In this document: one piece after another, positions 1 to 64,000 of the stretch
How positions within the stretch are numbered: position 1 is the first letter of the stretch
How the letters are laid out: each line of letters begins with the position of its first letter
Source of the DNA: an uncultured Roseburia sp.
Lineage (GTDB): Bacteria; Bacillota; Clostridia; Lachnospirales; Lachnospiraceae
Reading direction: 5' to 3'
DNA: 64,000 nucleotides
Assembly (NCBI GenBank): GCA_964486485.1
Contig: CAZAMD010000003.1
Location: 15,366 to 79,365 of the forward strand
Position numbers and translations under genes: made by a program
The notes under the pieces: model-generated
Seen by the model: the letters and a program-made list of their open reading frames with translations, nothing else
Told to the model about the DNA's origin: nothing
The model's database searches: none

Positions 1-476
1 AGCCGGTTGAAATAGATGCGGGCTTTGTTGATATCCACCTTCTGGCTGTCGATCAAAATATAATCCATCAGCTTCAGGATGGGCACGCTCGATTCGTATT
101 CATGGATCGGAAGCCCGCGGATCGCTAAGCGGTATCCGAGCTTCTTCAATTCCATCAGGCGGTCTACATAAATGTCAGTGGGAGGTACCGTGTCATCAAT
201 CATCAAAACCAAATGTGAATGAGGGGCACTGCATTGGCTGGTAATATCGGAAAAAATAGAGATGTTCCCGATCGATACGAAAAACTCCCGGTTGGAAGAA
301 ATCGCTTTCCACCCCATGCTCTCTATTACTTCAAGCCCTTCAATGTAAGCAGCCCCATCGTTTTTCCCGGTCCCTGAAAGACTGGGCTGCAATAAAAAAT
401 TGTACTTCTGCGAAAATAGCGAGTAAGCACTGACGTTTAAATTTTCATCAAATAAAGGAACTAATGTAACTAACAT
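1..476 (-). CDS. EAL/HDOD-type c-di-GMP-related signalling protein (partial; runs off window start)
   Basis: Manual translation from ATG at 476 with upstream AGGAGAG RBS: MLVTLVPLFDENLNVSAYSLFSQ...VDRLMELKKLGYRLAI...; resembles degenerate EAL N-terminus of EAL-HDOD proteins; open to base 1. Confidence 0.65.
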   Translation of the reverse strand, partial: MLVTLVPLFDENLNVSAYSLFSQKYNFLLQPSLSGTGKNDGAAYIEGLEVIESMGWKAISSNREFFVSIGNISIFSDITSQCSAPHSHLVLMIDDTVPPTDIYVDRLMELKKLGYRLAIRGLPIHEYESSVPILKLMDYILIDSQKVDINKARIYFNR

Positions 477-975
477 AGATATCTCTCCTAACCAATAAAA
501 ATAGTAAATAAATACTATTAAATCAAAAACCCCCACAGTTTTTTATGCAGATGTCATTTCTACGAAATAGTGCTTTAGTACTATTAATACCACAATACAG
601 CAAGTTTTTCAAGCAAAATCCACGAAAAACAGTGCCTTAGTACCATTATCAACGAAAGTCACATTTTTTCACTTAAAATCTGATTGGATATAGCAATTTA
701 GCACAATCTACATCACCCCTCTCAGAAATATGACAGAAAACATACTTTTAAAATAGGAATTTTGTACCACTAATACTACTATACCACACTTTTGGAAAAA
801 TTTCATTCTTTAAATAAAAATAATTTGACAAAACAGATGTTCCGCCGTTTAAAATAGATTTTCTGTTATTCAGGAAGAAATCACTTGATATTTGGTGAAA
901 ACTGTGGAAAACTAAGATTAGGAAGATATGGGAATCCGAAGAAGGATCGTCAAGGGAAAAGGAAGGAGGTTTTTT

Positions 976-2442
976 ATGTTAAATCAGTGGAAGGAAGCGG
1001 AGAAGCCTAATGCGGAGGAGCTTTCGGAGCGGCTTAAGGAGGCGAGGGAAAGGCTGCAGGATCAGCAGCTGAAGATAAAAGAACACCGGCTGCCGGTATT
1101 AGTCCTTGTGGAGGGCTGGGGGACGGCGGGAAAAGGCCGCCTGATCGGACAGATGATAAAAAACATAGACCCGCGCTTTTTTAAAGTGGTTTCCATGGAG
1201 GCGCCGACGGAGGAGGAAAAAAGAAAGCCCTTTTTATGCCGCCATTTTGCCAATATCCCGGAGGCGGGGAAATTCGGCTTTTTAGATTCCGGATGGATGA
1301 ACGATATCATGAGGGCGCGTTTCTATGATGACATGGACGAGCAGGAGTATACGGCCCGCATCGACAGCGTCAAGCGGTTCGAGCGGCAGCTGACGGACAA
1401 CGGCTATCTGGTGGTCAAGCTCTTCCTCCACATAGAAAAAAAGGAGCAGGAAAAGCGGATCCGCCGGCTGCTGAGCGAAAAGGATACGAAGTGGAGGGTC
1501 AGCAAAAGGGACCGCTGGCAGAATGCGAACTATGACTTCTGCCGCGAGGCGTTTGCCGCTTATTTAAAGGAAACGAACATGCCGTCGGCCCCATGGTACA
1601 TCATCGACGCGGAATCAAAGAAATGGACGGAGCTGCAGGCATTGGAGATCCTCACCGAGGGGATAGATGTCGCGCTCTCTAACACCGCCACGGCAGTGCC
1701 GATCCTGCAGAACGTGTTTCCGATGGAGAAGCTGCCGCTGCTTTCTGAGATTGCGTTGGATCAGTGCATGGAGGAAGCGGTTTACAAAGAGCAGTTAAAA
1801 AAGCTCCAGAAACGGCTGGGAGAGCTGCACAACCGCCTCTACCGCAAGAAAGTGCCGGTGATCATCGCCTATGAAGGATGGGACGCGGCGGGAAAGGGCG
1901 GCAATATCAAGCGGATCACAGGCGCGCTTGACCCGAGGGGATATGAGGTGCATCCCATCGCAAGCCCGGAACCCCACGAAAAGGCAAGGCATTATCTCTG
2001 GCGTTTCTGGACAAGGCTGCCAAAGACCGGACACATTGCTATTTTTGACCGTACCTGGTACGGCAGGGTCATGGTAGAGCGTCTGGAAGGCTTCTGCAGT
2101 GAAAATGACTGGAAGCGTGCCTACAATGAGATCAATGAGTTTGAAAAGGAGCTGTGCGACTGGGGCGCCATTGTGATCAAGTTCTGGGTACAGATCAATA
2201 AGGAAACGCAGCTAGAGCGCTTTACCTACCGGCAGAATACGCTGGAAAAGCGCTGGAAGATCACAGAGGAGGACTGGCGGAACCGGGAAAAGTGGGATCT
2301 GTATGAAACTGCCGTCAATGAGATGATACAAAAAACCAGCACGGTCTATGCCCCCTGGCATATTCTGGAGTCTGTGGATAAAAGATATGCACGGATAAAA
2401 GCGCTGAAAATCGTCATTGAAGAGTTGGAGAAGGCATTGTAG
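976..2442 (+). CDS. pap: polyphosphate:AMP phosphotransferase (two-domain PPK2 family)
   Basis: Two PPK2 domains (EGWGTAGKG and EGWDAAGKGG; FDRTWYGRVMVER); AAGGAGG RBS before ATG 976. Confidence 0.9.
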   Translation: MLNQWKEAEKPNAEELSERLKEARERLQDQQLKIKEHRLPVLVLVEGWGTAGKGRLIGQMIKNIDPRFFKVVSMEAPTEEEKRKPFLCRHFANIPEAGKFGFLDSGWMNDIMRARFYDDMDEQEYTARIDSVKRFERQLTDNGYLVVKLFLHIEKKEQEKRIRRLLSEKDTKWRVSKRDRWQNANYDFCREAFAAYLKETNMPSAPWYIIDAESKKWTELQALEILTEGIDVALSNTATAVPILQNVFPMEKLPLLSEIALDQCMEEAVYKEQLKKLQKRLGELHNRLYRKKVPVIIAYEGWDAAGKGGNIKRITGALDPRGYEVHPIASPEPHEKARHYLWRFWTRLPKTGHIAIFDRTWYGRVMVERLEGFCSENDWKRAYNEINEFEKELCDWGAIVIKFWVQINKETQLERFTYRQNTLEKRWKITEEDWRNREKWDLYETAVNEMIQKTSTVYAPWHILESVDKRYARIKALKIVIEELEKAL

Positions 2443-2515
2443 GAGGAAAGGCCTGCGCAGAAGGGGGAGCCGGCAGGCTCTCCCAAGGCGGCGCAAGAGG
2501 AATGGAGCGAGGAAC

Positions 2516-3013
2516 ATGAAACGGGAAACTTATCAGGAAATGATGGAAAAAACGAGGGCAAACCCCAAAAGAGTGCAGCGGATCAAAAGGGTCAACCAGC
2601 TGCTGACGGGGATTGTATTTTTTTCTTACCCCCTGTTTTTGTGCATGCTTTTTCTGGAAAAAGATGCGTTTTTGCTTCGGGCGATCGTCGTGCCGGCGGT
2701 GTCTTTTGCGGCGGTGACGGTGATCCGCCGCCTGCTGAACGTGCCGCGCCCCTATGAAAAATTCTGCGTAAAGCCGGTCTTGGAAAAGGAGACTCAGGGA
2801 AAATCCTTTCCGAGCCGCCATGTGTTTTCGGTATTTATGATCGCCGCCACCGTATTTGTCGAACACCCCGATGCGGGGATCCTGCTGGGGGCCTTAGGGC
2901 TGGTCTTAGGCGTCATCCGTGTCGCGGGCGGCGTGCATGAGCCGCGGGATGTGATAGCGGGGATAGCGGCCGCCGTCTTATGTGCTGGCATAGGCTATTA
3001 CCTCATGCCATAG
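2516..3013 (+). CDS. PAP2 family membrane phosphatase
   Basis: RP, SFPSRH and RVAGGVHEPRDV motifs; hydrophobic segments; start moved to MKRETY. Confidence 0.85.
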   Translation: MKRETYQEMMEKTRANPKRVQRIKRVNQLLTGIVFFSYPLFLCMLFLEKDAFLLRAIVVPAVSFAAVTVIRRLLNVPRPYEKFCVKPVLEKETQGKSFPSRHVFSVFMIAATVFVEHPDAGILLGALGLVLGVIRVAGGVHEPRDVIAGIAAAVLCAGIGYYLMP

Positions 3014-3899
3014 GGGCGGCGAGTCTGTGGCGCTTCCGATGCTCCCGGGGAGTCTGGCCGAAGCGCTTTTTAAAGGTGCGGTTGAAATAGGATAAGTTTT
3101 CATAGCCGACTTCCTCTGCGATGGCAAGAATGGAAGCGTCGGAGGAGATCAGCAGGCGGGATGCCATGGTGAGCCGGTATTCATTGAGATATTCGATGAA
3201 AGAGGTTCCCATGGTATTTTTAAAATATTTCATAAAGTGGGACTGGCTTAACCCCACCTCCGCCGCCATCTCCTCAATGGTGATTTTGTCCATATAATGA
3301 TTCTCGATATATTTCAAGATCAGTTTCATTTTCTCCAGGGATCTGTAGTTTTTCACCGGAGGCTTTTTGAGGCTGCATTTGCGGAACAGAATGAAAAAGA
3401 GCATGAAAAGCTGGCTCTTGATAAAGAGCTGGTAGCCGGTGGGATGCGTCCTGCTGATCTCATCGTTGGCGTCCACGCAGGCAGCGATCTCCGCGTAGTG
3501 GGGATGCTCCGGCGTGTAGAGGAACGGGACAGAGATGCTCCCCTGCAGCAGAGGAAGAAGGAAATCGGTGGTACAGGCATCCGTTTTTTTGGAAATCAGG
3601 ATGTTGGGATGGAAGATGATGTTTTCATACTCCATGCTGTTTTCTTCCAGCTGCTCGATGGAGTGGAGCTGTCCCGGCAGGATCAGGGCGATCGCGCCCG
3701 CAGATACCTCGCAGGGGACGAAATCCACAGTGATCGTGCCCGTTCCCTTCTTGATATAGATAAGCTCTACCTCCTCATGCCAGTGGATAGGAACATACTT
3801 AAAATCCAGAGGGATGGAGCAGGGATAAGTGATGTAGGGAAACAACGGGTTTCCATGTAAGATTTTTTCCTGGTAGTTTTCGTATTCTAAGATATTCAT
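3003..3899 (-). CDS. AraC family transcriptional regulator (cupin + HTH)
   Basis: HWHEEVE cupin; C-terminal [25 protein letters not shown]. Confidence 0.92.
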
Positions 3900-4106
3900 G
3901 ATAGGATTGTACCACTTTTTAGCAAGATATTACAAGAAAAAAAGGAAAAAAAATCCTATAATGATACCGAACAGCAGAGATTTGAGAAAAATCATGAAAA
4001 TCCGTATGGAGAGCGGAGCAATCGGGAAATATCCAAAGATAGGAAAAACAGGAGAACCCGCAAAAAGGAAAGGGATCGGCGCGGAGGCGCCAGAAATGGA
4101 GGAAGT

Positions 4107-6359
4107 ATGGATCTGCAGAACACTGTAACGGAGAGATACGGGAAAACGATTTCCCAGTGCAGCAATGAGGAACTCTATGTCTCCTTATTGGAGATGGTCA
4201 AAGGAATGGCGAAAGAGAAAGAGAGCATTGCCGGCAAGCGCAAATTGTACTATATTTCCGCAGAGTTTCTGATCGGCAAGCTGTTATCGAACAATCTGAT
4301 CAACCTTGGCATTTATGAGGAAGTAAAGCAGCTGCTCGCGAAAAACGGCAAGAGCCTCGCGGAGATCGAAGAGATCGAGCCGGAACCGTCGTTAGGGAAC
4401 GGCGGCCTTGGGCGCCTTGCCGCCTGTTTCCTTGACTCTATCGCAAGCCTTGGCTTAAACGGCGACGGCGTAGGATTGAATTATCATTACGGCTTATTCA
4501 AGCAGGTCTTTGAGGACCGTCTGCAGAAAGAGACGCCGAATCCGTGGATCGAAAAGGAAAGCTGGCTGACCAGAACCGAGGTATCTTATCCCATCCGGTT
4601 CGGAGGATTCACCTTGCAGTCCAGATTGTACGATATTGATGTCATCGGTTATGACAACCGCACCACAAAGCTCCATCTTTTTGATGTGGAGAGCGTCGAT
4701 GAGAGCCTAGTGGGAGAGGGCATTGACTTTGACAAAGGGGATATCGCGAAAAACCTGACCCTGTTCTTATATCCAGATGATTCGGACGACCAGGGAAGGA
4801 TCCTCCGCGTGTATCAGCAGTATTTTATGGTAAGCAACGCCGCGAGGCTCATCATAGACGAGGCCTTAGAAAGGGGCAGCAACCTTTATGACCTGCATGA
4901 GTATGCGGTCATCCAGATCAACGATACGCACCCGAGCATGGTCATCCCGGAATTGATCCGGCTTCTGATGGAGCGCGGGATTTTAATGGACGAGGCCATT
5001 GGGATCGTCTCTAAGACCTGTGCCTATACCAACCACACCATCTTAGCGGAAGCGTTGGAGAAATGGCCGATCCATTTCCTGCATCAGGCCGTACCGCAGC
5101 TTCTGCCCATCATTTACGAGTTAAACAACCGCGTGCTGAAGAAATACGACGACAGATCCGTTGCCATCATTGACGAGCAGGAGCGCGTGCATATGGCGCA
5201 TATGGACATTCATTACGGGTACAGCGTCAATGGCGTAGCCTATCTGCACACTGAGATTTTGAAGCATTCCGAGCTGAATAATTTCTACAGGATCTATCCT
5301 GAGAAGTTCAACAATAAGACCAACGGCATTACGTTCCGCCGCTGGCTGCTGCACTGCAATTCCGATCTGGCGGAGCTGATCTCCTCCCTGATCGGCGACG
5401 GCTACAAGAAAAACGCGGATGAGCTGGAAAAATTGGCGAGATTCGCGGATGACGCGGAGGTATTGCGGAAACTGCTGGATGTGAAAGCGGCAAGAAAGGC
5501 GGATTTAAAGGCATATCTCGCGAAGACCCAAGGGATTGCGCTGGACAGCGGCTCCATTTACGATATCCAGATCAAGCGGCTCCATGAGTATAAGAGGCAG
5601 CAGATGAACGCCCTCTATGTCATCCATAAATATCTTGAAATCAAAGCGGGCAAAAAGCCGTCGCACCCGATCACCGTGATTTTCGGCGCAAAGGCGGCTC
5701 CGGCTTATGTGATCGCGAAGGATATCATTCATTTGATCCTCTGCCTGCAGGAAGTCATCAGCAAAGATCCGGAAACCGCGCCATACTTAAAAGTCGTTAT
5801 GGTGGAGAATTACAATGTGACGTTAGCGGAGAAGCTGATCCCGGCGGCAGATATCCATGAGCAGATCTCCCTCGCGTCCAAGGAAGCTTCCGGCACCTCC
5901 AATATGAAATTCATGTTAAACGGTGCGGTGGCAATCGGTACGCTGGACGGCGCGAACGTTGAGATGCACCAGTTTGTGGGAGATGACAATATCTATATCT
6001 TCGGCGAGTCCTCTGAGGAGGTCATCAAGCATTATGAAAAAGGGGATTATGTCCCCAAAACCTACTATGAGAAAGATGCGGACATCAAGCGTGCCATTGA
6101 CTTTATCGTCAGCGACACCTTAATGGAAGTGGGGCGCAGAGAGAATTTAGAGCGTCTGTACCATGAATTGCTCAACAAAGACTGGTTTATGACCCTGCCG
6201 GACTTCAAGGATTATGTGAAAACCAAAGAGCGCATCTATGCGGATTATGAGGACCGCATGGCATGGGCGAAGAAAATGCTGATAAACATCAGCAAAGCGG
6301 GATTCTTCTCCTCCGACAGAACCATCGCGCAGTACAATGAAGATATCTGGCATCTGTAA
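4107..6359 (+). CDS. glgP: glycogen/maltodextrin phosphorylase
   Basis: [37 protein letters not shown] (PLP lysine). Confidence 0.95.
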
Positions 6360-6376
6360 AAAATGATTGCAGAATA

Positions 6377-6429
6377 AAAAAGGGGCGTGATGCACCGTGC
6401 CGATAAGGCGGGGGACATCACGCTTTTTT
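6377..6429. terminator. probable bidirectional intrinsic terminator
   Basis: GCGTGATG...CATCACGC stem flanked by A-tract and T-tract between convergent genes. Confidence 0.6.
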
Positions 6430-6461
6430 CAGGGCGGTCATTTCACAGTAAAATCCTTTCA

Positions 6462-6857
6462 TTACCACAGCGGATACTGCTCTACGCTTCCCTTGGATCT
6501 GAGGATTTCCGGCTCCACAGCCGCGTCTGTTTCTTCGATCTTGTTCACATGGATCGTAAACATCCAGTCGTCTCCATAATCATAATGGAGTGAAAAATTC
6601 TGCCCCTTTTCCAATCCGATCCGGTCTATCTTGATATCCGTGGACGGCTCGCCGTCTTGCGGCTGGCACTCATAACTGTTTTCGCTGTACATCTTATTGT
6701 CCATGCAGAACTCATACAAATGCTCATCCGTAAAATCAAAGGCGTCCAGGATCGATCTGCATAAATCGTTCAGTGTTTTTTCGCCCGTCATCTCTATGAC
6801 CCGGTACACTTCCCTGGCGCGCCCCGCCGGATATATCTTGAACGTATACTTCTTCAT
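6462..6857 (-). CDS. plasmid pRiA4b ORF-3 family protein
   Basis: TLNDLCRSILDAFDFTDEHLYEF and YDYGDDWMFTI motifs; GGAGG RBS before ATG 6857. Confidence 0.8.
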   Translation of the reverse strand: MKKYTFKIYPAGRAREVYRVIEMTGEKTLNDLCRSILDAFDFTDEHLYEFCMDNKMYSENSYECQPQDGEPSTDIKIDRIGLEKGQNFSLHYDYGDDWMFTIHVNKIEETDAAVEPEILRSKGSVEQYPLW

Positions 6858-7041
6858 CTCGCACCTCCTCTCCCTGTAAAACGCGTGCGTTTCCAAAAGA
6901 TGTCTGCCTTTAGAAACCGCTTGCTTGGATTGTAGCACAGAATCAGGGAAAACTCAATCAGATCGCCAGCAGATTCTGTTGAAAACAGGAAACAGCTGTT
7001 GTATGATAGGAGAAAATACATACACCATAAAGGAGAGCGGG

Positions 7042-8511
7042 ATGTTATACATAGGAATCGATTTGGGCACGTCTGCGGTGAAGCTCCTGCTGATGGATGC
7101 GGACGGAACCGTAAAAAATATGGTATCCAGGGAATACCCCCTGTACTTTCCCAGACATGGCTGGTCGGAACAAAACCCAAAAGACTGGTATCGGGAAACC
7201 ATGCTGGGATTAAAAGAGCTGCTTGCGGGCTTTGAGGCAGAGCAGGCAGCCGGAATTAGCTTTGGCGGGCAAATGCACGGGCTTGTGATATTAGATGAAA
7301 AGGATGAGGTCATCCGCCCGGCCATTCTTTGGAATGACGGCAGGACCACGGAAGAATGCGGGTATCTCAATGAGGTGATCGGCAGGGAGACCCTCTCCCG
7401 CTATACGGCAAACATTTCCTTTACGGGATTTACCGCTCCGAAACTATTGTGGGTAAAGGACAAAGAACCGGAACATTTTGCTAAAATCAAAAAGATTATG
7501 CTGCCGAAGGATTACATTGCTTACCGGTTAACCGGAGTTCACTGTACTGATGTTTCGGATGCCTCCGGCACGCTTCTTTTTGATGTAAAGAACCGCTGCT
7601 GGTCCAAAGAGATGTGTGAGATCTGCGGTATCAAAGAAGAAATGCTGCCAAAGGTGTATGAGAGTTCTGCGTGTGTGGGAACCCTTCTTCCGAAAGTGGC
7701 GGAGGAGCTTGGAATTTCCGCGGAAGTGAAAGTGGCGGCGGGAGCCGGCGACAATGCGGCGGCAGCCGTTGCGGCAGGAACCATAGGAGACGGCGGGTGC
7801 AATCTTTCTCTCGGAACCAGCGGCACGGTTTTTATTTCCTCGGATAACTTCAGGGTGGATAAGAACAATGCCCTGCACGCATTCTGCGACGCCAATGGAG
7901 CTTACCATTTGATGGGCTGTATGCTTTCCGCTGCCTCCTGTAACAAATGGTGGATGGAGAACATTCTGCGGACGAAGCAGTATGACGCGGAGCAGGAGCA
8001 CATTGTAAAACTGGGAGAAAACCATGTGTTTTATCTCCCCTACCTGATGGGGGAGCGTTCTCCCCATAATGACCCCGATGCTAGGGCGGTCTTTATCGGC
8101 ATGACCATGGACACCGCAAGAGAGGAAATGACTCAGGCCGTGTTAGAGGGCGTGGCTTTTGCCTTTCGCGATTCCCTTGAGGTGGCGAAATCTCTGGGGA
8201 TTTCCCCGGAACGCGCCAAAATCTGCGGCGGCGGCGCGAAGAGTCCGCTTTGGAAGAAGATCATCGCCAATGTGCTAAACATAAGGTTGGATATTTTAGA
8301 GACAGAAGAGGGGCCTTCCTTGGGAGCTGCCATGCTAGCGGCAGTGGCCTGTGGGGAGTATCAAAGCGTGCGGGAAGCCGCGGCAAAGATCGTGAAAGCA
8401 GTAGATACCGTGCAGCCGGAGCCGGAGCTTGCGGCGAAATATGAGGCGAGGTATCAGCAGTTCAAAAACATATATCCGGCGTGCAGAGAGCTGTTTCGTC
8501 AATTAGCATAG
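7042..8511 (+). CDS. xylB: xylulokinase (FGGY family)
   Basis: IGIDLGTSAVK, GQMHGLV, ILWNDGR, PYLMGERSP; AAGGAG RBS. Confidence 0.92.
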   Translation: MLYIGIDLGTSAVKLLLMDADGTVKNMVSREYPLYFPRHGWSEQNPKDWYRETMLGLKELLAGFEAEQAAGISFGGQMHGLVILDEKDEVIRPAILWNDGRTTEECGYLNEVIGRETLSRYTANISFTGFTAPKLLWVKDKEPEHFAKIKKIMLPKDYIAYRLTGVHCTDVSDASGTLLFDVKNRCWSKEMCEICGIKEEMLPKVYESSACVGTLLPKVAEELGISAEVKVAAGAGDNAAAAVAAGTIGDGGCNLSLGTSGTVFISSDNFRVDKNNALHAFCDANGAYHLMGCMLSAASCNKWWMENILRTKQYDAEQEHIVKLGENHVFYLPYLMGERSPHNDPDARAVFIGMTMDTAREEMTQAVLEGVAFAFRDSLEVAKSLGISPERAKICGGGAKSPLWKKIIANVLNIRLDILETEEGPSLGAAMLAAVACGEYQSVREAAAKIVKAVDTVQPEPELAAKYEARYQQFKNIYPACRELFRQLA

Positions 8512-8525
8512 ACAGGAGGAGAAAA

Positions 8526-10010
8526 ATGAACAATATTCCAGAGGTAAAAGTAGGGATTGTGGCAGTAAGCAGGGACTGTTTTCCCGAGTCGCTGTCGGTC
8601 GGCAGAAGAGAGGCGTTGGTAAAGGCTTATCACGAAAAATATGGCAGCGGTGACATCTATGAATGCCCCGTCTGCATCGTCGAGAGTGAGATCCATATGC
8701 TGCGGGCCTTAGAGGACGTGAAACATGCGGGCTGCAATGCCCTTTGCGTGTATCTTGGAAATTTCGGGCCGGAGATTTCTGAGACGCTGCTCGCAAAATA
8801 CTTTGACGGGCCTAAAATGTTTCTTGCGGCGGCGGAGGAGTCTCAGAATAACCTGACTCAGGGACGCGGTGATGCGTACTGCGGCATGTTAAATGCCAGC
8901 TACAATCTGAAACTGAGGAATGTAAACGCCTACATTCCAGAATATCCCGTGGGAGACGCGGCAGAGTGCGCCGACATGATCCATGAGTTTTTGCCGGTCG
9001 CGAGAGCCATCATCGGACTCTCCGGGCTTAAAATCATTTCTTTTGGGCCAAGACCGTTGAACTTCTTAGCCTGTAATGCGCCCATCCACCAGCTGTACAA
9101 CCTTGGGGTGGAGATAGAGGAAAATTCGGAGCTGGATTTATTCGAGGCCTTCCATAAACACGCCGGAGACGAGAGGATCCCTAAAGTGGCTGCCGATATG
9201 GCATCAGAGCTTGGGGCGGGAAACAAAAAACCGGAGATGTTGGAAAAATTAGCACAGTATGAGCTGACTCTTCTCGACTGGGCCGAGGCGCACAAGGGCT
9301 GCCGCAAATATATCGCGATCGCCGGAAAATGCTGGCCCGCTTTTCAGACACAGTTTGGCTTTGTTCCCTGCTATGTCAACAGCCGTCTGACGGGACGCGG
9401 TATTCCGGTATCCTGCGAAGTAGATATTTACGGCGCTTTAAGTGAGTTTATCGGAACCTGTGTCAGCGGGGACGTCGTTACGCTTTTGGACATCAATAAC
9501 TCCGTGCCAAAGGATATGTATGAAGAATCCATTCAAAACCGCTTTCCTTATAAACATACAGATACTTTTATGGGCTTCCACTGCGGAAATACCTGCTCTA
9601 AGAAATTGAGCAATTATGAGATGAAGAACCAGATGATCATGGCGAGAAGCCTTCCGGAGGAAGTGACGAATGGAACCCTTGAGGGGGATATTGTGCCGGG
9701 AGAGATCACGTTTTTCCGCCTTCAGTCCACCTCCGACAGCAGGCTTCGGGCTTATGCCGCACAGGGAGAAGTGCTGCCGGTGGCGACCCGTTCCTTTGGC
9801 TCCATTGGCGTATTTGCGATACCGGAAATGGGACGTTTCTATCGTCATGTGCTGATACAGAAAAACTATCCCCACCATGGGGCGGTGGCATTTGGCCATT
9901 ACGGAAAGGCGCTGTTTGAAGTGTTCAAGTATCTTGGCGTGCCCATGGAAGATATCAACTATAACCAGCCGGCAAGCCTGCCATATCCAACAGAAAGTCC
10001 TTTCTGTTAG
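8526..10010 (+). CDS. L-fucose/L-arabinose isomerase family protein, probably clostridial XylA-II xylose isomerase
   Basis: VAVSRDCFP, GNFGPE, RGDAYCG, CEVD, FHCGN, YPHHGA motifs; 14 bp downstream of xylB, so probably co-transcribed. Confidence 0.8.
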   Translation: MNNIPEVKVGIVAVSRDCFPESLSVGRREALVKAYHEKYGSGDIYECPVCIVESEIHMLRALEDVKHAGCNALCVYLGNFGPEISETLLAKYFDGPKMFLAAAEESQNNLTQGRGDAYCGMLNASYNLKLRNVNAYIPEYPVGDAAECADMIHEFLPVARAIIGLSGLKIISFGPRPLNFLACNAPIHQLYNLGVEIEENSELDLFEAFHKHAGDERIPKVAADMASELGAGNKKPEMLEKLAQYELTLLDWAEAHKGCRKYIAIAGKCWPAFQTQFGFVPCYVNSRLTGRGIPVSCEVDIYGALSEFIGTCVSGDVVTLLDINNSVPKDMYEESIQNRFPYKHTDTFMGFHCGNTCSKKLSNYEMKNQMIMARSLPEEVTNGTLEGDIVPGEITFFRLQSTSDSRLRAYAAQGEVLPVATRSFGSIGVFAIPEMGRFYRHVLIQKNYPHHGAVAFGHYGKALFEVFKYLGVPMEDINYNQPASLPYPTESPFC

Positions 10011-10227
10011 AAAGCCCTTTCTGCTAGAAAATCCATATCCAGCAGAAAGTCCATTCTGCTAGAAAGTCCCTATCCAGCAGAAATCTTTTCTGCAAGAAAA
10101 TCCTTTTTCAAGGTAAAAAGGATCTCGCGCCAACAAAAGCTTTTGTTCCCAAAAGAGCTTTTGTGCCATAAAAAGGTTTTGTGCCAAAAAAAGGTCTTGT
10201 GCCATAAAAGGCTTTCGCGCCATAAAA
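9981..10227 (+). repeat. two adjacent degenerate ~17-18 bp tandem arrays starting inside the isomerase 3' end
   Basis: Units like CAGAAAGTCCTTTCTGT/CCATATCCAG (9981-10110), then AAAAGGTTTTGTGCCATA-like units (~10135-10227). Confidence 0.85.
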
Positions 10228-10250
10228 CGGGGTGCTGCCTTAAGATTGCG

Positions 10251-10293
10251 GCAGGCCGTCCTGATGTTCCCGTCAGGACGGCCTGCTTTTTCT
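10251..10293 (+). terminator. intrinsic terminator of xylB-isomerase operon
   Basis: 14-bp stem GCAGGCCGTCCTGA / TCAGGACGGCCTGC followed by TTTTT. Confidence 0.85.
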
Positions 10294-10482
10294 CTTCCGC
10301 GAATCCTGCCGCTGTTATCCGGCAGGTCAGGGAGAGGCATTTGGAAGTATCTACCGGTAGATTCTTGCCGCATCCTCTGATACAATGCAGTTGTGACACA
10401 AACGAAATAATTGTGTAATAACTAATTAACAAAGTGGCAACATTTGGAAGAAACCAAGGAGTAAGGATGGAGGAATACGACA

Positions 10483-11496
10483 ATGAGTAAGAGAAGGAAG
10501 CTGATAGCGTTATTGCTTGCGGGAACGATTTTAAGCGCGGATGCCGGAATCTCCCTGTCTGCCGCGGTGATCAAGGAAGCGGCGGAAAATATCGCCATCG
10601 CGACGGTAACAGATTATGTAAATCTCCGGGCGGAGCCTACGACAGAGAGCGAGGCGGTGGGAAAGCTCTATGCCAACGCTGCGGCTACGGTGCTGGAAAC
10701 CGTGACGGACGAGGCGGGGGAAGCCTGGCATAAAATAAATTCCGGTTCCGTGGAAAATGCCTATGTAAAGGCGGAATTTGTGTCGGTGGGAGATGAGGAA
10801 CGGATACGCCAGGCGGGGACCCGCTATGCGACGGTAAAAACGACCACTCTTTTCGTGCGGAAGGAACCGGGAACAGATTCGCCCGTGATCGGAATGCTGC
10901 CGGACGGGGACGACGTAAAGGTGTTAGAAGAACGGGACGACGGATGGCTGAAAGTTTCCGTGGAAAATAAAGAAAGCTACATATCCGGCGATTACACGGA
11001 ACTCTGGACGGATTATGCCCAGGCGGAATCCAAAGCGGAGGAGGAAGCAAGACTTGCCAGGGAAGAGGCAGAGCGCAAGGCGGCGGAAAAAGCGGAAGGA
11101 AGGACGAAAGAGCAGGGGGTGAAAAAGGAGAGCGCTAAGGCTTCCGGCAGCTCAAAGGGACAGGCTGTGGTAAACTATGCCAGCCAGTTCGTGGGAAACC
11201 CCTATGTCTACGGCGGCAGCAGCCTGACCAATGGGGCGGACTGTTCCGGATTTGTCATGAGCGTCTATGCCGCCTTTGGAGTCAGCCTGCCCCATTCTTC
11301 CAGAGCCTTAAGAAACGTGGGCTATGGAGTGAGCATGGATCAGATACAGCCGGGAGACATTGTCTGCTACAACGGCCATGTGGGGCTTTACGCGGGCAAT
11401 AACACGCTGCTCCACGCAAGCTCCCCCAGATCCGGGATCAAATATACCTCTCCGATCACCTATCGTGAGATTTTAGCGATACGGAGGATTTTTTAA
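10483..11496 (+). CDS. NlpC/P60 (C40) cell-wall peptidase with two SH3b domains
   Basis: Signal peptide; VNLRAEP and LFVRKEP SH3b repeats; GNPYVYGG, DCSGF, GHVGLY. Confidence 0.92.
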   Translation: MSKRRKLIALLLAGTILSADAGISLSAAVIKEAAENIAIATVTDYVNLRAEPTTESEAVGKLYANAAATVLETVTDEAGEAWHKINSGSVENAYVKAEFVSVGDEERIRQAGTRYATVKTTTLFVRKEPGTDSPVIGMLPDGDDVKVLEERDDGWLKVSVENKESYISGDYTELWTDYAQAESKAEEEARLAREEAERKAAEKAEGRTKEQGVKKESAKASGSSKGQAVVNYASQFVGNPYVYGGSSLTNGADCSGFVMSVYAAFGVSLPHSSRALRNVGYGVSMDQIQPGDIVCYNGHVGLYAGNNTLLHASSPRSGIKYTSPITYREILAIRRIF

Positions 11497-13037
11497 AAAG
11501 CAGCAGCGAACGTTTCGGCGTTGATCACCTGGTTGCGCCCGTGGCTCTTAGCATAATACAGGGCGGCGTCCGCGGCGGCGAACAGGGTGTCGAAATTATG
11601 GCAGGTTTCAGAGGAAAAAGCCACGCCGATGCTTGCCTGGGCGGTGACGGTAATGGTCTGCTGAGACGCGCTCCAGCAGATCTCCTGCCGCAAAAGCTCC
11701 GCGGAACACAGAACCTGTGAGGGGTCGCTGACGGAGCTAAGGTAGATCAGAAACTTGTCGCCGCCGACTCTTGCGCAGAGCGCGGTATCCTTAAAATATC
11801 TCTGGATCACGGAGGCGGTCTGGCAGATAAGGGCATCTCCGGTCAGATGGCCGAGGATGTCATTGATCTGGTTTAAATGGTCAAGATCCACCAAAATCAT
11901 AGCGGAGGGAGCCTTTGCGATATGGGTCAGGTCCTCTTCCACCAAAAAACGGATGGTCTGCTTGTTGAGCAGGCCCGTCATATGGTCTAGCTGGTTCTTC
12001 TCCTGGAACTTTTCCGCGGCGGGCTGAAATTCATGGCGCTCCTCCATAAAGCTGAAACAATAGAGCTTTGCCTTGCGCTGCTCCTCGGCATAGCGGAAGC
12101 GGTAAGCCATAAACTCGCCGCAGGATAACGAATATTCCCAATCGCTTAGGTAGCGGGAAGCGTAATCCGCTTCCTGCTTTTGCAGCCGGTACTGCAGGAA
12201 TATGACAGGCATCTGGATGGCATGGCTCTGCAGGGCATTCAAAAGCTGGCGCGCTTCTTTTTGCCGATCATGAGATAGCAGATAGCTGCAGGCGTCAAAA
12301 TAAAATTCAGAAGATGCCAGAAAGTCATTGTCCGAAAGAGACAGGCTGAGGAGTTCGGAGAAGCTTTGCGAAAACAGCTCCTCCTGCCCGCTGTCAAGGC
12401 GGAGGCGGATGCTTAAATTCAGAAAAGCGGCGCGGACAAAAGAAACAGGGGCTTTTTCCGGGGCGTCTCCGCATGCTTCCATCAGGGAAACCGCCTGCTG
12501 CCGCTGATGGTTCCTGTAGAAGGTCATGGCCTTGCAGATCTGGCAGAAATGGCGGGAAACATCATCTTCCCCGCTGTGGGACAACGCCAGGTCAAAGTGT
12601 TCTAAGGCGGCGTCATAGTTTTCCAAGGATGCGTGCAAAGCTCCGAGGTTGATGCAGCTGCTCACCAGCTCTGCTTCAAAGCCGCAGCGTTCGCTGATGG
12701 ATCTGCACATGCGGTAGTTGCTGATGGCCGCGGCGTCCTGTTCGAGAAAGCGGAACGTCAGCCCGAGAATGTTATAGGATAAGGCGTCTAAGATCTTAAA
12801 ATCCCGTTGCTTCGGCGCTTTGATGCAGCGGGTGAGGCAGCTGATCGCCTCGTGAAAGCTGCCCGTCCGGAAAAAATATTCCCCCTCATAAAAAAGCAGC
12901 TGGGAAAGCTCTTCGGGATTATGGGAATCGACTACTTCTGCGAAATCTTTGTATAATTGATAGGTATTCTCTGTGATGGGAAGAAAACGCTGCCGTTTCA
13001 GTTCTTCGATAAGCGTCTCTTTGTCTTTTATTTTCAT
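11493..13037 (-). CDS. TPR-containing GGDEF-domain protein (degenerate GGDKF active site)
   Basis: TPR-like N-terminal half; DHMTGLLNK, DLDHLNQINDILGHLTGD, RVGGDKF, ADAALYYAK. Confidence 0.85.
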   Translation of the reverse strand: MKIKDKETLIEELKRQRFLPITENTYQLYKDFAEVVDSHNPEELSQLLFYEGEYFFRTGSFHEAISCLTRCIKAPKQRDFKILDALSYNILGLTFRFLEQDAAAISNYRMCRSISERCGFEAELVSSCINLGALHASLENYDAALEHFDLALSHSGEDDVSRHFCQICKAMTFYRNHQRQQAVSLMEACGDAPEKAPVSFVRAAFLNLSIRLRLDSGQEELFSQSFSELLSLSLSDNDFLASSEFYFDACSYLLSHDRQKEARQLLNALQSHAIQMPVIFLQYRLQKQEADYASRYLSDWEYSLSCGEFMAYRFRYAEEQRKAKLYCFSFMEERHEFQPAAEKFQEKNQLDHMTGLLNKQTIRFLVEEDLTHIAKAPSAMILVDLDHLNQINDILGHLTGDALICQTASVIQRYFKDTALCARVGGDKFLIYLSSVSDPSQVLCSAELLRQEICWSASQQTITVTAQASIGVAFSSETCHNFDTLFAAADAALYYAKSHGRNQVINAETFAAAF

Positions 13038-13157
13038 AAGGTGTCCTGCCTTTTTCAAAATCAAAATGATGGAAGCTATGTATGATCATAATATGTATTA
13101 TTATAAAAGGAAATCTCAAGCAAAACAAGTATGAGAAAAGGATTTTTCACAAAATCT

Positions 13158-13337
13158 GTAACAGTTCAGCCATAAGCAGACTTGCGGGCGAATCATGCTT
13201 GCATGAAGGAGCACGCAAGAATGCTTATGAGCGGGACGCCATCTTATGAGCAATCCGCTTGCAAAGCAAGGAACTTGCTTTTTGCAAGCTTTGAAGCACG
13301 CAGTGCGGGATTGCGAATGGCGGCGCTGAACTGTTAC
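13158..13337. mobile_element. 180-bp MITE copy 1 (13-bp TIRs, 8-bp TSD CAAAATCT)
   Basis: Ends GTAACAGTTCAGC...GCTGAACTGTTAC; CAAAATCT at 13150-13157 and 13338-13345; near-identical copy at 47113. Confidence 0.9.
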
Positions 13338-13714
13338 CAAAATCTGAATCCGTCCGGGCACAAGCAGGCAGCAAGCTCCCTGCAAGCGGAAGCGCATGGC
13401 GCGAGATCGCGGACGGCGCGGGCGGACTGCCCCGGAAAATTTGTGAAATCCTACGCTTTGGCGGGAGGAATCCAAAGGATTTGGGGAAAAATGCACAAGA
13501 TAAAATCCGCCGTGCCGGAAAAAAGTGAAAAATCATTGTACACAAATGCGTAAAATCACAAAACGGCACTGTGAAAATTGTCGAAGGCTCCAGAAGAACG
13601 CCGCTGGCGGGATAGGATGTTTGAAATTGACAAATCCGCAAAGCTATGTCATAGTTAAGGCGGATAACCGAACACGGTATTTGTTTTTGCAGTGATACAG
13701 GAAAGGATAAGTTT

Positions 13715-13942
13715 ATGGTAGTAAGAAAGATTAAACTGACGGATACGGAGGATGTGAAAGAATTTGTGGAATCTGCCGGAAGATGTGATTTTGAGATTGA
13801 CGTATACTATAACCGCGCTGTCATAGACGCAAAATCATTGCTGGGGATGCTCTATCTAGGCTTTTGCAAGGAGCTGACCATTAAATACGGTGGAGATAAT
13901 GCAAGCTTTGAAAACATAGTAAATAAATATGCGATCGCGTAA
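13715..13942 (+). CDS. HPr family protein lacking His15
   Basis: IDAKSLLGML (Ser46 motif) present; no GLHARP motif. Confidence 0.85.
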   Translation: MVVRKIKLTDTEDVKEFVESAGRCDFEIDVYYNRAVIDAKSLLGMLYLGFCKELTIKYGGDNASFENIVNKYAIA

Positions 13943-13962
13943 TATGCCGCAGTATCATTTCA

Positions 13963-13990
13963 GACAGCCTTTGTGACAAAGGCTGTTTTT
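13963..13990 (+). terminator. intrinsic terminator after HPr-like gene
   Basis: ACAGCCTTTG tga CAAAGGCTGT then TTTT. Confidence 0.7.
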
Positions 13991-14006
13991 GTCGTATCAT
14001 CAAGTT

Positions 14007-16484
14007 ATGGATAAATGGATTGGAAAAGAGAAAAAAGAAATCATAAAAATATCTGTGCGCAACCTAGTGGAATTCCTTCTGCGGGAGGGGGATATCGACA
14101 ACCGCCGCGGCAGGGCGGCATCACCGGAAGCCATGCAGGCGGGCAGCCGCATCCACAGGAAGATCCAAAAGAGCATGGGGAGCGGTTATCAAGCGGAGGT
14201 CCCTCTGAAAATCACCCTTGAGCAGGAGGCGTATCTGCTGACGGTAGAGGGCAGGGCCGACGGCATTCTGACCGAGGGCGGTCCGCAGCGGAAAGTTACC
14301 ATCGATGAGATCAAGGGCGTCTATCTGCGGGTAGATCTGCTGGAGGATGCTCTGAAGGTACACAAAGCACAGGCAATGTGCTACGCCTACATCTACGCCC
14401 TGCAGCAGGGACTCGCGCAGATCACGGTGCGGATGACCTATTGCAATCTGGACACGGAGGAGATGCGGTATTTCCATTATGGCTTTTCCTTTGCGGAATT
14501 GTCCCAGTGGTTTGACCGCTTGATCGGGGAATATAAAAAATGGGCGGATTTCCAGCATAAGTGGCGGGATTTCAGGCAGGCATCCATTCACAAGCTGGAA
14601 TTTCCCTACGCATACCGAAAGGGGCAGAGAGAGCTGGCGGCAGGGGTATACAGGACGATCTTCCGGAGAAAAACGCTGTTCATCCAGGCGCCCACGGGAG
14701 CCGGCAAGACCATATCTACGGTCTTTCCGGCGGTAAAGGCGGTGGGGGAGGGACTGGGAGATAAGATCTTTTACCTGACGGCAAAGACCATCACAGGCAC
14801 GGTGGCGAGAGAAGCCTTTGAACTGCTGCGCAGACAGGGGTATCAGGCAAAGATCCTTACCATTACCGCGAAAGAAAAGCTCTGCAAGTGTGAGGAGATG
14901 GACTGCAATCCAGAGCATTGCCCTTATGCCAGGGGGCATTACGACAGGATCAACGACGCCGTATTCCAGTTATTGCAGAGAGAAGACGTCATCACCAGGG
15001 AAATCCTCTTAGAACAGGCGGAGCGGCACAGGGTATGCCCCTTTGAGCTTTGCCTCGATACCGCCTCCTGGGCGGACGACATCATTTGTGATTACAATTA
15101 TGTGTTTGATCCGAATGTGTGCCTGAAGCGCTTTTTTGCGGAGGGGATCCGGGGAGACTATATTTTCCTGGTGGATGAGGCGCACAATTTAGTGGAACGC
15201 GGCAGGGAGATGTACAGCGCGGCGCTGTATAAGGAAGAGTTATCGGAGATAAGAAAGCTGCTGAAAAACCATATGCCAAGAAAAGCAGAGCGGGCCTTTG
15301 CCAGATGCGGCAAGCTCCTGCTGCAATATAAGCGGGATTGCGAGACGCGCAGGATTTATGACCATGTGGGCGGCCTGGCATCCGCCCTGACGCAGCTTGC
15401 CTCGGAGCTGGAGGGTTTTCTGCAGGAAATGCCGGAATTTCCGCAGCAAAAGAAGGTGGCGGAGTGTTATCTGAACGTGCGGAAGTTTCTCAGCGTTTAT
15501 GATCTGGTGGACGACCGCTATGTGATCTACACAGAGCATGAAACCGGAGGCAGATTTAAAATAAAACTTTTCTGCGCCGACCCGTCGAAAAACCTGCGGG
15601 AGAGGATGGACAAGGGCAATGCCGCGATCTTATTTTCCGCCACCCTGCTGCCCATCTCCTATTACAGGAATCTGCTCTCCGCGAGAGCGGATGATTATGC
15701 CATCTATGCGGAGACGGCCTTTTCCGATGAAAACCGCCTGATCCTCCTCGGCAGTGACGTCAGCAGCAGATACGCCAGGAGGGGCCAGGCCGAATATGAG
15801 CGTATCGCCTCTTATATCAAGAAGACGGCGGAGGCAAAGCGGGGGAATTATATGGTGTTTTTTCCGTCCTACCGCATGATGGAAGATGTTTATGAGCGTT
15901 TCCGCATCCTCTGCGGGGGAGCGGCAAACGGCGGCGCGGAGGATGCCCCCGCCGTTCCCATACACAGCATCTGTCAGCAGTCCGGCATGAGAGAGGAAGA
16001 GCGGGAGGCATTTCTGCGGGAATTTTCCGGCGCGCGCTCCGGGGAACGGGGAGGCTCCCTTGTGGCATTCTGTGTGCTGGGAGGCATCTTCGGAGAGGGG
16101 ATCGACTTGAAGAAAGAACAGCTCATCGGCGCGATCATCGTGGGGACGGGACTCCCCCAGATCAGCCATGAGAGGGAGATCCTGATGGATTATTACGAAA
16201 AACGCTCCGGGGAGGGCTTTGACTATGCCTACCGCTACCCGGGCATGAACAAGGTGCTGCAGGCGGCGGGGCGCGTCATACGAACGGCGGAGGACGTGGG
16301 GATCATCGAGCTTTTAGACGAGCGGTTTTTACAGAGCGGCTACCGGAACCTGTTTCCCAGAGAATGGGAGAACTGTTCCGTCTGCCGCGTGGAGACGGTC
16401 AGCGGACTGTTAGAGGGATTCTGGAGCGGGCGGGAGGCGGAAACAGAACTTCCCCTAGGGCGTGACGGAGGGCAGCAGATTTAA
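14007..16484 (+). CDS. DinG/XPD-family ATP-dependent helicase with N-terminal PD-(D/E)XK (Cas4-like) nuclease domain
   Basis: GRADG...IDEIK nuclease motif; APTGAGKT, DEAHNL, SATL, QAAGRVIR; Fe-S cysteines; exact start uncertain. Confidence 0.88.
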   Translation: MDKWIGKEKKEIIKISVRNLVEFLLREGDIDNRRGRAASPEAMQAGSRIHRKIQKSMGSGYQAEVPLKITLEQEAYLLTVEGRADGILTEGGPQRKVTIDEIKGVYLRVDLLEDALKVHKAQAMCYAYIYALQQGLAQITVRMTYCNLDTEEMRYFHYGFSFAELSQWFDRLIGEYKKWADFQHKWRDFRQASIHKLEFPYAYRKGQRELAAGVYRTIFRRKTLFIQAPTGAGKTISTVFPAVKAVGEGLGDKIFYLTAKTITGTVAREAFELLRRQGYQAKILTITAKEKLCKCEEMDCNPEHCPYARGHYDRINDAVFQLLQREDVITREILLEQAERHRVCPFELCLDTASWADDIICDYNYVFDPNVCLKRFFAEGIRGDYIFLVDEAHNLVERGREMYSAALYKEELSEIRKLLKNHMPRKAERAFARCGKLLLQYKRDCETRRIYDHVGGLASALTQLASELEGFLQEMPEFPQQKKVAECYLNVRKFLSVYDLVDDRYVIYTEHETGGRFKIKLFCADPSKNLRERMDKGNAAILFSATLLPISYYRNLLSARADDYAIYAETAFSDENRLILLGSDVSSRYARRGQAEYERIASYIKKTAEAKRGNYMVFFPSYRMMEDVYERFRILCGGAANGGAEDAPAVPIHSICQQSGMREEEREAFLREFSGARSGERGGSLVAFCVLGGIFGEGIDLKKEQLIGAIIVGTGLPQISHEREILMDYYEKRSGEGFDYAYRYPGMNKVLQAAGRVIRTAEDVGIIELLDERFLQSGYRNLFPREWENCSVCRVETVSGLLEGFWSGREAETELPLGRDGGQQI

Positions 16485-17345
16485 AAATTCTTCCGCAGGC
16501 CGCGCCATGGGCAGCGCGGGGTTGATGGCGGCCACCATCTGCCGCTTGGGCAGCGCCTCCTTTGTTTTTACAATATATAGATCTTTGGCATCTCTGCTCA
16601 GGCAGTAATCTGGAACGAATGCGATGCCAAGCCCTATGCGGGCGAGGTCGATCAGCAGATCGTTGGAGCTTAGCTCGATTTCGGGGATCAGCTCTAACTG
16701 ATGCTGCAGGAACAGATTGTGCAAAAATTCGCTGGTGGTGCTTTTCCGGTCCAGCATTAAGATGGGGTACTGCCGCAGCTCCGCCAGGGAGACCTCCCGC
16801 TGCCCGAAAGGGTAATAGGCGGGATTGGCGATGAAAACATCTGTGAAGCGGAAGACGGTTTTCTGGATGCAGGAGTGGTTTAAGTGAGAGTTCGGAAAGT
16901 TTGCCACCACCAGATCTACGTTTCCCTGCTCTAAAAGCTCCGCACAGCTTAGGGAGGGGGCATTAGTCACCTTGATGGGGACCTGGCGGAATTTCTGGTG
17001 GAATTGCTTCAGATAGGGCACCAGAAAATAGCGGCAGATGGTGTCGCTGGCTCCGATATGGAGCTGTCCGCAGCCGAGGGCGCTAGAGTCGAGAAGCTGG
17101 CTCTCGCCCCGCCGGATGAGATTCATGGCCGGCTCGATATGCTTGAAAAGAACCTTGCCCGCCGGGGTGAGCTGCACTTTCTTGGTAGTGCGGAGAAACA
17201 AAGGCTGCCCGAATTTCCTCTCCAGCGTTTTGATAGACTGGCTGACCGCGGACTGGGAGATGAAAAGCTGCTTGCTCGCTTCTGAGAAACTTAAGGAAGC
17301 GGCGACAAAATAAAAGACCTTGTAAAGTTCGTAATTGATATCCAT
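16455..17345 (-). CDS. LysR family transcriptional regulator
   Basis: SFSEASKQLFISQSAVSQSIKTLE HTH; divergent from purL. Confidence 0.93.
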   Translation of the reverse strand: MDINYELYKVFYFVAASLSFSEASKQLFISQSAVSQSIKTLERKFGQPLFLRTTKKVQLTPAGKVLFKHIEPAMNLIRRGESQLLDSSALGCGQLHIGASDTICRYFLVPYLKQFHQKFRQVPIKVTNAPSLSCAELLEQGNVDLVVANFPNSHLNHSCIQKTVFRFTDVFIANPAYYPFGQREVSLAELRQYPILMLDRKSTTSEFLHNLFLQHQLELIPEIELSSNDLLIDLARIGLGIAFVPDYCLSRDAKDLYIVKTKEALPKRQMVAAINPALPMARPAEEFLNLLPSVTP

Positions 17346-17488
17346 GGGAACCTCTATTCCGGGAAAGAAACGCTCCGGCGGGACAAAACGTTCCAGAGAA
17401 CGCCAAACGATGGTTACGGGCTTTATTATATATGAATTGTTTTAATAAATCAAATTAAATATATTAATTATACTTATCCGACGGCCTG

Positions 17489-17497
17489 TGTTATACT
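17489..17497 (+). promoter_or_regulatory. putative extended -10 promoter for purL
   Basis: TG-T-TATACT following AT-rich LysR/purL divergent region. Confidence 0.5.
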
Positions 17498-17513
17498 TTA
17501 CGGGTACACAAAC

Positions 17514-17679
17514 GAAAGCAAAACGCAGCAGGGAAAAGCAAAAGCTATAGGAAAAGCAAACGCAGCGGGGAAAAGCAAAAGCTATAGGAAAAGCAAACGC
17601 AGCGGGAAAGAAAAACGCAGCAGGAAAAGAAAAAACTATAGGAAAAGAAAAACGCTATAGGAAAAGAAAAACGCTATGG
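17514..17679 (+). repeat. ~9 x 18-19 bp purine-rich tandem array in purL leader
   Basis: Mixed GAAAAGCAAAAGCTATAG / GAAAAGCAAACGCAGCGG-type units. Confidence 0.9.
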
Positions 17680-17699
17680 GAAACTGGGAGGAATCATAC

Positions 17700-20600
17700 A
17701 TGAGCAAGGTAAGACGCGTATATGTAGAAAAAAAACCGGAATTTGCGGTGCATGCAAAGGAGCTTTTATCAGAGATAAAAAGCTATCTTGGCATCCGTGC
17801 CGCGAAGAAAGTCCGGGAGCTGATCCGCTATGACATAGAAAACCTTTCCGAGGACACCTATCGGAAAGCGCTGGTGACAGTGTTCTCCGAGCCGCCGGTG
17901 GACGATATTTACGAGGAAACCTTTGACCGAAACGGCGCAGGCGCATTTTCCGCAGAGTTTCTCCCCGGGCAGTTTGACCAGAGGGCCGATTCGGCAGAGC
18001 AGTGCCTAAAGCTCTTAAACGAGGCGGAGGAGCCTCTGATCCGCACCGCGGTGACCTATGTCATCGAGGGGGATCTTACGGAGGAGGAATGGAGCGCCAT
18101 CAAAAAGCACTGCATCAATCCGGTGGATTCCCGTGAGGCTGCCCCGGAAAAGCCGGAGACTCTGGCACAGGACTTTGATGAGCCGGGGGATGTCGCGGTC
18201 TTTGACGGCTTTTCCGCCATGCCGGAGCAGGAGTTAAAGGGATTGTATGATTCTTTCAATCTCGCCATGACATTCAAGGATTTCCTGCATATCCAGAAGT
18301 ATTTCAAAAACGAGGAGAACAGGGATCCGTCTGTGACGGAAATCCGCGTGCTGGACACCTACTGGTCCGATCATTGCCGCCATACCACGTTTTCTACCGA
18401 ATTAAAGGACGTGTCGTTTGAGGAAGGCTATTATAAAGAGCCGATGAAGAATACCTATGAGGATTACCTTGCCTCCCATAACCGGTTATACGCCGGAAGA
18501 GATGATAAATTTGTCTGCCTGATGGATCTGGCTTTAATGGCGATGAAGCGACTCAAAGAAGAAGGAAAATTACAGGATCAGGAAGAATCCGAGGAGATCA
18601 ATGCCTGCTCCATTGTAATTCCGGTGGAAGTGGACGGGGAGGAAGAGGAGTGGCTTTTGAACTTCAAAAATGAGACTCACAACCATCCCACCGAGATCGA
18701 GCCATTTGGCGGCGCTGCCACCTGCCTTGGCGGAGCCATCCGCGACCCGCTTTCAGGGCGCACCTATGTCTATCAGGCGATGCGCGTCACCGGAGCGGCG
18801 GATCCTACGGTTTCTGTCAAAGACACGATAGAAGGGAAATTGCCCCAGAAAAAATTAGTCCGGGAGGCAGCCCACGGCTACAGCTCCTACGGCAACCAGA
18901 TCGGCCTTGCCACAGGCTATGTGAAAGAGATCTATCATCCTGATTATGTGGCGAAGCGCATGGAGATCGGCGCTGTTTTGGGGGCGGCTCCAAGACGCGC
19001 CGTACAAAGGCTCACCTCTGACCCCGGAGATGTGATTATTTTACTGGGCGGAAGAACAGGGCGCGACGGCATCGGCGGCGCGACAGGCTCCTCAAAAGCG
19101 CACAATACGGAATCCACCGCTGTCTGCGGCGCGGAGGTGCAGAAAGGAAATCCGCCCACCGAGCGTAAGATCCAGAGACTTTTCCGCCGTGAGGAAGTGA
19201 CCCGTATCATCAAAAAATGCAACGATTTTGGAGCCGGAGGCGTATCGGTTGCCATCGGTGAGCTGGCAGACGGTATCCGGGTACAGCTTGATAAAGTGCC
19301 GAAAAAATATGCGGGCTTAGACGGGACGGAAATCGCCATCTCAGAGTCCCAGGAGCGCATGGCAGTGGTAGTTGCCCCGAAAGATGTAAAGACGTTTCTG
19401 GCCTATGCCGCAGAGGAAAATTTAGAGGCGGTGGAGGTTGCGGTGGTGACGGAAGAGCCAAGGCTGGTGCTGGAGTGGAGGGGAAAGGAAGTCGTAAATA
19501 TTTCCCGTGCATTCTTAAACACAAACGGCGCTCATCAGGAAACTTCCGTTACAGTTGAGATGCCGGATCCAAAAGAGAATTACTTTCAGAAGATCTCTTC
19601 CGCAAAAGTTTCGGATGCGGTGGCACAGGGAGATATGAGACAGGCATGGTTAGCCGTTCTGTCTGATCTGAATGTCTGTTCACAAAAAGGTCTTGTAGAG
19701 CGGTTTGACGCTTCTATCGGCGCCGGCAGCGTCTATATGCCTTTTGGCGGCAGATATCAGCTGACGGAAACCCAGTCTATGGCGGCAAAGCTTCCTGTCC
19801 TCGAAGGGGACTCAGACACCGTCACCCTGATGGCCTACGGCTTCGATCCCTATCTGTCGAGCTGGAGCCCCTATCACGGGGCGGTATATGCTGTGCTGGA
19901 ATCCCTCTCCCGCATAGTGGCGGCGGGCGGGGATTACAGCAGGGTGCGTTTCACGTTCCAGGAATATTTCCGCAGAATGAACGGGGATCCGAAACGCTGG
20001 AGCCAGCCCTTTGCGGCGTTATTGGGCGCATATGACGCGCAGATCGGGTTTGGGCTGCCCTCCATCGGAGGCAAAGATTCCATGTCGGGAACGTTTAATG
20101 AGATTGACGTTCCCCCGACTCTGGTTTCTTTTGCGGTGGATGTGGCAAAGGAGAAAGAAATTATCACGCCGGAATTAAAAGCGGCAGGCAATCCGCTGGT
20201 GCTTTTTACCATCAAAAAAGACGCTTACGACCTGCCGGTGTATCAGCAGGTGATGAAGCTCTACGACGTGCTTCACAACCTGATCGGAGAGGGCGTGATC
20301 CTGTCTGCCTACGCCCTGGACGGAAAAGGTCTGGCGGCAGCCCTGAGTAAAATGGCTTTCGGCAACAGGCTTGGCGTGACGGTCAGCGAAGAGATGACCG
20401 CGGATACCTTGTTTGGCGCAGGCTTTGGAAATATTGCGGCGGAGGTTCCGACAGAGAAAATGGCACGGCTTAAGGCGGCATTTGAACAGGCGGGTCTGTC
20501 AGAGTATGCGGTTTTAGCAGGCAGGGTCAATGAAGAAGAGAGCTTTTGCTACAGAAGTATGCGTCTGTCTCTTAAGGAAGCGCTAGAGGCGTGGACTAAG

Positions 20601-21503
20601 CCTTTAGAGAAAGTATTTCCTACCAGAGCGACCGACAACACACAGGAAGTGCAAACAGGTCTTTATCAAGCGGAGCATGTGTATATCTGCAAACATAAAG
20701 TGGCAAAGCCAACGGTATTTATTCCCGTATTTCCGGGGACAAACTGCGAGTATGACAGCGCAAGGGCCTTTCAGCGGGCGGGCGCGGACACGGTGGTGAA
20801 AGTATTCAGGAATCTGACTGCCAGCGATATCCGCGAATCGGTAGAGGTATTTGCCAAAGCCATCGCGCAGTCACAGATTGTCATGTTCCCGGGCGGTTTC
20901 TCCGCGGGAGACGAGCCGGAGGGATCCGCGAAATTCTTTGCGGCTGCGTTCCGCAATGCCAAGATGGCGGAGGAGATGATGAAATTGCTGAATGAGAGGG
21001 ACGGTCTTGTCCTCGGCATCTGCAACGGCTTCCAGGCATTGATCAAGCTTGGCCTTGTGCCTTACGGCGAGATACGTCCCCAGGCGGCGGATTCACCGAC
21101 CCTGACGTATAACACCATCGGCCGCCATATCAGCAAGATGGTGTATACCAAGGTAGTGTCCGGCAAGTCTCCCTGGCTGGCGGGGGCGGAGCTTGGAAAG
21201 ACCTACTGTAACCCGGCCTCCCACGGGGAGGGGCGTTTTGTGGCTCCGAAGGAGTGGCTGGAGAGGCTTTTTGCAGAGGGGCAGGTGGCGACCCAGTATG
21301 TCAATGAAGCGGGCGTGCCTACCATGGATGAAGAATGGAACGTCAATGGATCCTATCTGGCGGTGGAGGGCATTACAAGCCCGGACGGCCGCGTCCTTGG
21401 GAAAATGGCGCACTCCGAGCGGCGCGGCAGAAGCGTTGCCCTTAATATCTGCGGAGAGCAGGACCTGCGACTCTTTGAGTCCGGCGTGGCTTACTTCAGA
21501 TAG
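17700..21503 (+). CDS. purL: phosphoribosylformylglycinamidine synthase (large, fused type)
   Basis: WSDHCRH, KNETHNHPT, SESQERM, GICNGFQ, GKMAHSER; GGAGG RBS before ATG 17700. Confidence 0.96.
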   Translation: MSKVRRVYVEKKPEFAVHAKELLSEIKSYLGIRAAKKVRELIRYDIENLSEDTYRKALVTVFSEPPVDDIYEETFDRNGAGAFSAEFLPGQFDQRADSAEQCLKLLNEAEEPLIRTAVTYVIEGDLTEEEWSAIKKHCINPVDSREAAPEKPETLAQDFDEPGDVAVFDGFSAMPEQELKGLYDSFNLAMTFKDFLHIQKYFKNEENRDPSVTEIRVLDTYWSDHCRHTTFSTELKDVSFEEGYYKEPMKNTYEDYLASHNRLYAGRDDKFVCLMDLALMAMKRLKEEGKLQDQEESEEINACSIVIPVEVDGEEEEWLLNFKNETHNHPTEIEPFGGAATCLGGAIRDPLSGRTYVYQAMRVTGAADPTVSVKDTIEGKLPQKKLVREAAHGYSSYGNQIGLATGYVKEIYHPDYVAKRMEIGAVLGAAPRRAVQRLTSDPGDVIILLGGRTGRDGIGGATGSSKAHNTESTAVCGAEVQKGNPPTERKIQRLFRREEVTRIIKKCNDFGAGGVSVAIGELADGIRVQLDKVPKKYAGLDGTEIAISESQERMAVVVAPKDVKTFLAYAAEENLEAVEVAVVTEEPRLVLEWRGKEVVNISRAFLNTNGAHQETSVTVEMPDPKENYFQKISSAKVSDAVAQGDMRQAWLAVLSDLNVCSQKGLVERFDASIGAGSVYMPFGGRYQLTETQSMAAKLPVLEGDSDTVTLMAYGFDPYLSSWSPYHGAVYAVLESLSRIVAAGGDYSRVRFTFQEYFRRMNGDPKRWSQPFAALLGAYDAQIGFGLPSIGGKDSMSGTFNEIDVPPTLVSFAVDVAKEKEIITPELKAAGNPLVLFTIKKDAYDLPVYQQVMKLYDVLHNLIGEGVILSAYALDGKGLAAALSKMAFGNRLGVTVSEEMTADTLFGAGFGNIAAEVPTEKMARLKAAFEQAGLSEYAVLAGRVNEEESFCYRSMRLSLKEALEAWTKPLEKVFPTRATDNTQEVQTGLYQAEHVYICKHKVAKPTVFIPVFPGTNCEYDSARAFQRAGADTVVKVFRNLTASDIRESVEVFAKAIAQSQIVMFPGGFSAGDEPEGSAKFFAAAFRNAKMAEEMMKLLNERDGLVLGICNGFQALIKLGLVPYGEIRPQAADSPTLTYNTIGRHISKMVYTKVVSGKSPWLAGAELGKTYCNPASHGEGRFVAPKEWLERLFAEGQVATQYVNEAGVPTMDEEWNVNGSYLAVEGITSPDGRVLGKMAHSERRGRSVALNICGEQDLRLFESGVAYFR

Positions 21504-21642
21504 AGCAGAGCGTCAAGAAGACCGATATCCTGACGCGCAACACAGGGAAATGTTAGAAGTTTCAAAAGAGCGGATCGGAAGAGCGGACAAAAAGAGGAAA
21601 GAGCGCGATGAATGAAACGAGTGGCCGTTTGAAAAGGAGCAG

Positions 21643-23112
21643 TTGGACATGGAAATGATAGAACATGAGTATAGCCGTGAGGATCTGATACGCAGGCTGG
21701 ATGCGTATCTGGATAAAACGCTTGGTGAGGCAGATGTCAATCATGTCTTCGATAAAGCAAAGGCAAATCCTAAGATTACCGGCATTGCGGGGGACGTGGT
21801 TGAACAATCCATCCTGGGTTATCCGGCAGATAATCGTCAGGAACCGGATCTGATTATCGATGGCGTTAAAACGGAATTAAAAACCACGGGTATCAGATAT
21901 TCTAAAAAAGAAAAGAACCGCTATGAAGCCAAGGAACCCATGTCGATTACGGCTGTTTCCCCGAATGCGATCGTTTCTGAAACGTTTGAAAACTCGAATT
22001 TCTGGCATAAGCTGGAGCATATGCTGCTCGTTTATTACCTTTATAAATCAGCAGTAACGGTAAGCGCAGCGGATTATGCCCATTTCCCGATCAAGGGGTA
22101 TGAATTTTTTGAATTCAGCGATGAGGATAGAGAAATACTGAAAAGTGACTGGACGGCTGTCAGGGATTTTATTGCGAAGCTTCAAAAGCAATATGATGAC
22201 TATGAGTCGCAGTACCCGAGGCTCTCTTCGGAATTGAGACGTGAGCTTTTATACATCGATACAGCTCCGAGATGGCCGCACCCGCCGAGATTCAGGCTCA
22301 AGAGGTCTGTGGTGACCAGAATCGTCCAGGAACATTTCGGGCAATCGCTGGAACAGTTGCCGGGGCGGTATAGCAGTTACTCTGATATAGACCGGAAGTG
22401 CCGCAGTCTGGCTGCTGCTTACGGGGGCAAAACCGTGGAGGAGCTTGCAAAGATATTTTCTCTTGGTGGCAGGCTCGATGGAAAGGCGGTTAGCGAAAGG
22501 CTGATCGTCAGGATGTTTGGCGGTCAGGCAAAGAAGCTGCAAAAGATAGAACTTTTCAGCAAAATAGGGATGCTGGGCAAATCCATTGTCTTGACCAAAG
22601 AGGGATTAAGAACAGAAGACATGAAGCTTTTCCGCATAGATTTTGATGAAATCAGCGATCAGGATATTGATTTTGAGGATTCCTCGTTCTACAGTTATTT
22701 TGCAGACAGACAGATGCTTTGTATTGTATTTGAGGAACCAGATACGGAAGCTGCGTTTAAGGAAAACAAGTTTCTCGGGTTTAAGAGGTTTATCTTTGAT
22801 CAGGAGCTTATAGAAGAAAAAGTACGCCCTGTGTGGGATAAAATCAGGTATCTCATAGTTTCTGGAGAACTGAAAGATGTAGTTGCGATTGACAGGAAAA
22901 CAGGAAAGCCAAAGATGAATCCAAAAACCGGAACGATTCAATCTGCACCGAATTTTCCCAAATCATCTGAGGGAGATCTATTTGTCAGAGGATCAGGTTC
23001 GGACTCAACATATAAGCCTGAAGCCGTTAACGGAATACATATGTATAGACAATATCTCTGGATGAAAGGCACATACCTCGCGGACTGTTTATCGGAGATA
23101 GCGTTCCTGTAA
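21643..23112 (+). CDS. Sau3AI/MutH family type II restriction endonuclease
   Basis: G(I/D)VVEQ, EPDL...TELKTT PD-(D/E)XK motif, AKEPMSIT, ENSNFWHK; duplicated MutH-like C-terminal half; start may be ATG 21649. Confidence 0.85.
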   Translation: MDMEMIEHEYSREDLIRRLDAYLDKTLGEADVNHVFDKAKANPKITGIAGDVVEQSILGYPADNRQEPDLIIDGVKTELKTTGIRYSKKEKNRYEAKEPMSITAVSPNAIVSETFENSNFWHKLEHMLLVYYLYKSAVTVSAADYAHFPIKGYEFFEFSDEDREILKSDWTAVRDFIAKLQKQYDDYESQYPRLSSELRRELLYIDTAPRWPHPPRFRLKRSVVTRIVQEHFGQSLEQLPGRYSSYSDIDRKCRSLAAAYGGKTVEELAKIFSLGGRLDGKAVSERLIVRMFGGQAKKLQKIELFSKIGMLGKSIVLTKEGLRTEDMKLFRIDFDEISDQDIDFEDSSFYSYFADRQMLCIVFEEPDTEAAFKENKFLGFKRFIFDQELIEEKVRPVWDKIRYLIVSGELKDVVAIDRKTGKPKMNPKTGTIQSAPNFPKSSEGDLFVRGSGSDSTYKPEAVNGIHMYRQYLWMKGTYLADCLSEIAFL

Positions 23113-23215
23113 AAAGCAGTTGATCTTTTGGAGATCATATGCTAATATGGATTCTGTCCAAAGGAGAAACATTTTGTCTTATGAATACAACGAAAACTTA
23201 AAGGAGATAAACACT

Positions 23216-24598
23216 ATGAAGAAGACAGTCTGCGAGCTGTTTGCAGGTGTGGGAGGATTTCGGTGCGGCCTGAACAATATATCTGCATTGGAGGACTTTG
23301 ATAAAAAGGAAAAATGGGATACGGTTTGGTTCAGTCAATGGGAGCCTTCAGAAAAAAAAACGCAGTATGCGCATGACTGCTATGTGTATCATTTTGGAAC
23401 GAGCCTTGATGCGGACGGCAATGATACAACAAACTGGAATATTGAAGAGGTTGATAAAAGCAAATTGCCGGATTTCAATCTGCTCGTCGGCGGGTTTCCG
23501 TGCCAGGATTATTCAGTAGCTTCAACGCTCTCAACGTCAAAGGGGTTGGAAGGTAAAAAAGGGATACTCTGGTGGTCAATCAGAGAGGTGCTTGAGGAGA
23601 AAAAAACACCGTTTGTGCTTCTTGAGAATGTTGACAGGCTTCTTAAATCCCCGGCAAAGCAAAGGGGCAGGGATTTTGGGATCATACTTGCTTGTTTCAG
23701 AGACGAAGGCTACACGGTGGAATGGCGGGTGATCAATGCCGCGGATTATGGATATCAGCAGAGAAGGCGGCGCGTCTTTATTTTTGCATATAAGAATGAC
23801 ACAAAATATGCCGGGAAGACATTATCTGTTATAAAATATGAGAAAGAAGATGCGTTAAACCGGGACAGTATCGCAAAACTTCTCCTTGAAAATGGTTTCT
23901 TTGCAAAGACGTTTCCTGTGGAAGCATTGGATGCAGGAAAAATCAGGATCGGGACTCTGCCATATGAGATAGGCGATGTCTCAGCTCATTTTCAGTTTGC
24001 TTTTGAAAATTCAGGGTTTATGAAAGACGGAAAAATCTATACAGTAAAGACTGAGCCGAAATATGAAGGCAAAGGCATTACCCTTGGCGATATCATGGAT
24101 AGCGGTGATGTGGACGAGGAGTATTTTATTCCTGAGAACAGGCTCTACTACACGGCACCGGGAGTGGACCACAGCGATGAGACCGGTGAAAAACTGTCGG
24201 ATGAGGCACGTCATACATGGCAATATATAAAAGGTGCGAAGAGATTGTACCGCAAGGCTGCGAATGGCCATGAATATGTATACTCAGAAGGACCCATTCC
24301 GATGATCGATGAGGCGGATAAACCAGCGCGGACTATGTTGACTTCAGAGGGCGGATTTAGCAGGACAACCCATATCGTAAGGGATAAAAAGACGGGAAGG
24401 ATACGTCTTCTGACTGCGAATGAAACCGAACGCATTCAGGGCTTTCCCACAGATCACACAAAGTATTGCCTTGTCAATGGAAAAATTGTGGAGATGCCGA
24501 CAAGAAAGAGGCGTTTCATGATGGGAAACGCTTTGGTAGTAAATTTGATAAAAGATATGGAGGTCACCTTATCGGATATTTTTGACCAGGAAGGCTAA
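23216..24598 (+). CDS. DNA (cytosine-5)-methyltransferase, Sau3AI-like cognate MTase
   Basis: ELFAGVGG, GGFPCQDYS, ENVDRLL, QRRRR, ERIQGFP, MGNAL; AAGGAG RBS. Confidence 0.92.
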   Translation: MKKTVCELFAGVGGFRCGLNNISALEDFDKKEKWDTVWFSQWEPSEKKTQYAHDCYVYHFGTSLDADGNDTTNWNIEEVDKSKLPDFNLLVGGFPCQDYSVASTLSTSKGLEGKKGILWWSIREVLEEKKTPFVLLENVDRLLKSPAKQRGRDFGIILACFRDEGYTVEWRVINAADYGYQQRRRRVFIFAYKNDTKYAGKTLSVIKYEKEDALNRDSIAKLLLENGFFAKTFPVEALDAGKIRIGTLPYEIGDVSAHFQFAFENSGFMKDGKIYTVKTEPKYEGKGITLGDIMDSGDVDEEYFIPENRLYYTAPGVDHSDETGEKLSDEARHTWQYIKGAKRLYRKAANGHEYVYSEGPIPMIDEADKPARTMLTSEGGFSRTTHIVRDKKTGRIRLLTANETERIQGFPTDHTKYCLVNGKIVEMPTRKRRFMMGNALVVNLIKDMEVTLSDIFDQEG

Positions 24599-24678
24599 AG
24601 ACGTGGGAGATTACAACATGATACGATTGGCGCGCAGCGGACCGGGGATAAAAACAGATCTTGTGTTATAGAAGCTAT

Positions 24679-24750
24679 GCGGGATTGCCTCTTTTCGTGG
24701 CCGCTCTTGTTTTGCAGCTGAAACGATGACACAGAAAGGGCATTCCCGCT
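24679..24750. repeat. ~72-bp dispersed REP-like repeat, copy A
   Basis: Reverse complement aligns with 50349-50421; ends GCGGGATTGCC...GGGCATTCCCGC are mutually complementary. Confidence 0.7.
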
Positions 24751-24888
24751 TTTTCATATTTCAGATCCAGCACATATGCTGTAATCCTACATTTTTCTGC
24801 CAAAACTAAGGCGATATAGGATTGAATGCTCTGACAGATTGTGATAGTATAAAGGAATGGAAGAACGAAGGAATCAAAAGGCACGGAT

Positions 24889-25986
24889 TTGGAAATGGAG
24901 GGGATAAATGTGGAAAATACAGTCCTTATGATCGACGATGATATGTTAAACATAAAGTCCACGCAGAATATCTTACGGGGTGAATACAGAGTCGCAACCG
25001 CAACCTCCGGCCTGGATGCCTTCCGGATCCTGGAATTTATGAAGCCGGACCTGATCTTGCTGGATATCAATATGCCGGAAATGGACGGCTTTGAATTTTT
25101 GGAAGAATTGAAAAAAAAGCAGGATACCCAAAAGATACCCGTGATTTTCCTGACGGCGGAGCAGAGCGCGGATATGGAGACGCGCGCGTTTGAGGAGGGG
25201 GCGGAGGATTTCGTGTCGAAGCCCTTTAACCCGGAAATCCTGAAAAACCGGGTGAAAAAAACCATAGACGTTGAAATGTACCAGCGCCATCTGGAGGATA
25301 TGGTAGAGGCTCAGACAGAGAGGATCATAGACCACGAGAATCAGATCAACCAGATCCAGATGGAAATGATAGGCGCCATGGCAAAGGTCATTGAGAGCCG
25401 GGATGGCGGCACGGGGGAGCATGTAAGGCGCACAAGCAGATATGTGGCCCTTTTGGCGGAGCTGCTGCAAAAGGAAGAATACACCAAGCGGGAGATGACG
25501 GAGTACTATGTGGATATCCTCTGCCGCGCCGCTTTTATGCACGACATCGGAAAGATAAAAGTAGACGATGCGATCTTGAAAAAGCCCGGCAGATTCACCC
25601 AGGAGGAATTTGCCAAAATGAAGATCCATGCGGAAGCGGGCGGGGAGATCATCCGCAGTACGATGGGGGGCGCGAAAGAGAAAGACTATGTGGAGATCGC
25701 CGCGGATGTGGCGATGTACCACCATGAACGCTGGGACGGCAGAGGCTATCCCAAGGGCCTTTCCGGCGAGGCTATCCCCTTAGGGGCGAGGATCATGGCA
25801 TTGGCGGACGTGTTTGACGGATTGACGAGCGCGCGCCGCTATAAAAAGGCGATGAATGCGGAAGAGGCATTTTCCATCATAGAAGAGGAGTCTGGAAAAC
25901 AGTTCGATCCGGAGCTGGCAAAAGTGATGCTGGCAAATAAGGACATATTCCGAAAGCAGCTAAAAGAATTTTCCATGGAAGAATAA
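24889..25986 (+). CDS. response regulator with HD-GYP c-di-GMP phosphodiesterase domain (RpfG-like)
   Basis: IDDD / LLDINMPEMDG / SKPF receiver; HDIGK and HHERWDGRGYP; start may be 24895 or 24910. Confidence 0.92.
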   Translation: MEMEGINVENTVLMIDDDMLNIKSTQNILRGEYRVATATSGLDAFRILEFMKPDLILLDINMPEMDGFEFLEELKKKQDTQKIPVIFLTAEQSADMETRAFEEGAEDFVSKPFNPEILKNRVKKTIDVEMYQRHLEDMVEAQTERIIDHENQINQIQMEMIGAMAKVIESRDGGTGEHVRRTSRYVALLAELLQKEEYTKREMTEYYVDILCRAAFMHDIGKIKVDDAILKKPGRFTQEEFAKMKIHAEAGGEIIRSTMGGAKEKDYVEIAADVAMYHHERWDGRGYPKGLSGEAIPLGARIMALADVFDGLTSARRYKKAMNAEEAFSIIEEESGKQFDPELAKVMLANKDIFRKQLKEFSMEE

Positions 25987-26007
25987 CAGGGCGGAGAGGA
26001 AAGAGAG

Positions 26008-26994
26008 ATGGAGCGGGAAAACAGCAGAATATGGCTGCAGAATATGGAAGCGATCGGCATGGCAAGGAAAGAGGAAATCATCCACATCTTTATTGTAAAT
26101 CCATGGGCGGGAAGATTGACCTTTGCCACTGATCTGCGGAAAAAACTCTCCAAAATGAGAGATATCCAGTATTTTGTGTTCAATACCAGGTATGCCGGGC
26201 ATGAAAAGACTCTGGTAAAGGACATACAGAACATCTTTGAAAATGAAAGACTGCGTTTCTACTGCTGCGGAGGCTCCGGCACCATGCGCAATATGTTAAA
26301 TGCCTTTGAGGATCTCTCCGATGTGGAGGTCGCGTTCTTTCCCTGCGGCCTGACCAACGATTTCCTGAAAGTCTTTGGCGAGGCGGAGAAGCAGTTTTCC
26401 GATATCGAAGAGCTGATCAACGGAGAGGTGGTCCGCGTAGACTACATAAAAAGCAATCATGGAGTGGCGCTCAACACATTTTCCACGGGGCTGGATGTGA
26501 CAGTCATCGAGAAAGCAAAAGAATACCGGTTTTTAAACTTCCTTGCGCCGAATATGCCCTACAGCGTTGCTTCGGTCTATGCGATGCTGCTGTCGCACCA
26601 GTACAGCTATGAAGTGGAAATGGATGACAGGAAATTCGAGGGAAAGGCGGTGGAGGTATTTTTCGGGAACGGGAAATTCCTGGGAGGAAGCCTCAATTTC
26701 GCCCCGAGCGCGGATGTTACAGACGGTCTGGGGAATTACCGCATCATTTATGGGCGCAACGGCTTTTTCCTGCTCGGGAAGGTCTGGGATCTGTTAAAGG
26801 GAAGATATGACAGGCTCGACGAGATCTCGGAGTGTGGAAGGAGCAAAAGGATCTCCATAAGGAGAAAAGACGGGGAGGCATTCCTGGTAAATCAGGACGG
26901 GGAAGGGATCATAGATACGGAATGGCACGCTGAGATCGTAAGAAAAGGACTGCAGCTTGTAGTGCCCAAGGGGGTGAGCCGGAATGGAAGATAG
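26008..26994 (+). CDS. diacylglycerol/lipid kinase-fold protein with degenerate motifs
   Basis: IVNPWAG, GGSGT (canonical GGDGT), PCGLTNDF, STGLD, NGKFLGG, QDGE; start may be ATG 26059. Confidence 0.78.
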   Translation: MERENSRIWLQNMEAIGMARKEEIIHIFIVNPWAGRLTFATDLRKKLSKMRDIQYFVFNTRYAGHEKTLVKDIQNIFENERLRFYCCGGSGTMRNMLNAFEDLSDVEVAFFPCGLTNDFLKVFGEAEKQFSDIEELINGEVVRVDYIKSNHGVALNTFSTGLDVTVIEKAKEYRFLNFLAPNMPYSVASVYAMLLSHQYSYEVEMDDRKFEGKAVEVFFGNGKFLGGSLNFAPSADVTDGLGNYRIIYGRNGFFLLGKVWDLLKGRYDRLDEISECGRSKRISIRRKDGEAFLVNQDGEGIIDTEWHAEIVRKGLQLVVPKGVSRNGR

Positions 26995-29572
26995 GAGATT
27001 CGCGAAGAAAGGGAATTGCATTGTCTATGCTTTTTTGGCGGCGATGACGATCGCGGTGGAAATTTTCTATGCCGGCAGGAAGGAGACGGCGCGGGAGTCT
27101 GTTATCCTGTTCCTCATGATCACGGTCTTCATTTCAGAGAGGCTGACAAGGAATCAGAATGTGTCCGACGGATTTCACGCGAAGGTCCACACACTCTTTT
27201 ATTCGCTGACCGCTGTCCTGATGGGGGTGGAGACGTCGAACACCACGGTCTATCTGGTGTTTCTGGTGATACCGATGTTCATGCAGCTGCTTTATCTGGA
27301 CAAGAAAGCGTATATTTTCATGGAGAGTGTTTTATTCATCCAGTTTACGCTGCTGCTGTTTCTAGGCTTTCCCTATATGTCGGGGAATCCGTCCCCGATG
27401 GTGTGCATTTTCTACTACACCAGGCTGTTTCTCTGCGTCATTACGATGATGTACCTGATCAATGTACTCGACATCCAAAAGAAGATGAATTATGAGCAGG
27501 AGTGCAGCCTTGACGATATGCTGAGGATCATTTCCTCAAAATGCGACGACGTAAAAAAAGCTTCCCAGAGCAAATCCGATTTCTTATCCCATATGTCCCA
27601 TGAGATAAGGACTCCCATCAACTCCATTCTCGGCATGAATGAGATGATCCTGCGGGAGAGCAGCGAGGAGGCGATCGTCGGTTATGCCATGAATGTGGAG
27701 AGTGCGGGAACAACCCTTCTTTCCCTGGTGAACGATATTCTGGATTTTTCCAAGATCGAGTCTGAAAAAATGGAAATTGTTCCGGTGGAATACATGTTAA
27801 GCTCCGTCATCAACGATCTGGTGAATATGATGCGGCCGAGAATGGCGCAGAAAAACCTGGATTTAAAGGTAGTGGTCAATCCGTTCACGCCCGACCTGCT
27901 GTACGGGGATGATATCAGGATAAAGCAGATCCTCACGAATCTCTTAACGAACGCCTTTAAGTACACAGATGAGGGGGGCGTGACCCTTTTTGTGGATTAC
28001 ATAGACATTGACGACGGGAAGATCGCCCTGGGAGTGAAAGTGCAGGATACCGGTTACGGCATTCAGAAAGAAGACATGAATAAAATCTTCAGCTCTTTCC
28101 AGAGGGTGGACGAAAAGCGGAACCGCAACATCGAGGGGACCGGGTTGGGGCTTACCATCGCCAGCCGCCTCGTGAAGCTGATGGGCGGGGAGATGAGCGT
28201 GGAGAGCGAATATGGGAAAGGGTCTGTATTTTCCATTGATATCCCGCAGGGAGTGCATTCGAGAGAACCCATTGGAGAGTTTTCCGACCGCATCGAAAAC
28301 CGTGTCAATACGCGGGCTGTCTATGAGGAGTACTTTACGGCCCCGGATGCCAAGGTGCTGGTGGTGGACGACAATAAGATGAACCTGACGGTCATCATCC
28401 AGCTCTTAAAGAGAACGAAGCTGCGGCTGGAAACGGCGGAGAGCGGAGAAGAGTGCATCGCCCTTGTGAAGCGGAATCACTATGATCTGATCCTGATGGA
28501 TCACATGATGCCGGGCATGGATGGCGTGGAAACCCTGGCGAGATTAAAAGCGGAATTTTCCGGATCCCTGTGCCCTGTCATTGCTCTGACGGCGAATGCC
28601 ATTGCGGGGGCAAGGGATATGTACTTAAACGCTGGCTTTCAGGATTACCTGTCAAAACCGATCAAAGGGGAGAAATTAGAAAAAATGCTTATGAAGTGGC
28701 TGCCCCCGGAGAAGATCTGCGTCACAAAGAAAAACAGCCAGCAGGAAGAGGCCGCGCCCGCGCAGGAAATAAGCCAAAGCCAGGAGACGAGCATCTGGCC
28801 GGAGCCGTCTGACGGCTGGAAAGAGGAGGATCCGTGGGAAGAAGATGATTTCTACGAAGAGGTGACATTTGAGCAGGAGCTGCCGGAAGCCTCCGGGGAC
28901 GCGGCGGAACTTCCGCAGTGCGACTATCCCGAAGAGATGGATCTGGCGGTGGCGGAGCAGTATTCTCCAGATGGATTTGCGGGGATCCGGATCAATGTCA
29001 GCGTCTTTTTGGAACATGTGCCTGAGATCCGGAAAAACCTGCTGGAGGCATATGAGTCAGACAATATGGAAGATTATGTCATTTATGTGCATTCTATGAA
29101 GAGCAACCTGGCGCTCATCGGAGCGGAGGGATTGTCCGGCAGGGCGAGGGAACTCGAGCTTGAGGGAAAAGCGGGAAATGATGCTTTCATAAAGGAGAAT
29201 CACCAGGCGTTTCTGGCGGACTATGATTCCTTCGTAGGAAAATTAAGGAAAGCCATGGGACTAAAGACAGAGGAAAGCCAGCAGAACGGGGAGGTCCGGG
29301 AGATCCGGGAGGTCCCGCAGGGAGATATCAGGGAACTGGCGGCAAAACTGTCGGATGTGACGGAATGCTATGACTTAGTGGGAATGAAAGAACTGGTAAG
29401 GGCCATCGCGGCAGTCAGGGACGTCACGGAAACCCAGGCGGAAGTGATAGCGCGTTTAGAAAAAGCGGTGGAAGCATTGGATTTCATACAGGTAAAAAAG
29501 GCGGCGGAGGAACTGCAGGCGCAGATTTCCCCCGCGCCACCCCGGACGCAGGCGCTCTCGGAGGGGAGATAG
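26984..29572 (+). CDS. membrane hybrid sensor histidine kinase (HisKA-HATPase-REC-HPt)
   Basis: Multi-TM N-terminus; SHMSHEIRTP, NLLTNAFKYT, GTGLGL, VVDDN/LMDHMMPGMDG, HSMKS HPt. Confidence 0.93.
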   Translation: MEDRRFAKKGNCIVYAFLAAMTIAVEIFYAGRKETARESVILFLMITVFISERLTRNQNVSDGFHAKVHTLFYSLTAVLMGVETSNTTVYLVFLVIPMFMQLLYLDKKAYIFMESVLFIQFTLLLFLGFPYMSGNPSPMVCIFYYTRLFLCVITMMYLINVLDIQKKMNYEQECSLDDMLRIISSKCDDVKKASQSKSDFLSHMSHEIRTPINSILGMNEMILRESSEEAIVGYAMNVESAGTTLLSLVNDILDFSKIESEKMEIVPVEYMLSSVINDLVNMMRPRMAQKNLDLKVVVNPFTPDLLYGDDIRIKQILTNLLTNAFKYTDEGGVTLFVDYIDIDDGKIALGVKVQDTGYGIQKEDMNKIFSSFQRVDEKRNRNIEGTGLGLTIASRLVKLMGGEMSVESEYGKGSVFSIDIPQGVHSREPIGEFSDRIENRVNTRAVYEEYFTAPDAKVLVVDDNKMNLTVIIQLLKRTKLRLETAESGEECIALVKRNHYDLILMDHMMPGMDGVETLARLKAEFSGSLCPVIALTANAIAGARDMYLNAGFQDYLSKPIKGEKLEKMLMKWLPPEKICVTKKNSQQEEAAPAQEISQSQETSIWPEPSDGWKEEDPWEEDDFYEEVTFEQELPEASGDAAELPQCDYPEEMDLAVAEQYSPDGFAGIRINVSVFLEHVPEIRKNLLEAYESDNMEDYVIYVHSMKSNLALIGAEGLSGRARELELEGKAGNDAFIKENHQAFLADYDSFVGKLRKAMGLKTEESQQNGEVREIREVPQGDIRELAAKLSDVTECYDLVGMKELVRAIAAVRDVTETQAEVIARLEKAVEALDFIQVKKAAEELQAQISPAPPRTQALSEGR

Positions 29573-29687
29573 CTTGGTTTGCCAGCGGATTTCATTCGCT
29601 TGGAATCTGTGCCGGAGCGTCACAAATATGCTTTGATCGCAGAGCAGAACCGGACATTCTGCTCGCGCTCCTTTCAAGGAGGTTTGC

Positions 29688-30392
29688 ATGAACGAATTAT
29701 TATTAGCAGTCGGCCTGTTGGCGACTTTTGGCAGTGTGCTGCTGGCCTTTGCGCTTTTCGGCAGGACCGGCCTGTTCTGCTTTACCTGTTTTGCCACGAT
29801 TACGGCAAATATTGAGGTACTCATTCTGGTGAAAGCCTTTGGCATGGAAATGACACTGGGCAATATCTTATTCGCGTCCACCTTTTTGGTGACAGATATC
29901 TTAAGTGAGACTGCCGGAAAAAAAGAAGCGCAGAAAGCAGTCAACATCGGCATCTTTACGTCCGTGCTGTTCATCGCGCTCTCCCAAAGCTGGCTGCTTT
30001 ACCGCCCGAGCGCGAACGACTGGGCGCAAGAGCCGATACGGAGCGTGTTCTCGAACACGCCGAGGCTTATGATCGTCAGCGTCGCAGTCTATGCCATCTG
30101 CCAGAAGTTTGATGTCTGGGCGTATCACAGATGGTGGGCTTTCACCACAGAAAAATTCGGCGGGGACAGCAGGAGGTTCCTCTGGGTGAGGAACAATGGA
30201 TCTACGCTGATCTCCCAGCTGTTAAATACCATTTTATACAACCTTGGGGCATTCTGGGGAATGTACGAGCTTCCGACGCTCCTAAGCATCTGCCTCTCAG
30301 GATATGCGATCTTCATCGTGACAAGCCTGGCGGACACGCCCTTTCTCTATCTGGCGAGGAAAATGGCGGAACCGTCCCGCCGGAAACCTTAG
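29688..30392 (+). CDS. yhhQ: queuosine precursor transporter (YhhQ/VUT family)
   Basis: ANIEV, GNILFASTFLVTDILSE, QKFDVW, LWVRNNGSTLISQLLNT, DTPF. Confidence 0.88.
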   Translation: MNELLLAVGLLATFGSVLLAFALFGRTGLFCFTCFATITANIEVLILVKAFGMEMTLGNILFASTFLVTDILSETAGKKEAQKAVNIGIFTSVLFIALSQSWLLYRPSANDWAQEPIRSVFSNTPRLMIVSVAVYAICQKFDVWAYHRWWAFTTEKFGGDSRRFLWVRNNGSTLISQLLNTILYNLGAFWGMYELPTLLSICLSGYAIFIVTSLADTPFLYLARKMAEPSRRKP

Positions 30393-30421
30393 GCCGGCAA
30401 GAGGCCCGCATGGCTTTCTGC

Positions 30422-31231
30422 TCACGCAAGCTTCAGGAAAACCGGTTTCCGCTCTTGAAATACGGTGTAATAAGAAAACCCGGCATTCTTTAAAATCCCA
30501 GGGACTTTCTCAAACGCGAATGCCACATGCTCCGGGGCGTGGGCGTCAGAGCCGAGGGTGATGATCTCACCTCCCAGCTCCCGGTAGCGGATCAGGATGT
30601 CTTCCGAGGGATTCAGGCAGCCAGGGCCGCACTTCAAGCCTCCGGTGTTTAGCTCGATGCCTTTTCCCTTATCGATCAAAAGCCTTAAAATCTCATCAAT
30701 GATGTCGGCGTACTGCCGGAAAGAATAGGGCGTTCCGCCGCCTGGCCCATAGCGCGCCACATAGTCGAGGTGGCCGTACACGTCAAATCCGTCAAAGGCA
30801 CGGACATTTTCCAGAATGGAAATAAAATATTCCCGGTATGCCTCCTCTCTGGAACGGTTCTCCCAATAGGGGGGATCATAGGGGTCAATGCCATGCACCA
30901 CATGGGAGGAGCCGATGACGAAGTCAAAGGGATACTCCGATAAAATAGCGGCATGGGCGGAGGCGAGATGGGGCTGCAAGCCTAATTCCACGCCGGAGCG
31001 GAGGGAAAAGGCGCCGGAAGGGCGCTCCTTTCGCGCTTTCATTGCCGCCCAGTAGGCTGGCAGATCCAAGAGAAAGAGCTTCGGGTCGCCCGGATAGTCT
31101 AAGTCCAGATGGTCGGTAAAACAGATCCCCCGCAGTCCCTTTGCCCTGGCGGCGGCGATCATCTGCCCCAGGGGAGCGCTGCTGTCGCCGGAAAATTGGC
31201 TGTGTATGTGAGTGTCCCATAAAGATAGCAT
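30422..31231 (-). CDS. PHP-family histidinol-phosphatase (HisJ/HisK-like)
   Basis: DTHIHSQFSGD, FTDH, GSSH, GHLDY, ELNT, GSDAH; GGAGG RBS. Confidence 0.87.
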   Translation of the reverse strand: MLSLWDTHIHSQFSGDSSAPLGQMIAAARAKGLRGICFTDHLDLDYPGDPKLFLLDLPAYWAAMKARKERPSGAFSLRSGVELGLQPHLASAHAAILSEYPFDFVIGSSHVVHGIDPYDPPYWENRSREEAYREYFISILENVRAFDGFDVYGHLDYVARYGPGGGTPYSFRQYADIIDEILRLLIDKGKGIELNTGGLKCGPGCLNPSEDILIRYRELGGEIITLGSDAHAPEHVAFAFEKVPGILKNAGFSYYTVFQERKPVFLKLA

Positions 31232-31433
31232 AAAATCCTCCATTCCAAAAACGCATCCGCGCAGAGCGCCGCGGGGAAACCAGTCCGCGAGAGCGGCAGT
31301 TTCAGCAGTCTGCAAAAGCGGGGTTCTGCCGGATCAAAAGTCAGTTCCAGTTTACCTTATTTTTGGAAGAAAAAGAAGACATTGTCTTTCATTTTGTACA
31401 AAATTCCAGAAAAAAGCCCTGAAAACAAGGGAT

Positions 31434-31451
31434 TGGTGAAAAATTTAACAA
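31434..31451. promoter_or_regulatory. putative Rex operator upstream of gap operon
   Basis: TGGTGAA-AAAT-TTAACAA resembles TTGT(G/T)AA-N4-TT(C/A)ACAA. Confidence 0.55.
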
Positions 31452-31476
31452 ACTGGAATAAAGTGGCGAAAAAAGC

Positions 31477-31505
31477 TTGAACTTTCCGGCTGAATTGGGT
31501 AGAAT
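31477..31505 (+). promoter_or_regulatory. sigmaA promoter of gap operon
   Basis: TTGAAC-17bp-TAGAAT. Confidence 0.65.
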
Positions 31506-31564
31506 ATAAAGAGCTTGGGAAACATTCCGCAGGTTAGACACAAAAATTCTAGGAGGAATAAAAA

Positions 31565-32566
31565 ATGGCAGTAAGAGTAGCAATCAATGGTTTTGGCCGT
31601 ATCGGCCGTCTTGCTTTCAGACAGATGTTTGGAGCAGAAGGGTACGAGGTAGTAGCGATCAACGATCTGACAAGCCCCACGATGTTAGCGCACTTGTTGA
31701 AATACGATTCTTCTCAGGGAAAATATGCCTTGGCGGACAAGGTATCTGCCGGAGAGGATTCCATTACGGTTGACGGGAAAGAGATCAAGATCTACGCATT
31801 TCCGGATGCAAACAACTGCCCATGGGGAGACTTGAAAGTGGACGTTGTATTAGAGTGTTCCGGCTTCTATACAAGCAAAGCAAAAGCGCAGGCTCATATC
31901 AATGCGGGCGCCAGAAAAGTTGTTATCTCTGCTCCAGCGGGAAATGACCTTCCTACGATCGTATATAATGTAAACCACACCACTTTAAAGCCGGAGGATA
32001 CCATCATCTCCGCGGCTTCCTGCACCACGAACTGCTTAGCGCCCATGGCGAAAGCGTTGAATGATCTGGCAGGGATCAAATCCGGCATCATGAGCACCAT
32101 CCACTCTTACACAGGCGACCAGATGACTCTGGACGGTCCTCAGAGAAAGGGTGACTTGAGAAGATCCCGTGCGGCAGCGGTCAATATCGTTCCAAACAGC
32201 ACAGGCGCTGCAAAGGCGATCGGACTGGTTATCCCGGAGCTGAACGGGAAACTGATCGGTTCCGCACAGCGTGTTCCATGCCCGACAGGCTCCACCACCA
32301 TTTTAGTGGCAACTGTTGAGAAATCCGTGACCGTTGATGAGATCAACCAGGCGATGAAAGCGGCGGCAAATGAGTCCTATGCTTACAACGAGGAGGAGAT
32401 CGTATCCAGCGACATCATCGGAAGCACGGCAGGCTCTATCTTCGATGCTACCCAGACCATGGTCGGCGCGGACAACTTAGTACAGGTGGTTGCTTGGTAT
32501 GACAACGAGAACAGCTATACCTCTCAGATGGTAAGGACCATCAAATACTTCAGCGAGCTTGCTTAA
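31565..32566 (+). CDS. gap: glyceraldehyde-3-phosphate dehydrogenase
   Basis: [21 protein letters not shown]. Confidence 0.98.
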
Positions 32567-32679
32567 CAGAGCGTTCGCGCACCAGTCTTTTGTAGCATCA
32601 TATGAGGCTTTTTACAGGTCCGGTCCTATTGGACCGGGCCTGTTTTGCAGAACAAAAACAGGTAAAGGAGGACATACCC

Positions 32680-33903
32680 ATGTCATTAAATAAAAAATCA
32701 GTAGATGATATCAACGTAAAAGGAAGAAGAGTCCTTGTGAGATGTGATTTCAACGTACCTTTGAAAGGGGGCGAGATCACGGACGACACACGCATCGCGG
32801 CGGCGCTGCCGACCATACAGAAACTGATCGGCGACGGCGGGAAGGTCATTCTCTGTTCCCACCTCGGAAAAGTAAAGAACGGGCCGAACGAGGGAGAATC
32901 CCTAGCTCCGGTTGCAAAGAGGCTCTCTGAGAAGCTCGGCAGAGAGGTGAAGTTCGTTTCGGATTACAACGTCACCGGGGAGGCGGCTTCCGCGGCAGTG
33001 GCAGCCATGAAAGAGGGGGACGTCGTATTATTGCAGAATACACGCTTCCGCGGCGCGGAGGAAACGAAGAACGGAGAGGCGTTCAGCAAAGAGCTCGCGG
33101 ATCTGGCAGATGATTATGTATGCGACGCGTTCGGATCGTCCCACAGAGCACATGCTTCCGTTGCGGGCGTTACCAGATATATCACAGAAAAAGGCGGCTC
33201 TAACGTTGTCGGTTATCTGATGCAGAAAGAAATCAATTTCCTGGGAAATGCGGTGGAGAATCCGGTAAGGCCTTTCGTTGCCATTTTAGGCGGAGCGAAG
33301 GTTGCCGACAAATTAAATGTCATCTCGAATCTGCTTGAGAAATGCGATACCTTAATCATCGGCGGCGGCATGGCTTATACCTTCTTAAAGGCAAAAGGAT
33401 TTGAGATCGGAAAATCTTTAGTAGACGATACCAAAATCGATTACTGTAAAGAAATGATGGACAAAGCGGAAAAACTCGGCAAAAAGCTTCTGCTTCCCGT
33501 GGATTCCGTAACGATCAAAGATTTCCCGAATCCAATCGACGCTCCGGTGGACGCGGTAACGTATGCTGTGGAGGAGATGCCGGCAGACAGAGAGGGATGC
33601 GACATCGGGCCAAAGACACAGGCGCTGTATGCGGAAGCTGTTAAGACGGCAAAAACCGTCGTATGGAACGGGCCTATGGGCGTGTTTGAGAACCCGACCC
33701 TTGCGAAAGGAACGATTGCGGTGGCAGAGGCGCTAGCAGAGACGGAAGCTACGACCATCATCGGCGGCGGAGATTCCGCTGCGGCTGTCAACCAGCTGGG
33801 CTTTGCCGATAAGATGAGCCACATTTCAACCGGCGGCGGCGCTTCCTTAGAGTTTTTAGAGGGAAAAGAGCTTCCTGGCGTAGCCGCTGCAGATGATAAA
33901 TAA
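32680..33903 (+). CDS. pgk: phosphoglycerate kinase
   Basis: [28 protein letters not shown]; start moved to MSLNKK. Confidence 0.97.
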
Positions 33904-33976
33904 GACCGAACGGCACGGAAAGGCTTAAAGTGCTCCGCTGCGTGAAACGGAAACAGAGGGAAAGAGGAGGAGAGCA

Positions 33977-34726
33977 ATGGCAAGAAAAAAAATCATAGCA
34001 GGCAACTGGAAGATGAACATGACGCCGAGTCAGGCAGTTGCCCTCGCGGAAGAATTAAAACCGCTCGTAAAAAATGACGAAGCAGAGGTTGTGTACTGCG
34101 TTCCGGCAATCGACATTGTCCCTGTCGTGGAGGCAGTCAAAGGGACAAACGTGGCAGTCGGCGCGGAAAATATGTATTATGAGGAAAACGGAGCGTACAC
34201 GGGAGAGATTTCTCCCGAGATGCTGGTGGACGCGGGCGTGAAATATGTCATTATCGGACATTCCGAGAGGCGTGATTATTTCAAGGAATGTGACTGCATG
34301 ATCAACAAAAAAGTGAAAAAAGCCCTCGAGCATGGCCTGATCCCGATCCTCTGCTGCGGAGAATCTTTAGAGCAGAGGGAGCTTGGCGTCACCCTCGACT
34401 GGATAAGGCTGCAGATCAAATCCGATTTAAAGGATGTGACGGCAGAGCAGGCGGCTTCCATAGTGATCGCCTACGAACCGATCTGGGCGATCGGAACCGG
34501 AAAAACAGCCACGACAGAACAGGCGCAGGAGGTCTGCAAGGCGATCCGCTCCTGCATTGCAGAGATTTACGATGAGGATACGGCAGAGAGCGTCCGCATC
34601 CAGTACGGCGGCTCTGTGAATGCGGGAAACGCGGCGGAACTGTTCGCGCAGCCGGACATCGACGGCGGTCTTGTCGGCGGCGCTTCCTTAAAGGCGGATT
34701 TTGGAAAAATCGTCAATTATAAGTAA
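33977..34726 (+). CDS. tpiA: triosephosphate isomerase
   Basis: [24 protein letters not shown]. Confidence 0.98.
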
Positions 34727-34978
34727 ATAGTCCGAGGGGGCTGCCGCGCGAAAGGAGTTCGGACATTCCTGCGGCGCCCCCTTTTCCGCTGAAAGGACGC
34801 CAGGGGAAACGGCGCGGGGCGAGCGGCGGCATCCGGCTGCCGCATGGATGCACCGTGGAGGAAATGATTATGAAAAAAGGCGGAGGTTACAGGGATTTGA
34901 GGGAAATGCCATCGGTATCCGGCAACCGCAGGAAATAAAGGAGATCAGCCGCTGCAGGCGGCGGAAAGTGAGGAAAAA

Positions 34979-36520
34979 ATGAGCAAGAAACCTACCGTAT
35001 TGATGATTTTAGACGGTTTCGGATTAAATGAAAAGACGGAGGGGAATGCCATAGCGCAGGCAGATACGCCCAACATCGACAGTCTCATGAAAGACTGCCC
35101 TTTTGTGAAAGGATATGCCAGCGGCCTTGCCGTTGGGCTTCCAGACGGACAGATGGGAAATTCTGAGGTAGGCCATCTGAATATGGGCGCGGGGAGGATT
35201 GTCTATCAGGAGCTGACAAGGATCACCAAAGAGATCGAAAACGGGGACTTTTTCAAAAACGAAGCCTTGCTGGCGGGGATTGCCAATGTGAAAAAAAATG
35301 ATTCCGATCTGCATTTGTATGGATTGCTCTCTGACGGCGGCGTCCACAGCCATATCACCCATCTTTACGGCCTGCTGGAGTTAGCGAAAAGAGAGGGTGT
35401 GGAGCGTGTTTATGTGCATTGCTTCCTGGATGGGCGCGATACGTCCCCCACTTCCGGCAAAGGCTTTGTAGAGCAGCTGGAAGAAAAAATGAAGGAGATC
35501 GGCGTGGGAAAAATCGCTTCCATTTCCGGCCGGTACTATGCGATGGACCGCGACAACAGGTGGGACCGTGTGGAGAAGGCTTACAGCGTACTGACGAAGG
35601 GCGAGGGAGAGACGGCGGAGAGCGCGGCCGCAGCCATGGAGGCCTCCTATGCCAAAGAGGTGACAGATGAGTTCTTCGTTCCCACCGCGATCACAGAGAA
35701 CGGGCAGCCCCGTGCCATCGTCAAAGACGGGGATACCATCATCTTTTTCAACTTCCGTCCAGACCGCGCCCGCGAGATTACCAGAGCATTCTGCGCAGAT
35801 GATTTCGATGGATTTGACAGGGGCGCGAGAAAAGACGTCACCTATATCTGCTTTACGGAGTATGATGTCACCATCCCGAACAAAGCAGTCGCTTTCAAGA
35901 AAGTGGAGCTGAAAAACACCTTTGGGGCGTATCTGGCAGCCCACGGAAAGACCCAGGCGAGGATCGCCGAGACAGAAAAATATGCCCATGTGACCTTCTT
36001 CTTCAACGGCGGCGTGGAAGAGCCGAACGAGGGAGAAGACCGCATTCTGGTGAAGTCCCCCAAGGTTGCCACTTATGATCTTAAGCCGGAGATGAGCGCG
36101 CCGGAGGTCTGCGAAAAGCTCTGCGAGGCGATCCGTTCCGGAAAATACGACGTGATCATCACAAACTTTGCAAACCCGGATATGGTAGGCCATACGGGGA
36201 TCCTGGAGGCCGCCAAAAAGGCGGTGGAGACCGTGGACGCCTGCGTCGGAAAGGCAGTTGCGGCATTAAAGGAAGTGGACGGACAGATGTTCTTATGCGC
36301 GGATCACGGAAATGTCGAGCAGCTGATCGATGAAGAGACGGGCGCGCCGTTTACCGCCCATACCACGAATCCGGTGCCGTTCCTTTTGATCAACGCAGAC
36401 CCGTCCTATGGACTGCGGGAGGGAGGCTGCCTTGCCGACATTATACCGACCATGATCGAACTGATGGGCATGGAGCAGCCGCCTGAGATGACCGGAAAAT
36501 CCCTGTTGATAAAAAAATAA
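34979..36520 (+). CDS. gpmI: 2,3-bisphosphoglycerate-independent phosphoglycerate mutase
   Basis: GQMGNSEVGH, GRYYAMDRD, NPDMVGHTG. Confidence 0.97.
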   Translation: MSKKPTVLMILDGFGLNEKTEGNAIAQADTPNIDSLMKDCPFVKGYASGLAVGLPDGQMGNSEVGHLNMGAGRIVYQELTRITKEIENGDFFKNEALLAGIANVKKNDSDLHLYGLLSDGGVHSHITHLYGLLELAKREGVERVYVHCFLDGRDTSPTSGKGFVEQLEEKMKEIGVGKIASISGRYYAMDRDNRWDRVEKAYSVLTKGEGETAESAAAAMEASYAKEVTDEFFVPTAITENGQPRAIVKDGDTIIFFNFRPDRAREITRAFCADDFDGFDRGARKDVTYICFTEYDVTIPNKAVAFKKVELKNTFGAYLAAHGKTQARIAETEKYAHVTFFFNGGVEEPNEGEDRILVKSPKVATYDLKPEMSAPEVCEKLCEAIRSGKYDVIITNFANPDMVGHTGILEAAKKAVETVDACVGKAVAALKEVDGQMFLCADHGNVEQLIDEETGAPFTAHTTNPVPFLLINADPSYGLREGGCLADIIPTMIELMGMEQPPEMTGKSLLIKK

Positions 36521-36573
36521 GGAAAACAGAGGAGCTTCCATAAGCGCCCTTCCTGTGGAAACAGGCAAAAGCA

Positions 36574-36603
36574 TTGACTTTACAAAAGCCTCTGTATTAT
36601 AAT
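36574..36603 (+). promoter_or_regulatory. sigmaA promoter of purC-purF-purB
   Basis: TTGACT-18bp-TATAAT. Confidence 0.65.
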
Positions 36604-36661
36604 TTCTGAGTAACGTTGTATCACAGACACATTGGTGCTTTAGCGCCGGAAAAGAGGATAA

Positions 36662-37546
36662 ATGACCATGGAAACACAAGCATTTCTTCCGGTAAAAGAA
36701 GGGAAGGTACGCGAGGTATATGACAATGGGGAGAGCCTGATCATTGTTGCGACGGACAGGATTTCCGCTTTTGACCATATCTTGAAAAACAAAATCACAA
36801 AAAAAGGCGCTATTTTGACCCAGATGTCGAAATTCTGGTTTGATTTCACCAGGGATATCGTGCCAAACCACATGATTTCCGCGGATGTCAAGGATATGCC
36901 GGAATTTTTCCGACAGGAGAGATTTGATGGCAATAGCATGATGTGCAAAAAATTAGAGATGCTCCCGATCGAATGCATTGTCCGCGGTTATATTACAGGA
37001 AGCGGCTGGGAAAGCTACAAAGAAAACGGTACGGTCTGCGGCATCACCCTGCCGGAGGGCTTATCGGAATCGGATAAGCTGCCGGAGCCTGTCTATACGC
37101 CAAGCACCAAGGCGGAGATCGGGCTTCATGACGAGAACATTTCCTTTGAGAGGAGCGTGGAGATATTAGAGGAGCTTTATCCGGGCAAGGGCGCGGGATA
37201 TGCGGAAAAAATCAGGGAGCATACCATCGCCTTATACAAAAAATGCGCGGAATACGCTCTGGGCAGAGGCATCATCATTGCGGATACCAAGTTTGAGTTC
37301 GGATTAGATGAAAACGGGACAATCGTCTTAGGAGATGAAATGCTCACGCCGGACAGTTCCAGATTCTGGCCAAGGGAGGGGTATGAGCCGGGAAAATCCC
37401 AGCCCTCCTTTGACAAGCAGTATGTGAGGGACTGGTTAAAAGCGAACCCGGACAGCGGATACCTGCTGCCGGAGGATGTGATCGCGAAAACAGTGGAAAA
37501 ATACGAAGAAGCGTTTGCGCTGCTGACAGGTAAGAAATTTTCATAG
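36662..37546 (+). CDS. purC: SAICAR synthase
   Basis: GKVREVY, TDRISAFD, ADTKFEFG, TPDSSRFW. Confidence 0.96.
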   Translation: MTMETQAFLPVKEGKVREVYDNGESLIIVATDRISAFDHILKNKITKKGAILTQMSKFWFDFTRDIVPNHMISADVKDMPEFFRQERFDGNSMMCKKLEMLPIECIVRGYITGSGWESYKENGTVCGITLPEGLSESDKLPEPVYTPSTKAEIGLHDENISFERSVEILEELYPGKGAGYAEKIREHTIALYKKCAEYALGRGIIIADTKFEFGLDENGTIVLGDEMLTPDSSRFWPREGYEPGKSQPSFDKQYVRDWLKANPDSGYLLPEDVIAKTVEKYEEAFALLTGKKFS

Positions 37547-37562
37547 GGGAGAGCCTGTAGTT

Positions 37563-39044
37563 ATGAATGAGAACAATTTCAGGAGACCCGCGGCTTTGGA
37601 TGCGGATTTCTGTGGGAGCGGAATCGATACAGACGGACTGCGCGAGGAATGCGGCGTGTTCGGAATGTATGATTTTGATGGAAAGGACGTCGCCTCTTCC
37701 ATCTATTACGGCCTGTTTGCCCTGCAGCACAGAGGGCAGGAAAGCTGCGGCATCGCGGTCAGCGAAACCACAGGCCCGAAGAGGAAGGTCGCTTCTTACA
37801 AAGGAATGGGACTGGTCAATGAAGTGTTCAGCCAGGAGAACCTGGAGACGATGCGGGGAGATATCGGCGTGGGGCATGTGCGCTATTCCACCGCCGGAGC
37901 CTCCACCCGCGAAAATGCCCAGCCTCTGGTATTGAATTATGTGAAGGGAACGCTGGCTCTTGCCCACAACGGCAATCTGATCAATGCCAAGGAGCTTCGG
38001 GAGGATTTAGAGTATACGGGAGCGATTTTCCAGACGACGATCGATTCCGAAGTGATCGCCTATCATATCGCCAGGGAGAGGTTAAACAGCCAGACGGTCG
38101 AGGAGGCCGTCAGCAGAGCCTGCAGAAAGATCGAGGGCGCGTACTCTCTGGTTGTGATGAGTCCCCGCAAGCTGATCGCGGTAAGAGATCCTTTCGGTTT
38201 CAAGCCCCTCTGCATCGGAAAGCGGGACAACGCCTATATTGTGGCCTCTGAGAGCTGCGCCCTCGATACGGTAGGGGCGGAGTTCATCCGGGATGTGCTT
38301 CCGGGAGAGCTTGTCACGATCACGCCCGAGGATGGCATACAATCCGATTTATCCATGGCGGTGCCAAAGCATCGGCAAGCCAGATGCATCTTTGAATATA
38401 TTTATTTTGCAAGGCCCGACAGCCACATCGATGAGGTCAGCGTCTATGCCGCGAGGATCCAGGCCGGCAGATTTCTGGCGATGGACTCCCCCGTGGAGGC
38501 GGATCTCGTAGTGGGAGTGCCGGAGTCCGGCAACGCGGCGGCGCTGGGATATTCCCAGCAGTCCGGCATTCCCTACGGGACCGCTTTCGTAAAAAATTCC
38601 TATGTGGGGAGGACGTTCATAAAGCCAAAGCAGAGCAGCAGGGAATCCAGTGTGAAAGTAAAACTGAATGTCTTAAGAGAGGCGGTAGGCGGCAAGCGGG
38701 TGATCATGATCGATGATTCCATCGTCCGCGGCACCACCTCCAATCCTACCATCAAACTGCTGCGGGAGGCGGGCGCAAAAGAGGTTCATGTGCGCATCAG
38801 CTCCCCGCCTTTCCTGTGGCCCTGCTACTTTGGGACGGACATTCCAGAGCGGGAGCAGCTGATCGCCTTTGAGCGGTCCGTTGAGGAGATACGGGACATC
38901 ATCGGAGCCGATTCCCTGGGATATCTCGGAATTGACCGTCTTGAGGAAATGGTAAGCGGATTGGGCATCTGCAAGGGATGCTTTACCGGGGAATACCCCA
39001 TGAAACCGCCGAGCGGGGACATCAGGGGGGATTTTGAGCGCTGA
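37563..39044 (+). CDS. purF: amidophosphoribosyltransferase
   Basis: EECGVFG, QHRGQE, GHVRYST, IDDSIVRGTT. Confidence 0.96.
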   Translation: MNENNFRRPAALDADFCGSGIDTDGLREECGVFGMYDFDGKDVASSIYYGLFALQHRGQESCGIAVSETTGPKRKVASYKGMGLVNEVFSQENLETMRGDIGVGHVRYSTAGASTRENAQPLVLNYVKGTLALAHNGNLINAKELREDLEYTGAIFQTTIDSEVIAYHIARERLNSQTVEEAVSRACRKIEGAYSLVVMSPRKLIAVRDPFGFKPLCIGKRDNAYIVASESCALDTVGAEFIRDVLPGELVTITPEDGIQSDLSMAVPKHRQARCIFEYIYFARPDSHIDEVSVYAARIQAGRFLAMDSPVEADLVVGVPESGNAAALGYSQQSGIPYGTAFVKNSYVGRTFIKPKQSSRESSVKVKLNVLREAVGGKRVIMIDDSIVRGTTSNPTIKLLREAGAKEVHVRISSPPFLWPCYFGTDIPEREQLIAFERSVEEIRDIIGADSLGYLGIDRLEEMVSGLGICKGCFTGEYPMKPPSGDIRGDFER

Positions 39045-39090
39045 AAGCTCCTTTGCGGGAAGCGGCGCACAAAGAGAGAAGGAGAACGAC

Positions 39091-40542
39091 ATGAGTACAG
39101 ACAGATATGCAAGCCCCTTGTCGGAGCGTTATGCCAGCAGGGAAATGCAGTATATTTTTTCACAGGATATGAAATTTAAAACCTGGAGAAAGCTATGGAT
39201 CGCCTTAGCCGAGACAGAGATGGAATTGGGGCTGAACGAAAACGGAAAGCCGGTCATTTCGCAGGAGCAGATTGACGAGCTGAAGGAACATGCGGAAGAT
39301 ATCAATTATGAAGTGGCAAGAGAGCGTGAAAGAACGGTCCGCCACGATGTGATGAGCCATGTCTATGCTTATGGGCAGCAGTGTCCGAAAGCGGCCGGCA
39401 TCATCCATCTCGGAGCGACGTCCTGCTATGTGGGCGACAATACCGATATCATCGTGATGCGCGAGGCGTTAAAGCTGGTCCGCGTGAAGCTGATCAATGT
39501 GATCGCGAAGCTTGCAGAGTTCGCAGACGCCTATAAGCAGCTGCCGACCCTGGCATTCACCCATTTCCAGCCGGCGCAGCCCACCACGGTGGGAAAGAGG
39601 GCGACTCTCTGGGCGCAGGAATTTCTCATGGATTTAGAGGATCTGGAATATGTGATGGGCAGCCTGAAGCTCTTAGGATCGAAAGGAACTACGGGAACGC
39701 AGGCAAGCTTTCTGGAATTATTCAACGGCGATCAGGAAACCATTGATAAGATTGACCCGATGATAGCGCGAAAGATGGGATTTGAGCAGTGTTATGCCGT
39801 TTCCGGCCAGACCTATTCCAGAAAGGTGGATACCAGAGTCGCCAATATCTTAGCGGGCATAGCGGCAAGCGCCCATAAGCTCTCCAACGATATCCGCCTG
39901 CTGCAGCACTTAAAGGAAGTGGAAGAGCCGTTTGAGAAAGAGCAGATCGGTTCTTCCGCCATGGCATACAAAAGGAATCCGATGCGTTCGGAACGGATCG
40001 CCTCTCTATCGCGCTATGTGATGATCGATGCTTTGAATCCGGCGATCACATCTGCGTCCCAGTGGTTTGAGAGGACCTTAGACGATTCCGCGAACAAAAG
40101 GCTCTCCATCCCGGAGGGATTTCTTGCGGTTGACGGTATCTTAGACCTGTGCCTAAACGTTGTGGACGGGCTTGTGGTCTATGACAAGGTGATCTCCAAG
40201 CATATGATGGCAGAGCTTCCTTTCATGGCAACGGAAAACATCATGATGGATGCCGTGAAAAACGGAGGGAACCGTCAGGAGCTGCACGAGAAGATCCGCA
40301 CCCTGTCCATGCAGGCCGGAAAAACCGTGAAAGAAGAAGGGAAAGAAAACAATCTCTTGGAGCTGATCGCGGAAGATCCGGAATTTAAGCTTACCTTAGA
40401 GGAGCTTAAGGCGGCGATGGAGCCGTCAAAGTATGTGGGACGCGCGCCTCTCCAGGTGGATCAATTCTTAAAGGAAGCAGTCGCTCCGATTTTGCGTGAA
40501 AATCAGGATATCTTAGGCGTAAAAGCTGAGATAAGGGTATAA
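39091..40542 (+). CDS. purB: adenylosuccinate lyase
   Basis: RHDVM, THFQPAQ, GSSAMAYKRNP; AAGGAG RBS before ATG 39091. Confidence 0.96.
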   Translation: MSTDRYASPLSERYASREMQYIFSQDMKFKTWRKLWIALAETEMELGLNENGKPVISQEQIDELKEHAEDINYEVARERERTVRHDVMSHVYAYGQQCPKAAGIIHLGATSCYVGDNTDIIVMREALKLVRVKLINVIAKLAEFADAYKQLPTLAFTHFQPAQPTTVGKRATLWAQEFLMDLEDLEYVMGSLKLLGSKGTTGTQASFLELFNGDQETIDKIDPMIARKMGFEQCYAVSGQTYSRKVDTRVANILAGIAASAHKLSNDIRLLQHLKEVEEPFEKEQIGSSAMAYKRNPMRSERIASLSRYVMIDALNPAITSASQWFERTLDDSANKRLSIPEGFLAVDGILDLCLNVVDGLVVYDKVISKHMMAELPFMATENIMMDAVKNGGNRQELHEKIRTLSMQAGKTVKEEGKENNLLELIAEDPEFKLTLEELKAAMEPSKYVGRAPLQVDQFLKEAVAPILRENQDILGVKAEIRV

Positions 40543-40561
40543 CGCAGAGGGCAGAAAGCCG

Positions 40562-40616
40562 GCCGGGAGGATTTCATTTTTGCAAAGCGCAAAAATGGAG
40601 CCTCCCGGCTTTTTCT
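40562..40616. terminator. terminator between convergent purB and degV
   Basis: GCCGGGAGG...CCTCCCGGC stem followed by T-tract. Confidence 0.7.
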
Positions 40617-40662
40617 CACTGCCCCAGCCAGATCCTTTCGGAGAAAAGCGGTTTCCTGCCGC

Positions 40663-41535
40663 CTAACGGCAGTCGCCGAAGTAGAAGAGCGCCACCGTTC
40701 CCGGACCGGAGTGGGAGCCGATGGTAGGTCCGATATAATCGATGAGGAAATGCTCGAGCCCCAGCCGTTCTTTGATCAGATCGGCCACAAACTGGGCATC
40801 GGAGGCACAGTCCCCGTGGCTGATGCATACAAGGTTATTTTTGTCCTTCCAGGAGCCGATCTGCCGCTCCATGCAGTCCACAAGCCCGATCAGGGATTTT
40901 TTGCGCCCGCGCACCTTGTTCATCAGTACCAGATGGCCCTCATTATCTACATGGAGAACCGGCTTTAAGTTGATCATCGTCCCTAAGACGGCGGCAGTTT
41001 TTGAGAGGCGTCCTCCCCGGTGCAGATGGAACAGATCGTCTACCGTAAAATTGGAGACCAGATGCAGCTTGTTCTCTTCCAGCCAGGAAACGATCTCTTC
41101 TAGGGATTTCCCCTCCTCTTTCATCGTCACTGCCTGATGGACAAGGAGGCCTTCCCCGAGCGTAGCGCCGAGGGAATCCACGACTATGATGCGGGTGCCG
41201 GGGTGTTTTTCACATACTTCCTCTGCGGCCAGGCGGCAGTTATTGAAGCTCCCGCTCATGCCGGAGGAAAAAGCGATATGGAGAATGTCCACGTCCTGCT
41301 CCGTTAAGATGTCCTCAAACATCTTTGCTGCCTCCTGCGGATTTACCTGAGAGGTGGTGGGCAGAGAGCCGGCTCTCATTTTATCGTAAAATTCTTTTAC
41401 CGGCATGGGATTCTCCAAAGTATAAGTCACGCCTTCCATCGTATAGGGCAGGGACATCAAGCGCAGGTCATGCTTCTTTACATACTCCGCAGGCAGGTCT
41501 GCGGTAGTATCCGTTGTGATAATAAAATCTTTCAT
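40663..41535 (-). CDS. DegV family fatty-acid-binding protein
   Basis: ITTDTTADL, PTTSQ, SSGMSGS, HLHRGGR, HSGPG. Confidence 0.93.
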   Translation of the reverse strand: MKDFIITTDTTADLPAEYVKKHDLRLMSLPYTMEGVTYTLENPMPVKEFYDKMRAGSLPTTSQVNPQEAAKMFEDILTEQDVDILHIAFSSGMSGSFNNCRLAAEEVCEKHPGTRIIVVDSLGATLGEGLLVHQAVTMKEEGKSLEEIVSWLEENKLHLVSNFTVDDLFHLHRGGRLSKTAAVLGTMINLKPVLHVDNEGHLVLMNKVRGRKKSLIGLVDCMERQIGSWKDKNNLVCISHGDCASDAQFVADLIKERLGLEHFLIDYIGPTIGSHSGPGTVALFYFGDCR

Positions 41536-41693
41536 TCAGCCCTCCTTGTCTGCTTCCGTTGCAAATGCGGATGATACGCCGGGCGGGGATCATCCATATG
41601 GGTTGTTCTGTAAAATCTATCCTATATGATATAGGAAAAAAAGAAAAGAAACAAGAGGAAAAGCATTGTTTTAAAAAGAATACAAAAAAGGTA

Positions 41694-41722
41694 TTTACAT
41701 TTTTAGTACAATGGGGTAAGAT
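41694..41722 (+). promoter_or_regulatory. putative sigmaA promoter of Tad-like locus
   Basis: TTTACA-17bp-TAAGAT, ~430 bp upstream of first pilin-like gene. Confidence 0.5.
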
Positions 41723-41872
41723 ATAAATATCTTTTTATCAATTTTGTGGACTGATCAGATGCATCCCTGCGGATATCTTCCGTTTGCCTGCAGGAGACAG
41801 AGGTCCGTATCGTGCGGGGGCAGAGTCCCTCATCTATTTATGATCCCAAGATACCCAGTCAAGCGAAAATCG

Positions 41873-41980
41873 GGAAGTCCTTGTGCGCGGGAAGCTGCGC
41901 CTGCCGCGGAATCCGGGCGGAAACATGGAAGTCCTTGTGCGCAGGAAACCGCGCCTGCCGCAGAATCCGTGTGAAAACGA
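41873..41980 (+). repeat. 54-bp direct tandem duplication
   Basis: GGAAGTCCTTGTGCGCRGGAA..GCGCCTGCCGCRGAATCCG.. at 41873 and 41927. Confidence 0.85.
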
Positions 41981-42151
41981 GGAAAAGCGATGCATCAGGC
42001 TTAGAACGGAAAAACCGGAAAAAACAATAAGAAAATAAAAAAACGTTCCATGCAGCGCAGCATGCGCGCCATGTCTGCGCGGCAGGGGGAGGAAGATGGA
42101 AGCCCGCTCCGTAGCTGCGGGGCATGGAACAATTGCGATCGGAGGTAAATT

Positions 42152-42334
42152 ATGGAACAGGTAATGAAACATTATGGAAGCGCGATCCTTGCGGTGATAG
42201 TATTGCTGGCCTTAGGCGCCATTATCGCGGCGGCACTCTCATCAGACGGTTATGTGGCCGAGGAGTTTAAGGAAGCCTTGACCGGATTTTTTGATAACAT
42301 GAATGCCATAGGAAAAGGGACGCCGCAGGCTTAA
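42152..42334 (+). CDS. small pilin-like (Flp-like) protein, putative major subunit
   Basis: 60 aa, GGAGG RBS, N-terminal hydrophobic helix then amphipathic tail; first gene before CpaF ATPase. Confidence 0.7.
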   Translation: MEQVMKHYGSAILAVIVLLALGAIIAAALSSDGYVAEEFKEALTGFFDNMNAIGKGTPQA

Positions 42335-42362
42335 GCGGAATGCGTTTCTGACAAGCAAATGG

Positions 42363-42396
42363 ATCATAGAAAGGCCTTTTCGTGCCTTTCTATGAT
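42363..42396 (+). promoter_or_regulatory. perfect 13-bp stem hairpin between pilin-like gene and ATPase
   Basis: ATCATAGAAAGGC-8nt-GCCTTTCTATGAT; no U-tract on + strand. Confidence 0.6.
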
Positions 42397-42416
42397 AAAA
42401 AAGGATTGGAGGTCCA

Positions 42417-43478
42417 ATGAAAGAATTAGTATTTACGCCCAGTGAAGAGCAGTTTGGAGTTTTCTGGAAATATCTCTCGATCCCGGAAGTGACAGATGTG
42501 GACTACAATGGAAAGGAACTGTGGATTACCCACTTGAAAAAGGGCAGATACCGGGCAGAAGAGGAAGTAAGCGAAGCCTTCCTCAGCGCCTTTACGCATC
42601 ATATTTCCAATTGTGTCAACAAGCAGTTTAACAATGCCAATAAAATCTTAGAGGCGGACACGAAGGAGCTGAGGATCAGCATTCTTCACGATTCCGCGGC
42701 AACGTCAGGCATCTCTGTCTGCATCCGCAAATCTCCGGCATTCGTCCGCAACACGATAGACCATATGATAACAAGCGGCTTTTGCCCCGAAAAGATACTG
42801 CATCTGCTCATCAACTGCGTTCTGGCAAAAATGAATTTCATATTTGGAGGGGAGCCGGGAGCGGGAAAAACGGAGTGCGCCAAATTTTTTATGCAGTTTA
42901 TCCCAAAGGAAGAGCGGGTGATCACCATTGAGGATTCCCTGGAAATCCATTATGCGGATATCAATCCGGGAGCGGATGCGGTGGAGCTGCGGATATCGGC
43001 GGGCTTTACCTATACGGATGCGATCAAAGCCTGCCTGCGGCAGAATCCCAGATGGCTGATGCTATCGGAGGCAAGGTCTGTGGAGGTGACTTCCCTCTTA
43101 GAGCAGTGGAGTACCGGAGTGAACGGGTTTACGACCATTCACTTAGACGATCTGCGGAAGCTGCCGGACCGGATCCAAAATATGATGGATAACGTCAGCG
43201 ATGCGGACCGGATGGAAAATCGGATCTACCGCTATATCAATGTAGGGATTTTGATACGGCGCATGGAATTGCCCGATGGGACCATCCGCCGCTATATGGA
43301 TCAGCTCTGCTTTTATGCCAGAGAGGAAGAAAAAAATAAAGTTTACCTGATGATGAAAGACGGAGAGCTTGTCTCAGAGCAGATACCGCAGGATATCCTG
43401 GAAAGGCTGCGGTACGCGGGGATCGGAAATCCTTATGACTGTAAACAGATGGCAAGGTACCGGAAGGAGGGAAGGTAG
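42417..43478 (+). CDS. CpaF/TadA/VirB11 family secretion ATPase
   Basis: Walker A GEPGAGKT, Asp box TIEDSLEI, LRQNPRWLMLSEAR (Walker B), TTIH. Confidence 0.88.
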   Translation: MKELVFTPSEEQFGVFWKYLSIPEVTDVDYNGKELWITHLKKGRYRAEEEVSEAFLSAFTHHISNCVNKQFNNANKILEADTKELRISILHDSAATSGISVCIRKSPAFVRNTIDHMITSGFCPEKILHLLINCVLAKMNFIFGGEPGAGKTECAKFFMQFIPKEERVITIEDSLEIHYADINPGADAVELRISAGFTYTDAIKACLRQNPRWLMLSEARSVEVTSLLEQWSTGVNGFTTIHLDDLRKLPDRIQNMMDNVSDADRMENRIYRYINVGILIRRMELPDGTIRRYMDQLCFYAREEEKNKVYLMMKDGELVSEQIPQDILERLRYAGIGNPYDCKQMARYRKEGR

Positions 43479-43479
43479 G

Positions 43480-45018
43480 TTGCGCAAAAATGGGGTGGGA
43501 GAAAAAGTAAAGTTACTGAATCTGAAAAATTTAGAGAAAGAAGTGCATAAATATGGCTATCACTGGTCCTGGCAATCCCATGTCCTGCTCACCGCCGGGG
43601 CTTTGCTTGGGATCGGCACTGTTGGGATCGTTTTTCAGCTTAAAATGGGATACTTGGCCGCAGTCATGGCAGTGATGCTGTTTCTGCTTCCGGTGTTTGT
43701 CATAGACGTATTCCGCAAGATGTTTGAGCAGAAGCGGTTTTCTGACGCGGCGACTTATATGGAGCAGATCTTGTATTCTTTCCAGAAATCGGGAAAGGTG
43801 CTGATCGCCCTGAAAGAGACGCGGGAGCTGTTTGAAGAAGGGCGGATGCGCGAAGTGATACAGGAAGCGATCTGGTACATAGAGCAGGGATGCGCGAAGA
43901 CAGAGGGCGGCATTCTGCGGGAGGCGCTCCACCTGATCGAAAAAGCTTACAGATGCAGTAAAATGCGCATGGTGCATGACCTGCTCATCAGCGCGGAACT
44001 CTATGGCGGAGAGACGGGTGAGTCGAGCATGCTCTTGCTGGAAGACTTAGAGCTTTGGAAGCGGAGGGGGTATCAGCTGCAGAAAGATAAAAAAGTCAGC
44101 CATAGGGACAATATCGTGTCCATTGTTGTGGCGACCGTTCTCTCCGCCGCTGCGCTTTATGTGCTGGATGCCATGAAAGGAATGTTTGCGGAGAGAAGTT
44201 CTTCCTTCCAGATATTTCAGGTTGCCGTCATTCAATGTTCTTCTCTGTTCTTCATCTTATTTTCCCTGTTTGTTTTTGCGAAAAGCACAAAAAGCCTCAC
44301 CAGAAACTGGTTAAAAGAGGAGGGGGCGAGAGAGATAAGCTACATTCTGGCAAGCTATCAGATGGTGGTGGGCTATGATGAGGGAAAGGCAAAAAGAAAG
44401 AGTCTTTTCTGGGCGGCTCCTTTTTTCGCGGGGGCGGCAGTCCTCTGCTTTTTTCAGAAGAAATGGTTTTGCGCAGCCTTTCTGGGCGTAGGGAGCTTTT
44501 TGCTCCTGCAGTATAAAGCCGGATATGCCATAGCGAAGAAGGACGTCACAGAAGAGCTCTACATCGCGTTTCCTCAGTGGCTGATGGAGATCGCGCTGCT
44601 GCTGCAGAGCAACAATGTGCAGATGTCCATTCAAAAATCGGTAGGGCAGGCGCCGGAAGTCTTAAGGCCGGAGCTGGAAAAACTGGTGGAGCGGCTGCGG
44701 GAGGAGCCGGATAAGCTGGCATCCTATACGGATTTCTGTAAAGATTTTGATATTCCGGAAGCGGCAAGCTGCATGAAAATGCTCCATGCCATTTCAGAGG
44801 CGGGAACCGGAGATGCCAGAATACAGATGCACGAGCTGATGAAGCGTGTCAGTGAAATGCAGAATATGGCAGATGAGATCAAAAACAGGAATATTTCCTT
44901 TCGGATGAAAATGATATTTTCCTATCCGGTGATCGCAGCTACCGTGAAATTACTGATCGACCTGACCGTTGGAATGTTTTATATGTTCCGCATGTTAGGC
45001 AGTCTGGGAGGTGTCTGA
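43480..45018 (+). CDS. TadB/TadC-like (two platform domains) membrane protein
   Basis: Follows ATPase directly (TTG after GGAAGG); two repeats of TM pair + cytoplasmic helical domain (FSDAATYMEQIL; AFPQWLMEIALLLQ). Confidence 0.62.
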   Translation: MRKNGVGEKVKLLNLKNLEKEVHKYGYHWSWQSHVLLTAGALLGIGTVGIVFQLKMGYLAAVMAVMLFLLPVFVIDVFRKMFEQKRFSDAATYMEQILYSFQKSGKVLIALKETRELFEEGRMREVIQEAIWYIEQGCAKTEGGILREALHLIEKAYRCSKMRMVHDLLISAELYGGETGESSMLLLEDLELWKRRGYQLQKDKKVSHRDNIVSIVVATVLSAAALYVLDAMKGMFAERSSSFQIFQVAVIQCSSLFFILFSLFVFAKSTKSLTRNWLKEEGAREISYILASYQMVVGYDEGKAKRKSLFWAAPFFAGAAVLCFFQKKWFCAAFLGVGSFLLLQYKAGYAIAKKDVTEELYIAFPQWLMEIALLLQSNNVQMSIQKSVGQAPEVLRPELEKLVERLREEPDKLASYTDFCKDFDIPEAASCMKMLHAISEAGTGDARIQMHELMKRVSEMQNMADEIKNRNISFRMKMIFSYPVIAATVKLLIDLTVGMFYMFRMLGSLGGV

Positions 45019-45350
45019 TGAAGCATATCATAAGCGTGTTTGGGACGTTGTTGCTCCTGCTGATAAACGCCTGTGTCTGTATCGGCACGATGACGGCCGC
45101 CAGCGAAACCGCGGCGGCAAAGGAATACAAAGCGGATGTCATAGCGGAAATCGAGAACAGCAATTTCAATCCGAGGGTCATCACGTCATGCATCGCTCAG
45201 GCAGAGAATGCCGGATATAAGATGGAAGTAAAGAAATCCGTGGATGTGAACAATGAAGTAAAGACGGCGGAAGTGGTGCTGTCCTACTCTTATGAAATAC
45301 CCATCTTCGGGATCTCACAGACGAAAACGACAAGGGGGATCGCCAGATGA
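45018..45350 (+). CDS. single-pass pilin-like/TadE-like protein
   Basis: Overlapping TGATG coupling; N-terminal TM; C-terminal beta segment SYSYEIPIFG. Confidence 0.65.
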   Translation: MKHIISVFGTLLLLLINACVCIGTMTAASETAAAKEYKADVIAEIENSNFNPRVITSCIAQAENAGYKMEVKKSVDVNNEVKTAEVVLSYSYEIPIFGISQTKTTRGIAR

Positions 45351-45404
45351 GTCGGAGGAGAGAGCCAGAGGAACTGACAGATCATAGATTGGAAGGGGGA
45401 TAAC

Positions 45405-45512
45405 ATGAATCAGATCGTTTCAGAAATAGGAGAAGCCCTCGCGGCAATTTTATCAGGAACCGCGGTGCTGTCCGTGTTTGCGGCAGTGCTGCATTATGCC
45501 ACATCATTTTAA
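45405..45512 (+). CDS. 35-aa hydrophobic pilin-like microprotein (not in ORF track)
   Basis: MNQIVSEIGEALAAILSGTAVLSVFAAVLHYATSF; AAGGGGG RBS. Confidence 0.6.
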   Translation: MNQIVSEIGEALAAILSGTAVLSVFAAVLHYATSF

Positions 45513-45530
45513 GAAAGGGGAGAGGCCGCG

Positions 45531-45677
45531 ATGGAAGAAGTCATAGAACACTTTGGGGAGAGCCTGCTCTGCCTGCTCTCGGGGGCGGTTCTCCTGCGGT
45601 TTTTTGCCGCCTGCCTAAAAGAGGGCGGCATCTTGTGTGAATTAGTCAGGAATTTTATGGAAAGCATCTGCGGCTAG
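45531..45677 (+). CDS. 48-aa pilin-like microprotein (not in ORF track)
   Basis: MEEVIEHFGESLLCLLSGAVLLRFFAACLKEGGILCELVRNFMESICG; GGAGAGG RBS; similar layout to the 42152 protein. Confidence 0.68.
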   Translation: MEEVIEHFGESLLCLLSGAVLLRFFAACLKEGGILCELVRNFMESICG

Positions 45678-45741
45678 GCGCGTATCTATACGGGCCAGCC
45701 GCGGTTTGGAGGAGAAGATTGAAAATCGAAATTTTCAATCT

Positions 45742-45781
45742 TTTATGGAAAGACCGCCTGACGGCGGCAGAATGAGAGGAA
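45742..45781 (+). repeat. 40-bp RBS-containing dispersed motif, copy 1
   Basis: TTTATGGAAAGACCGCCTGACGGCGGCAGAATGAGAGGAA. Confidence 0.85.
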
Positions 45782-45783
45782 AG

Positions 45784-46281
45784 ATGGAACACATAATACA
45801 GATCTATGGAAAAGTTTTTGTCAGCGCGGCAGCGGCAGTGTTATTGGCTGCGCTTCTGCTTGGGAGGATAAGCGACAGGCAGGGGAATCAGGGGATTCTC
45901 TCAATGGCTGGCGCTCATCTGTCTGCGGTCCTGCCGCCTTCCGGGACTCCGGAAGAATTCCGCACCGTGGATGCGGAAAATCAAAAGAAAGCGCCGGAAA
46001 TCTTGTTTCAGCAGAAAGATTCTTTTTACGCTGGGAAGATAAAGATCCTGGAATGGATAAAGGCGGTGGACTATCAGGGGAGGGAGCTTCCGGTAAGGCT
46101 ATTAAAGCTGGAAAATCCCGATGGAGACGACATCACAGGGCAGTATCATAAGGAGGACGGGTGGCTGGAAATGACAATGCCGGGCATCTATACGATGACA
46201 GTGTGGGCGTTGGATGAGGATAACCGGAAGACCGTAGCGGCCATTCATCTGCCCGTAAATCCGGTAAGGAGGCTCTCTTGA
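45784..46281 (+). CDS. single-pass protein with Ig-like C-terminal domain (minor pilin-like)
   Basis: MEHIIQIYGK + TM; KAVDYQG...PGIYTMTVWALDEDN beta-sandwich pattern. Confidence 0.65.
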   Translation: MEHIIQIYGKVFVSAAAAVLLAALLLGRISDRQGNQGILSMAGAHLSAVLPPSGTPEEFRTVDAENQKKAPEILFQQKDSFYAGKIKILEWIKAVDYQGRELPVRLLKLENPDGDDITGQYHKEDGWLEMTMPGIYTMTVWALDEDNRKTVAAIHLPVNPVRRLS

Positions 46282-46886
46282 AAAATATCGCTGCCATGAT
46301 CACAACTATCATGCTGGGCGTGCTGCTGCTTTTGGTCGTGCTGTCGCTGGCAGGCAGGATGAATCGGAGTGCGGAGCTGGAAAGCAATCTGGCTTCCGTG
46401 GTGGAAGAAACCGTGGAAAACATGGCGCTTGATCCCAAGTATGAGATCCATAACGAAAAGGAGTTTCTTTCCGATTTCACAGAGCATCTGTCCGCGAGAT
46501 TAGATGCCTCCGCCGAGGTTTGCGTCGAGATTGAGAAAGCGGGGGAGAAAGAGGGCATTTTGTCTGTGAAAGTGACAGAAACATTTTTGCATCCCAACGG
46601 AAAATCGGGAACGGTATCGTGTCACCGTACAGTCATTTTAGAGAAATGCCGGGAAGAGGAAGCGCAGGAGATTGCGATAACATTCTATTCGTCAAAAGAA
46701 GAGATGGAAAAGGGGGGAATCTGCTATAAATCTTATCGTATAAAGAAAGGAAGCAGGATCCTTTCACCGCTGCCTCCGGAAAAGGCGGGAAAGACGTTTG
46801 ACGGCTGGCGGGATGCGGCGGGAAACAGGGCGGATCTTTCAGCGGCTGTAAAACAGGATAGCAGTTATTATGCCGCATGGAAATAA
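46278..46886 (+). CDS. single-pass protein with C-terminal InlB B-repeat-like (Listeria-Bacteroides repeat) domain
   Basis: N-terminal TM; P.KAGKTFDGW...YYAAWK. Confidence 0.65.
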   Translation: MKNIAAMITTIMLGVLLLLVVLSLAGRMNRSAELESNLASVVEETVENMALDPKYEIHNEKEFLSDFTEHLSARLDASAEVCVEIEKAGEKEGILSVKVTETFLHPNGKSGTVSCHRTVILEKCREEEAQEIAITFYSSKEEMEKGGICYKSYRIKKGSRILSPLPPEKAGKTFDGWRDAAGNRADLSAAVKQDSSYYAAWK

Positions 46887-46915
46887 GACGGATTTTATGA
46901 AAAGGAGGAGAAGGG

Positions 46916-47089
46916 ATGGTTTTTATTATCATATGTCTGATGGCAATTTTGATAGTAGCAATGGCATGTTTCCTGGTAATTGGCATAGCGGTTTTCTGTA
47001 TAGGAGCAAAAACGCTTTCAAATAAAGGAGCTGATAATAGAGGAGCTGATTTTACACTCCCAACAAAAAGATCAACCCGATTTTTATAA
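46916..47089 (+). CDS. 57-aa hydrophobic small protein (not in ORF track)
   Basis: MVFIIICLMAILIVAMACFLVIGIAVFCIGAKTLSNK...; AAGGAG RBS. Confidence 0.5.
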   Translation: MVFIIICLMAILIVAMACFLVIGIAVFCIGAKTLSNKGADNRGADFTLPTKRSTRFL

Positions 47090-47111
47090 AGGGTTGACCT
47101 CTCTGTTTTTT
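47064..47111. terminator. terminator ending Tad-like operon
   Basis: TCAACCC...GGGTTGA stem with flanking A- and T-tracts. Confidence 0.55.
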
Positions 47112-47112
47112 A

Positions 47113-47292
47113 GTAACAGTTCAGCCATAAGCAGACTTGCGGGCGAATCATGCTTGCATGAAGGAGCACGCAAGAATGCTTATGAGCGGGACGCCATCTT
47201 ATGAGCAATCCGCTTGCAAAGCAAGAAACTTGCTTTTTGCAAGCTTTGAAGCACGCAGTGCGGGATTGCGAATGGCGGCGCTGAACTGTTAC
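47113..47292. mobile_element. 180-bp MITE copy 2 (8-bp TSD GTTTTTTA)
   Basis: Same TIRs; GTTTTTTA at 47105-47112 and 47293-47300; one visible substitution relative to copy 1. Confidence 0.9.
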
Positions 47293-47297
47293 GTTTT

Positions 47298-48581
47298 TTA
47301 TTCCTCGATAGTAACCATATCCGAAGGAACTTCCGGTTTTTTGATGTATATTTTTTCGATACGGTTCTTGTCCATCTGCTCTACCCGCAAAAGAATGTTG
47401 TCGTCTGTGACGATCACTTCATTTTTTTCCGGCAGATGATCCAGCAGACCGATCAGATAGCCGCCGATGGTATCATAGTCTTCAGAGATAAAAGGCAGAT
47501 CCAGCTTTTCACACAGATCGCCCAGATTGGTAGAGCCATGTACGATAAATTCACGCTCATTCAGCTGCACGATGGGGTCTTCCTCGTCCTCGTCGTACTC
47601 GTCACGGATCTCTCCCACGATCTCCTCCAGCAGGTCCTCCATGGTGATCAGGCCGGCGGTGACGCCGTACTCATCAAGGACGATGGCAAGGGAAACGGAA
47701 GATTTCCGCAGATCCATCAAAAGCTCGGCGGTGTTTTTGTGTTCGTAAGTAAAATAAGGCTCCCGCATGATGGAACGGACGGAAAAATGTTCCTTGTCCG
47801 TGCATAAAATGAGATCTTTGACATTGACAATGCCAATGACGTCGTCAATGGACTCCTCATAGACCGGAAGCCGCGTGAACCGGTCTTTCTTATAAAGCTC
47901 GATCAGTTCGTCATAAGTACTGTCTACATGGACGAAGGTCATATCGATGCGCGGGATCATCACTTCCTTTGCCTGGGAATCTCCGAAATCAAAGAGATTG
48001 TTGATCATCTCATGCTCGTCGGATTCTATGACGCCGGTTTCTCTGCTGACATCTACAATGGTGCGCAGCTCTTCCTCGGTCATCTGCTGGGCCACATTGT
48101 TGGGGTTGACCCGCAGAAGCCGCAGAAATCCCAAGGAAATGTGATTGATCAAAAAAATGACCGGAGTGAGGATCTTCATTAAAACACCGATGGCGCCCGC
48201 ATAGCGTAAAGAGATCTTTTCGGAATGTATGGTTGCCAGAGTCTTAGGGGAAATTTCACCAAATATCAAAATAAGAAGCGTCAGAACTCCGGTAGCAATC
48301 CCGGCTCCTATGCTGCCCCACCATCTGAGTGCAAGGGAAGTCGCGAGGGAGGAAGCGGAAAGATTGACGATATTGTTTCCGATCAAAATAGCACTGAGCA
48401 TCTTGCCGGAATCTTCGGTGATGCTGAGTACCCGCTTTGCCCGTTTGTCCCCGGCTTCTGCGAGGGTCCGGATGCGTATCTTATTTGATGTGGTCAGAGC
48501 TGTTTCTGCGGAAGAGAAAAATGCAGAAAGGATCAATAAAAGAATTAAAATGATAATCTGGGGTATGGCGTCTGCGTCCAA
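47298..48581 (-). CDS. HlyC/CorC (CNNM + CBS) family transporter
   Basis: SAFFSSAETAL, FGEISPK, EVMIPR, DEYG...EDLLEEIVGEI, TIGG. Confidence 0.93.
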   Translation of the reverse strand: MDADAIPQIIILILLLILSAFFSSAETALTTSNKIRIRTLAEAGDKRAKRVLSITEDSGKMLSAILIGNNIVNLSASSLATSLALRWWGSIGAGIATGVLTLLILIFGEISPKTLATIHSEKISLRYAGAIGVLMKILTPVIFLINHISLGFLRLLRVNPNNVAQQMTEEELRTIVDVSRETGVIESDEHEMINNLFDFGDSQAKEVMIPRIDMTFVHVDSTYDELIELYKKDRFTRLPVYEESIDDVIGIVNVKDLILCTDKEHFSVRSIMREPYFTYEHKNTAELLMDLRKSSVSLAIVLDEYGVTAGLITMEDLLEEIVGEIRDEYDEDEEDPIVQLNEREFIVHGSTNLGDLCEKLDLPFISEDYDTIGGYLIGLLDHLPEKNEVIVTDDNILLRVEQMDKNRIEKIYIKKPEVPSDMVTIEE

Positions 48582-48669
48582 AAATATTCACCTCATCTAA
48601 AATATATATTTTCCGGCACTGTATCGGTGCCGGAATGCTAAATTGCTTATTATTATATACGGAAAGCGC

Positions 48670-50421
<1,752 letters not shown>

Positions 50422-50508
50422 ACGGTGCCTGCCCAAATGGATATTCACAAATGCAGGAATGTATGCTATGATGGCAGCAGGCGCAAAAACGCGCCGCGCA
50501 AAGTCCCC

Positions 50509-50548
50509 TTTATGGAAAGACCGCCTGACAGCGGCAGAATGAGAGGAA
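50509..50548 (+). repeat. 40-bp RBS-containing dispersed motif, copy 2
   Basis: TTTATGGAAAGACCGCCTGACAGCGGCAGAATGAGAGGAA (1 mismatch to copy 1). Confidence 0.85.
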
Positions 50549-50550
50549 AA

Positions 50551-51330
50551 ATGGAATTTCGGCCCTGTATAGATATTCACAATGGGAAAGTAAAGCAGAT
50601 TGTGGGAGGAACCCTAAAAGATGCGGGCAGCCTGGCAAAGGAAAATTTTGTTTCCGGGCAGGATGCGGCATATTATGCCAGACTCTACCAAAGGCAAGGG
50701 ATCCGGGGCGGCCATGTCATCTTGCTGAATCCCGCGGGCAGCGAATACTATGAAGCCACAAAAAAACAGGCCTTGGGGGCATTGAACGCATATGCGGGCG
50801 GCCTGCAGGCTGGCGGAGGGATCACGGCGGAGAACGCAGAGGCGTTTTTAAACGCCGGAGCCAGCCATGTCATCGTGACCTCTTATGTCTTTGAGGGCGG
50901 CAAGATACATTATGAGAATCTTGAGAAATTAAGGCGGACCGTGGGGAAAGAGCATCTGGTGCTGGATTTAAGCTGCCGAAAAAGGAACGGTTCTTATCAT
51001 ATCGTGACAGATCGCTGGCAGCGGTTTACAGAGGAAACTGTCCGGGAGGAACTGCTAGAGGAGCTCTCATCATACTGTGATGAATTTCTGGTCCATGCGG
51101 TGGATGCAGAGGGAAAAGCCTCCGGCATTGAGGAGGAACTGGCAGGGATCCTTGGAACATGGGGGAAAATCCCCATTACCTACGCGGGCGGCGTGGGAAG
51201 CTTTTCGGATCTTGCCCTGCTGCGGAAAGCGGGGAGGAACAGGCTGCATGTGACCATCGGGAGCGCCCTGGATCTATTTGGCGGGCCGATGCCATATGAG
51301 GAAGTGCTCGATTATATCGGTAAGGAGTGA
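50551..51330 (+). CDS. hisA: ProFAR isomerase, eukaryote His6-like type
   Basis: FRPCIDIHNGKVKQIVGG, LVLDLSCR, HAVDAEG, TIGSALDLFGG. Confidence 0.9.
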   Translation: MEFRPCIDIHNGKVKQIVGGTLKDAGSLAKENFVSGQDAAYYARLYQRQGIRGGHVILLNPAGSEYYEATKKQALGALNAYAGGLQAGGGITAENAEAFLNAGASHVIVTSYVFEGGKIHYENLEKLRRTVGKEHLVLDLSCRKRNGSYHIVTDRWQRFTEETVREELLEELSSYCDEFLVHAVDAEGKASGIEEELAGILGTWGKIPITYAGGVGSFSDLALLRKAGRNRLHVTIGSALDLFGGPMPYEEVLDYIGKE

Positions 51331-51339
51331 TGAGAGGGT

Positions 51340-52671
51340 ATGAGCAAGTACACAAAACAGGATATCATGCGGATCGTAGAGGAGGAGGACGTGGAGTTTA
51401 TCCGCCTTCAGTTTACGGATATGTTCGGCACTTTAAAGAATGTGGCGATCACCTCAAGCCAGTTGGAAAAAGCCCTGGACAACGAATGCATGTTCGACGG
51501 CTCCTCCATTGAGGGGTTTGTCAGGATCGAAGAGTCGGATATGTATCTGTATCCGGATCTGGATACGTTTGTGATCTTTCCCTGGAGGCCGCAGCAGGGA
51601 AAGGTGGCAAGGATCATTTGCGATGTCTGTACATCGGATCGAAACCCCTTTGACGGGGATCCGCGTTATCTCTTAAAGCGGGCGGTGGCAGATGCGGCTA
51701 AGATGGGATACCGCTTTGACGTGGGGCCGGAATGCGAGTTTTTTCTCTTCAATCAGGATGAGAATGGACAGCCGACGACCATCACCGCGGAGCGCGCGGG
51801 ATATTTTGATTTAGGGCCGATCGATCTAGGGGAGAATGCGAGACGGGATATCGTGCTGACCTTAGAGGATCTGGGATTTGAAATAGAAAGCTCCCATCAT
51901 GAAGTGGCTCCGGCGCAGCATGAGATCGATTTCCACTATGATGAGGCCGTCAATACAGCGGATAACATCATGACCTTTAAGCTGGCTGTGAAGACCGTTG
52001 CAAAGCGGCACGGCATGTTTGCCAGCTTTATGCCGAAGCCGAAAACCGGCATCCATGGCTCTGGGATGCATATCAATATGTCCCTGTCCAAAGACGGAAA
52101 AAATATTTTTGACGATCCAGCGGGGGAACTGGGCCTTAGCAAAGAGGCATTCTGGTTTATCGGCGGCATTATCAGGCATATCAAGGGAATGGCGGTGATT
52201 ACGAATCCTCTGGTCAATTCCTACAAGCGGCTGGTGCCGGGCTATGAGGCTCCCATCTATATCGCCTGGTCTGTGACGAACCGCAGCCCCCTGATCCGCA
52301 TCCCGGTGACGAGGGGGGAGGGGACACGCGTGGAGCTCCGCAGTCCGGATTCTGCGGCAAATCCCTACCTGACGCTGGCCCTCTGCCTCCAGGCGGGCTT
52401 AGACGGCATCCGCAGCCGGATCGACCCGCCTCCGGCTGTGACGGAGAATCTCTATGAGATGCGCCGCTCTAAAAAGCATGCGCTTGGGATAGAGGAGCTT
52501 CCGGGGAATCTGGGGGAAGCGCTGGAAGCGTTTGAAAAAGACGAGTATTTAAAACAGGTATTGGGCAGCCATCTTACAGAAAAATATATCGAAGCGAAAA
52601 AAGCGGAGTGGTTCGATTATTGTTCCCAGGTGACGAGCTGGGACATAGATCACTATCTCCACAAAATTTAG
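51340..52671 (+). CDS. glnA: type I glutamine synthetase
   Basis: FDGSSIEGF, HHEVAPAQHE, FMPKP, GSGMH, YKRLVPGYEAP. Confidence 0.97.
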   Translation: MSKYTKQDIMRIVEEEDVEFIRLQFTDMFGTLKNVAITSSQLEKALDNECMFDGSSIEGFVRIEESDMYLYPDLDTFVIFPWRPQQGKVARIICDVCTSDRNPFDGDPRYLLKRAVADAAKMGYRFDVGPECEFFLFNQDENGQPTTITAERAGYFDLGPIDLGENARRDIVLTLEDLGFEIESSHHEVAPAQHEIDFHYDEAVNTADNIMTFKLAVKTVAKRHGMFASFMPKPKTGIHGSGMHINMSLSKDGKNIFDDPAGELGLSKEAFWFIGGIIRHIKGMAVITNPLVNSYKRLVPGYEAPIYIAWSVTNRSPLIRIPVTRGEGTRVELRSPDSAANPYLTLALCLQAGLDGIRSRIDPPPAVTENLYEMRRSKKHALGIEELPGNLGEALEAFEKDEYLKQVLGSHLTEKYIEAKKAEWFDYCSQVTSWDIDHYLHKI

Positions 52672-52687
52672 ATCAAAGGGACGTAGG

Positions 52688-53233
52688 TTGATTAGCGTGA
52701 TTGTTGCGTTTCCCAGGCAGGAAATCGCAAAAAACATAAAAAAGATCCTGCTGCAGAACGGATATCCCGTGAGCGCGGCCTGCACGACCGGCGCGCAGGT
52801 CCTGCAGAGCGCAAACGAGCTTGACGGGGGCATTGTCATATGCGGGTACCGTTTTGTGGACATGGCGTACACAGAGCTGTATGAATACCTGCCGCCCTGC
52901 TTTGAGATGCTGTTAGTGGCTTCTCCCGTGAAATGCGGGGAACGCGATATTGAAAACCTTGTGTGCTTAGAGACGCCGCTAAAGGTAAATGAGCTTTTGC
53001 AGACGGTGGAGATGATGGAATATACCATCCGCCGCAGGCGCAGGAGGGTAAAAAGCAGGCCGGGGGAGCGTTCCGGGGAGGAGGCTGCGGCGATCGCTGC
53101 GGCAAAAGCGGTTCTGATGGAGCGCAATGCCCTGACAGAAGAAGAGGCGCACCGCTATATGCAAAAGCGGAGCATGGATAATGGCACAGGGCTTGCGGAG
53201 ACTGCCCAGATGATCCTCAGCCTGTTTACATAA
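52688..53233 (+). CDS. ANTAR-domain antiterminator with pseudo-receiver (NitR-like)
   Basis: AKAVLMERNALTEEEAHRYMQKRSM ANTAR; receiver lacks acidic pocket and phospho-Asp. Confidence 0.87.
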   Translation: MISVIVAFPRQEIAKNIKKILLQNGYPVSAACTTGAQVLQSANELDGGIVICGYRFVDMAYTELYEYLPPCFEMLLVASPVKCGERDIENLVCLETPLKVNELLQTVEMMEYTIRRRRRRVKSRPGERSGEEAAAIAAAKAVLMERNALTEEEAHRYMQKRSMDNGTGLAETAQMILSLFT

Positions 53234-53450
53234 TAAAATCCCCATGCGCTCTGGAAACCCTGCGGCAGACGCGAGAGCCTGTCCGGGGCGCCGCTGTTTT
53301 TGATTCCCGGTAAACAAAAAACGCTTGCGGCGCGGCCGCCGCAATGTTATACTGTATCACGCATTAAGATATTGCGGAGGAACGGTAAAAACCAACAATC
53401 GGAGAGCGCGCCGCAAAGCCTGGCTGTCCGAAAAGAATAAGGAGAACGTT

Positions 53451-54665
53451 ATGTTTAAAATCAATGAGAATTATCAAAAGCTCCCGGGGAGCTATCTTTT
53501 CAGCACCATTGCCAAAAAGGTCAATGCGTATTGCGCCGCCGATCCCCAAAAACAGATCATCCGCCTGGGGATCGGGGACGTGACCCAGCCGCTCGCCCCG
53601 GCCATCATCGAGGCCATGCATCAGGCGGTAGATGAGATGGGGCATGCGGAGACATTTCGCGGCTATGCCCCGGATTTAGGATATGAGTTTCTGAGGAATG
53701 CCATTGTCAGAAACGATTATGAGCCAAGGGGCTGTGATATCGCCGCGGACGAGATTTTTGTCTCCGACGGGGCAAAGAGCGATTCGGCCAATATCCAGGA
53801 GCTGTTTGATGTGGACAATCGGATTGCGGTCTGCGACCCGGTTTATCCGGTTTATGTGGATTCCAATGTGATGTCGGGAAGGACCGGCACTTACGATGCC
53901 GCCACTGAGATGTGGAGCGATGTGATCTACATGCCATGCACCATGGAAAATGGGTTTGTGCCGGAATTTCCGAAAGAGACGCCGGATCTCATCTACTTAT
54001 GCCTGCCGAACAATCCGACCGGAACGACCATTACCAAAGAACAGCTGCAGGCATGGGTGGATTATGCGAATAAGATAGGGGCAGTCATCATTTATGACGC
54101 GGCTTATGAGGCGTACATCTCTGAGAGCGATGTGGCGCATTCCATCTATGAATGTGAAGGCGCTAAGGCCTGCGCCATTGAGCTGAAGAGTTTTTCTAAA
54201 AATGCCGGATTTACCGGCGTGCGCCTTGGATATACGGTGGTTCCCAAAGAATTGAAATGCGGGGAGATATCCTTAAATGCCATGTGGGCAAGGCGTCACG
54301 GAACCAAATTCAACGGCGCTCCCTATATCGTGCAGCGCGCGGGCGAGGCGGTCTATTCAGAGGAAGGAAAGGCTCAGCTAAAGGATCAGGTGGCTTATTA
54401 TATGAGAAATGCGTCCGCCATCAAAACCGGCTTAAAGGACGCGGGATATACCGTATTCGGCGGCGTCAATGCGCCGTATATCTGGCTGAAGACGCCGGAT
54501 AAAATGACGTCCTGGGAATTTTTTGACTATCTTCTGGAGAATGCCAATGTGGTAGGGACGCCGGGATCCGGTTTTGGACCGAGCGGAGAGGGATACTTCC
54601 GGCTGACGGCATTCGGCACTTATGAGAACACGGCGGCGGCAGTAGAGCGGATCAAAAAGCTTTAG
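53451..54665 (+). CDS. dapL: LL-diaminopimelate aminotransferase
   Basis: SYLFSTI, LGIGDVT, SDGAK, PNNPTG, SFSKNAGFTGVR. Confidence 0.96.
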   Translation: MFKINENYQKLPGSYLFSTIAKKVNAYCAADPQKQIIRLGIGDVTQPLAPAIIEAMHQAVDEMGHAETFRGYAPDLGYEFLRNAIVRNDYEPRGCDIAADEIFVSDGAKSDSANIQELFDVDNRIAVCDPVYPVYVDSNVMSGRTGTYDAATEMWSDVIYMPCTMENGFVPEFPKETPDLIYLCLPNNPTGTTITKEQLQAWVDYANKIGAVIIYDAAYEAYISESDVAHSIYECEGAKACAIELKSFSKNAGFTGVRLGYTVVPKELKCGEISLNAMWARRHGTKFNGAPYIVQRAGEAVYSEEGKAQLKDQVAYYMRNASAIKTGLKDAGYTVFGGVNAPYIWLKTPDKMTSWEFFDYLLENANVVGTPGSGFGPSGEGYFRLTAFGTYENTAAAVERIKKL

Positions 54666-54674
54666 ATAAGACGG

Positions 54675-54705
54675 CGGGGCTTTGCGCGGCAGCGGAAGCC
54701 CCGTT
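54675..54705. terminator. hairpin after dapL
   Basis: CGGGGCTT...AAGCCCCG stem between convergent genes; short U-tract. Confidence 0.5.
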
Positions 54706-54818
54706 AAAAGTTCCATGAAAAGTTCCATGAAAAGTTCTATGAAAAATTCCATGAAAAATTCCATGAAAAGTTCCATGAAAAGTTCCATGAAAAGTTCTAT
54801 GAAAAATTTCATGAAAAG
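54706..54818 (+). repeat. 12-bp VNTR, 9 units of AAAA(G/A)TT(C/T)(C/T)ATG
   Basis: Direct reading; variant pattern repeats with 60-bp higher-order period. Confidence 0.95.
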
Positions 54819-54827
54819 CAGATTCCT

Positions 54828-55901
54828 TTAGGGAACCTCGGTATCAGAGGCGGCGCTGATTTCGGTGATCTGCGCGTGTTCTTCGAGAAAATCGAGCACC
54901 TTGTCCTCCTGGATCCACTCAAACAGGGTATCTTCTCCGTAATCGTCGATCATTTTGCTGGAGTTTTCATAGCCGTTTTCCGTCCGGTAACGCTCAAGAC
55001 CCTCTTCGTATTCCTCGTCAGTCAAAGCGAGCCGCTCCTTTTCGCAGATGGCGTGGACGGCGATGGCGCGGTAAACATGATTCAGGATTTCCTGTTCTAC
55101 GTCCTCTTCGGTCATTCCAAACAGATCATATGCCTCCGCTGCCGACCCTAAGCCGAACATGTCCGCGTAATTTTGATAGGTTTCTTCCACGGCGGCGGCA
55201 TAGCTGTCATACAGGTCCTGCGAATAGCTTTCAAAATCAGAGCCGTCGATCACCTGCTGGATCAGGTTTTCCCGAACCTCATAGGAGCTGCTGGAATCAT
55301 TTTCTTTTTGAAGCGTTTTCCGAACGTCTTCTTCCATGGCGCTCTCCGATTCATAGCCAAGGGTATTTACGATGAAATCTTCTGTCAGCTCGGGCAGAAC
55401 CTCTTCCGTGATGCCGTAAACGGTGATCTCATAATCAATGGCGGAACCGGCAAGATCGGTATCCTCGTAATCCTCCTCGTAAATGATCTGGAAAGATAGC
55501 GTGTCGCCGACAGAAACTCCGGTCAGTTTTTCGTCAAATTCACTGCCAAATTCTTCTGTGCCAAGGGAAATGCCATAGCGGTCATCTCCCGTGTAAGAAA
55601 ACAGGATCTCTCCATCTTTAGAGGCGGTGAGATCCGCCGTCACAGTGTCTCCGTCCTTCGACGGCCCCTCTGTCTCGTTGTATTGCGCGTATTCATACAG
55701 CAGGGATTCGATTTCCGATTGGACGGCTTCTTCTGTCACAGAATAGATCTTTTTTTGGGCGGACAGATTCTGGTAATCGCACAAAGTGACAGTGCCGTAA
55801 TCTTTGTCGGAATACGAGGTCCCGCTGCCGCCGGCGGATTGACAGGCGGATAGCATAAGGGGGACAACAGTTAGCAGGATGCATAATCGTGTTTGTTTCA
55901 T
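54828..55901 (-). CDS. trigger-factor-like lipoprotein (FKBP + TF C-terminal domain)
   Basis: Lipobox LSAC; GDTVTAD, EFDEKLTG, DLAG, LPELTEDF; lacks GFRxGK ribosome-binding motif. Confidence 0.8.
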   Translation of the reverse strand: MKQTRLCILLTVVPLMLSACQSAGGSGTSYSDKDYGTVTLCDYQNLSAQKKIYSVTEEAVQSEIESLLYEYAQYNETEGPSKDGDTVTADLTASKDGEILFSYTGDDRYGISLGTEEFGSEFDEKLTGVSVGDTLSFQIIYEEDYEDTDLAGSAIDYEITVYGITEEVLPELTEDFIVNTLGYESESAMEEDVRKTLQKENDSSSSYEVRENLIQQVIDGSDFESYSQDLYDSYAAAVEETYQNYADMFGLGSAAEAYDLFGMTEEDVEQEILNHVYRAIAVHAICEKERLALTDEEYEEGLERYRTENGYENSSKMIDDYGEDTLFEWIQEDKVLDFLEEHAQITEISAASDTEVP

Positions 55902-55904
55902 TTG

Positions 55905-55943
55905 TTTCTCCCATTCTGCCGCCATCGTGCGCCTTTCCGTGGA
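55905..55943 (-). repeat. RBS-containing dispersed motif, copy 4 (diverged)
   Basis: Minus strand TCCACGGAAAGGCGCACGATGGCGGCAGAATGGGAGAAA directly before ATG 55901. Confidence 0.7.
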
Positions 55944-56315
55944 AAGGGCTTTGCGCGGCTGATCTTAAAAAAGCTGATGAACTATCCTTTATGGTAAAGG
56001 AAAAATGGGAAAAGTCAATGAGAAATTTTCCGGCGCCGCGATTTCCGGATCCGGCGGGCGGAGCGGAAATGCCGCCTGCGGTTTTGCCCGGGCACAGCCT
56101 TAAGAGGCGGGCAGTGCAAGGGATCGGATAAAGGCGTTATATACACAATATGGTAAAAGAGGATAAAAATTGTGAAAATTATTTGTCTTTGTATTGACGA
56201 GTGCGAATAATTTGTGGCATAATATAGTCTGTGAGAAGGAAATGGAGCTGCAGCCCATGAATGTCACTAGGTAAATAGCAAAAACTATGATAAGCGCAGA
56301 AAGGAGAAAGGACTT

Positions 56316-56777
56316 ATGTTGAGACCTATTTCAAACTCTTTGAGCAGTGATTGGGGAGATAGCCTGTTTGATGATTTGTTTGATAGTTTTGCAAGTCCGG
56401 TGAGGAGCAGATTGGGGTATCACCCGACAGAGACAGGCATCATGAGAACGGATGTAAAGGAAAATGATGACAGCTATGAGCTGGATATTGACCTTCCGGG
56501 TTATAAGAAAGAGGATGTCAAGGCGGAATTGAAAGACGGTTATCTGACCATCCGTGCGGAAACCAAGACGGACAATGATAAAAAAGAGGCGGACGGAACC
56601 TATATCCGCCGCGAGAGGTATTATGGGACCTGCAGCAGGACCTTCTATGTGGGGGACGACCTTACCATAGAGGATATCAAGGCAAAATTTGAGAACGGCA
56701 TCCTCAAGGTGTCCGTTCCCAAAAAGGAGCAGAAGACTGCAGTCGAAGAAGGCAAATACGTTACGATTGAGGGATGA
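56316..56777 (+). CDS. Hsp20/alpha-crystallin small heat-shock protein
   Basis: MRTDVKE, DLPGYKKED, RRERYYG, AKFENGIL. Confidence 0.94.
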   Translation: MLRPISNSLSSDWGDSLFDDLFDSFASPVRSRLGYHPTETGIMRTDVKENDDSYELDIDLPGYKKEDVKAELKDGYLTIRAETKTDNDKKEADGTYIRRERYYGTCSRTFYVGDDLTIEDIKAKFENGILKVSVPKKEQKTAVEEGKYVTIEG

Positions 56778-57116
56778 TCAGAGGATTTTCCTGCCGAACA
56801 GATTTGCGGGACAGGAGTCATCCGGATGCCGCGCCCTGCGCGCCGTCCGAATGCCTTCAGGTCAGCTGGCCGGAGCAGTGCGCGAAGCGATGCGCGCGCT
56901 GCTCCGGTTTCGTGCGTGCGCTTGCTCTGCGCACTGCCCTCCCCGGAAGCGGGTTTTAGGAGCGCGCGGGAACGCTGCCGTAAAAAAGAAAAAAGAAAAA
57001 GAAAAAAGAATCGGGAAAAACGATCTGTTTTATGATTGAGATACTAAGGCAAATCTGGTATGATAAAGCCATATAGCCAAAGGCTGGGAAATCTGTCTGT
57101 CAGGCGCAGCCGCCTT

Positions 57117-57156
57117 TTTACGGAAAGGCCGCCTGATGGCGGGAGAATGGGAGGAA
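57117..57156 (+). repeat. 40-bp RBS-containing dispersed motif, copy 3
   Basis: TTTACGGAAAGGCCGCCTGATGGCGGGAGAATGGGAGGAA. Confidence 0.82.
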
Positions 57157-57158
57157 TT

Positions 57159-57551
57159 ATGTTAGAGACAGGAATCACAGGCCAGATCAGCATCATGGTA
57201 GAAGAGGGCGATACGGCGCGGGCCATCAAGAGCGGTACCCTGCGGGTATTTGCCACTCCGGCAATGTGCGCCTTGATCGAAGAGACGGCATGGAAAAGCG
57301 TGGCTCCGGAACTGGAAGAAGGAGCTGTGACCGTGGGGACCAGTTTAAACATCCGCCATCTGTCCGCAACGCCGGTGGGGATGAAAGTGACCTGCAATAC
57401 GACCCTGGTGGAAGTGGATGGGAGGCGCCTTGTATTTTCCGTGGCGGTGGAAGATGAGGCGGGGAAAATCGGCGCGGGGATCCATGAGCGCTATATCGTC
57501 CGGTCTGATTCTTTCCAGAAAAAAGCGGAATCTAAATCGGAAAAGCAGTGA
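57159..57551 (+). CDS. FlK-like hotdog thioesterase
   Basis: SGTLRVFATPAMCALIE, TVGT, HLSATPVG, GIHERY. Confidence 0.88.
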   Translation: MLETGITGQISIMVEEGDTARAIKSGTLRVFATPAMCALIEETAWKSVAPELEEGAVTVGTSLNIRHLSATPVGMKVTCNTTLVEVDGRRLVFSVAVEDEAGKIGAGIHERYIVRSDSFQKKAESKSEKQ

Positions 57552-57614
57552 GTACATAAAATAGCTGCATAGGCATAGGATAAAGCAGAATGCAGGAATC
57601 GTGAGGAAGATGCG

Positions 57615-58391
57615 TTGAAGATAGCGATAGGGTTACTCATACCGTTTTTGGGAACAACATTAGGCTCGGCCTGTGTCTTTTTCATAAAAAATGAATTGAA
57701 TGTCTTGGTGCAGAAAGCGTTGCTGGGATTTGCCTCCGGCGTGATGGTGGCGGCTTCCGTGTGGTCGCTGCTGATACCGGCCATCGACATGTCGGAAGAG
57801 ATGGGAAGGCTTGCTTTCTTTCCCGCGGCGGCGGGGTTTTCCCTGGGAATGGCGTTCCTGCTTGCCATGGATAAGCTGATACCGCATCTTCATCTTCATG
57901 AGGAGCGGCCGGAAGGGCTTCCCAGCCAGCTAAAAAAAACAACCATGCTGGTACTAGCAGTGACCCTGCACAACATTCCTGAGGGAATGGCAGTGGGAGT
58001 CGTATTTGCCGGACTGCTGTCCGGCAGCGGTGAGATCACCCTTGCCGGAGCCATCGCCCTTTCCATAGGAATCGCCATTCAGAACTTTCCAGAGGGAGCC
58101 ATCATATCGCTTCCTCTAAAAAGCGAGGGCTGCAGCCGGAGGACGTCTTTTTTTTACGGGATGGCGTCCGGGGTGGTGGAGCCGGCAGCGGCGGTGGCAA
58201 CGATGCTGCTGACAGGGATCATAATGCCATGCCTGCCGTATCTTCTGGCTTTTGCGGCGGGCGCTATGCTGTATGTGGTAGTGGAAGAACTGCTGCCGGA
58301 GGCTTCAAAAGGCGAGCATACCAACATCGGCACCATCGGATTTGCCGCCGGATTTTTGCTTATGATGATATTAGATGTGGCGTTGGGCTAA
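57615..58391 (+). CDS. ZIP family metal (Zn) transporter
   Basis: GFASGVM, HNIPEG, QNFPEG, AAGAMLYVVVEEL. Confidence 0.93.
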   Translation: MKIAIGLLIPFLGTTLGSACVFFIKNELNVLVQKALLGFASGVMVAASVWSLLIPAIDMSEEMGRLAFFPAAAGFSLGMAFLLAMDKLIPHLHLHEERPEGLPSQLKKTTMLVLAVTLHNIPEGMAVGVVFAGLLSGSGEITLAGAIALSIGIAIQNFPEGAIISLPLKSEGCSRRTSFFYGMASGVVEPAAAVATMLLTGIIMPCLPYLLAFAAGAMLYVVVEELLPEASKGEHTNIGTIGFAAGFLLMMILDVALG

Positions 58392-58475
58392 GCCCCTGCC
58401 ATCTGCGGCGGGAGAAACGGGGAGTGTGAAAATCCCGTGCTCCCGGACGCGAACATTCTCGGAATGGAGGGGATT

Positions 58476-59243
58476 ATGGAGAAAGCTTCCGTTTTCTGTA
58501 TGGGGATCGGCATCCTGCTGCTGTTTTTGTTCACGGCGCCTCTTTTTTCAAACGGCAAGGTGAATATCGGCACAGTCACGGGCGTTCTGCTCTCCCTCGC
58601 TTTTCTGCTTTATGGCCGTTTCATGCCGGCCGTTCATGAAGCGTGGGATAAGGCGTTCCAGACGGCGGGGGGAAGGCTGCTGCTGTCCGCCGTAACAGGG
58701 CTGGCGCTGCTGGTTCTTGTCACCGCGGCGTGGGAGACCGCGCTTATGGTGAGAGCGGCAAGGAACAAGCCGCCGGAAAACACCACAGCGGTGGTATTGG
58801 GATGTAGCGTCAAGGGCAGGAAGCCCAGCCGCATATTGCGGGAGCGGTTAGAGGCGGCTTATGCTTATCTGACGGAGAACCCCGGGGCATGCGCCGTTTT
58901 ATCCGGCGGCAGGGGGAGAGGGGAAGAGATCTCTGAGGCAGAGTGCATGTTTGCGTACCTGACGGCGAAGGGCATCGACCAGGGCAGGCTCTTTCTCGAG
59001 GATGCCTCATCGACCACCAGGGAAAACCTCATGTTTTCCAGGGAGATCCTGCGGCAGAAAGGATTGGGGGACCGCATTGCGATCATCACCAGTGAATTTC
59101 ATGCGTACCGCGCCGGTGAGATGGCGGGGAAACTGGGTCTGGAGAGCTACAGTGCGCCGTCCCGCACCTGCCTCCTCTATCTCCCGACCTATTATGTGCG
59201 GGAATTATATGGAATTTTATATTATGGGATCAGACAGTCATAG
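58476..59243 (+). CDS. YdcF/DUF218 family membrane protein
   Basis: VVLG, SGGRG, SEA, STTREN, TSEFHAYRA, YVRE. Confidence 0.88.
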   Translation: MEKASVFCMGIGILLLFLFTAPLFSNGKVNIGTVTGVLLSLAFLLYGRFMPAVHEAWDKAFQTAGGRLLLSAVTGLALLVLVTAAWETALMVRAARNKPPENTTAVVLGCSVKGRKPSRILRERLEAAYAYLTENPGACAVLSGGRGRGEEISEAECMFAYLTAKGIDQGRLFLEDASSTTRENLMFSREILRQKGLGDRIAIITSEFHAYRAGEMAGKLGLESYSAPSRTCLLYLPTYYVRELYGILYYGIRQS

Positions 59244-59253
59244 GAGGTTTGGA

Positions 59254-59889
59254 ATGCCGGGAAAGTACTATGCGGTAAGGGCGGGGAGGACGCCGGGGAT
59301 TTATGACAGCTGGGAGGATTGCAGAAAAACGGTGGAGGGGTTTCCAGGAGCCGTGTATAAGAGCTTTCCAACGCTGGAGGAGGCAGAGGCATTCCTAAAC
59401 GCTTCCTCCCGGGCGATGGAGCGGGAGAGTGCAGGGGAGCGGAGCAAAGCGGTGCCGGAAGAGAGGCAGAAAGGGCCATATGCCTTTGTGGACGGTTCGT
59501 TTCATGCGGCGGCAAACGTATACGGCTATGGAGGCTTCCTGGTGCATGACGGGAAAAAGGAAGTATTGCAGGGGGCGGGAGCGGAGCCGGAGATGGCGTC
59601 CATGCGGAATGTGGCGGGAGAAGTGCTTGGCAGCATGGCGGCCATAGAAAGGGCATTGGAACTCGGTTTAAAGGAACTGACCATCTACTATGATTACCTG
59701 GGGGTTGAAATGTGGGCGACGGGAGCATGGAAGCGCAATAAGGCGGGGACGGCTGCCTACCACGATTATGTCAGTTCCGTAAAAGACCGGATAAAGCTGC
59801 GCTTTGTGAAAGTAAAGGGGCATTCCGGCGTGGAGGGGAATGAGGAGGCCGACCGGCTTGCGAAAGAAGCGGCGGGCATCTTGGCGTAA
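59254..59889 (+). CDS. rnhA: ribonuclease HI with N-terminal hybrid-binding (viroplasmin-like) domain
   Basis: YYAVRAGRTPGIYDSW, FVDGS, RNVAGE, KVKGHSG, NEEADRLAK. Confidence 0.9.
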   Translation: MPGKYYAVRAGRTPGIYDSWEDCRKTVEGFPGAVYKSFPTLEEAEAFLNASSRAMERESAGERSKAVPEERQKGPYAFVDGSFHAAANVYGYGGFLVHDGKKEVLQGAGAEPEMASMRNVAGEVLGSMAAIERALELGLKELTIYYDYLGVEMWATGAWKRNKAGTAAYHDYVSSVKDRIKLRFVKVKGHSGVEGNEEADRLAKEAAGILA

Positions 59890-59998
59890 GGCGGGGCAAA
59901 GAAAAAGAGAAATCAAAGCCGCGGATAAATGGATGGCGGCTCAAACCTCTCTTTTTTCCCGGGAATGTTCCGGTTGTCATACATGTTTGCAATTGCGA

Positions 59999-60208
59999 CT
60001 AAGCAGTGGCATCAAATCCGTTTGATGCATCCTCAGATTTCACATTCGACATAGCCTCTAAAATCGCCGCAAAGGAACTGGCACTCTGCCTGGAATGGCT
60101 GCTTGAGTCTCGATGCTGTGGTGTAACCCGGCTAGGCTGGGTCACAGGATCTACGGGCTGCAGTAAAGAAACAGATTTTGCATAGTTTACATAGGTTGCG
60201 GTAATCAT
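59999..60208 (-). CDS. small hypothetical protein, possibly sigma28-regulated
   Basis: 69 aa ending SFAAIL...GFDATA; upstream CCGATAT; RBS abuts ATG (atypical). Confidence 0.4.
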   Translation of the reverse strand: MITATYVNYAKSVSLLQPVDPVTQPSRVTPQHRDSSSHSRQSASSFAAILEAMSNVKSEDASNGFDATA

Positions 60209-60463
60209 CCTCCTTGATAAAAACGCTCAAAATTTTGTGGAAATAAATCTTTGTTCCCTTGCTATCTTATATATCGGTTGAAAAACCGCGAAAATGAACC
60301 TGATCCAGAGAGATTTTTCAGACAGCTGCCTGTGCCGGGAACGTCGCGGCGGATCCTTTTTCTGGCAGGGGAAGCCGCGTCCGAGGACGGGCGCACAGCT
60401 GTTTTCACAGATTTGCCGCTCTTGCGGTTTTGGAACGGACACGTTTCCGGAAGGGAGGTTGCT

Positions 60464-60985
60464 ATGAATTATGCGGAAATAAAACCATGTTCCATCGAAA
60501 ATGGGACAGGCGTGAGAGTCGCTTTGTTTGTATCTGGCTGTACCCACCGCTGCAGGGAATGCTTTAATCCAGAGACGTGGGATTTTTCTTACGGGAAGCC
60601 CTTTACGGAAGAGACAGAAACAGAATTGCTAGACGCGTTAGCGCCGTCCTATATCGCGGGGCTGACGCTGCTTGGGGGAGATCCGGGAGAACCGGAAAAC
60701 CAAAAGGCGCTGCTGCCTTTTTTGTATGAATTAAAAAGAAGGATGCCGGAGAAAAGCATATGGACGTATACCGGATATCTCTATGAAGATTTCCTGCCGG
60801 GGGGAAGGGCGTTTTCGGAAGTATCGGAGGAATTTTTACGGCTGACGGACGTACTGGTGGACGGACCCTTCCTTTTAGAGCAGAAGGATATTACCTTAAA
60901 ATTCAGGGGATCGGCGAATCAGCGCGTGATCGATGTCAAGGCGTCTTTTGCGAAGGGAGAGATTGCGCTGGCAGCGGAATCATAA
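60464..60985 (+). CDS. nrdG: anaerobic ribonucleoside-triphosphate reductase activating protein
   Basis: NGTGVRVALFVSGCTHRCRECFN radical SAM; LVDG; FRGSANQR. Confidence 0.93.
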   Translation: MNYAEIKPCSIENGTGVRVALFVSGCTHRCRECFNPETWDFSYGKPFTEETETELLDALAPSYIAGLTLLGGDPGEPENQKALLPFLYELKRRMPEKSIWTYTGYLYEDFLPGGRAFSEVSEEFLRLTDVLVDGPFLLEQKDITLKFRGSANQRVIDVKASFAKGEIALAAES

Positions 60986-61075
60986 AAAATCAGACAGATT
61001 TTATGCACGCGGCCACGGGAATGTGATATGATAGAGATAAAGCTTTTACAGGCGGATAGAAGAAAGGAGCGGGCA

Positions 61076-61696
61076 ATGAAGGTTATATTAGTCAATGGAA
61101 GTCCTAAGGAAAGAGGATGTACGCACACGGCGCTGGAGGAAGTGGCAAGAGCGCTGCAGCAGCAGGGGATCGAAACGGAGATCTTTTGGGTGGGGGTAAA
61201 GCCGGTGGCGGGATGTATCGGCTGCGGCGCCTGCTTTTCTACCGGAAAATGCTTTGTGGAGGATACGGTCAATGAATTTGTAGAAAAGGCAAAGACAGCG
61301 GATGGATTTATTTTCGGCTCTCCGGTGCATTACGCGGCGGCGACCGGCGCCATCACCTCTTTTTTAGACCGGGCATTTTGCGGCAAGGGAAAGGTTTTTG
61401 AGGGGAAACCGGGGGCGGCGGTGGTCAGCTGCAGGAGAGGCGGCGCATCCGCGGCCTTTGACCAGTTAAATAAATATTTTACCATCAGCAGCATGCCCGT
61501 CGTATCCTCCCAGTACTGGAATCAGGTGCACGGCAGCACGCCGGAGGAGGTGAGGCAGGACGCGGAAGGGATGCAGACGATGAGAACCCTGGGAAACAAT
61601 ATGGCATGGCTGCTGAAATGCATTGAGGCGGGCAGGAATGCCGGGATCGCGTTCCCGGAGCGGGAGATGCCCATGAGAACGAATTTCATCCGGTAG
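61076..61696 (+). CDS. iron-sulfur flavoprotein / flavodoxin family (FMN_red)
   Basis: NGSP, CIGCGAC...C, GSPVHY, RRGG, SSQYWN. Confidence 0.9.
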   Translation: MKVILVNGSPKERGCTHTALEEVARALQQQGIETEIFWVGVKPVAGCIGCGACFSTGKCFVEDTVNEFVEKAKTADGFIFGSPVHYAAATGAITSFLDRAFCGKGKVFEGKPGAAVVSCRRGGASAAFDQLNKYFTISSMPVVSSQYWNQVHGSTPEEVRQDAEGMQTMRTLGNNMAWLLKCIEAGRNAGIAFPEREMPMRTNFIR

Positions 61697-61760
61697 CTTT
61701 CGCATCGGAGGCTCCCGGAGGGAATGGAACACTGCGATTGATAGGAAAAAGGATACGGTT

Positions 61761-63260
61761 ATGTGGAAGACGAGTTGCGGGAAACTGCGGGAAAAAGAAG
61801 ATCTCAGGGAAACCTTACAGTTTTTGCGAAGCCAGGCAAAGGATGCCGAACGTGCGCGGGAGATGAGGGCATTGCTCCAAGAGGACGCTCTTTTAGAGGA
61901 ACTGCTGCGGGAGGAAGATCCGAAAGTGCGCAAAAATGCCGCGCTGCTGATCGGAGAGCTAGAGATGCAGCAGGCGATGGAGGCGCTTTTTGCGGCCTAT
62001 CAAAGAGAAGAAACGTTATTTGTAAAAAGCGCCTACCTGACGGGATTGAGCAGACTCGAGGTTTCCGGGATCTCTCGGCAGCTGAAAGACAGGATGGAGG
62101 TCCTCTCCCGCATAGTTCCGGCGGAAAATGAAAAAAAGCATCTCAATGAGGAGATGCGCCAGTTGAGCAAAATCTTAACGCGGCTAGAGAGGATCAAGAG
62201 GCACCATTTCACTGGAGCGGCGAAAGCCTGCGAGCTGGTGCTGACGGCAAACCCGAACTGCCGCGGCGTAACGGCAAAAGAGGCTGCGGAAGTGCCGCCT
62301 GTCATAAGAAGGAGCATAAAGCCACACCCCCTTGGCGTATCCGTACATACAAAGGATATCCTGCCCTTTGCGAGGCTGCGGACGTACAGGGAGCTGCTGT
62401 TTCCCGTCTATACCGAGGGGGAGATCCGCAAAGATCCGGAGGAGGCAGCGGCGGATTTATGGCATTCGGGCTTGTGGGCGTTTTTAACGTCCTGCCATAA
62501 AGAGGAAAATCCGTTTTATTTCCGGCTGGAAGTAAGGGCAAACATGGATCTGCGGCAAAAGAGCGCCTTTTCTAAAAAGCTTGCCGCCGGGCTTGAGCGC
62601 CTTTCCAAACGGATGCTCATCAATTCCCCCGGGGATTATGAGGTGGAAATACGTCTTTTGGAAAACAAAGAAGGCAGGCTGTTTGCGTTCCTGAAGCTGT
62701 TTACGCTGCCGGTAAAACGTTTTGCCTACCGGAAGAACGCGGTTTCCGCTTCCATACATCCCGCGGCGGCAGCCGCGCTGGTGAAGCTGGCACAGCCTTA
62801 CCTGAAAGAGTGCGCGCAGATTTTAGACCCGTTCTGCGGCGTCGGGACTATGCTGATCGAGAGGGATATCCTGGTTCCCGCGCGGGAAAAATACGGCATT
62901 GACACTTTCGGGGAAGCCGTTGACGGTGCAAGGGAGAACGCGGCTTTAGCGGGCAAGAGGATACATTTTATCCACAGGGATTATTTTGATTTCACCCACG
63001 GATATCTGTTCGATGAGATCATTACCAATATGCCCGCGCGCGGAAAAAAGACAAAAGAAGAGACGGATGCCTTTTATGCGGATTTTTTTGCGAAATCGAA
63101 AACGATGCTGGCTCCGGAGGGGAAGATGATCCTTTATACGAATGAAGAGGGGTTCGTGAAAAAACAGATCAGGCTCCACCGGGAATACAGGCTTTTGCAG
63201 GAGTTCTGCGTGCGGGAAAAAGAACACGATTACTTATATATTGTTGGATTAAAGAGGTAG
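61761..63260 (+). CDS. HEAT-repeat + THUMP-like SAM-dependent (RNA) methyltransferase
   Basis: EDPKVRKNAALLIG HEAT; ILDPFCGVGT, GID, IITNMP. Confidence 0.75.
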   Translation: MWKTSCGKLREKEDLRETLQFLRSQAKDAERAREMRALLQEDALLEELLREEDPKVRKNAALLIGELEMQQAMEALFAAYQREETLFVKSAYLTGLSRLEVSGISRQLKDRMEVLSRIVPAENEKKHLNEEMRQLSKILTRLERIKRHHFTGAAKACELVLTANPNCRGVTAKEAAEVPPVIRRSIKPHPLGVSVHTKDILPFARLRTYRELLFPVYTEGEIRKDPEEAAADLWHSGLWAFLTSCHKEENPFYFRLEVRANMDLRQKSAFSKKLAAGLERLSKRMLINSPGDYEVEIRLLENKEGRLFAFLKLFTLPVKRFAYRKNAVSASIHPAAAAALVKLAQPYLKECAQILDPFCGVGTMLIERDILVPAREKYGIDTFGEAVDGARENAALAGKRIHFIHRDYFDFTHGYLFDEIITNMPARGKKTKEETDAFYADFFAKSKTMLAPEGKMILYTNEEGFVKKQIRLHREYRLLQEFCVREKEHDYLYIVGLKR

Positions 63261-63264
63261 CATC

Positions 63265-64000
63265 ATGGCATTTTTGATCAGGAAAAGAGAAGAAAGGAAA
63301 ACGGGGATCAGACGGGGGCTGTTAGAGGCGCAGGCCATGCAGAAATTGCAGGACCGGTTTTGCGAGGCCAATCAGGTATATCTGATGTGCTTAAGCAAAG
63401 GGCAGGGATACCTCACAAAAGCATACGGTTCCAAAGCGGAGCTGGAATTTCTCCACAGCAGGATCGATCTGAACAAGAACGTAGAGCTGCTCCATAAACT
63501 GTCCGTCAGCGGCAGGGAGCGGGTGATGGAGGAAGCCTGCGGCGAGGAATATATAAAAGTGTGCGGGATCCCCATCCGCGTCAACAAAGAGGTGGAAGCC
63601 ATTTGGATCATGGCGGGCGTTTTAGACTGGTACAGCATAGGGCTGCCGGACTGCGTGATGCGGACCACTGCGGAGCGCTACTATAAATCCCTGGATCTTC
63701 TGATCGCCATTACAGAGCAGCTGTTTTCTGCCGGAAGGGAAGAACTGTTGGCACAGGAATCCTTCCTTAAGGGGAAGGAGACCCTGTCAAGGCTGAAATC
63801 GGCGCTGCACCGGAACGAGGCAATGTCAGGCATGATAAAAATGCTGGACTCTCAGGAGCCTGCCTGCGATGCGGCGGCGGCTGCCTTAAGGGAAGCCTGC
63901 GAGTATCTGGACGTCTCCCAGGGAGCGCTGCTTAAAGAGGGGGCGGACGGGGAGTCCGTGGAGGTGTTCTGCCGATACAGTGATTCCGCGGAAAAAGCTC
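63265..64000 (+). CDS. cytoplasmic sensor protein (PocR/GAF-like N-terminus), partial; runs off window end
   Basis: Manual translation MAFLIRKREE...MQKLQDRFCEANQV...CGIPIRV... open to window end; output domain not visible. Confidence 0.55.
   Translation, partial: MAFLIRKREERKTGIRRGLLEAQAMQKLQDRFCEANQVYLMCLSKGQGYLTKAYGSKAELEFLHSRIDLNKNVELLHKLSVSGRERVMEEACGEEYIKVCGIPIRVNKEVEAIWIMAGVLDWYSIGLPDCVMRTTAERYYKSLDLLIAITEQLFSAGREELLAQESFLKGKETLSRLKSALHRNEAMSGMIKMLDSQEPACDAAAAALREACEYLDVSQGALLKEGADGESVEVFCRYSDSAEKA

Follow-up and report, generated by a model that had tools for sequence, protein, structure and literature searches.

Reviews describe type IV filaments as resting on four universal parts, namely a pilin with a class III signal, a prepilin peptidase, an ATPase and a platform protein (PMC10191384). 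A gene cluster within a 64,000-nucleotide stretch of DNA from an uncultured Roseburia sp. (hereafter, the window) raises the question of whether such a machine can be assembled without one of them, the prepilin peptidase. The original prediction, made from the sequence alone, was a non-canonical and minimal Tad/Flp-like system that is possibly peptidase-independent. Our analysis supports a type IV filament-type machine, comprising a T2SSE ATPase, two T2SSF-fold platform domains in a single protein and pilin-like subunits. It also upholds the term "non-canonical", as no subunit matches Flp, Flp1_like or TadE and the platform is fused. The cluster probably represents a variant within the type IV filament superfamily that has not been described before, and it would operate in a cell that also has canonical Tad and T4aP systems.

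Analysis of the open reading frames of the window resolves a single operon of tightly coupled genes on the forward strand (42152–46886; Table 1), and the coordinates and operon-like arrangement originally proposed both hold. The gene order is a 60-aa Flp-sized gene, a 13-bp hairpin, a T2SSE ATPase, a 512-aa platform and single-pass proteins of 110, 35, 48, 165 and 202 aa. A Shine-Dalgarno sequence lies upstream of every gene from g1 to g8 (in g1, GGAGG 6 nt 5' of the start), and the overlap of stop and start codons at g3/g4 and at g7/g8 indicates translational coupling. Six downstream proteins had been counted originally, but the number of downstream subunits is five because a homologue of the last of them, g9, is missing from 70 related loci. 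This ORF also has no homologue elsewhere in the genome and no family match, and it probably lies outside the system.

Table 1. Features of the putative type IV filament locus, numbered from the first nucleotide of the window.
Feature	Position	Strand	Description
g1	42152..42334	+	60 aa, Flp-sized, candidate major pilin; first start codon of the ORF
Hairpin	42363..42396	+	13-bp perfect stem, 8-nt loop, followed by A-rich sequence; about -19 kcal/mol
g2	42417..43478	+	353-aa secretion ATPase of the T2SSE (VirB11/CpaF/archaeal GspE) superfamily
g3	43480..45018	+	512-aa polytopic platform; TTG start as in the public gene call
g4	45018..45350	+	110 aa, candidate minor pilin; N-terminus MKHIISVFG; start overlaps g3 stop
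g5	45405..45512	+	35 aa; N-terminal motif and one hydrophobic helix; RBS GGAAGGGGG
g6	45531..45677	+	48 aa; N-terminus MEEVIEHFG; conserved C-terminal ICG
g7	45784..46281	+	165 aa from ATG; single-pass with extracellular domain; N-terminus MEHIIQIYG
g8	46278..46886	+	202 aa; single-pass; TTG start overlapping g7 stop; AAGGAGG upstream
g9	46916..47089	+	57-aa hydrophobic ORF

The flanks of the operon are core chromosome, with purF/purB/degV on one side and a CBS-domain transporter gene and guaB on the other. Related loci have the same downstream neighbour, and the setting is syntenic across the genus. Pfam and NCBIfam searches of the window locus found no gene for an A24 peptidase, CpaB/RcpC or TadZ, as originally claimed, and neither TadZ/CpaE nor TadV is encoded there. 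The description "minimal" is an overstatement, as 37 of the 93 related loci have one more gene upstream, of ~200 aa, which is missing from the window and yields only a weak lead to ParA/MinD.

The ATPase matches Pfam T2SSE (PF00437) with 67.5 bits against a cut-off of 24.9, and the columns of the Walker A motif, the Asp-box, the Walker B Glu and the His-box are 80–100% conserved among 66 orthologues, which bears out its original description as a CpaF/VirB11 ATPase at the level of the T2SSE superfamily. Its best NCBIfam models are VirB11 (93.5 bits), TrbB (73 bits) and the TadA family (71.6 bits), all far under their own cut-offs, and it thus falls below the level of a CpaF/TadA equivalog (TIGR03819, 71.6 bits versus a cut-off of 373). 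Among PDB sequences, the matches are to HP0525 VirB11 (66 bits), Archaeoglobus GspE (65.5 bits) and CpaF (52 bits). The protein is only 28% identical to the canonical CpaF of the same genome. ATPases of the g2 type are publicly named CpaF or TadA.

By contrast, sequence comparison ties the platform and subunits to T2SSF, Flp and TadE weakly or not at all. For g3, whose longest ORF spans 43369–45018, there is no Pfam match, and a PF00482 search of the genome misses it; weak T2SSF matches appear in 14 of 30 homologues (best, 3e-6). Both halves of the protein are collinear with the TadB profile at P of about 3e-3, where TadB against TadC gives a probability of 95.7%. The relationship is more apparent in the AF2 model (pLDDT 82.5), in which residues 83–197 resemble the N-domain of PilC (Z 9.6, rmsd 3.0, 103 aligned residues), residues 82–210 resemble EpsF (Z 9.3) and residues 352–475 resemble SpoIIIAB (Z 9.9), and Foldseek ranks a chain from the T4aP machine model 3jc8 first. 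On this model, g3 is predicted to hold two T2SSF-fold cytoplasmic domains of the PilC/EpsF/SpoIIIAB type. The two TadB/TadC-like halves that had been proposed are therefore recovered at the level of the fold, but by sequence the profile match is weak or absent. Rather than separate TadB and TadC, we find one 512-aa protein, and nearly all of the 900 clusters of its family (at 50% identity) are likewise ~500 aa long.

The candidate major pilin, g1, begins with MEQVMKHYG, continues into ~20 hydrophobic residues and ends in a short amphipathic tail. Of 70 loci, 63 have an orthologue; Met1 never varies among them, and Tyr8 and Gly9 are each conserved in at least 90%. It has no Pfam or NCBIfam pilin match, and together with its distant homologues it gives nothing against the Flp pilin models PF04964 and PF16982 at E-values up to 10; PF04964 also finds nothing in the genome, in which a canonical Flp1_like gene is present on contig 13. 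A match of the subunits to Flp/TadE models had been named at the outset as evidence against the prediction, and the Flp, Flp1_like and TadE models match none of them. The short g6 is a paralogue of g1, with phmmer cross-matching the two families, and public gene calls of its type (48–49 aa) are found on at least 1000 contigs. The even shorter g5 is detected by phmmer in 29 loci, keeps its position and motif in distant ones, and has a homologue of equal length and start as a public gene call on at least 1000 contigs. It also shows a weak match to Inovirus coat protein B (E 0.0065).

Of the larger subunits, g4 (65/70 loci) provides the structural link to pilins. Its AF2 model (pLDDT 80.5) consists of helices at residues 2–47 and 52–64 followed by three strands, and a VIA search of 48,161 chains places type IV pilins or pseudopilins at 12 of the top 50 positions. 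These include GspK (Z 6.6), TTHA1218 (5.9), S. sanguinis PilB (5.8) and EpsI (5.7), all at Z below 8, a range that VIA warns may reflect a common arrangement. We thus regard g4, the larger subunit that was modelled, as having a predicted pilin-like "lollipop" fold; the Atlas additionally gives a lead to DUF4320 (0.90). The g7 family (63 loci) conserves Met1 and the Y-G motif, and the 26 codons that precede its ATG within the ORF derive from a repeated RBS-bearing element. Its proposed Ig-like character is possible, the basis being a single homologue with weak matches to InlK_D3 (E 0.005) and PKD. In g8, also found in 63 loci, the N-terminus (MKN...) lacks the Y-G motif, and the C-terminus carries a candidate Listeria-Bacteroides (InlB B-type) repeat (Pfam Flg_new, 21.1 bits, E 3.5e-4). 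The assignment of this repeat is strengthened by its recurrence in two distant homologues and by the NCBI label of a homologue, "InlB B-repeat-containing protein", although the score against TIGR02543 (20.2 bits) is just under the cut-off of 20.95.

The strong hairpin reported between g1 and the ATPase gene is real, and folding of the 106-nt spacer gives a z of -2.7. On the forward strand, the hairpin has no U-tract. Of 23 related loci in which the spacer measures at least 50 nt, 22 have a hairpin of -17.5 kcal/mol or lower, which lends some support to the proposal that it keeps g1 in excess. The majority of related loci nevertheless lack it, ~38 of them having spacers of 34 nt or less. Where present, it may raise the level of g1 message relative to that of the machinery genes.

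The question of the peptidase turns on the N-termini of the subunits. The five motifs originally read (MEQVMKHYG, MKHIISVFG, MNQIVSEIG, MEEVIEHFG and MEHIIQIYG) are indeed conserved from Met1, across 57–66 orthologues each for g1, g4, g6 and g7 and 30 for g5, and public gene calls start at the same Met1. The general form is M-K-E-I-[ILF]-E-E-Y-G, in which Met1 and Gly are spaced by a fixed 8 residues (9 in the g4 class), whichever paralogue or genus is considered. This segment is acidic or neutral rather than basic, and its conservation exceeds that of the hydrophobic helix after it. In the g4 model, it forms part of the uninterrupted helix, with a mean pLDDT of 84–89 over the first 20 residues. 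When profiles are compared with hhalign, the Y-G of the motif aligns with Glu5-Tyr6-Gly7 of mature clostridial Flp and not with the Gly of the cleavage site. For g1, MKHYGSAILA is paired with MVEYGLIIAV (P 3e-5). The register, with Y-G at Tyr6-Gly7, is the same whether the Flp profile is that of the mature form (P 3e-5) or that of the precursor (P 6e-5), in a match that spans only 9–10 columns at 64–73% probability. On the basis of these alignments, we lean slightly toward M-x-E-[IV]-[ILFM]-x-x-[YF]-G (8–9 residues) being the counterpart of x-x-x-[IV]-E-Y-G in mature Flp and not a cleaved leader. The subunits would then start almost at the post-cleavage start of Flp and may need no usual prepilin peptidase, an independence to which we assign slightly less than an even chance.

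A nearly comparable case, which we also place below even, can be made for the same machine operating with conventional prepilins, in which the 9-residue M-x7-G is a short class III leader cut after Gly9 by an A24 peptidase encoded elsewhere and the mature pilins lack Glu5. Short leaders of conserved length are likewise a feature of T4a pilins. The motif and the ~20 hydrophobic residues directly after it, with Gly9 conserved at 90% or more, formally fit a class III signal, no Glu5 following, and the general definition of this signal allows both a variable leader length and mature pilins without Glu5 (PMC10191384). Candidate enzymes are also at hand. No A24 homologue occurs in the 93 related loci (1.04 Mb), but the genome has three A24 genes in other places, a PilD-like one on contig 23 and two TadV-like ones within the canonical Tad locus of contig 13. 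Across the genus, A24 genes are present in 80 of 81 genomes (32/32 of high quality), with nearly every genome having two to four; each of four isolate or MAG genomes examined has them as well. Processing in trans is thus possible, as in MSH pili, which have no peptidase gene in their loci and probably use that of another system (Denise et al., PMC6668835). Against such cleavage, a leader of this kind would be acidic or neutral and have an aromatic residue at -2, a position at which clostridial Flp and Flp1_like have basic or polar residues (E-K-G, E-D-G); the segment is better conserved than the helix it precedes; hhalign prefers the other register; and a cut g5 would be a peptide of just 26 residues. 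Of the original suggestion of peptidase independence, what stands is that the locus never has its own peptidase and that the alignment register weakly favors it; the A24 genes elsewhere and the formal class III fit count against it.

The remaining alternatives concern the nature of the machine itself. It is unlikely, in our estimation, that the locus encodes, in place of an adhesive pilus, a short pseudopilus or piston that takes up DNA or exports proteins through the wall, similar to T2SS or ComG. As in ComG systems, the host is a monoderm, an ATPase gene is followed by a two-domain platform gene and a run of small pilin-like genes, several of them tiny (35–60 aa), and the peptidase (ComC in the case of ComG) is encoded elsewhere. 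Yet the ComGA model matches g2 with only 49.6 bits, far under its cut-off of 300 and below the scores of VirB11, TrbB and TadA, and the nine proteins have no NCBIfam match to ComGB or ComGC. The subunits lack the K-G|F-T-L-x-E signal of ComGC, the gene for the major subunit precedes rather than follows that of the ATPase, and the B-repeat of g8, which is of the adhesin type, and the possible Ig-like domain of g7 are unlike ComG subunits. The conserved locus also contains no gene for DNA uptake or an obvious exported substrate.

Far less probable still is that no type IV filament is involved and that the genes are merely pilin-like parts of a filamentous prophage remnant, a spoIIIA-like channel or a conjugation module. 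The coat protein match of g5, the similarity of one platform domain to SpoIIIAB and the ranking of VirB11 and TrbB as the best ATPase matches could be read in this way. However, none of the proteins has a PHROGs match of known function, none of the nine has a SpoIIIA NCBIfam match, and the core locus, which is syntenic in the genus, is free of genes for replication, an integrase, a relaxase or a coupling protein. The SpoIIIAA-AH gene set was not found, the fold of one platform domain being the sole link to that channel; SpoIIIAB itself has the GspF fold, and the other platform domain resembles PilC/EpsF.

Tad/Flp (type IVc) pili are among the closest of the known filaments. Both they and the operon described here have one small ATPase of the bifunctional type, which belongs to the CpaF/VirB11 clade and has no PilT as partner, a single compact operon that opens with an Flp-sized (55–60 aa) major-subunit gene, and larger pilin-like minor subunits, and the subunit Y-G aligns with the E-Y-G of Flp. 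The canonical Tad locus of the same genome, a clostridial form on contig 13, encodes an A24 peptidase, a TadZ-like protein, CpaF, TadB, TadC, Flp1_like, DUF5702 and a second A24 peptidase. The operon of the window differs in lacking TadV, TadZ and DUF5702, in having one platform that T2SSF and TadB profiles barely see in place of TadB and TadC, in its divergent ATPase and in subunits that do not match Flp_Fap, Flp1_like or TadE and have no leader ending in G|xxxxE. Archaeal type IV pili (Epd-like and relatives), from which Tad is proposed to have arisen (Denise et al. 2019, PMC6668835), share an unsplit platform of ~500 aa with two T2SSF-type domains, which may be ancestral or a secondary fusion, as well as an ATPase to which that of the window is about as near (Archaeoglobus GspE) as it is to VirB11, and pilins with no need of Glu5. 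Unlike them, the system is bacterial and confined to one family, its locus has no archaeal-type peptidase (EppA/PibD), and its subunits differ from archaeal pilins, whose leaders are basic with K/R at -2. The likeness to the MSH pilus is that the locus lacks its own peptidase while other type IV filament systems of the genome encode one (PMC6668835); MSH, in contrast, is a diderm system of the T4aP/T2SS clade, and the class III signals of its pilins are canonical.

Taking the undescribed-variant reading, the subunits would enter the membrane N-in/C-out, a hexamer of g2 would dock on the two cytoplasmic T2SSF-fold domains of g3, and ATP-driven movement of the platform would raise the subunits from the bilayer into a helical fibre that passes through the wall. 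The Flp-like g1 would be the bulk subunit and g4–g8 a priming or tip set, in which g7 and g8 may present adhesive domains; the locus may thus specify a filament that functions in adhesion. In the peptidase-free version, the subunits would be produced "pre-matured" and assembled without a prepilin peptidase. That this is a type IV filament dispensing with any such enzyme, its conserved N-terminus itself being the assembly determinant, is a tentative proposal. Equally tentative is the corollary that the Flp-like and TadE-like subunits carry only one or two residues before the canonical post-cleavage start. The system keeps a highly divergent ATPase and platform, and its pilins have a fixed acidic N-terminus of 8–9 residues instead of a normal leader. 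If assembly truly needs no peptidase, it would be the first natural lineage of type IV filaments to drop one of the four universal components, and if the subunits are uncleaved, it would bear on why leader removal is needed and on how the platform recognizes and extracts pilins.

Conservation of the operon extends to 93 related loci, and the proposed comparison of synteny across Lachnospiraceae reveals a gene order shared by 70 Roseburia-type loci and 13 of other genera. Its carriers include 68 of 81 Roseburia genomes and 59 of 400 Lachnospiraceae genomes, with a majority of Roseburia species and about 15% of the sampled genera of the family having it, often in two or three copies, while it is absent from ~390 sampled genomes outside Lachnospiraceae (canonical TadB, for comparison, is found in 114/121). 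This is a Lachnospiraceae-restricted system of butyrate-producing gut bacteria, and it is a candidate colonization or adhesion factor of major butyrate producers. Standard annotation misses it, as PF00482 is blind to the platform, and the platform and all subunits are listed as "hypothetical protein" in public records. The subunit genes nonetheless occur on more than 1000 gut metagenome contigs, and cultured carriers include R. hominis An869 and R. yibonii BX0805.

The close-packed + strand gene run lies between a degV-like gene and a CBS-domain transporter gene, both on the minus strand, with a Shine-Dalgarno sequence before every one of g1-g8 and overlapping stop and start codons at g3/g4 and at g7/g8. 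The coordinates, lengths and quoted N-termini of the original prediction were right. A pattern scan based on aligned platform homologues yields 70 related loci, labelled Roseburia or Lachnospiraceae almost throughout, and a phmmer search of their ORFs with the window proteins recovers g1 in 63, g2 in 66, g3 in 70, g4 in 65, g5 in 29, g6 in 59, g7 in 63 and g8 in 63. For g5, which is only 35 aa long, a gene with the same motif can be recognized by eye at its position in most loci. Gene order is constant across the 70 loci. In 13 loci taken from other Lachnospiraceae genera it is mostly the same, although some of them have a changed order or a smaller number of minor-subunit genes. The public gene calls of R. 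yibonii BX0805 and R. hominis An869 agree letter for letter with the predicted ORFs, including the 35-aa and 48/49-aa genes, and two of these small proteins are recorded from at least 1000 contigs. Conservation, constant order and public gene calls together argue that g1-g8 are a real, conserved operon. The operon proposed from the sequence thus holds for g1-g8 but not for g9, which has a phmmer homologue in none of the 70 related loci and probably lies outside it.

Coordinates, in the window, of the filament-like locus, its flanks and associated sequence elements
Feature	Position	Strand	Length	Remark
degV-like gene	40663-41535	-		flank
promoter-like site	41694-41722			~430 nt before g1
two imperfect direct copies	41830-41990		~55-nt unit	upstream of g1
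g1	42152-42334	+	60 aa	subunit
hairpin	42363-42396		13-bp perfect stem	between g1 and g2
g2	42417-43478	+	353 aa	ATPase
g3	43480-45018	+	512 aa	platform; TTG start, public gene call; longest ORF from 43369
g4	45018-45350	+	110 aa	subunit
g5	45405-45512	+	35 aa	subunit
g6	45531-45677	+	48 aa	subunit
26 codons before g7 ATG	45706-45783			encoded peptide ends in Met
g7	45784-46281	+	165 aa	subunit
g8	46278-46886	+	202 aa	subunit; TTG start
g9	46916-47089	+	57 aa	
CBS-domain transporter gene	47298-48581	-		flank
region before hisA-like gene	50236-50560			gene start at ~50550

The platform is present in 68 of 81 genomes of the same genus (28 of the 32 high-quality genomes) and in 59 of 400 Lachnospiraceae genomes (55 of 347 genera), while a phylum-wide sample of 400 yields one genome only, itself of the same family. 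Among 1.84 billion cluster representatives, the platform profile matches 900 proteins at E <= 1e-3 and 383 at E <= 1e-30, with nearly all of the 900 being ~500 aa long. Within the genus, the platforms fall into two score classes, one of ~510 aa at 700-900 bits and the other of ~470 aa at ~300 bits, and several genomes have two or three loci. The ~470-aa subfamily lacks the first ~40 profile positions; both subfamilies coexist in the genus, and the shorter is the sole form in many genomes, including G047, the one complete single-contig genome sampled. Canonical TadB, by contrast, occurs in 114 of 121 Lachnospiraceae genomes, and the patchy system described here is therefore additional to canonical Tad and no replacement for it.

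Across all nine ORFs, Pfam and NCBIfam give usable matches for the ATPase and the g8 repeat only. The ATPase, g2, passes the Pfam T2SSE model (67.5 bits), and its NCBIfam scores (VirB11 93.5, TrbB 73, TadA-family 71.6, FlaI 50.5 and ComGA 49.6 bits) reach no equivalog cut-off. Compared with solved proteins, it is about equally distant from H. pylori VirB11 (66 bits) and Archaeoglobus GspE (65.5 bits) and further from CpaF (52 bits); its identity to the canonical CpaF of its own genome is 28%. Public records name it CpaF or TadA. Across 66 orthologues, conservation is 80-100% in the columns for Walker A, the Asp-box, the Walker B Glu and the His-box.

The platform protein, g3, has no Pfam match and is missed by a PF00482 search of the genome, with T2SSF weakly matched by 14 of 30 homologues. 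In its AlphaFold2 model (pLDDT 82.5), residues 83-197 match the PilC N-terminal domain (Z 9.6, rmsd 3.0, 103/103 aligned), residues 82-210 the EpsF cytoplasmic domain (Z 9.3) and residues 352-475 SpoIIIAB (Z 9.9), a protein of the GspF fold. These scores of 9.3-9.9 lie below ~13, the tool's stated trust level for helical-bundle matches, and they gain weight because all three are platform-family domains that are covered whole. For g3, Foldseek ranks a chain from the T4aP machine model 3jc8 first (E 7e-3), and it finds nothing at E <= 0.001 for either the g3 or the g4 model, while a g3 profile search against PDB sequences returns spurious PPR-repeat matches only. With hhalign, the g3 profile has no significant match to the single TadB and TadC sequences of its own genome. 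Each half does align collinearly with a TadB profile built from 30 Lachnospiraceae loci (155-171 columns, P ~3e-3, 10-12% probability, compared with 95.7% for TadB against TadC), although the TadB and TadC profile alignments are weak and do not tell which half is TadB-like, and neither half detects the other. Taken together, the fold matches and the TadB-profile alignments of both halves point to an unsplit platform that has diverged strongly and contains two T2SSF-fold domains. The two TadB/TadC-like halves originally proposed hold up at the level of the modelled fold only. In being unsplit, g3 resembles archaeal and PilC/GspF platforms, unlike the separate TadB and TadC of Tad. An open frame of 835-883 aa surrounds the platform match in several Roseburia genomes (G080:C35:18974-20506, G059:C27:43087-44619 and G024:C78); two further frames of 868-872 aa are broken by one stop (G004:C33 and G022:C3), and several cluster representatives of 710-820 aa (P0258, P0227, P0212, P0267) have 220-310 extra N-terminal residues. 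As the extended frames have about the size of ATPase plus platform, natural ATPase-platform fusions may exist.

The subunits were originally described as having no basic leader or class III signal of the Flp/TadE kind. At E values up to 10, the Flp_Fap, Flp1_like and TadE models match neither the subunits in the window nor those of distant loci, including ten distant homologues run against Pfam. In the g4 model (pLDDT 80.5), residues 2-47 form a single helix, which is followed by a second, short helix and a sheet of three strands. While Foldseek gives nothing useful for it, an all-against-representatives structural search places type IV pilins and pseudopilins at 12 of the top 50 positions among 48,161 chains, including GspK (Z 6.6, rank 1), TTHA1218, S. 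sanguinis PilB, EpsI, PilA4, PilX, PilV and gonococcal pilin, every one at Z < 8. These matches lend moderate support to a pilin-like fold for g4. A DUF4320 lead for g4 found nothing in a PF14208 search of the genome. A complex prediction for four g1 copies, run with no controls, scored 0.01, which weighs neither way. In g8, and likewise in two distant homologues, the proposed B-repeat is a Listeria-Bacteroides/InlB-type match that falls just short of the cut-offs. The "Ig-like" label of g7 derives from one weak InlK_D3/PKD match, in a homologue.

Within the Roseburia set, the g1, g5, g6 and g7 families keep Met1 and the motif M-E-x-[IV]-[IM]-x-x-[YF]-G; g4 begins with M-K-H-I-I-x-x-F-[SG], and g8 is without the motif. 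Gly9 occurs in 40 subunits of the 13 loci from other genera (consensus M-K-E-I-[ILF]-E-E-Y-G-x-x-[IL]-[IL]), and the same screen picks up 14 more ORFs with Gly10, of which ~9 are g4-class and the others apparently incidental matches. Among 39 aligned g1 sequences (19-85% identity), every one has Met1, and conservation of Tyr8 and Gly9 reaches 90% or more. Fourteen classical Flp genes from other Clostridia read ...E-K-G|Q-G-M-V-E-Y-G-L-I-I... with leaders of variable length. When the g1 family is compared with Flp profiles by hhalign, the mature and the precursor profile give the same register, MKHYGSAILA with MVEYGLIIAV (P 3e-5 and 6e-5, 64-73% probability, 9-10 columns only). In this register, the conserved Gly of the subunits would correspond to Flp Gly7 and not to the -1 Gly, and the subunits would begin only ~2 residues before the mature Flp start. 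By eye, the g4-class N-terminus may be related in like manner to the V-E-F motif of TadE N-termini (I-[KE]-x-F). The g6 family also carries a C-terminal motif, ...F-M-x-[SG]-I-C-G (70-90% conserved), which is unusual for a pilin-like protein and might be a modification mark or a disulphide partner.

The most interesting claim is that these are leaderless pilins assembling without a peptidase, which we consider plausible while placing it somewhat short of an even chance. The fixed length, high conservation and acidic character of the N-terminus fit its retention, as does the confident helical model of g4 residues 2-20. The subunits may instead be prepilins with a short class III leader that is cut after Gly9 by a peptidase acting in trans. 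T4a pilins too have short leaders of conserved length, which counts against the leaderless reading, and the profile match that favours the leaderless register is short. The general class III definition (PMC10191384) also covers this N-terminal string: it describes a hydrophilic leader that ends in Gly and precedes 20-25 hydrophobic residues, and Glu5 is optional.

The absence of a prepilin peptidase from the locus extends to all 93 related loci (1.04 Mb), where a search that did recover its positive control in the own genome found no A24 homologue; elsewhere in that genome (81% complete), however, there are three A24 genes. One, on contig 23, is PilD-like and adjoins PilB, PilT and PilC in a T4aP cluster; the other two, on contig 13, are short and belong to a canonical clostridial Tad locus (A24, TadZ-like, CpaF, TadB, TadC, Flp1_like with E-E-D-G|I-G-V-V-E, DUF5702 and second A24). 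A24 genes occur in 80 of 81 genus genomes and in all four checked isolate or MAG genomes carrying the locus; G033, only 80% complete, has two loci and no A24 match. Because A24 is near-universal in the genus, co-occurrence cannot separate leaderless from cleaved subunits. MSH loci present the same peptidase-less situation, for which Denise et al. assumed borrowing (PMC6668835).

The system did not show the tested membership features of Tad, Com or SpoIIIA, and we find no description of it in the literature, with DUF4320, Flp1-like and DUF5702 unmentioned in the papers found. It fits best into the type IV filament superfamily as a new variant, so far undescribed, and the putative machine would work like a Tad or archaeal-type pilus. 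Inovirus/prophage and spoIIIA readings were rejected, as PHROGs gave no match of known function and NCBIfam no SpoIIIA match. The canonical Tad locus (L074:6880-16118, minus strand) also includes a DUF6382-FHA protein, and its second A24 is A24-like; the T4aP cluster spans ~19.7-25.3 kb of its contig, and a lone PilT-like gene lies on contig 57. Judging from gene content, this ~2-Mb genome appears to hold three type IV filament systems.

The hairpin after g1 (~-19 kcal/mol; folding z of the whole g1-g2 spacer -2.7) has no U-tract 3' of it on the + strand. A hairpin of at least -17.5 kcal/mol strength is found in 22 of the 23 related loci having a g1-g2 spacer of at least 50 nt, a recurrence that argues for a function, which may be attenuation or 3' stabilisation of the g1 message. 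As ~38 related loci have a spacer of <= 34 nt and no hairpin, it is an optional feature of the system.

Directly upstream of g1, 37 of 93 related loci have a gene of ~190-215 aa (L005:4038-4640, L035:4102-4734, L071:4149-4709 and 34 other loci) that is absent from the window and for which tblastn finds no copy in the own genome (81% complete). Its N-terminus reads I-A-F-x-G-x5-G-T-[ST]-x-N, Pfam has no match for it, and the protein atlas yields only a weak ParA/MinD lead (0.87); a degenerate accessory protein of the TadZ kind is one possibility. In the window, the long untranslated stretch upstream of g1 has a sole promoter-like site and two imperfect direct copies of the unit GTCCTTGTGCGC.GGAA.C.GCGCCTGCCGC.GAATCCG..., which are absent from TRF output. 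The 26 codons before the g7 ATG encode ...FMERPPDGGRMRGK-M, and a near-identical peptide, FMERPPDSGRMRGK-M, precedes the hisA-like gene start; both genes are therefore preceded by a repeated element of ~40 nt, whose 3' end is the ribosome-binding site.
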